From a virus (Duplodnaviria > Caudoviricetes), in the IMG/VR virus record IMGVR_UViG_3300011339_000490, positions 1 through 28,220 of that record: 28,220 nucleotides of DNA; one strand, 5' to 3'. The stretch's first letter is position 1. The number at the start of each line of letters is the position of its first letter. Made by a program: the position numbers and the translations under genes. Below, piece after piece: positions 1 to 28,220 of this stretch. The notes beneath the pieces are model-generated. The model saw only the letters and a list, made by a program, of their open reading frames with translations. It did not search any database and was not told the DNA's origin.

Positions 1-824
1 CCAACAACGTATGTGTTGTAGACACGTGTCTGTGTTCCGCCTGAGCCAGTACCTGACTGTGAAGATGTAGCGTTTGCTGTTTCGATGAAACGAACGCCTT
101 CCCATGAACCTGTTTCTCCGCCGTAAAGTGGAGCAGCATTCTGGTACTCATGTGGTGTACGCCATACGTTGTTACCTGTTTCGGTGCGAAGGTCAACAGA
201 AACTTCTGGGTGGATGTATGAAACAAACATTCCAGCAGCCTTGTATTGAACTCCAGCAGCACGCATCTTAGTAACTGCAGTACGGATAGCAGCAGAACTC
301 ATTGTGTCGCCAGGAGCGATTGTGTTCTTAGCAGCAACTGTTCCAACGCCTTCGTAGACGTTTGATACTGCATCTGAACCGCCAGCAACGCGGACGATGT
401 TTGAGCCTGCATCCAACTTAGCAACGATTGCGTTGTCAAGTGTCTTGGTCATGTTAAAGCCAATTGCGTTAGCAACCCATGGGTCGATGTTAGCAATTGA
501 CATAAGGTTAATCTTCTTGACTGGAAGCACTGAGCGTCCGAGTTCAAGTTGTGCAATATCAATATATGATGTTGCTGGTAGTGCAACTGAATCTGGGTCA
601 ACAGTCTCATTGAGAGTTGCTCCTGCTACAGTTACGTCAGCAATATCGTTATTGAACTGGAAGCGGATAGAAGAACCATTGTGTGTGAGTGAGCCGACCT
701 TCTTGTCAGCAACTTCACGGAACTTAGGCAACACGCGGAGGTTGGTTTCAATCAACTTATCGTATGCTAGGGTTACAAGGTTAGTACCTAATCCACTACC
801 TGTAGTGGTAAAGACATCTGCCAT
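1..824 (-). CDS. Major capsid protein (N4-gp56-like family), runs off the left edge
   Basis: Not in the ORF track; translated by hand from ATG at 824: MADVFTTTGSGLGTNLVTLAYDKLIETNLRVLPKFREVADKK...YIHPEVSVDLRTE...LYGGETGSWEGVRFIET. The IHP..DL and GE.G..EGVRFIE motifs are typical of these capsids. GAGGT RBS upstream; directly follows the scaffold gene. Confidence 0.88.
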   Translation of the reverse strand, partial: MADVFTTTGSGLGTNLVTLAYDKLIETNLRVLPKFREVADKKVGSLTHNGSSIRFQFNNDIADVTVAGATLNETVDPDSVALPATSYIDIAQLELGRSVLPVKKINLMSIANIDPWVANAIGFNMTKTLDNAIVAKLDAGSNIVRVAGGSDAVSNVYEGVGTVAAKNTIAPGDTMSSAAIRTAVTKMRAAGVQYKAAGMFVSYIHPEVSVDLRTETGNNVWRTPHEYQNAAPLYGGETGSWEGVRFIETANATSSQSGTGSGGTQTRVYNTYVV

Positions 825-841
825 TTGGCGATACCTCTTTC

Positions 842-1336
842 TTAGTCTTGCATCTTATTAGCGATGCTATTAATGATGGATAGTAATTCTTCTTCAGAGT
901 TTCCGTCATAGTTTTGTAACATATCAACATATTCATCTGAAACGTCGGGAGTCGCGGCAAACTGTGTCGCACCATCCTGGCGAGAAAACTCTCGCACATT
1001 TGGCTTGTCAGCAGATTGCTCTACTTCTGGCTTGTACCCGACAATATCTCCGTTTTCAAGAAGCCAGTTATTAACGGCTTCTTCATTGACTTCATCTAAA
1101 TCCTTAAGGATTAGACGGGCAGCCTTGGAGTTGACTCCCTTTGATTCTAGGACTGTCTTGACAGTTGACTCTTTCTGTTGGCGTTCGAACATTTCCAACT
1201 TTTCAGTCAATTCCTTAATACGCTTCTCGTCAGCCTTCTTTGCTCGTCGAAGGTCTTTAATACCATTCGTCTCGTCATTGCTGCCTTGGAGAAAATCAAG
1301 GTCGTCTTCTTCATCCCAGTTGTTGTTGTTGCTCAT
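842..1336 (-). CDS. Capsid scaffolding/assembly protein
   Basis: 164 aa, acidic N-terminus, coiled-coil core (DLRRAKKADEKRIKELTEKLE), immediately upstream of the capsid gene; RBS AAGGGTGAGG. Confidence 0.75.
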   Translation of the reverse strand: MSNNNNWDEEDDLDFLQGSNDETNGIKDLRRAKKADEKRIKELTEKLEMFERQQKESTVKTVLESKGVNSKAARLILKDLDEVNEEAVNNWLLENGDIVGYKPEVEQSADKPNVREFSRQDGATQFAATPDVSDEYVDMLQNYDGNSEEELLSIINSIANKMQD

Positions 1337-1367
1337 TGCAACCTCACCCTTCTATTGTTGTTTAGTT

Positions 1368-1455
1368 CGCAGACCACAGTTGCAGTTCGGGGAAACTGGC
1401 TGGCTTCTACTCCTAGTCTTTTACGCCTGACGGGGCTAGTCGGTCCGTCTAGGGA
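1368..1455 (-). ncRNA. Candidate structured leader RNA upstream of the scaffold/capsid genes
   Basis: Minus-strand stems GACGG/CCGTC, CCTAG/CTAGG, GTAGA/TCTGC (with G-U) and CAGTT/AACTG fill most of a 126-nt intergenic gap. Confidence 0.45.
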
Positions 1456-1462
1456 TTCTTAT

Positions 1463-2704
1463 TTAGAATAACCCAGTATTACCCTGGGGTTGTCCTGTTC
1501 TCATACGTCCAGATGAACCTTCAAATGATGCTCGCTCTAGCGAAGCAAGACGCTTACGCTTTCTAGTTGCATCTGCTTGATTAAGGAATACATCTTGTTC
1601 GGCAGTTTCTTTATTGTATGTAATGCCTTCTTGCTTATAAATCTGGCTGTATAATTCAGCATCTGGCAAGAACTCAGCAATCTGACCATAACCAACACGG
1701 GCTTCGTCTCTAGTAACACCAGCCTGAGCAAGTGTTTCTGCCATGCCTAATGATGTGCCACCAAGACCAACTTGCTTTGACACTCCGCCAATTTCAGCAG
1801 CAGCAATCTTTGTCTTAAGAACTGGCATTGTAATATCTGGACGTAAAATATAACTAATAATATCTGTATCTGTAAGTGCAGGAAAGAATTCTCTAAACTG
1901 GTCTTTAGTCTCTTTGTTTGCATAGATGACACGTTGAGATACTTCATCAATGCGGTCAGCAAACTCTGTAGCAGATAATCCTTTTTCCATGTAGCCAGCA
2001 AACTGAGCCTGATTAGATTCAGCGTTAGTGCTAATTAGTGTAGTAAGGTTATTTCTACGAAGAGTATCAGCGTATGAATCTTCAAGTGTTAAATACTCAG
2101 CCTCAGTATAGGCATTAAGACCTTGCTTAATACGGGCTGCATTGCCAGAAAAACGCTTTGTATAGTCAGCGTTCCAAGGCTTGCCAGTATCAGGGTTTGT
2201 ACTTGTATCATATTTAATCTTATTCAATGCCTCTTGTGGTTTAAAACCTTTTGTAGCCAAAGATATGAATGTGCTAGCAAGAGATGATAAACCCCATTGA
2301 CGCAACTGTGCTTCAAGCAAAGCAAACGCATCAATCATTTCTGAATCAGTTTTAGATGTAGAAACAGTATTAATTGGTACAAAATCTGGACCACCCATTG
2401 CCCTAGATATAGCACCTACTTCTTGACCAGCAGTATTAACAGCACCGATGTTCTGGTTTACTTCAGCCATGGTTGTGTCTATTGCTTTAGATGCAGCCTG
2501 TGCTTCTTCAAGAACCTTTGCATAATCAGTTGGCTTTGGTTTTGTTGCTTGCTGAGCGGAAAACGTATCCTTAGCAATTGCAATATTTTCTGGGGTAGGA
2601 TTTTTTCTGGCATTTTCTAATGCCCAATTAACCGCAGCCTGCGATACGCCTTGCGCGTTAGAAGCATCTTCTGCTCTACGAAATTGTCCTGGAGATATAG
2701 CCAT
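1463..2704 (-). CDS. Probable internal virion (ejection) protein
   Basis: Start moved to ATG 2704 (TAATG overlap with the upstream stop). Ala/Gln/Gly-rich, helical-looking protein inside the structural operon. Confidence 0.6.
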   Translation of the reverse strand: MAISPGQFRRAEDASNAQGVSQAAVNWALENARKNPTPENIAIAKDTFSAQQATKPKPTDYAKVLEEAQAASKAIDTTMAEVNQNIGAVNTAGQEVGAISRAMGGPDFVPINTVSTSKTDSEMIDAFALLEAQLRQWGLSSLASTFISLATKGFKPQEALNKIKYDTSTNPDTGKPWNADYTKRFSGNAARIKQGLNAYTEAEYLTLEDSYADTLRRNNLTTLISTNAESNQAQFAGYMEKGLSATEFADRIDEVSQRVIYANKETKDQFREFFPALTDTDIISYILRPDITMPVLKTKIAAAEIGGVSKQVGLGGTSLGMAETLAQAGVTRDEARVGYGQIAEFLPDAELYSQIYKQEGITYNKETAEQDVFLNQADATRKRKRLASLERASFEGSSGRMRTGQPQGNTGLF

Positions 2705-3231
2705 TAACCGCGACCCCACATTCTACCAATAGTTTCTAAAAAGCCTGATGCAGTTTCACGGGCTTCATCTGTAAAACGCCATAGTGGATTAGCCTGTAGT
2801 TCTCTTTCAAACTGAACAATCGACTTACCTGATGAAACAGCATCCATAACATCTTTGTCTTTTGTTGCAGTTTTAACAACGACTCCCAGTTTATTAAACT
2901 TTGTACGAGCATAAACATTTGCAACTTCTGCAACAGTGCCACCCGCATCAAGATGGTCTACAAGACCAGGGTGCATCTTCTTGGCAATCAAGCGTAAACG
3001 CTCCTGCTGCTTTTGAAGATAATCCTTTTGACCAATGCCTAGTGTTACTTGCTTCAATGCATCTGCTGCCGTCATATCAATACCATAATCAGCAGCCAAT
3101 TCTTGAAGTGCTGCTATATCCAAAGATACTCGGCTACCCTTTGAAGATGATAGCAACGCATCTACATCTGTATTCTTAAGACGATTACGGGCTACCTTAG
3201 CGGCAATAACTAAACGCTCAGCATCTGTCAT
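2704..3231 (-). CDS. C-terminal part of a probable internal virion protein (in frame with 3313-4245)
   Basis: Same frame as the upstream ORF, with 27 sense codons between TAA 3313-3315 and ATG 3231; no evident SD before ATG 3231. Confidence 0.6.
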   Translation of the reverse strand: MTDAERLVIAAKVARNRLKNTDVDALLSSSKGSRVSLDIAALQELAADYGIDMTAADALKQVTLGIGQKDYLQKQQERLRLIAKKMHPGLVDHLDAGGTVAEVANVYARTKFNKLGVVVKTATKDKDVMDAVSSGKSIVQFERELQANPLWRFTDEARETASGFLETIGRMWGRG

Positions 3232-3312
3232 TACATCGCCAGTACTTGTACCATTAGCAATAGTTCTTGTCTGACGCTTTTCTTCTGCACTAAGAATCCT
3301 GTAGTACTCTTC

Positions 3313-4245
3313 TTACTCTTCTTCTGTAGCACGTTCGCCAGTTAGGTCCATCAAGTAATCATCAATTTGTTGGCGAGCATCGCCACGTGTAGATAGGTCA
3401 CGGTATGTCTTCGGACCACCAGTGCCTGAATCTCTTTTTGTTTTTAAGAAGTCTTCAGCAGTAGTAACATCGCCTAAACCATACTGAACATCAGATACTA
3501 CCTTAGCGGTTCTTGCGATAAGCATATCGTCAAGACCATCAATCCATGTACCTTTAGCAATATCGCTTTGCTTAATGTAATTAGCAGCAACTAATTCAGC
3601 CTGTAAACGAGTAAGTGCATCCCTACTTGCGTAGTTCTTTAGGAAAGCCGCTCTAGCGGATGACTTAGAAGTAAATTCATTTGGTACTATGTTCCCCTTA
3701 CCGTCAGGAACATCTACAAATATAACCTGCCCGCCACCTTTTTTGGTAACGATACCATCGGCTACTGTGTAGCCACTAAACTTATCTTCTTCTAGACCAA
3801 CCTCAGCAGCAACCTCTTGTTCTTCTTCTGTCTTAGGACGAAGAATAGAATCAATCTGTGCCTGCTTAGCCTTGGCTTCTTCCATCTTGTTCTGGCGCTT
3901 AAGTGAATCGCGCTCATAGATAAGTTGGTTTACGGTTGCAGAGTCAGACTTCTTCTTACTTGCTACCTGAGAAGCCGTAGGCTTTGCAGCCTGGACATCA
4001 ATCTGGTCACGCATAGCCTTAGCGGACGCAACTGCTGCTTCATACTCAGCCTGTACTTTGTCAAACTCTGCCTTGAGTTTAATAAACTCAGGACTTGTAT
4101 CACCCTTTTGCTGGGCTACTCTATCCATTGCATCTGCTAAACCAGTACCTGAAGTACCCTTAGGTCCATTCAAGCGGGTCTGGAGTTTCTGGACTTTCTC
4201 AACGGCAGCGCGATACGCTGGATAGTTGTTGTAATTAACTGCCAT
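3313..4245 (-). CDS. N-terminal part of a probable internal virion protein, ending at a lone in-frame TAA
   Basis: 310 aa, coiled-coil-like; TAATG-coupled to the 1722-aa gene; the frame stays open after the stop. Confidence 0.65.
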   Translation of the reverse strand: MAVNYNNYPAYRAAVEKVQKLQTRLNGPKGTSGTGLADAMDRVAQQKGDTSPEFIKLKAEFDKVQAEYEAAVASAKAMRDQIDVQAAKPTASQVASKKKSDSATVNQLIYERDSLKRQNKMEEAKAKQAQIDSILRPKTEEEQEVAAEVGLEEDKFSGYTVADGIVTKKGGGQVIFVDVPDGKGNIVPNEFTSKSSARAAFLKNYASRDALTRLQAELVAANYIKQSDIAKGTWIDGLDDMLIARTAKVVSDVQYGLGDVTTAEDFLKTKRDSGTGGPKTYRDLSTRGDARQQIDDYLMDLTGERATEEE

Positions 4246-7200
4246 TATCTCATTAACTCCTTATATGCAAAGTACGAATCACGTGAATAGAAGTTAAGTA
4301 TTGACCTAAAGATTGCTCGGTTAGCCTCTGTCACGTAAGCATCTCCAATCATTAGGTCTCTAAGTTGTGCTTCTATTGCTCTCTTGCGTTCAGCCTTTAG
4401 TTCAACTGCATTAATAATGTTTCCGATTTCAGGACTGCGAGCAAATGCAATATAGTCACGCATCAAACGAATAGCGATACTCATGCGCTGGCGTGTGCCA
4501 GCCTCTACAGGAGTATTTGGATTGCCAATCATTTCTTCCACGCGACCAAGCATTACTTCTTCATCACCAATATTGTTGCCTTCACCGATAAGTGCTGGGT
4601 TCAATAGCGGGTTTGCAGCCTTCAAAGCATTACGAGCAGCAGTTGCTTCTTTAATAATTTGTGCACGCAACTCTGGGTCAGATTCATTCTCCAACGCAGC
4701 GCGTTGTTCTTTAGCAATCTGATAGTAGGTATTCTTATCTTCTGCTACCATCAAGTCTTCATAGTACTTTTCAAGACTCTTGTTCTCGATAAGCCCTGCA
4801 GACTTTAACCAGTTATATGTTGCAGCATTAAACTCACCAACCTGTGGTGCAAAGATATAGGCTGCTTCCCCATATGTAGAGATTAATCCCTTGTTTTTAA
4901 TAGCCCAACCCTTAAGTGCTTCGGTATTCTTAATGACTACCTTGGAACCCTTTTCGGTTGGAGATACTGTATAGATTAACTTACCTGGGTACTTGCCAAT
5001 AAATGTAGACAAAGCCAGTTCATATGGGTCATCTACATCGCCATCGTTCATCTTAGATACGCTATTTAGAATATCAAAGAACTCAGCACGTAGGCTGCTG
5101 ATACCAGTATCCTTAATGTAATCTGGAATACCCTTACTATCTTGCGCAGTAGGGGCTACTGGAGAAATCAATCCAAGTATGTTACGCAAAGCAATTACGT
5201 TATGCGCTGAGATGCGGATATTCTTTAAGTATTCAGCCTTCTCTGCTTCAGTTGCATTAGGGTCTAGATAGCGACCATGTGCTGCGTTATACGCCATAGC
5301 CTGCTGTGCAGCAGTAACTTCTTGTCTGCTCTTCTCATCAAATGGAAGAATAGCCCAGATACGCTGTAGGCTTGCTGGAACAATAGCACGACGAATATCC
5401 ATGTTGTCACCGATATTACCAAGCGCAAAAGTATCAATCTTCTCTGCTACCTGCTCCATTGTTGGGTCAATCTTCTTGCCAATGAATGGTAGTGAACCAG
5501 GAACAGAACCAAGAATATTCTTGAATCCAATTACAGACAAACCAGATATAGGTCCAGATAGTGTAGGAACACCAGCATCCTGTGAGAATGATGGGTTCAT
5601 CATACGCAGTCTAAGTGTTAATTCATTAAACTGTGGCTGTGAATATCCACTATTACCTGTAAGCACGCGCATTGTTGTATCTGTTGCGCGGAACAAGATG
5701 TCATCCATAGGCATCATTACATATGGGTCATTGTTCTGGTCGTAATGAATAGCACCAGTAGCGTCTAGACCTAAATGCGCAAGGCGCATACGGTATAGAA
5801 CTCTAGGAGATACGTCCTTCATTCTATAGATACGACGATAAAAGTCTTCAGTTGCACGATAGTAGCGACCTACTGTGCGGGAAGCATATGCAAAGTTAGA
5901 ACGAATTGCTGGGTTATCTGCATACTTTAGAATAGTATCTGCAGCCTCACGGGTAGCAAGTTCAGTGAATCGCTTCTCTGCAATATCTTCAGCCATCTTG
6001 CGATATTCTTTTTTCTTGGCTTCAGATAATGTTCCCTGAAATACTCCACCAGTTAATTCATCATACTGCTGACGAGCAAACTCGCGTTCTACTCCAGCAT
6101 ACTTCTTTCGTAGCCCTGTATATGCAACCATAACCGCTGGCTGACGATAGATACCAGTAACCTGGCTATCCATCCAGTCCATTGCAGTATTGCCGTAGCG
6201 ACGGAATAGGTTTTCTGTATCAGCATAGTTGCCAACACCAAGTTGTGTAGTTGTTTTACCAGTAAGACGGAAGCCTTCTGATGCATCAGCAAAATCATCT
6301 AGGCTAATTTTAGCAACTGCTTGGTTCCAAGTTACTTCACGACCTAAATCAGACTTCATGTCATTTAGATTCTTGGTAACAAGCGACCATAGGTTTTCGT
6401 TAAAGTTATCTACACCACCATTAAAGGTTTCAAACATATCCGTAAACATACGGCTTAGTTGAATGCGTGTGATGTCTGCATCTGTGCGTCCTTGTGAGCG
6501 CAAGAATACTGTATTCGCGCTACCTTCTAGGAACTCATCAGCAACTTTAGCCCTAAAGCCTTTTGGCTTTTCCCATACATTTGACAAACCATTAAACTTG
6601 TAGCCAAGTGAGAACATAGCATCATCAAGTGCTGCTTCAAATACTTCTTTGCCGCTTTTTTCATCAATAACACCAGGTCTAAAACCTTTGTATTGAAAAA
6701 ATAGTCTTGATGGATTAATAATTGTTTGGTCATTAAACTTATATTTGTTTCCAACAAACTGCTTAACAAACTTTTCAAAATGAACCAGTACAGCCTCACG
6801 CTCATTGAGCGTTGATATATCAATTTCTTTAGAAACTTTATTAAGTTTAACGCTAAGTTCTTCTAAAGCCAGCGTTAACTGTGATGGTGTAATAATGGCG
6901 CGTATAACGTCTTCACCATATGTGCCAGATAAACCGCTTCGACCAACAATAGAGTTGGCTGCAGAGTATAAAGCCTCTGGCTGATGGACAAATGCCTGGC
7001 GTAGATACTCAGCACCATCTGCATCAATATAACGGCTATACATTGACATAACTTCGTCAACAATTGCTTCGCGCTTTTCAATATTTGTAAGCAATTCTGG
7101 GTTTGTGTTTAGTTCCCTAGCCTTAGCCTGAAGAGCATTAACACGTGCTTCGATAGATAGGGCTTCTTCTGAGTTAATTTTAGTGCGCTCACCAATTACC

Positions 7201-9413
7201 TTAACGGCATTAACTTTAGTGCCAGCCTTATTAAGTACTTTTTGTAGTCCAAGTCTAATCGGACCAGTAGCATCCTTAGAGCCAGTAAATGTTCTAGTTA
7301 CATTTGACATCTTGCGACCAGCACCTGCAGCAAATGCACGCAAATCGCGTGATGGCGCAGTCAAAGCAAACATAGTTGCTTCATCAATTGCTGAACGAAT
7401 ACCCAAACGTGGGAACAAAGTTAAGATAGACCAAGCATCAACTATCTTTTTAGCCAATGCACCCTGAGTTGCACCACCTGCAGCATAAACAATATTGCTC
7501 TTTGATGACTTCATGCTCCAAATCATGGAGCCAATCTCGTCATATGGTAGTGAACCTACAGCCCAAGTAGACTGGTATGGGTGAATTGGACCAATACCAT
7601 CTACATACAATCCATTTTCGTTCTGCTTAACAGCACCATCTGGAATAAACTTTGCATGTTCTGGATTAACTTTAGAATCTAACTTGTTTGCAAAGCCAGA
7701 TGTTGAGCCATACTTAGACAACAAAGTCTTTTCAATCAAGTCCATGCCACGTCTTTCGCCACCAAGACCCATTGAGTACATTGTTGCAGCATCTAAGTTA
7801 CGCAAAATAACATATTGCTCATCAGCAGTTGATGCTAAGAACTTAACAGTAAGGGCTTCAGCCATATCTTTAGGCAGTAGAATGCGTGCACGTGCAGTAA
7901 AGTTGGCTGCAGTTTCAATAGCATTACGACCAGTACGTACTTCTGCTCCTGCTGGAGAGCGGGCAATCATTTGCCCAATCTTCTTCCAACGTCGAATCTC
8001 TTTGTTGGCTTCTAGTACAACACCAAAGTCTGCTTTGTCTGGTGTATTAAGACGACGCATAGCATCTTCTGGATTAACCAATGACTTAATAATAGGCTCT
8101 AGAGCCTTATCAACTTCTTCAGCATTGCGTCCCGCACCAGCAAATGTAGTTTTTGATGTGCTGTTAAATACACCATCAAGATACTTAGAAAAGTTCTCGC
8201 TAAATATACGACGAGTCTTTGCAACGGCTACGCCGTTACGCATGTAAGTAATACCATCTACACGACCAGAAAGCATTAGGTGCAAGTTTGATGCATCTTC
8301 AAAATACTTTTTTGCCTTGTCAGCGTTAAATACTTTTCCACGCGCTAAGGTTTCTACCGCAGCACGATTTGCATAACCAGGAAAGTTCTTTGAAATATCA
8401 TCAAACGCTTGAGCCTTAGCAGCACCAGTTGCTTCATCATACTTTTTAATTGCTGGACCTAGGTCATCTTCCCACAACTTAAATAGTTTAGGCTCTGTTC
8501 TAAATACTGTTTCAACGGCACGCTCAATAGGCACGCCGCTATCAACTGCGCGAAGAACGCTGTTCTTAATGCGCTCACCTTTAGTGACACCCTTGCTGAG
8601 ACCACCAGTTAACCAAGTAAGTGGGTCAATAGCAATCTGATAAATAAAGTCAATAGTTCCAGAAATACGACCATCATTGTCATTTGCATAGTCATAGGTC
8701 AATCCGCCACCCTTAGGTGGCTTAGTACCTAGCATACGAACAATATCTCGACCAGGGCTAATCTGTGCAAACTTTACATTGTCAAGTACTTCTTTAAAGT
8801 TTGTTGAATCGTCATATGCTTTCTGAATAGAAGCAAGAACTTTTTCATCAACTTTGCCGTATGACTCTAAAATTTCTCCAGGTGTCTTACCATCAAGAAG
8901 TCCCTGCGCTACAAATACATCTGCTTCGCCAAAGTACTTCTTGGCTTTATCAAGCGCACCAACATCATACATGTCTGTGCCATTCCAAGCATCAGTCCAT
9001 GTCTTGCCAGAAAACAAATCTTCGCCTTGTGCAACCTGACGAGCAACCTTGTATGGTGTATTAATCAAACGGTTATATTGTCCACCAAGTTTAAACAAAC
9101 CAATAAGTGGGCTTGCAGCAATCTTTAGGGCTCCGCCCAATACACCTTGCACTCTATCTGCAGCAGTAGGCATTGGCTGCAAATAATCTGCATCCTTAAA
9201 TAAAAACTTTAACTGCTCTTGTGCTTTGCCACCAAGTCTATCAAATTCTTTACGTGCAGTATCACTATCTAGTTTTGCTAACTGACGGTGCTTCTTAATT
9301 GCATAACTCATCTGCTCTACTTGATTAATTTGAGCAGGCTCTAGGTTAGCAGTCTTTGCAGCAGTATAAATATTAGGAGATACTTCAGCGACAACTGGCT
9401 TTAAATAGCGCAT
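4245..9413 (-). CDS. Large (1722 aa) virion protein, probable internal core/ejectosome protein
   Basis: Very long helical-looking ORF in the structural operon; size and context as for podoviral large ejection proteins. No catalytic motif recognised. Confidence 0.65.
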   Translation of the reverse strand: MRYLKPVVAEVSPNIYTAAKTANLEPAQINQVEQMSYAIKKHRQLAKLDSDTARKEFDRLGGKAQEQLKFLFKDADYLQPMPTAADRVQGVLGGALKIAASPLIGLFKLGGQYNRLINTPYKVARQVAQGEDLFSGKTWTDAWNGTDMYDVGALDKAKKYFGEADVFVAQGLLDGKTPGEILESYGKVDEKVLASIQKAYDDSTNFKEVLDNVKFAQISPGRDIVRMLGTKPPKGGGLTYDYANDNDGRISGTIDFIYQIAIDPLTWLTGGLSKGVTKGERIKNSVLRAVDSGVPIERAVETVFRTEPKLFKLWEDDLGPAIKKYDEATGAAKAQAFDDISKNFPGYANRAAVETLARGKVFNADKAKKYFEDASNLHLMLSGRVDGITYMRNGVAVAKTRRIFSENFSKYLDGVFNSTSKTTFAGAGRNAEEVDKALEPIIKSLVNPEDAMRRLNTPDKADFGVVLEANKEIRRWKKIGQMIARSPAGAEVRTGRNAIETAANFTARARILLPKDMAEALTVKFLASTADEQYVILRNLDAATMYSMGLGGERRGMDLIEKTLLSKYGSTSGFANKLDSKVNPEHAKFIPDGAVKQNENGLYVDGIGPIHPYQSTWAVGSLPYDEIGSMIWSMKSSKSNIVYAAGGATQGALAKKIVDAWSILTLFPRLGIRSAIDEATMFALTAPSRDLRAFAAGAGRKMSNVTRTFTGSKDATGPIRLGLQKVLNKAGTKVNAVKVIGERTKINSEEALSIEARVNALQAKARELNTNPELLTNIEKREAIVDEVMSMYSRYIDADGAEYLRQAFVHQPEALYSAANSIVGRSGLSGTYGEDVIRAIITPSQLTLALEELSVKLNKVSKEIDISTLNEREAVLVHFEKFVKQFVGNKYKFNDQTIINPSRLFFQYKGFRPGVIDEKSGKEVFEAALDDAMFSLGYKFNGLSNVWEKPKGFRAKVADEFLEGSANTVFLRSQGRTDADITRIQLSRMFTDMFETFNGGVDNFNENLWSLVTKNLNDMKSDLGREVTWNQAVAKISLDDFADASEGFRLTGKTTTQLGVGNYADTENLFRRYGNTAMDWMDSQVTGIYRQPAVMVAYTGLRKKYAGVEREFARQQYDELTGGVFQGTLSEAKKKEYRKMAEDIAEKRFTELATREAADTILKYADNPAIRSNFAYASRTVGRYYRATEDFYRRIYRMKDVSPRVLYRMRLAHLGLDATGAIHYDQNNDPYVMMPMDDILFRATDTTMRVLTGNSGYSQPQFNELTLRLRMMNPSFSQDAGVPTLSGPISGLSVIGFKNILGSVPGSLPFIGKKIDPTMEQVAEKIDTFALGNIGDNMDIRRAIVPASLQRIWAILPFDEKSRQEVTAAQQAMAYNAAHGRYLDPNATEAEKAEYLKNIRISAHNVIALRNILGLISPVAPTAQDSKGIPDYIKDTGISSLRAEFFDILNSVSKMNDGDVDDPYELALSTFIGKYPGKLIYTVSPTEKGSKVVIKNTEALKGWAIKNKGLISTYGEAAYIFAPQVGEFNAATYNWLKSAGLIENKSLEKYYEDLMVAEDKNTYYQIAKEQRAALENESDPELRAQIIKEATAARNALKAANPLLNPALIGEGNNIGDEEVMLGRVEEMIGNPNTPVEAGTRQRMSIAIRLMRDYIAFARSPEIGNIINAVELKAERKRAIEAQLRDLMIGDAYVTEANRAIFRSILNFYSRDSYFAYKELMR

Positions 9414-9829
9414 TAGTACCCCTGGTCTGTGAGTGTCCTATAAATTAGTTCCGCATCTCCCGATGGGTCGAACTGTGTAAGATAACGAATTGTGTCAATT
9501 AAAGATTGTGAACGGTTTGGAACATTCATAACTTCTGAACCAGGTCCTTCACCAATATCTAGTCCTGCAGTAAGCGGTTCATCTGGTCGCTGTGTTGGGT
9601 CATTTAATGACATCATTGGTGGCAACGTAGGAGCAGCAGGTGCTGGTTGTGCAGCAGCCATAGGTGCAGCAGTTTGCTGATTGTATGTTTCCTGTCCTTG
9701 TCCATATGGAAGTCCTGGAATATATTTAGCGCCTTGCGCTGGTCCACCATCTGTGCGCTGTGAAAGCGCACCTGGTCCTGAAGATGGCGCAGGATTCTCT
9801 GGCTTACGGTATCCGCCTTGCTGTGCCAT
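9413..9829 (-). CDS. Small Pro/Gly/Gln-rich virion-associated protein
   Basis: 138 aa (GGYRKPENPAPSSGPGALSQRTDGGP), TAATG-coupled on both sides. Confidence 0.7.
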   Translation of the reverse strand: MAQQGGYRKPENPAPSSGPGALSQRTDGGPAQGAKYIPGLPYGQGQETYNQQTAAPMAAAQPAPAAPTLPPMMSLNDPTQRPDEPLTAGLDIGEGPGSEVMNVPNRSQSLIDTIRYLTQFDPSGDAELIYRTLTDQGY

Positions 9830-10077
9830 TAGTCGTCATCCTCATCGTCATCATACGGAATGTTATCAATTTTGTTTGGTAGGTCTGGAATAATCCAGTT
9901 TGGATATGACTCAACACTTTGAATCATTGACAAAGCAATTGCCTCTGAGAATCCCGCAACGCGTAGTGCTTTAAAATATTCATTAATAGCAATGCAATGC
10001 TTTTCCAACATAGAATAATCATCACTAAGCACAGTTGCTACTTTTGTTCTACGTACTGGTTTCTTACGTGGAGCCAT
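9829..10077 (-). CDS. Hypothetical protein (basic N-terminus, acidic tail)
   Basis: 82 aa, RBS AAGGGGG, coupled to the downstream gene. Confidence 0.75.
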   Translation of the reverse strand: MAPRKKPVRRTKVATVLSDDYSMLEKHCIAINEYFKALRVAGFSEAIALSMIQSVESYPNWIIPDLPNKIDNIPYDDDEDDD

Positions 10078-10088
10078 GATTATCCCCC

Positions 10089-11834
10089 TTAAATTACTCG
10101 TTGTTGTCTAACTTGTGCTGAACCTGTTGCTTCACCGCTTGAACTCAAACGGCTAAGCAGCATTTGTAAATCTGGTCGTGCTTCTGGAGAAGCGCCTCCT
10201 ACTGGAGCGCCAGGAGCAGAGGGGACGGGTTGCTCAACTGCAGCCCCAGCAGGAGGATTCTCTGGTGTAAACACTTCCTCAATAACATCTTCAATTGACC
10301 GACCAGCCTTACGTCCCTTGATTGCCATAGCAATCTTCTGAATGACTGGTAGTGGGTCTTGTCCCTGAGATGCCATCTGTGGAATTGTTTGTGTATATGC
10401 TTGCAGTGAACCAATAAGAGCCTTACGAAGTTTTTCAACTTCAATCTTCTCTTGTTCTTGTGTGACGTTAATGCCGAAAGGCATTTCTCGTTGAGCCAAG
10501 TCAACTGAGATTAAATCGCCACCCAATGCCTGAAGCATAAAAATAAGTCCTTGTGCTGGGTTAAGACCAGCAAGCATTCCGTATCGAACATCTGCAGAGT
10601 AGTCACCCTTAATGTTCTTTGATGGTAGGTATTCAATTGCATATGGTGAGCCCGCATCTACACCACGAACTGTCTTCTTAATATCAAATACAACTTCGTC
10701 AACCTCAAAGCATGTTGAAATAACATCTTTAAGTGTTGAGGCAAAGATAGCCTGAGCAGATTTAATCTGCGTATCAAAGCCACCCATAAGGGCTTGAACG
10801 CCCTGTCCCGTAATAATTGAAGCATCTACGTTACCAGTACGTGATTCTGGATAGCGTGTGCCTGTTCGTAGTTCTCCTTGTAGAACTTGCTGCTGGCTGA
10901 ATGCACCAGCAGGAATAGGAAGTTCGACACGGCGAACTCCAGCAGGATTGTTTGTGCGGATGACACCATCGCCACCAAACTCAAACTCCTGTACATCCGA
11001 AGGCAAGACGATAGGTGACTGAACTGACTTCTCTGCTGCTTCCATTGCAAGTAATGCAAAACGATTTCGAAGCAACTGAATACCAAGTACGTCATCAAAC
11101 TGTCCACGCATTTCGCCATCGACAGATGGGCGACGTGCAATATGAACCAGCATCTTCTTGACTGGGTTTTCCGCAACTGATACTGCGTAATTTCCACGCT
11201 CTGGAATATAAATTACAGATTGTTCTTTATCGTAGTATCGAATGACTGTTAGATAGCCATTCATATCTTGGTCGTAACCATCTTTACCAAGAATGCCATC
11301 TTCGTGCTCAGGGAACTGAGCAACGAGTTCAGCAATTGTCATGCGGTATTTCTTAGCAAAAGCAGTGCAGCGTCCATAGCGGTCATACTCTGGGTAAGCA
11401 CCCACAGGGTTCTCTATGCGGATACGCGGCAGTTTTGCTTCTTCGTCGAATTCTACAATGAATGGGACGAAACCAAATGTGATGTACCAGTCTGCACCAG
11501 TATACATCTGTACTTGCAAGTCTGAATTAATAAAGTAGTTAGCAGCAATACGTGTGCGGGTATCCGCAAACTTACGTGACTTGTCTTCTACTTGGTTAAT
11601 GGCAGAGCAGTTAATAGCGGGAAGCGGAGCCATTACTTCTGATAGGTCGCGTGCAACAATGTCAATAAAGTTTGCGACTACGTTTGCATCTACACCTTCT
11701 GGAAAGAAGTCAGGATATACACTGGAAATCTGTCCACGGCGTACCGCTAGAACATCTTCTTGTCGTCCATCTCGCTCACGGGCGCGGTGCTTAAGCGACT
11801 CAACACGCGCCGCAATCTGCTTAACTGATAACAT
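10089..11834 (-). CDS. Portal (head-tail connector) protein
   Basis: 581 aa, downstream of the terminase; N-terminal NVVANFIDIVARDL segment and Pro/Ala/Gln-rich C-terminal tail as in podoviral portals. Confidence 0.85.
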   Translation of the reverse strand: MLSVKQIAARVESLKHRARERDGRQEDVLAVRRGQISSVYPDFFPEGVDANVVANFIDIVARDLSEVMAPLPAINCSAINQVEDKSRKFADTRTRIAANYFINSDLQVQMYTGADWYITFGFVPFIVEFDEEAKLPRIRIENPVGAYPEYDRYGRCTAFAKKYRMTIAELVAQFPEHEDGILGKDGYDQDMNGYLTVIRYYDKEQSVIYIPERGNYAVSVAENPVKKMLVHIARRPSVDGEMRGQFDDVLGIQLLRNRFALLAMEAAEKSVQSPIVLPSDVQEFEFGGDGVIRTNNPAGVRRVELPIPAGAFSQQQVLQGELRTGTRYPESRTGNVDASIITGQGVQALMGGFDTQIKSAQAIFASTLKDVISTCFEVDEVVFDIKKTVRGVDAGSPYAIEYLPSKNIKGDYSADVRYGMLAGLNPAQGLIFMLQALGGDLISVDLAQREMPFGINVTQEQEKIEVEKLRKALIGSLQAYTQTIPQMASQGQDPLPVIQKIAMAIKGRKAGRSIEDVIEEVFTPENPPAGAAVEQPVPSAPGAPVGGASPEARPDLQMLLSRLSSSGEATGSAQVRQQRVI

Positions 11835-11861
11835 TATTGTCCTAACGATTGATTAAAAAAA

Positions 11862-12470
11862 TTACTTAGACTTACGCAACTTAGATGCTGCATACTTATT
11901 AGCAGCGGTTTTGCCAATTGTTGCGTTTACTACAGCCTTGCCAGCCTTTTCACGCATAGTTAATTTTGACTTAGAACTTCTTGTTGGCTTATTAGCAGCC
12001 TTAAGTCCGCGAGCATTAGCCTTTGCCTTAGCGCGGTTTGCTGGAGTATTTGCTGCTTCTACTTTTTTCTTTAATGGACCAAACACACCTTTAGGCTTTG
12101 TTGGGTCTGTATTAATTTTAATTGGAAGTTTCTTTTCTGCTGCACGTTTAACTGGTTTATTTCTATTAATAGTTTTTAGGCTTGGTCCACGAAATGTGCT
12201 GTCAATATAATTCATGGAAGGACTATTTATTGTTCTACTTCTATCTTCTTGAATAAGTTTTTTAGCAGCAGCCTTTTGGGATTCTGCTGTAATTTTATTA
12301 CCACGTGTTTCAAGTCCTGGACCAGAAGCGGTAGTTTTTGGTTTTACTCTTACATTTGCGCTTTTTCTTGCTACTGCTTTCTTAACAGACTTCTTTGCTG
12401 CATCTTTAGCAAGTTTACGCGCTGCAAGGCGGGCAGCAATAGCCGCTGCTGCTATGATTGGTGCTGGCAT
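11862..12470 (-). CDS. Highly basic Lys/Ala/Arg-rich protein, possible nucleic-acid binder
   Basis: 202 aa of low complexity with few acidic residues; fills the terminase-portal gap; AGGA RBS. Confidence 0.7.
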   Translation of the reverse strand: MPAPIIAAAAIAARLAARKLAKDAAKKSVKKAVARKSANVRVKPKTTASGPGLETRGNKITAESQKAAAKKLIQEDRSRTINSPSMNYIDSTFRGPSLKTINRNKPVKRAAEKKLPIKINTDPTKPKGVFGPLKKKVEAANTPANRAKAKANARGLKAANKPTRSSKSKLTMREKAGKAVVNATIGKTAANKYAASKLRKSK

Positions 12471-12479
12471 AATAATTTC

Positions 12480-14366
12480 CTATCCATAGTTTTCTTGCCA
12501 TTGCTCTTGGAATGCATCATCAAGATTAACGGACTGTCGTTTTTTAAGTTGTGCTCTAGTAGCCCAACGGTTTTCTTTGTATCGGTTCGTAAACGAAGCC
12601 GCTTGCATTAATTCCTTTGCACGAAGAACGGCAAACCATAGCGCCATAACACAGTCGGTCTTACCGCGTGTGTTTGGTTTCCATGTCATCAACTGCTGTA
12701 GCAAGGCTTTCATGCCTTCGGAACCTTCAGTGGATGGGAACTCTATTGAGTTGTTGTTCTGGAACTTTCCTTCACGCAGCGTTCCAAAGAACGCGGACAT
12801 AGAAGCAACGCCCAAGTTCGTGTCCCACTTGTTCTTGCCAGTAAAGTGTGGCTTCAAAGTACAGCCATACTGGGCAAGCCATTGAATCAAATCATCATCT
12901 AAAGCGTAGCCCTTTTGGTGTGCGTTAATTTCAACACGGAATTCATTAGGTCGGTACTTCTCAACCAAGTCTTCAATCGTGTCACGAATCTTTGCAGGTG
13001 TAGGCTCAGACATGTTTATACAGTCAAGAACATATATACGGCTATCTGCTGCGTTATAGTTAATAACTACGAATGCTGAGTTACCAGTCATAGCAGGGTC
13101 AAAGCCGATAATGGTGTAACCACGTACTTGACTTGGATGCCCAGGCTTATCAGGGTCTAGCACCCCACGCTTACGCATGCCGTTAATGCAGCCCTGCACC
13201 AAAGGTGCTGAGAAAATTGCATCTTCTGTTATATCTTCTTGCTGGTAGACTAACGCCCAGGTAGAGGCAGTAACCTCACCACGGCGTTTAGATAAAGCCC
13301 GCCCGTCCCACTTAGGATATAAACCATCTTCATCTGGAGTATCTTCATCTCCATCCCACGGGATGTCAGACTTAGCCCAGAGCGTCTCCCAATCATCAGG
13401 AGTCTCGCCATAGTTCAATACTGCTGGCATACCCATATAGGTGAATGGGCACTTCCCGTTAGACCAGTACTTCGGGTCTCGCAACTCTTTATAGAAGTCA
13501 GTTGCAGCAATACGGGTTCCTACAATAAGCAACTTGCCGTTCTTGCCCAGACGGGTAATAACTTCCTTTTGGAGCCAGTTGATTTGCTTCTCGTATTCAT
13601 GGGCGTTGGCTGTAGTGATACAGTCGTCCAAGATAATCAAGTCGGCACGTGCGCCGTAAATCTGACCACCCATACCCAAGGCTTGGATGGTTGGGTCCTT
13701 CTCGGACGAATCACGCGCATCGCCCCCAAGATAGACGGTGTCAACCTTCCAGGTGTCTGCATCTGCTTTCCAACCGCCTTCTGGTCCAAATGCATTTTGC
13801 ATCTTGGCGTAGCGGGGATGGGACAACCTGTTCTTTATGGAATACACGAACTCGCGTGCTTTATTCAACGTCTTAGAGACCACGATGATGCGGACGTTAG
13901 GGTTGAGGGCGATACGGTAGGTCGAATAGTTCACCGTGATGACGGTGGACTTGGCATGCTCAGGGGGTACATTGATGAGCATACGGGTTGCGTCCCCAGG
14001 TTCATAGACCATGGAAGGGTGGAGCCAGGAAGGGTCGCGCCCTTCTAGTAGGTCAATCCAGTCCTGATGGTGGGGGAATACCTTTGACCCCAAAAACATC
14101 TCAGAGAACTGGCTGAACTGGATTTCCTCCTTGGGAATCCCCAGCGCCTTAATCGAGTTGCTCTTGGCATCCTCCTTAGCCTGCTCTAAGCGGCGGGCGA
14201 AGTCGGCATCCCTCATAATCCAAATGCGGGCAGTATCGGGCTTCTTCCCCGCCTTGGTCATAGCGTTAGGTAGCGACATACCCTCGGCGACGAGGTCAAG
14301 CACCCTCTGCTTATCGGCATTTGCCCTTGCTCGGTTGGGGTTCTCAGACCCTTTTTCGAATGTCAT
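12480..14366 (-). CDS. terL: Terminase large subunit with N-terminal HTH-like extension
   Basis: Walker A variant INVPPEHAKST, GARADLIILDD (Walker B), coupling motif IVGTR, RNase H-like nuclease IIGFDPA and terminal TDCVMALW. Confidence 0.95.
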   Translation of the reverse strand: MTFEKGSENPNRARANADKQRVLDLVAEGMSLPNAMTKAGKKPDTARIWIMRDADFARRLEQAKEDAKSNSIKALGIPKEEIQFSQFSEMFLGSKVFPHHQDWIDLLEGRDPSWLHPSMVYEPGDATRMLINVPPEHAKSTVITVNYSTYRIALNPNVRIIVVSKTLNKAREFVYSIKNRLSHPRYAKMQNAFGPEGGWKADADTWKVDTVYLGGDARDSSEKDPTIQALGMGGQIYGARADLIILDDCITTANAHEYEKQINWLQKEVITRLGKNGKLLIVGTRIAATDFYKELRDPKYWSNGKCPFTYMGMPAVLNYGETPDDWETLWAKSDIPWDGDEDTPDEDGLYPKWDGRALSKRRGEVTASTWALVYQQEDITEDAIFSAPLVQGCINGMRKRGVLDPDKPGHPSQVRGYTIIGFDPAMTGNSAFVVINYNAADSRIYVLDCINMSEPTPAKIRDTIEDLVEKYRPNEFRVEINAHQKGYALDDDLIQWLAQYGCTLKPHFTGKNKWDTNLGVASMSAFFGTLREGKFQNNNSIEFPSTEGSEGMKALLQQLMTWKPNTRGKTDCVMALWFAVLRAKELMQAASFTNRYKENRWATRAQLKKRQSVNLDDAFQEQWQENYG

Positions 14367-14415
14367 ACGTCCCCTTAAAATAGGCAGTATTCACCTGCCT
14401 TGTAGCAGTATATTA

Positions 14416-14768
14416 CAGACTATTGTACAGGATGAGTAAGGCTTCTAAAAAGACTTACGAATCTATTACAGTCTCTATATATACTTAATCCGTTCAAATA
14501 CCCTAAACGAACATTTTCTACAGAACTATTTCTATAACCGCAGGTCAGACAGTACTGGGGGTACTACTGTACAGAAATATTTTTAGTAGAGATACAATAC
14601 ATGTTACGCAGTCACATTAATAAGTCTGGGGTCAAACAGACTGTAGGATACTACTAGACAGACTACTGTACCGTGGGATAGTCTGTTAGACAGAGACTAG
14701 TCTGCCTAGGCACAGAACAAACCTGTGCCCCAGTACTAATTTAAACTACATATATGGCTGACAGTCTG
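14416..14768. repeat. Cluster of CAGACT/AGTCTG hexamers and inverted repeats in the divergence region
   Basis: CAGACT at 14416, 14637, 14659; AGTCTG at 14623, 14680, 14699, 14763; inverted repeat AGTACTGGGG 14551-14560 / CCCCAGTACT 14728-14737. Confidence 0.7.
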
Positions 14769-14859
14769 CCTCACCTGTAGCAGTGCCATTCCCTTCTTGT
14801 CAAGCCGATGAAAAGACTCGGCATGACAATTCATTCCTGGCATACTGGTCTGGAATTGT

Positions 14860-14878
14860 TAGTTAGAAATTCTAACTA
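14860..14878. promoter_or_regulatory. Perfect 9-1-9 palindrome, operator-like
   Basis: TAGTTAGAA-A-TTCTAACTA immediately before the GAAAGG RBS of the first early gene. Confidence 0.5.
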
Positions 14879-14891
14879 CGGAAAGGTAACT

Positions 14892-15044
14892 ATGAGTACT
14901 AAGTGGATTATGGAGTTATGTAGTTGTAAGTTCTGCGACTGCCAGTACATGGGTATGGATACTGAGTGTGATACCTGCCTATCCCAAAGGCACTACGAAT
15001 TAGATGGTCACCCACACTGGTTAAGAAAGGAAGTGCTAGCATGA
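14892..15044 (+). CDS. Cys-rich microprotein (50 aa)
   Basis: Start moved to ATG 14892 after GAAAGG; CxCxxCxC...CxxC; ATGA overlap with the next gene. Confidence 0.7.
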   Translation: MSTKWIMELCSCKFCDCQYMGMDTECDTCLSQRHYELDGHPHWLRKEVLA

Positions 15045-15217
15045 AAGTAATACACGACATCCAATGCTCATGGTGTGGTGGTCGAGAGGTTATCGACTGC
15101 CTCACCTGCGACCATGTCGCATGCCAGAACTGCGAAGCAGGTGGCTATTGCGACTGCAAACCACCGCAAGACTTCAATGCCCGTAATCTAGCGCAAATGT
15201 TAGGAGTTAGACCATGA
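15041..15217 (+). CDS. Cys-rich microprotein (58 aa, 8 Cys)
   Basis: Hand-translated MKVIHDIQCSWCGGREVIDCLTCDHVACQNCEAGGYCDCKPPQDFNARNLAQMLGVRP; RBS AGAAAGGA; ATGA overlaps at both ends. Confidence 0.75.
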   Translation: MKVIHDIQCSWCGGREVIDCLTCDHVACQNCEAGGYCDCKPPQDFNARNLAQMLGVRP

Positions 15218-15753
15218 CTGAATCACTAGGCATCACAGTCCAAAATACATGCTACGAATGTATGGTGATTGAGCGAGACCAGCAGGAAGGATTCCTGCCT
15301 ATGCAGTGTCAGACCTGCATAGATGACGCAGAGGCTAGAGCAGATGACAATGCTTGGAACCTGCATGAAGATGACCGTCTAGGGGAAGGCAAGTGCCTCA
15401 GCCTAGATACTACAGACGCTCCCTCGGCAAGCGAGTGGGTCGCGTCTGAAACCTACCTACAACCAGCAAGGAGTAAAGCCGTGTTCACTGAGAAATGGAA
15501 AGAAGAGTCAATGCATCTAATCGAACTAGCCGTCAGGTTCATAGACCCAGACGAACCAGTTCTCACACGGCATGAGTATCTACCACCAATCGCTCAACTC
15601 CAAGATGGTGGTGTCTATGAGGAGTATTGGGAGTTGGATGACATGCGCCAACGAGCCAGGGAAGTTCAGTGTCACTGGTGCAACCTGCTCACACCCAAGG
15701 CATTCAATGACTGCCAAGCATGTGACAAACCGCTAGAATTGAACGTCAGATAG
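15214..15753 (+). CDS. Acidic protein with N- and C-terminal CxxC pairs (Zn ribbons)
   Basis: CYEC..CQTC and CHWC..CQAC; RBS AGGAG. Confidence 0.8.
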   Translation: MTESLGITVQNTCYECMVIERDQQEGFLPMQCQTCIDDAEARADDNAWNLHEDDRLGEGKCLSLDTTDAPSASEWVASETYLQPARSKAVFTEKWKEESMHLIELAVRFIDPDEPVLTRHEYLPPIAQLQDGGVYEEYWELDDMRQRAREVQCHWCNLLTPKAFNDCQACDKPLELNVR

Positions 15754-15840
15754 GCGTTCAAGCAGGCAAGCCCGTCGCCTTTGGCGGGCTTGCCAGCCAG
15801 TAAGAAACTAATCAGAAACTAACTAAGGAGAGTAAGACAG

Positions 15841-16188
15841 ATGAAGAACGAAGTAACTATCACAGGCACAATCAAGAACATCAAGACATATAAGAACGAG
15901 CGTGGAACCTTGCTTACTGCATGGTTAGACCAGCGCGATTACAGCCGTATGTCAGATGGCACAGCAGACCGAGCAGTTTATGTGGTCGGTATGAACATCA
16001 TTGCACTAGATGAAACCACAGTTGGTGAGATTCTAGGACTGGCGAAAGCAGGAACGGAAGTTACATTGCCAGTTACACTCGCAGGTCGCTTGGTCACCAA
16101 GTTTGACCGCCGTCAGAACATTGACGAAAAGTCACGCAGAGCACCATTCCCACAGGTTGAAGTGCATGCAGTAGAAGTTAACGCTTAA
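15841..16188 (+). CDS. Probable single-stranded DNA-binding protein (OB-fold-like)
   Basis: NEVTITGTI...VTLAGRL...VEVHAVE pattern matches SSB-like OB folds; no acidic tail. Confidence 0.6.
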   Translation: MKNEVTITGTIKNIKTYKNERGTLLTAWLDQRDYSRMSDGTADRAVYVVGMNIIALDETTVGEILGLAKAGTEVTLPVTLAGRLVTKFDRRQNIDEKSRRAPFPQVEVHAVEVNA

Positions 16189-16195
16189 TACATAG

Positions 16196-16235
16196 GTAGG
16201 TGGGTGACTCAAGTAGTCACCCATCTACTTTTTTT
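16196..16235 (+). terminator. Intrinsic terminator
   Basis: GTAGGTGGGTGACT-CAAGT-AGTCACCCATCTAC (14-bp stem, one G-U) followed by T7. Confidence 0.9.
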
Positions 16236-16304
16236 CGCGGGGTTCTCGTAACCACAACGGACACCTGCAAGTCCACAGTTTATATTTGACAAGGAGAAAC
16301 TATT

Positions 16305-16484
16305 ATGAATCTATCTACACTAGATATGATTGCTATTATCATATCATCTACAGTTATGCTAACAACTATTGGCGTACTAGTATTTGCTAATCATGTGCTG
16401 ATTAAACAGGAGCGCAGAACCAGAGAACGCTTCAAAGAATATAGAGACAACTGCATGTATGCACATGTAGAAAGACCCTTCTAA
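16305..16484 (+). CDS. Small single-pass membrane protein (59 aa)
   Basis: Hand-translated MNLSTLDMIAIIISSTVMLTTIGVLVFANHVLIKQERRTRERFKEY...; RBS AAGGAG; TAATG overlap with the next gene. Confidence 0.75.
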   Translation: MNLSTLDMIAIIISSTVMLTTIGVLVFANHVLIKQERRTRERFKEYRDNCMYAHVERPF

Positions 16485-16702
16485 TGTTGAACCTCAAGAC
16501 ATCTATAAGTGGATACACGGTATCCACAGTAGCACTACCATTTGCAATGGGCTTAGACTTATATGAAACTATAGTCTTTGACAAGCAAGACGCAGAGGTA
16601 GATATGTTTACACGTAGATACAGAACTTATGATGAGGCAGAAACAGGTCATCATGAGACAGCAGACCAAGTAGAATACACAGTAAGAGAGAGGCTAGTAT
16701 GA
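16484..16702 (+). CDS. Hypothetical protein
   Basis: 72 aa with a YETIVF...RYRTYDEAETGH motif; coupled on both sides. Confidence 0.75.
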   Translation: MLNLKTSISGYTVSTVALPFAMGLDLYETIVFDKQDAEVDMFTRRYRTYDEAETGHHETADQVEYTVRERLV

Positions 16703-16872
16703 GTGATGTCATGAAAATACGCGTACAAGCAGCAAGTTACGCAAAGACATTCCTCGCTAACAAATACCATAACGAGTACCAAGAATTGTATAATGCATTC
16801 TTGTCTAATCGTGGTATCAGTACTCGAAAGAACAAAGTACTAGTAGATGAAAGGTTAATAAACAATGAGTGA
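16699..16872 (+). CDS. Hypothetical protein (57 aa)
   Basis: Hand-translated MSDVMKIRVQAASYAKTFLANKYHNEYQELYNAFLSNRGISTRKNKVLVDERLINNE; ATGA overlap. Confidence 0.7.
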   Translation: MSDVMKIRVQAASYAKTFLANKYHNEYQELYNAFLSNRGISTRKNKVLVDERLINNE

Positions 16873-16996
16873 ACCCAGAGTTGATGATGACATAGCACTA
16901 GGTAAAGATGAAGAGTGCGAAGATTGTGGTCACTTTATTTGGGAGTGCATATGTAATGTGCCTGATGAACCATATGATGTAATCTACGCAGACTAG
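16865..16996 (+). CDS. Acidic Cys-containing microprotein (43 aa)
   Basis: MSEPRVDDDIALGKDEECEDCGHFIWECICNVPDEPYDVIYAD; RBS GAAAGG; fills the gap to the next gene. Confidence 0.65.
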   Translation: MSEPRVDDDIALGKDEECEDCGHFIWECICNVPDEPYDVIYAD

Positions 16997-17003
16997 GAGG
17001 GCT

Positions 17004-17453
17004 ATGTTTACAGCCGTCAAGAAGTACCAAGTAATTATAAGTACAAGTCTAATTGCATTTGCTGGATTGGTTGGAACACCAGTCAAGTCTTATATCAAAC
17101 AAATGGAAGACAAGATGCACCAGACAGTTACTATTGAATGCTATGACAACCGACCAAAGAAGTGGACACCTGCAATGTCAAAGGTATATGCACGTGGCTA
17201 CATGTCTGTTCACTACCCACATTGGAATAAGACAGAGTGGTATGCACTTGGTCAGTTATGGGGTAAAGAATCTGCATGGAATCATATGGCAGATAACCCT
17301 TGGTCATCAGCATATGGGATAGCACAGGTTCTAAAGACTAAGCCTGGCACTCCAGCCCCTCTCCAGATTGAGAAGGGGCTGTCGTATATATCTCACCGAT
17401 ATGACAAGCCATCGGCTGCATGGAAGCACTGGCAACAGAGAGGTTGGTACTAA
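17004..17453 (+). CDS. Lytic transglycosylase-like (SLT/lysozyme fold) protein with hydrophobic N-terminus
   Basis: LWGKESAWN (catalytic Glu), NPWSSAYGIAQ, GLSYISHRY..PSAAWKHW....WY; RBS AGGAGG. Confidence 0.85.
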   Translation: MFTAVKKYQVIISTSLIAFAGLVGTPVKSYIKQMEDKMHQTVTIECYDNRPKKWTPAMSKVYARGYMSVHYPHWNKTEWYALGQLWGKESAWNHMADNPWSSAYGIAQVLKTKPGTPAPLQIEKGLSYISHRYDKPSAAWKHWQQRGWY

Positions 17454-17632
17454 TGGATAACAAACTAGAATTGCTACAGCAAATCAAGCGCATAGCAAAA
17501 GTTATACGCAATGATGAAGAGAGTGGTTACGCATACGTAATGGGCTACCTGTGGGCATGCCTAACAGAAGAAGAAAAGATAGAAGCATTTAATTCCTTTA
17601 ACAAGGAACTAGTAGATATGATTAAGAAATGA
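17453..17632 (+). CDS. Hypothetical protein (59 aa)
   Basis: Start moved to ATG 17453 (TAATG overlap). Confidence 0.65.
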   Translation: MDNKLELLQQIKRIAKVIRNDEESGYAYVMGYLWACLTEEEKIEAFNSFNKELVDMIKK

Positions 17633-17799
17633 AGACATACTATAGAGTTACCTGCGACATTACAGTTGAAGCAGGTGATGATGACAATGCATTATGGATG
17701 GTCCAAGATGCATGCAAGTTATATCCTGGAGTAGAGTTTACTCGCTGGATATTTATAGAAGCAGATGAAAGAGAGAGCCATGACAACGAAGATAACTAG
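17629..17799 (+). CDS. Hypothetical protein (56 aa)
   Basis: Hand-translated MKTYYRVTCDITVEAGDDDNALWMVQDACKLYPGVEFTRWIFIEADERESHDNEDN; ATGA overlap. Confidence 0.6.
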   Translation: MKTYYRVTCDITVEAGDDDNALWMVQDACKLYPGVEFTRWIFIEADERESHDNEDN

Positions 17800-18268
17800 C
17801 CGACTCGAAGAGTTGGGTTCACTAGCAAACAATGAAGACAATGCAATTCAGCGTGATGGTGCAGACCTAATCGCTGAGTTCTTTAATGCACCACATGTTG
17901 TAAGTATGGAGACGGCTGCACTTGTACTCCATTACCTAACAGACATTCAGGTGCGTGACTTTGCACTAGGTCTACTTGACCCAGCCAAAGCAGAGCAGCA
18001 AGTATCCATGCTTGAGTATCTAGTAGAGCAAGCACCAACAGACAGTGAGTTTATAAATGCACCTGCATGTTTACTTGCTCAGTTCTTATACGAACAAGGT
18101 GACACAGCAAATGCAGTGCTAATGCTAATCAATGCACAAACAGATTATTCACTAGCATTATTGCTAATGCGTGTATTCCGTAGCGGATGGGAACCAAAGT
18201 CATTCGCTAAGATGCGCGAAGAACTACACCCTAAAGTAGTAGCAGGTATCTATGGAGAGAGTAACTAA
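17780..18268 (+). CDS. DUF4192-like protein
   Basis: QVRDFALG...APACLLA...YEQG...YSLALLL.R...GWEP resembles the C-terminus of actinobacterial DUF4192; start at ATG 17780 preferred. Confidence 0.65.
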   Translation: MTTKITSRLEELGSLANNEDNAIQRDGADLIAEFFNAPHVVSMETAALVLHYLTDIQVRDFALGLLDPAKAEQQVSMLEYLVEQAPTDSEFINAPACLLAQFLYEQGDTANAVLMLINAQTDYSLALLLMRVFRSGWEPKSFAKMREELHPKVVAGIYGESN

Positions 18269-19290
18269 TGATACAAGTAACAGAAGAATATAATAACAAA
18301 GCCGTAGCAAAACTAAATAAGCAGGCATGGGTACAGGCAGGCACAGCAGTAAATGCTGGGTCTGCATCAGAAGCAGCACGTCAGGCTGGTCTTGACTGGA
18401 ATGTAATGCTTGCAGATATGGAAGCAATTGTTTCCAACAAGGTCAATGATTATGAGACAGTGACCGACCACTACCCTGTACCTAAGCGTCAGGCTGTAAT
18501 CAAACTAGGCAAAGACAATACGAATGAAGTTATTGGTGTAGTCGGTGACAAGTACAAGATTGTGCAGAACATGGAAGTGTTCTCGGCTCTTGATACCCTA
18601 GTTGATTCAGGTGATGCACGCTATACAGCAGCAGGTGAGTATAACAATGGCGCTAACATCTGGATGGTAATGGAATTACCAATCGGTGTGCAAGTAGCCA
18701 ATGACCCACACGCTGCATTCCTATTAGTGCAGTCATCACATGATGGTTCATGTGCAGTTCGTATCCGCCCAATCATTGAGCGTTTGTTCTGCGCTAATCA
18801 AATCAATCGCATCATCAAGGGTAAGAGTAGAAACGATTACACCTATGTTATGAAGCACACTACAAACTCACAGTTATCTGTAAATGATATTCGTAATATC
18901 ACACAGTTAACTTATGATTCTATCCAGCAATATGAAACGATTGCTGGTGTATTACTTGAACGCAAGGTTGATGAGCGTCAAGTAAAGAACATCTTTAAGT
19001 CTGTATGGGCATTGCCAGCAGAGATTGAACAAGCACCAGAGCATCTACTATCACAAGGTCAGCGCCGTCAGCGTACCATTGCACTCAATGGACGCGACTC
19101 AGCATGGTCTATCTACAGTGAGTCTGCTACACAAGAGAACATCAGAGGCACAGCCTTCGGTGTATGGCAGGCAGTCATTGAGTATGCAGACCACCGCGCT
19201 TCTGGTGGCTCTGACAAGCGTGCAATCGCCACCATCAGCGGGCGCAATGACCGCATCAAAGACAAAGCACTAGAGTTAGTGCTTGCATAA
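18268..19290 (+). CDS. DUF932 family protein (phage/plasmid-related)
   Basis: AGLDWNV, GVVGDKYKIVQN, SSHDGS, RLFCANQ, KHT, GTAFGVWQAVIEYADH motifs. Confidence 0.88.
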   Translation: MIQVTEEYNNKAVAKLNKQAWVQAGTAVNAGSASEAARQAGLDWNVMLADMEAIVSNKVNDYETVTDHYPVPKRQAVIKLGKDNTNEVIGVVGDKYKIVQNMEVFSALDTLVDSGDARYTAAGEYNNGANIWMVMELPIGVQVANDPHAAFLLVQSSHDGSCAVRIRPIIERLFCANQINRIIKGKSRNDYTYVMKHTTNSQLSVNDIRNITQLTYDSIQQYETIAGVLLERKVDERQVKNIFKSVWALPAEIEQAPEHLLSQGQRRQRTIALNGRDSAWSIYSESATQENIRGTAFGVWQAVIEYADHRASGGSDKRAIATISGRNDRIKDKALELVLA

Positions 19291-19356
19291 GTTTACCTTA
19301 GCATGGGTAAAATCGCATATACTTTACATATACCTTTTGGTATGTAAAGTACACCT

Positions 19357-19391
19357 CACTGGGTTGCTCCGCCAGTGGCGAACACGGAGCA
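19357..19391 (+). promoter_or_regulatory. H-type RNA pseudoknot in a 5' leader
   Basis: S1 CACTGG/CCAGTG, S2 TGCTCCG/CGGAGCA, L1 2 nt, L2 0 nt, L3 7 nt. Confidence 0.65.
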
Positions 19392-19417
19392 CACAACCTA
19401 CAAACAGAGAGAGAAAC

Positions 19418-19843
19418 ATGAACACAATCACAATCGAATCAGCAACTACTGGTGATACAATTACCTACACAGAAACTGAAGTTCGTAACTTCATCAGTAG
19501 AGCAGGAGAAGTAAGTGCACTTAACGACTCAATCACCGCACAACTCACGCAAATCCGTAGTATTCGTAACGAAGTACGTGACTTCTTCAGTGAAGGTGAA
19601 TGGCAAGACGGTGAGACAACGGTCAACAAAGGAGATGTCAATGTCCTTCTTGACAGTATCGGCGCAGCCAAACTTACTACTAAGTACAGTGGAACCTTCA
19701 CTATTACAGGAACATTTAATATTGAAGTAGAAGAAGAAGATGAAATTGAATCTATTATCACAGATAATACTGAGGTCTCATGTTGGGGCGCAGACATTGA
19801 TGTAGATTCATTTAACATTGATGATGTTCAGGAAGATGAATAA
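19418..19843 (+). CDS. Hypothetical protein with acidic C-terminus (141 aa)
   Basis: Start moved to ATG 19418 after AGAGAGAGA; the longer track start runs through the hairpin/pseudoknot region. Confidence 0.8.
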   Translation: MNTITIESATTGDTITYTETEVRNFISRAGEVSALNDSITAQLTQIRSIRNEVRDFFSEGEWQDGETTVNKGDVNVLLDSIGAAKLTTKYSGTFTITGTFNIEVEEEDEIESIITDNTEVSCWGADIDVDSFNIDDVQEDE

Positions 19844-19998
19844 TGCAAACACCAGTAACTACTATGCAAATCTTCCGAGAAGAAGATGAGTACTTCTTAG
19901 TTGAAATCCAAGCAGACGGAAAGATTTCTCTTAAGCGTAAAGTATATGGCTGGTCAGATGTATGGTCACTACCTCTTGAGGTGAGCAATATTAAATGA
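19843..19998 (+). CDS. Hypothetical protein (51 aa)
   Basis: Hand-translated MQTPVTTMQIFREEDEYFLVEIQADGKISLKRKVYGWSDVWSLPLEVSNIK; TAATG and ATGA overlaps. Confidence 0.7.
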   Translation: MQTPVTTMQIFREEDEYFLVEIQADGKISLKRKVYGWSDVWSLPLEVSNIK

Positions 19999-20372
19999 CA
20001 GAAGCCTATGTACCATACAATGGTACTGCTGGCTGGTCAAGTACGGATACGTCTAAGCAGAGAGCCTTAGATAATATTTACTCTGGTCGGGAATTAAACA
20101 ACCAGCAGTCAGCGTTACTCTATTTAAAAAATGCAGGTGAGTTAGGGCTAACCTGGAAAGAGTTAGCCACTGAAACAGGCTGGCATCACGGCACTGCAAG
20201 TGGAGTGCTATCAGTATTGCACCAGTCAGGTGCAATCATACGTTTATATAGCGTTCGTAATAGATGCAAAGTATATGTGCATCAGAATTATAAAGACGCT
20301 TATAACAAATACGAAGTATATAAACGCAAAGAAAAACTTTGTCCGCATTGCGGGCACGACATCAACGCATAA
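19995..20372 (+). CDS. Winged-helix DNA-binding protein with C-terminal CPHCG
   Basis: GLTWKELATETGWHHGTASGVLSVLHQSGAI fits a wHTH pattern. Confidence 0.7.
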   Translation: MTEAYVPYNGTAGWSSTDTSKQRALDNIYSGRELNNQQSALLYLKNAGELGLTWKELATETGWHHGTASGVLSVLHQSGAIIRLYSVRNRCKVYVHQNYKDAYNKYEVYKRKEKLCPHCGHDINA

Positions 20373-20383
20373 GCCGTTCCTTA

Positions 20384-20392
20384 TGCTATGAT
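20384..20392 (+). promoter_or_regulatory. Putative extended -10 promoter
   Basis: TGcTATGAT; the expected start (~20399) coincides with the base of the downstream hairpin. Confidence 0.55.
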
Positions 20393-20399
20393 GGGACAA

Positions 20400-20447
20400 C
20401 CAGTGAGCGGTAGGTTTTTGGCTCTCTCCTTGTCCTACCGCCACTGG
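20400..20447 (+). ncRNA. Hairpin RNA with anti-RBS loop (cis switch or trans-acting sRNA candidate)
   Basis: CCAGTG-A-GCGGTAGG / CCTACCGC-CACTGG 14-bp stem; 19-nt loop TTTTTGGCTCTCTCCTTGT. Confidence 0.6.
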
Positions 20448-20465
20448 CTAATCTAAGGAGAAGAA

Positions 20466-21239
20466 ATGGCAGAAGTAGAAGTACCTAGAGATAGGTATGG
20501 CAGACCAATGATTGTGCCACCGAAGGGTGGCAAGCCAGTACCATACACACGCACTACTACAGTTGCAGGTTCACTAGATGATGGCACTGCATTAGTAGCA
20601 TGGAAGTTACGCATGGCTGCAACTGGATTAACGTTGCGTAACGATTTGTTATTGTCGGCTAGTGCTATGCGCGATAACAAACTAGAAATGGATAAGTTAG
20701 TTGAAGATGCAATGGAAGCAGCAGGTGCAACTAAGCAGGCTACTATTGGTACTGCGATACATGCACTAACAGAAAAGTTAGACCGAGGTCAAGACCTTGG
20801 ACCTATACCAGAAGATTATGTTGCAGATATACAAGCATATGCAGAAGCAACTAAAGCATTCACCAACATACATATCGAACAGTTCTGTGTGCTAGACAAG
20901 CATAAGATTGCTGGCACACCAGACAGAATTGTAGAATACAAAGGCGAGAAGTTTATCTCTGACCTTAAAACAGGTAGCATTAGTTACCCTAACAAGATTG
21001 CCATGCAGTTAGCAGTGTATGCACACGGCTTGCCGTATGACCCTGCTACGGCAACCCGTGGTAGTTGGGGTGACATCAACACAGAGAAAGGAATCATTGT
21101 GCATCTACCTGCTGGTAGTGGACAATGTACTCTGCACTTTGTAGACTTAGTTCATGGCTGGAAAGGTATTGAACTAGCCATGAAAGTAAGAAAGCATCGC
21201 GATAAAAAGAATATATCAACACCAATACAAGGAGAATAA
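20466..21239 (+). CDS. PD-(D/E)XK exonuclease (RecB/RecE/Cas4-like)
   Basis: GTAIHALTE, IEQ, AGTPDRI, ISDLKTG, QLAVYA motifs. Confidence 0.88.
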   Translation: MAEVEVPRDRYGRPMIVPPKGGKPVPYTRTTTVAGSLDDGTALVAWKLRMAATGLTLRNDLLLSASAMRDNKLEMDKLVEDAMEAAGATKQATIGTAIHALTEKLDRGQDLGPIPEDYVADIQAYAEATKAFTNIHIEQFCVLDKHKIAGTPDRIVEYKGEKFISDLKTGSISYPNKIAMQLAVYAHGLPYDPATATRGSWGDINTEKGIIVHLPAGSGQCTLHFVDLVHGWKGIELAMKVRKHRDKKNISTPIQGE

Positions 21240-21703
21240 TGTCTCACACAGAAGCACCTATCAGCATCACAGTTAAATCAGCAGCAGGTTCTTTGGTTAC
21301 AGTTCGCGCTGCAACCGCAGAAGAACTAGACCAGACAGTTGCAAATGCATTAGCATCACTTGCATCTGCTACCGAAGAACTCGAAAAAGCAGTGCGTGGC
21401 ACTGGTTTTAGCGCACCTTCATCAGCCCCAGTATCTCCAGCAGTTGGCTATGCAGCCAATGCGCTAGGCGGTACAGTCATTGCAGAAACATTCACACCAG
21501 CCGCAGCACCTGCAGGTGGTGGACAACGCATGTGTCCTCACGGAACCATGACACGTATTCATGGACTAACAGGTAAGTTTGGTCCATACAAAGGACACTT
21601 CTGCCCTGCTAAGCAAGGTGACCCAACCAAGTGCACAACACAATATGTCAAGGCTAACTCACCAGAGTTTGCAACATTCGTAGCCGACCAAACAAAGGCA
21701 TAA
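21239..21703 (+). CDS. Ala/Pro-rich protein with C-terminal Cys/His cluster
   Basis: CPHG...GPYKGHFCP......C; sits between exonuclease and helicase. Confidence 0.75.
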   Translation: MSHTEAPISITVKSAAGSLVTVRAATAEELDQTVANALASLASATEELEKAVRGTGFSAPSSAPVSPAVGYAANALGGTVIAETFTPAAAPAGGGQRMCPHGTMTRIHGLTGKFGPYKGHFCPAKQGDPTKCTTQYVKANSPEFATFVADQTKA

Positions 21704-22519
21704 ATGAAAACACTACGCCGTAGCGTAGGCAAGGCAGAGGTGGGGGGAGAACCATTAGCCCCACCTTTCCAAGCCTTCGCAAGAGAAGGAATCATTCTAC
21801 GGCGTGCCGAAGTAACTATTATTGCTGGCACTCCTGGTGCTGGTAAGTCAAGTATTGCATTGCATATCGCTGCAAGATTAAAACAACCGACACTATATTT
21901 CTCAGCAGATACCAATGCACATACTATGGCTATGAGATTGCTTGCACTTCGCGCACGCATACCACAGCAACAAGCAGAACTAATGTTAAAGACGCAACCA
22001 GATACAGCAGAATCAATCTTACGTGAGTATGGAAATATGTATTGGTCTTTTGAACCAAGTCCTACCTTGCGTGATTTAGATGAAGAAGTATCTGCATTCG
22101 AAACTATATGGGGCAGAAGCCCTACACTTATAGTTGTAGATAACCTTATGGACATTGCAATTGATGGACATGAAGAGTTCGCAGGTATGCGACAGGTTAT
22201 GAAAGAACTTAAGTATTTAGCACGTGATACTAACGCAGCAGTGTTAGTCCTACACCATACACAGGAAGGCGCTGCAGGCTATCCATGCCAACCGCGCTCT
22301 GCTCTGCAGGGCAAGGTCGCACAGATTCCTGCTATGGTGCTGACAGTAGGACAGATGATGCAGGGCAACGACGCATACTTATGCGTAGCCCCTGTTAAGA
22401 ATAGATACGGCAAGGCAGATGCAACTGGCAATACATATGTATCGCTATCATTTGACCCAGCCTCTATGTATCTAGAAGATGTAGTCCGTGATTACAGACA
22501 AGTGGAGATGACAGTATGA
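21704..22519 (+). CDS. DnaB-like SF4 helicase (RecA-fold domain only)
   Basis: Walker A GTPGAGKS, Walker B LIVVD, ELKYLAR, VLHH, KNRYG arginine finger. Confidence 0.9.
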   Translation: MKTLRRSVGKAEVGGEPLAPPFQAFAREGIILRRAEVTIIAGTPGAGKSSIALHIAARLKQPTLYFSADTNAHTMAMRLLALRARIPQQQAELMLKTQPDTAESILREYGNMYWSFEPSPTLRDLDEEVSAFETIWGRSPTLIVVDNLMDIAIDGHEEFAGMRQVMKELKYLARDTNAAVLVLHHTQEGAAGYPCQPRSALQGKVAQIPAMVLTVGQMMQGNDAYLCVAPVKNRYGKADATGNTYVSLSFDPASMYLEDVVRDYRQVEMTV

Positions 22520-22647
22520 GTAAAAAAGTTACTTTAACTTTAGAATTATCAGATAATATAAATGTAAATGATATTGTGGATGGATTCAATGAAGTAATTT
22601 CGGACAACATGGAATATGTAAATCATTGGGCGTGGGTTCACGAATGA
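22516..22647 (+). CDS. Hypothetical microprotein (43 aa), AT-rich
   Basis: MSKKVTLTLELSDNINVNDIVDGFNEVISDNMEYVNHWAWVHE; ATGA overlaps at both ends; GGAG RBS. Confidence 0.65.
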   Translation: MSKKVTLTLELSDNINVNDIVDGFNEVISDNMEYVNHWAWVHE

Positions 22648-22997
22648 GTAACGCAGCAAAAGCCAAAGGCTCTGGAGCAGAACGAGATGTAGTTGCATAT
22701 CTAAAAGAGAACGGCTACAAGTATGCAGACAGACGATTGGCTGGCGCTACGCTAGACAAAGGTGACATCTCAGGTATACCTGGAGTTACAATTGAAATCA
22801 AGAACCATGCCAAGATGAACTTGGCTGGTTGGACAGAAGAATTGCTCATAGAAATGGGCAATGACGGGGCGTGGACAGGCGTGGTGTGGCACAAGCGAAA
22901 AGGGAAGCGGAGCCCTAGAGATTGGTACTGCACCATGCCTGGACATGTTTGGTTAGACCTACTAAAGAGAGCCATCAATGGAGAAACCAAGCATTGA
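22644..22997 (+). CDS. Holliday junction resolvase-like PD-(D/E)XK endonuclease
   Basis: KAKGSGAERDVVAYL...GDISG...IEIKN; start moved to ATG 22644. Confidence 0.8.
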   Translation: MSNAAKAKGSGAERDVVAYLKENGYKYADRRLAGATLDKGDISGIPGVTIEIKNHAKMNLAGWTEELLIEMGNDGAWTGVVWHKRKGKRSPRDWYCTMPGHVWLDLLKRAINGETKH

Positions 22998-23355
22998 AGA
23001 ATACCTGCGCTACATAGGTGCAGATACACCGCCAATAGGAAATGGTTGGCGTAAGATGAAATGCTGCTTTCATTTAGATAGTCATGCAAGTGCAGCAGTA
23101 AACTACGATAAGAACGCTTTTGTCTGCCACGGTTGTGGAGTCAAAGGCGATGTCTACTCTTTAATTATGTATAAGGAAGGAGTTAATTTTCGTGAGGCTA
23201 AACAATTCGCAGAGACAGTTCTTGCTTCAAGCAACACAGAGGTACGCAGAGAAAATAGAAATAGCAGAACGGTATCTGTTAAGCCGTCAACTCTCGGTAG
23301 ACGAGGCAAAAGTCTTTCACTTGGGAGTGGTCGAAGACCCGCTTCCAGGGCATGA
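22978..23355 (+). CDS. DNA primase CHC2 zinc-binding domain (separate ORF)
   Basis: CCFHLDSHASA...FVCHGCGVKGD...EGVNFREA. Confidence 0.88.
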   Translation: MEKPSIEEYLRYIGADTPPIGNGWRKMKCCFHLDSHASAAVNYDKNAFVCHGCGVKGDVYSLIMYKEGVNFREAKQFAETVLASSNTEVRRENRNSRTVSVKPSTLGRRGKSLSLGSGRRPASRA

Positions 23356-23827
23356 ACCATATAAAGGTAGACTAGCAATCCCATATATCACGCCATCAGG
23401 CGTGGTTGATATTAGATTCCGTGACTTGACTGGCACACATGATGCCAAGTATATGGGTCTAGTTGGTGCTGAGACTACTATGTTTAATACGCAAGCAGTT
23501 TTTGCAGCAGACAATTACATATGCGTGACAGAGGGTGAGTTCGACTGCATTATGATGACAGTTAAAACTCAACACCCAACAGTAGGTATTCCAGGCGCTA
23601 ACAACTGGAAGAAACACTATGCTAAAATCCTAGATGACTTTGATGTAGTGGTAGTACTAGCCGACGGCGATGCCCCTGGACTAGAGTTTGGCAAGAAGAT
23701 TAGCCGTGAGTTGGGCAACGTAAACATTGTTAGTATGCCAGACGGCGAAGATGTCAACAGCATGATAATCAAACAAGGGAGTGAGTGGATTGACGAACGA
23801 ATCAGAAAATGCATTACCACTGAATGA
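23192..23827 (+). CDS. DNA primase catalytic TOPRIM domain
   Basis: GRLAIPY, KY, ICVTEGEFD, GIPGA, LADGDAPG, PDGEDVN; GTG start after AGGAG. Confidence 0.9.
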   Translation: MRLNNSQRQFLLQATQRYAEKIEIAERYLLSRQLSVDEAKVFHLGVVEDPLPGHEPYKGRLAIPYITPSGVVDIRFRDLTGTHDAKYMGLVGAETTMFNTQAVFAADNYICVTEGEFDCIMMTVKTQHPTVGIPGANNWKKHYAKILDDFDVVVVLADGDAPGLEFGKKISRELGNVNIVSMPDGEDVNSMIIKQGSEWIDERIRKCITTE

Positions 23828-24101
23828 AAAGTTTTGGGAACACGCAGACCATTTAGACTTTGATATGGTTATAAAATTATCTGAAGATAAGTATATCAAT
23901 ATCCTGACAGCATTGCATGATGTCTATGAGGCTATCGACAGAGACCCAGAGGAAGCCAAGTTTCTAGCGACCAGCATTGCTGGTCTGCTATTGTCTTCCA
24001 AGTACGGCAAGACAGATGAAGTATACGAAGAGATGGTTGTACAAGCAGCCAAGAAGAATATGGACCAAGGACTAAAGGAGTTACTCAGTGAAAAACCCTG
24101 A
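23781..24101 (+). CDS. Hypothetical protein
   Basis: 106-aa ORF filling the gap between primase and DUF1599 genes; start uncertain. Confidence 0.65.
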   Translation: MSGLTNESENALPLNEKFWEHADHLDFDMVIKLSEDKYINILTALHDVYEAIDRDPEEAKFLATSIAGLLLSSKYGKTDEVYEEMVVQAAKKNMDQGLKELLSEKP

Positions 24102-24405
24102 AGATGCAGCACAAATCAATAGAGAACTATATGCAGTACTAGTTAAGAAGCATGCAGATTATGGTCCAATGAACATTGCTGGCGCACCTGGCGGTCCAAT
24201 GAATGGACTGCGAGTGCGTATGTATGACAAGTTGGCTAGGCTAAACAACCTAGTAGATACAGGCGACACGCCGAACTATGAATCAATCGAAGATACTCTA
24301 ATTGACCTAGCAAACTACGCTATAATTGGACTACTTGTTCAGCGCAATCAGTGGGCTGGCGTGTCAAACGGAGATAGTTATGAAGCGAGTCGTCGTCCTC
24401 AGTGA
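24088..24405 (+). CDS. DUF1599 / nucleotide-modification-associated domain 1 protein
   Basis: KKHADYG, VRMYDKLARL, ESIEDTLIDLANYAII. Confidence 0.82.
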   Translation: MKNPEDAAQINRELYAVLVKKHADYGPMNIAGAPGGPMNGLRVRMYDKLARLNNLVDTGDTPNYESIEDTLIDLANYAIIGLLVQRNQWAGVSNGDSYEASRRPQ

Positions 24406-25117
24406 CTTACAGATTCCTTACCAAGATAATAAAACAGTAGATGCCGTTATAGACTTTGTTAAGTACTACAAACCAGATGAACTCTGGTGTGTAGGTGATG
24501 AACTAGATGCACCAGAACCTAGTCGTTGGAACAAAGGTATGGCTGGCGAGTACGCAGGTACTCTTCAGCAAGGCATAGATGATACACAAGAAATTGTATC
24601 TAGATTTAAAAAAGCATTAGGAAGAAAACCATTTTATATTCAGCGGTCTAATCACACGGACCGCATTGACACTTACATTCGTAAGTATGCCCCAGCGTTC
24701 AGCAGTCTCAAGTCATTAGAGATTGAAGAACTACTGGGGTATAACTCTTTAGGGGTAACTTACCTACACAAGATGCATGAGTTACTACCTGGTTGGGTTA
24801 TGGCACACGGAGATGAAGGAAAGTTGTCTCAGACTCCTGGAAGTACAGCGTTGTCATTAGCAAAACGCTTAGGCAAGTCAGTAGTATGTGGACACACGCA
24901 TCGCGTGGGTTTACAACATGAAACAGTTGGCTTCTATGGTAAGACATCTACCCTATTCGGATTAGAAGTCGGGCATATGATGGATATAAAACAGGCTGGC
25001 TACCTACCAGCAGGCACAGCCAACTGGCATCAAGGCATTGGTATTCTTGTAGAAGATAACAAGAAGGTAGCACCATACGCAGTGCCAGTTATTAATGGCG
25101 AGGTACTCTTGCCATAA
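24380..25117 (+). CDS. Calcineurin-like metallophosphoesterase
   Basis: SDLQ, GDELD, SNH, AHGD, GHTHR; start moved to ATG 24380 after GGAG. Confidence 0.88.
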   Translation: MKRVVVLSDLQIPYQDNKTVDAVIDFVKYYKPDELWCVGDELDAPEPSRWNKGMAGEYAGTLQQGIDDTQEIVSRFKKALGRKPFYIQRSNHTDRIDTYIRKYAPAFSSLKSLEIEELLGYNSLGVTYLHKMHELLPGWVMAHGDEGKLSQTPGSTALSLAKRLGKSVVCGHTHRVGLQHETVGFYGKTSTLFGLEVGHMMDIKQAGYLPAGTANWHQGIGILVEDNKKVAPYAVPVINGEVLLP

Positions 25118-25788
25118 TGAATTACATTCAGGAATATAATGAAGTAGTTCAGCAACTATCATCTGAGTATGCACGTAGGTACGCCATGCTAGAGCGTGAT
25201 GATATTGCACAGGAACTATGGGTCTGGTTCGTAGGTCACCCGCGTAAGTACAAGGAGTGGTCAGAACTAGAACAGAAAGATAAAGACAAACTAATAGCCA
25301 AGTCGCTGCGGAACGCAGCACTCAAGTACTGCGAAAGAGAGAAGGCAAACAAAGTTGGATACGATTCGTCCGATTTATACTACTATGATGCATCGGTTGT
25401 CGAAGCATTTCTTCCTTCAATCATCGCGGGAACGTATGCAATCCCAGTTAGTATTCAAGACCTTAACGCTAAGTTCGGCAGTGGAAACATATCTGATGGA
25501 AACAACTGGCTTTCTCTTAGGTCTGACATCGCCAAAGCATTCGAGAAACTATCTGATGCAAAACAAAACATACTAAGACTTAGGTTTAGCATTGACTCAC
25601 CAGACTGGTCATTGCTTGCTAAGGACATGGACAGCACACCAGATGGTGCGCGTATGAAAGTGCAGCGTGCAATTAATTCTTTAATTAAAAACTTAGGTGG
25701 ATGGAGACCATACCATGACCCAGACAACCGAGAGTCAGACACAAGCGAGTCGGATAGTGACGTATCTGGAATGGCTGACGATTCATGA
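25117..25788 (+). CDS. Phage sigma-70-family (ECF-like) sigma factor
   Basis: Region 2 (ERDDIAQELWVWF...LRNAALKY) and region 4 (AFEKLSDAKQNILRLRF...LAKDM...ARMKVQRAINSL). Confidence 0.8.
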   Translation: MNYIQEYNEVVQQLSSEYARRYAMLERDDIAQELWVWFVGHPRKYKEWSELEQKDKDKLIAKSLRNAALKYCEREKANKVGYDSSDLYYYDASVVEAFLPSIIAGTYAIPVSIQDLNAKFGSGNISDGNNWLSLRSDIAKAFEKLSDAKQNILRLRFSIDSPDWSLLAKDMDSTPDGARMKVQRAINSLIKNLGGWRPYHDPDNRESDTSESDSDVSGMADDS

Positions 25789-25976
25789 ATATGAATCAGG
25801 TGAATGATTTGCGTGGCGAACCAACGTTTGCTTGCATATGTGGTTGCATGATGTTCCGCATCAATGTAATGTGGGACCAAGATACTAGAGCAGTTGGCTG
25901 GTATGACTTAGCACAGGAATGTGTAGAGTGCGGTACGATTACAACCGCACCTACTGAGATAGATGGATGTGAGTGA
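25785..25976 (+). CDS. Small Zn-ribbon protein
   Basis: CICGC...CVECG; coupled on both sides. Confidence 0.75.
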   Translation: MNMNQVNDLRGEPTFACICGCMMFRINVMWDQDTRAVGWYDLAQECVECGTITTAPTEIDGCE

Positions 25977-26137
25977 TGCCTTTATATGATTTCAAATGTA
26001 ATACTTGCAGTGAGGTTATAGAAACAAATGAGAACATACCGCCAGTTTGTTCTACTTGCAGTGGAACTATGCAGCGCATATGGTCTGCTCCAGGGATTAA
26101 GTTTAATGCACCAGGTTTCTACTCAACAGGAGGATAA
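25976..26137 (+). CDS. FmdB-family zinc ribbon protein (53 aa)
   Basis: Hand-translated MPLYDFKCNTC...CSTCSGTMQRIWSAPGIKFNAPGFYST, matching the MPxYxxxC/GFYxT signature. Confidence 0.85.
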   Translation: MPLYDFKCNTCSEVIETNENIPPVCSTCSGTMQRIWSAPGIKFNAPGFYSTGG

Positions 26138-26139
26138 AG

Positions 26140-26406
26140 ATGTATGACTTTGGACCAGAAGCAAACTGCAATGGATTGGATACTGAGTTATTCTTTACAG
26201 ATGCAAGTAAGACCTATCCTCAAATGCCTCTATTAAAAAGAGTATGTGATAATTGCACAGTCAAAGATGCGTGTCTTGATTATGCACTACACCATGCAGT
26301 GCTAGGTTGGTGGGGTGGGACTTCAGAGAAGACCCGTAGAGCACTACAACAAAAACTTAATATCAGTCCTGAACCAGTACTAATTACAGAAAAGTGGGTA
26401 GCATGA
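26140..26406 (+). CDS. whiB: WhiB-family Fe-S transcriptional regulator
   Basis: ANC...ELFF...CDNCTVKDACLDYAL...GWWGGTSE; RBS AGGAGG. Confidence 0.92.
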   Translation: MYDFGPEANCNGLDTELFFTDASKTYPQMPLLKRVCDNCTVKDACLDYALHHAVLGWWGGTSEKTRRALQQKLNISPEPVLITEKWVA

Positions 26407-26624
26407 TTTACGATATAGCAGTGGGCGCATTTATCGCCCTAGTAGTATTTGACCTAGTCGGATTCCTAGCCAAGGAAATCACATACAAGATTCAAGCCAA
26501 GCGTAGAGCAGAACAACTACGTGAGTTTATTGAATCACTAGACGAGCAAGAGTTTGCATTTAGCCCAGCCAAGCCTCGCAAGAAGGCTACGGTCAAGAAG
26601 AAGGCAGCAGCCAAACGTAAGTAG
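26403..26624 (+). CDS. Small membrane protein with Lys-rich tail
   Basis: N-terminal TM IAVGAFIALVVFDLVGFLA; tail KPRKKATVKKKAAAKRK; ATGA start at 26403. Confidence 0.75.
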   Translation: MIYDIAVGAFIALVVFDLVGFLAKEITYKIQAKRRAEQLREFIESLDEQEFAFSPAKPRKKATVKKKAAAKRK

Positions 26625-26627
26625 ATT

Positions 26628-26713
26628 TTGCTAGTGATGCCTCGGTCACTGACAGTATGCTGATAAAAAAGGGGAGCATACCTAATCGGGGTCAACTTGC
26701 TTGACACTAGCAA
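26628..26713 (+). ncRNA. Candidate structured RNA at the end of the early operon
   Basis: Closing stem TTGCTAGTG/CACTAGCAA with inner stems CCTCGGT/ATCGGGG, GTATGCT/AGCATAC, GTCAA/TTGAC. Confidence 0.45.
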
Positions 26714-26727
26714 CCCCATTAAAACAG

Positions 26728-26774
26728 AAAAAGACCCCCGTCAGGTAGGTTAAAGTACCTGAACGGGGGCTTTT
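26728..26774. terminator. Bidirectional intrinsic terminator
   Basis: AAAAAGA-CCCCCGT-CAGGTA...TACCTG-A-ACGGGGG-CTTTT between convergent operons. Confidence 0.85.
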
Positions 26775-26816
26775 GTGTCTCTATGGGGCTGCTACGCCCC
26801 TAAAACGGGTGGTTTT

Positions 26817-27008
26817 TTACTTGCTACCCTTGCCAAACTCTGTAGCCTTAGGGTCTAAAGCCTTTAGAACTGGACCTGCGATAGCAGCGAGTCCAGCAGA
26901 TAGCAACTGCTTAGGTTCTGTAACTCCTGCTAGATAGAGGGCAATTACAGATGCTGCTGCTGCACGTAGGTATGTGGCAACAATTGCATTAATCTTATCT
27001 TTGTTCAT
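26817..27008 (-). CDS. Holin
   Basis: 63 aa with two hydrophobic segments, directly after the endolysin. Confidence 0.75.
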   Translation of the reverse strand: MNKDKINAIVATYLRAAAASVIALYLAGVTEPKQLLSAGLAAIAGPVLKALDPKATEFGKGSK

Positions 27009-27451
27009 TTTATGTCCTTCTTTGGTAGTGGTTTTACTTTGGAAACAATCTTGTCTACTGCCTTAGCCTTGCCTAACCATGGAAACCAAGCAGATTTATC
27101 GTCGCCACAGTCCTCCTTGATGGAGATATGCAAGTGCTTGTTGTGCGGATTAGAACCCGTGTAAGAGTAAACGCCGTTCTTCTGCGACCAAATCTTACCC
27201 TGAAAGATAAGATACTTTACACGCTTGTCTTCTTGCAGTTTGACAAACATCTCTACACAATCAATCCCATTCTCTGGGTCATGTGTTAAGTCAACTGCAT
27301 AACCAGTGTTGTGGTCTGAGTTAGGACTCTGCTTAATGTGTGCTGCTGATGGTAGTAATCCATCGCTTGCCTTCTTGCGCTTTGGGCGCAAGGCTGTTGC
27401 TTGTCTAAGTACTGCTATTGCTGCTGGTGTTGCTCGCGTTACTAGTTTCAT
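27005..27451 (-). CDS. Endolysin, M15-like Zn peptidase
   Basis: SDHNTGYAVD and HNKHLHIS Zn-ligand pattern (H-x6-D...HxH). Confidence 0.75.
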   Translation of the reverse strand: MKLVTRATPAAIAVLRQATALRPKRKKASDGLLPSAAHIKQSPNSDHNTGYAVDLTHDPENGIDCVEMFVKLQEDKRVKYLIFQGKIWSQKNGVYSYTGSNPHNKHLHISIKEDCGDDKSAWFPWLGKAKAVDKIVSKVKPLPKKDIK

Positions 27452-27453
27452 AG

Positions 27454-27672
27454 TTATCCCCTTTCACAAAGTAATTTATAAATATCGTCTACTCTTTGTT
27501 CGACTCTATTCAATCTTTCGGTATTAATATTAACAGCATCTCTCATGCTACTACCTGAATTTGGTTTCAATTCGCTAAGATAGTGATGGACAAGCCACCT
27601 AATTGCTGCCGAAAATCCTGCAATCAATGTCATTACGGCAACGGCTAAGCCTGCCCACTCTGTTGCTGTCAT
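27454..27672 (-). CDS. Small membrane protein of the lysis region
   Basis: N-terminal TM, LKPNSGSSMRDAV motif, then coiled coil. Confidence 0.75.
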   Translation of the reverse strand: MTATEWAGLAVAVMTLIAGFSAAIRWLVHHYLSELKPNSGSSMRDAVNINTERLNRVEQRVDDIYKLLCERG

Positions 27673-28220
27673 TATACTGTTCTCACCACAATCGTAATAA
27701 TTCCACCGTAGCCACTAAACTTATCTGGTGGAGTAGTTCGTCTAAGAGATACGCCTTCGATTTGCACTTGGCGCAATTCCTGTGTATTTAAATCCTGCCA
27801 CAATACAATATCGCCTGACTCTTCAATGGCTTCTAACTGCAGTACGCGCTCATGCGCTCTGCCTTTGTAACCTGTAGTTACACCATTGCGGTCTGTCTCT
27901 GTATCAAAGCAGTAAACAGGAAAACTAATTTGACGCTGACGTGGGGTAGCAATCGTAGCCTTAGCCTGATAGCCCTTAAATATAGGACCACGGCTAGTAG
28001 TTGTAGAATCACGTACAAATAAAAACTTATAGGCTAGGTATTCTCTAGCAGCCGAAGGCTGGTTAGTACCTACTTCAACAGATGGTACTTGTGAATCGTA
28101 TGTAATGTGGTTATACTCTGTGCCATTAATATCAACAGTAATCAAACCTAATGAGCCATAGGCAAAGTCACCGCGTCCAACAAGACGTTTAAAGTTCTTA
28201 GGCTCAAGTGTTACATAGCG
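27672..28220 (-). CDS. Probable tail/virion structural protein, 3' part only
   Basis: Frame open to the right edge (RYVTLEPKNFKRLVGRG...); beta-rich sequence upstream of the lysis genes. Confidence 0.6.
   Translation of the reverse strand, partial: RYVTLEPKNFKRLVGRGDFAYGSLGLITVDINGTEYNHITYDSQVPSVEVGTNQPSAAREYLAYKFLFVRDSTTTSRGPIFKGYQAKATIATPRQRQISFPVYCFDTETDRNGVTTGYKGRAHERVLQLEAIEESGDIVLWQDLNTQELRQVQIEGVSLRRTTPPDKFSGYGGIITIVVRTV

Follow-up and report, generated by a model that had tools for sequence, protein, structure and literature searches.

A conserved hairpin at the head of a phage replication operon: a candidate anti-RBS RNA whose loop changes together with early ribosome-binding sites

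The Locus and Its Genes

The window, i.e., the whole stretch of 28,220 nucleotides analysed here, is a virus record of 28.2 kb with 43.8% GC. Its minus strand carries the terminase and portal genes. The plus strand has small genes, most of them unnamed, between 15.0 and 20.4 kb and, behind this block, a replication operon, which comprises in this order an exonuclease, a gp49-like protein, a DnaB-like helicase, a RusA-like resolvase, a primase, a sigma-like factor and WhiB. The primase is made of two overlapping open reading frames (zinc finger and TOPRIM, 22978–23827), as it is in the relatives seen. In what follows, “early” refers to the upstream plus-strand block, “middle” to the operon and “late” to the minus strand; these labels reflect position and gene content only. 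Gene starts were called with a simple in-house caller. At the head of the operon lies a hairpin preceded by a promoter-like box (Table 1).

In the genome collection that was searched for the exonuclease, no prophage or host contig carries the gene, and the host of the phage therefore had to be inferred. An acI (freshwater actinobacterial) host is likely because WhiB, a sigma factor and a GC content of about 45% are likewise found in cultured ‘Ca. Nanopelagicales’ phages (PMC10202952). Among named phage genomes, no relative of the exonuclease exceeds 42% identity; the closest is that of Dulem virus 32, where the gene has no intergenic leader.

The early block contains further structures. A GC-rich hairpin (15763–15797) lies ahead of gene 15841; 3' of this gene follows a strong stem with a run of T (16194–16236), which resembles a terminator and would divide the block. 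The gene itself had been labelled SSB in a first-pass annotation, a name for which neither Pfam nor PHROG gave a hit. The gap after the DUF932 gene holds an AT-rich, near-perfect inverted repeat (19316–19350) with weak promoter-like matches on both strands. Gene 19995–20372 has a MarR-like HTH match below the cut-off and a C-terminal CxxC, and ends inside the upstream inverted repeat of Table 1. It is a candidate regulator of the operon promoter; an Atlas search with it matched viral clusters only, all of them unnamed.

Table 1. Features of the hairpin region and sites complementary to the loop, in coordinates of the window
Feature	Position	Strand	Remarks
Candidate target RBS AAGGAGAG, gene 15841	15825..15832	+	−15.1 kcal/mol; orthologous RBS follows loop type
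Candidate target RBS ACAAGGAGA, gene 16305	16289..16297	+	−13.8 kcal/mol
Candidate target RBS GAGAGAG, gene 16699	16686..16692	+	−15.2 kcal/mol
Strongest candidate target RBS GAGAGAGCCA, DUF4192 gene 17780	17771..17780	+	−19.5 kcal/mol; orthologues follow loop type
Candidate target RBS GGAGAGAG, DUF932 gene 18268	18254..18261	+	−17.0 kcal/mol
Candidate target RBS GAGAGAG, gene 19418	19407..19413	+	−13.2 kcal/mol
Upstream inverted repeat, CCGT(T/C)-type loop	20367..20386		z = −3.8; possible operator or RNA hairpin
Extended −10 promoter-like box TGnTATGAT, TGCTATGAT	20384..20392	+	Start predicted at ~20399, base of stem; function predicted
Hairpin stem, 14 bp, one bulged A	20400–20414/20434–20447	+	Fold and covariation in relatives
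Putative anti-RBS loop, 19 nt, core CTCTCCTT	20415..20433	+	Core kept in relatives; co-varies with early RBSs
SD AAGGAGA, first operon gene	20455..20461	+	Follows loop in G-loop class only
PD-(D/E)XK (Cas4-like) exonuclease	20466..21239	+	Pfam PF12705, phrog_466; first gene of replication operon
RBS ACAAGGAGA, second operon gene (gp49-like)	21227..21235	+	Matches loop; mostly without co-variation
Ninth match AGAGAGCCA, before primase zinc-finger gene, middle region	22966..22974	+	−16.3 kcal/mol; absent from first-pass annotation

Structure and Conservation of the Hairpin

The extended −10 box and the 14-bp hairpin at the predicted start, both described in the first-pass annotation, are indeed there, about 6–7 nt apart. 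The 52-nt element folds with −27 kcal/mol (z = −5.0), which none of 200 shuffles equalled, while the 82-nt span originally annotated (20384..20465) reaches a z of −2.1 only. It is the single hairpin with such a loop on the plus strand of the window; the minus strand has none. Searching the whole window with the Rfam covariance models, including those of c4, RNAIII and RsaE, yielded no match at E values up to 1. The box is not among the calls of a −35/−10 consensus promoter scan, and a terminator scan called none at the hairpin of the window. The number of T residues around the stem end varies between hairpins, at least four out of ten being T in 55 of 129.

Relatives were collected by their exonuclease (about 60–100% identity), which gave 296 loci with enough upstream DNA, some contigs being represented twice. 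A stem of at least 8 bp with TCTCC in its loop was found at 283 of these. The 13 misses are heterogeneous: the hairpin turned up on re-scanning in five (L026, L071, L353, L360 and L361), L038 and L280 contain variants recognised by eye, L364 is too short, and L276, L289, L292, L297 and L299 lack the hairpin. In L026 and L038 the gene behind the hairpin differs from the exonuclease; the hairpin therefore belongs to the operon head, not to the exonuclease. Among the matches listed in a genome pattern scan, those in a hairpin context precede the exonuclease and one precedes an inserted gene; in the remaining matches listed, no stem was seen by eye.

Conservation of the loop and covariation of the stem, on which the first-pass annotation had made its proposal depend, are both observed. 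In relatives with at least 80% exonuclease identity, the core CTCTCCTT is nearly fixed while the stems vary: it occurs in 69 of 70 distinct hairpins with 68 distinct stems. Two-sided changes affect 10 of the 13 stem pairs in 18 relatives hand-picked for diversity. None of 500 shuffles reached the covariation score, the structure having been derived from that same 18-sequence alignment. When 131 distinct hairpins were aligned with Watson-Crick pairs only, G-T exceeded A-C by 67 to 16, which indicates an RNA of the plus strand. The stem presents an unpaired, C/U-rich loop on the presumably transcribed strand, as a trans-acting anti-SD loop RNA does. The box also keeps its place. In 98 of 121 distinct hairpins, the pattern TGnTAnnnT is found no more than 22 nt from the stem, with a modal gap of 6 nt; the corresponding share of random windows is 2.1%.

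Neighbouring Elements

The upstream inverted repeat overlaps the promoter spacer and the stop codon of the 19995 gene. Its arms change together in relatives, with a weak strand bias (G-T 17 versus A-C 9). It was considered as a second targeting loop and discarded as a general one, its loop not being generally complementary to gene starts. The exception is L201. There, about 108 nt upstream of the exonuclease start, the loop of the upstream hairpin complements the first early-gene RBS over at least 11 nt without mismatch (15 nt by eye), and in that clade it is possibly a second targeting loop, as judged from this complementarity.

A compact motif resembling an H-type pseudoknot, with two stems of 5–6 bp and a fixed GCGAACAC linker, is found on the plus strand of the window at 19357–19392; Rfam has no match to it. 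The 3 kb upstream of the exonuclease contain this linker in 21 of 69 loci, with both stems changing in step. The place of the motif varies: in the window it precedes an early gene, in other clades it lies immediately 5' of the hairpins, and in a lineage without the TCTCC hairpin it directly precedes the exonuclease RBS. L276 has neither promoter nor loop; there the motif is joined directly to the 3' arm of the hairpin, and the early RBSs keep GGAGAC. This arrangement is either a deletion or an assembly artefact.

Complementarity to Ribosome-Binding Sites

The reverse complement of 20419–20434 is as the first-pass annotation gave it, and all eight substrings that it had listed ahead of gene starts are where it placed them. 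Its description of the sites as belonging to eight early genes holds for the six upstream genes, whereas those at 20455 and 21227 are part of the hairpin's own operon. Similarly, the match that includes GACAAG is present, but base 20434 is in the stem and the match to the loop proper amounts to 9 nt.

Any C/U-rich loop would match purine-rich sites to some extent. With the 14 early starts of the window, the real loop pairs at a mean of −11.75 kcal/mol, while 2000 shuffled loops have a mean of −8.8 kcal/mol (p = 0.003) and shuffles with the CTCCTT core held fixed one of −9.7 kcal/mol (p = 0.013). It thus surpasses composition-matched loops. Its pairing amounts to −10.2 kcal/mol with middle starts, 7 of 14 of which reach −10 kcal/mol or better, and to −7.6 kcal/mol with late starts.

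The 16S tail of the host is another conceivable source of the match. Of 62 rRNA loci retrieved with an acI probe, 59 end in the same GGATCACCTCCTTTCT (first 16 bases) and three stop short. This tail accounts for AAGGAG and, with one G-U pair, for AGAGAG(G). The argument that GAGAGAG goes beyond the canonical anti-SD is therefore weaker than originally thought, since the tail 3'-UCUUUCC explains part of it with one G-U. The tail of the likely hosts is invariant, however, and therefore cannot explain the C/T/G switching between clades described below. It pairs better with early than with middle starts in 14 of 37 genomes only; the phages' own loops do so in 34 of 37.

Joint Change of Loop and Early Ribosome-Binding Sites

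The loop base 5' of TCTCC predicts the base that follows GGAGA at early starts. Distinct sites were counted in 69 de-duplicated loci, taken from 136 with at least 4 kb upstream. Where the loop base is A, T follows GGAGA in 30 of 35 early sites; with G it is C in 107 of 157, and with T it is A in 3 of 6. With C, the loop base of the window's own clade, the 178 early sites have the complementary G 68 times and A 73 times; it is in this clade that the loop-RBS match is weakest. The second and third positions match too, the top triplets being CTA, TAG, CAG and CAA for the loops TAG, CTA, CTG and TTG, respectively. At the orthologues of genes 15841, 17780 and 18268, the RBS switches along with the loop.

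The co-variation that the first-pass annotation proposed to look for is confirmed by a swap test, in which 13 loop types were exchanged against the starts of each type: p = 2 × 10−5 for early, 0.51 for middle and 0.60 for late starts. It comprised 62 of the 69 loci, L239, L234, L213, L028, L022, L293 and L367 being unassigned. With swaps confined to within the two deep clades, p was 0.006 for early and 0.65 for middle starts; each deep clade taken alone is borderline for early starts (p = 0.056 and 0.028). The types yTCG and TGCAG rank their own loop 6th and 8th of 13, and cross-pairing between types is still sizeable, with a mean of −9.0 as against −9.7 for the own loop. Of 679 early starts, 219 have a perfect complement of 8 nt or longer, as compared to 14 of 325 middle and 3 of 136 late ones. 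In the exonuclease tree the loop base has changed four times, and the pair of A-loop and GGAGAT appears in both deep clades. Five sister contrasts, selected after the tree had been seen, all go in the predicted direction. RBS variants of the wobble type, which were inspected as a test of RNA pairing, gave no clear signal. Taken together, the comparison of genomes points to complementarity with several RBSs beyond chance and to compensatory evolution.

Held-Out Loci and Deviating Lineages

A further 121 loci were fetched after the prediction had been written down. The TCTCC hairpin is present in 62 and absent from 59 of them. Eleven of the 62 are new hairpins, five of which face three or more sites, and four of these five fit the prediction. 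All five are of known loop type, the four fitting ones being known types with new stems; the single miss is a C-loop phage, L503. In L576, another of the eleven, with a single site, the upstream repeat appears to have been picked instead.

Some lineages deviate. L504 and L505, which are closely related to each other, have a new loop core, CTCTTTC, and with it go GAAAGAG-type sites, at 5 of 20 upstream as against 0 of 20 other starts; this pair thus speaks for joint change of loop and sites. L506 has box and hairpin, yet none of its nine early starts matches over at least 7 nt. Most of the hairpin-less new loci form one lineage, which has another hairpin with a TTCATTTC loop. In L539, L617 and their kin, this covarying hairpin lies 60–100 nt upstream of the exonuclease, and its conserved loop complements a start codon in the context GAA-ATG-AA. 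Early starts seldom match it: only 1–4 of 10–15 are complementary over at least 7 nt, and there is no clear bias in energy. In favour of the proposed pairing, the base after GGAGA in the lineage without the TCTCC hairpin is mostly A (22 of 42 sites).

Proposed Mechanism and Alternatives

The hairpin is probably a trans-acting anti-RBS RNA that damps early translation; from the comparative evidence, we assign this reading a probability of about 0.63. As a trans regulator, the element proposed in the first-pass annotation gains from the co-variation of loop and early RBSs across clades, which is absent in middle and late genes, while its cis part fares poorly (see below). Transcription from the box would begin at the stem base. 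The hairpin would then form the 5' end of the replication-operon (middle) transcript or, if termination is partial or the transcript is processed, a short RNA of ~50 nt; the hairpin RNA may also arise by read-through from the early operon. The loop is predicted to pair in trans, over 7–12 nt, across the SD of presumed early mRNAs, their tag being an extended SD that consists of AAGGAGA plus a clade-specific extension. Such pairing would block 30S loading, and early translation would fall as replication begins. Transcription and its timing, the form of the RNA, free or as an mRNA leader, and the repression as such are what we infer here from structure, strand, the fixed spacing of the box, complementarity and joint change.

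That the loop instead pairs with the SD of its own downstream gene in a pseudoknot, and thereby gates exonuclease translation, had also been suggested. AAGGAGA indeed lies 7 nt 3' of the stem in the window, the complementary C is found in the exonuclease SD of 50 of 61 G-loop phages, and the swap test over all 13 types gives p = 0.034. Only 3 of 108 C-loop phages and none of the 26 with an A-loop, however, have the complementary base, i.e., the SD does not follow the loop in two of the three large classes, and within clades p rises to 0.25 and 0.22. The linker measures 4 nt or less in 28 of 116 hairpins, and the median stem has 15 bp. By general geometry, a linker of this size is too short to span a stem of ~15 bp in an H-type pseudoknot. 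Neither the spanning linker nor the co-variation of loop and own SD that marks an H-type pseudoknot leader is thus generally found. A cis element would also leave the covariation with early genes unexplained, and we consider it highly improbable; pairing with the SD on another copy of the same mRNA is possible. The chance is likewise very slim that the loop is a generic anti-SD decoy against host mRNAs, or that the element is a stabilising 5' hairpin with a merely compositional match. The loop core does resemble the host 16S tail, and AAGGAGA stands ahead of ATG 19–30 times in each of three acI genomes. Yet the bases following AAGGAGA at these host sites are mixed, the sites belong to a few percent of the genes (gene number being estimated from genome size), shuffles with a fixed core do worse than the real loop, and the clade-specific covariation is limited to early phage genes.

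Could tags and loop be copies of one protein site? Such a site might be a DNA repeat of the operator or stoperator type or an RNA site like that of RegB, and the loop would be its inverted copy directly behind the promoter. The early tags resemble the T4 RegB consensus GGAGRAYARAA (PMC3014915), the gene with the weak MarR-like HTH match lies just upstream, and the SAS motifs discussed below persist without a mirror loop in TM4, Pixie and AnnaSerena. A DNA site, however, needs no stem, and here a covarying, G-U-biased stem always frames the inverted copy; for a protein that binds RNA, the complementary sequence on the plus strand would be no site. The window has but one such hairpin on its plus strand and none on the other, and the specificity of the protein would have had to change at three adjacent bases several times. 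We therefore regard a protein site as quite unlikely. Unlikely, though to be taken seriously, is a loop that pairs with early RBSs in a main role other than timing of the phage's own cycle: stabilising or fine-tuning, or superinfection exclusion, in which the early genes of a related incoming phage would be blocked and the loop/tag pairs, as they diverge, would come to act as immunity types. If phages escape from cross-repression, loop and tag should switch together time and again among those that share a host; such repeated switching is observed here, the hosts being probably the same. There is a precedent in the c4 RNA, whose pairing near an RBS underlies the heteroimmunity of P1 and P7 (PMC12197685), and the promoter-like box is of the housekeeping type, so that timing is not evident from the sequence. 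Against exclusion as the main role stands the substantial cross-pairing between types mentioned above; moreover, exclusion is compatible with a timing role and does not exclude it.

Comparison with Known Systems

The tags recall the SAS of Cluster K mycobacteriophages and Cluster EF Microbacterium phages (PMC3203893, PMC7302621, PMC11373665). Pope et al. (2011, PMC3203893) described these motifs at ribosome-binding sites of non-structural genes, left open whether their partner is RNA or protein, and noted one inverted copy in four K1 phages; unexplained since 2011, the motifs were in 2024 still called ill-defined (PMC11373665). Like the SAS, the tags of the window are over-conserved, oriented, RBS-positioned, confined to non-structural genes and go beyond 16S pairing. 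The SAS is a near-invariant motif of 13 bp at 10–19 starts, often accompanied by an ESAS, whereas the tags of the window family are short (7–10 nt in the window), degenerate and switch between clades. There is no sequence relationship between the two.

In Anaya, Adephagia, Niklas, Enkosi, Murucutumbu, Validus and OkiRoe, a long hairpin, whose stem varies, displays the inverted SAS copy in its loop (L432:2160–2215, which is the Adephagia 92–93 gap, L420:34840–34900 and L428:285–345). The mirror loop of Anaya is found in its record at 59870 and that of Adephagia at 58685 (z = −6.2), within the 92–93 gap, where late transcription appears to start according to RNA-seq (PMC11373665). The Anaya region is matched in 158 phage records, in 126 of them over most of its length; in OkiRoe the mirror hairpin has a different position, before the small terminase gene. 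The mirror loop is absent from the whole genomes of TM4, Pixie and AnnaSerena, which are listed as SAS phages (PMC7302621), and from 627 bases of Feyre; in Ekdilam and LeMond (right arms only), the SAS is unchanged and the loop altered. The mirror loop is thus present in 7 of 13 SAS phages, a set partly chosen by similarity to Anaya. As the SAS is kept in six phages without an intact mirror loop, it does not require the loop, and a universal link between SAS and mirror had to be rejected.

One may, tentatively and leaning slightly to the negative, think of a general “tag and mirror” circuit, in which a private extension of the SD tags a gene class and the loop of a next-phase hairpin silences this class, the pairs diverging as lock-and-key immunity types among co-infecting phages. 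Such a circuit would explain the SAS in part of Cluster K. If the proposed reading is true, ribosome-binding sites here encode a temporal switch comparable to RegB of T4 but made of RNA alone, and this in a widespread family of freshwater phages whose likely hosts are the most abundant bacteria of lakes. The matched loop/tag pairs form a natural series and thereby a ready-made compensatory-mutation experiment. The reading would also provide the SAS motifs of Cluster K with a concrete, testable candidate partner, in a phage and a host for which genetic tools work, with a mirror loop in part of the cluster only. A literature search, with most subscription journals outside its coverage, yielded no description of such an element. 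Five loop strings are absent from six of the nine supplement files of a survey of 10,006 candidates (PMC10690425); the other files may hold the hairpin without naming it.

Among established regulators, the c4 RNA of P1/P7 comes close: it acts in trans on an mRNA of its own phage, with loops that pair close to an RBS, as predicted here, and its specificity differs between related phages, as the loop types do (PMC12197685). It controls, however, one antirepressor operon in temperate phages (PMC12197685), whereas here one loop faces many dispersed RBSs. T4 RegB is a protein nuclease that needs S1 (PMC3014915), while the masking of sites predicted here is the work of an RNA loop. Pfam and PHROG scans of 31 window proteins named no RegB-like gene. 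In S. aureus, RNAIII and RsaE use a C/U-rich loop as the seed from which they pair with several mRNAs at their SD regions. Both are encoded on the chromosome, regulate host genes and work with generic UCCC motifs; in the phages described here, by contrast, loop and targets reside on one genome and co-evolve. The hairpin may thus be seen as a variant of the loop-presenting anti-SD RNAs, one for which comparative evidence argues for pairing in trans.
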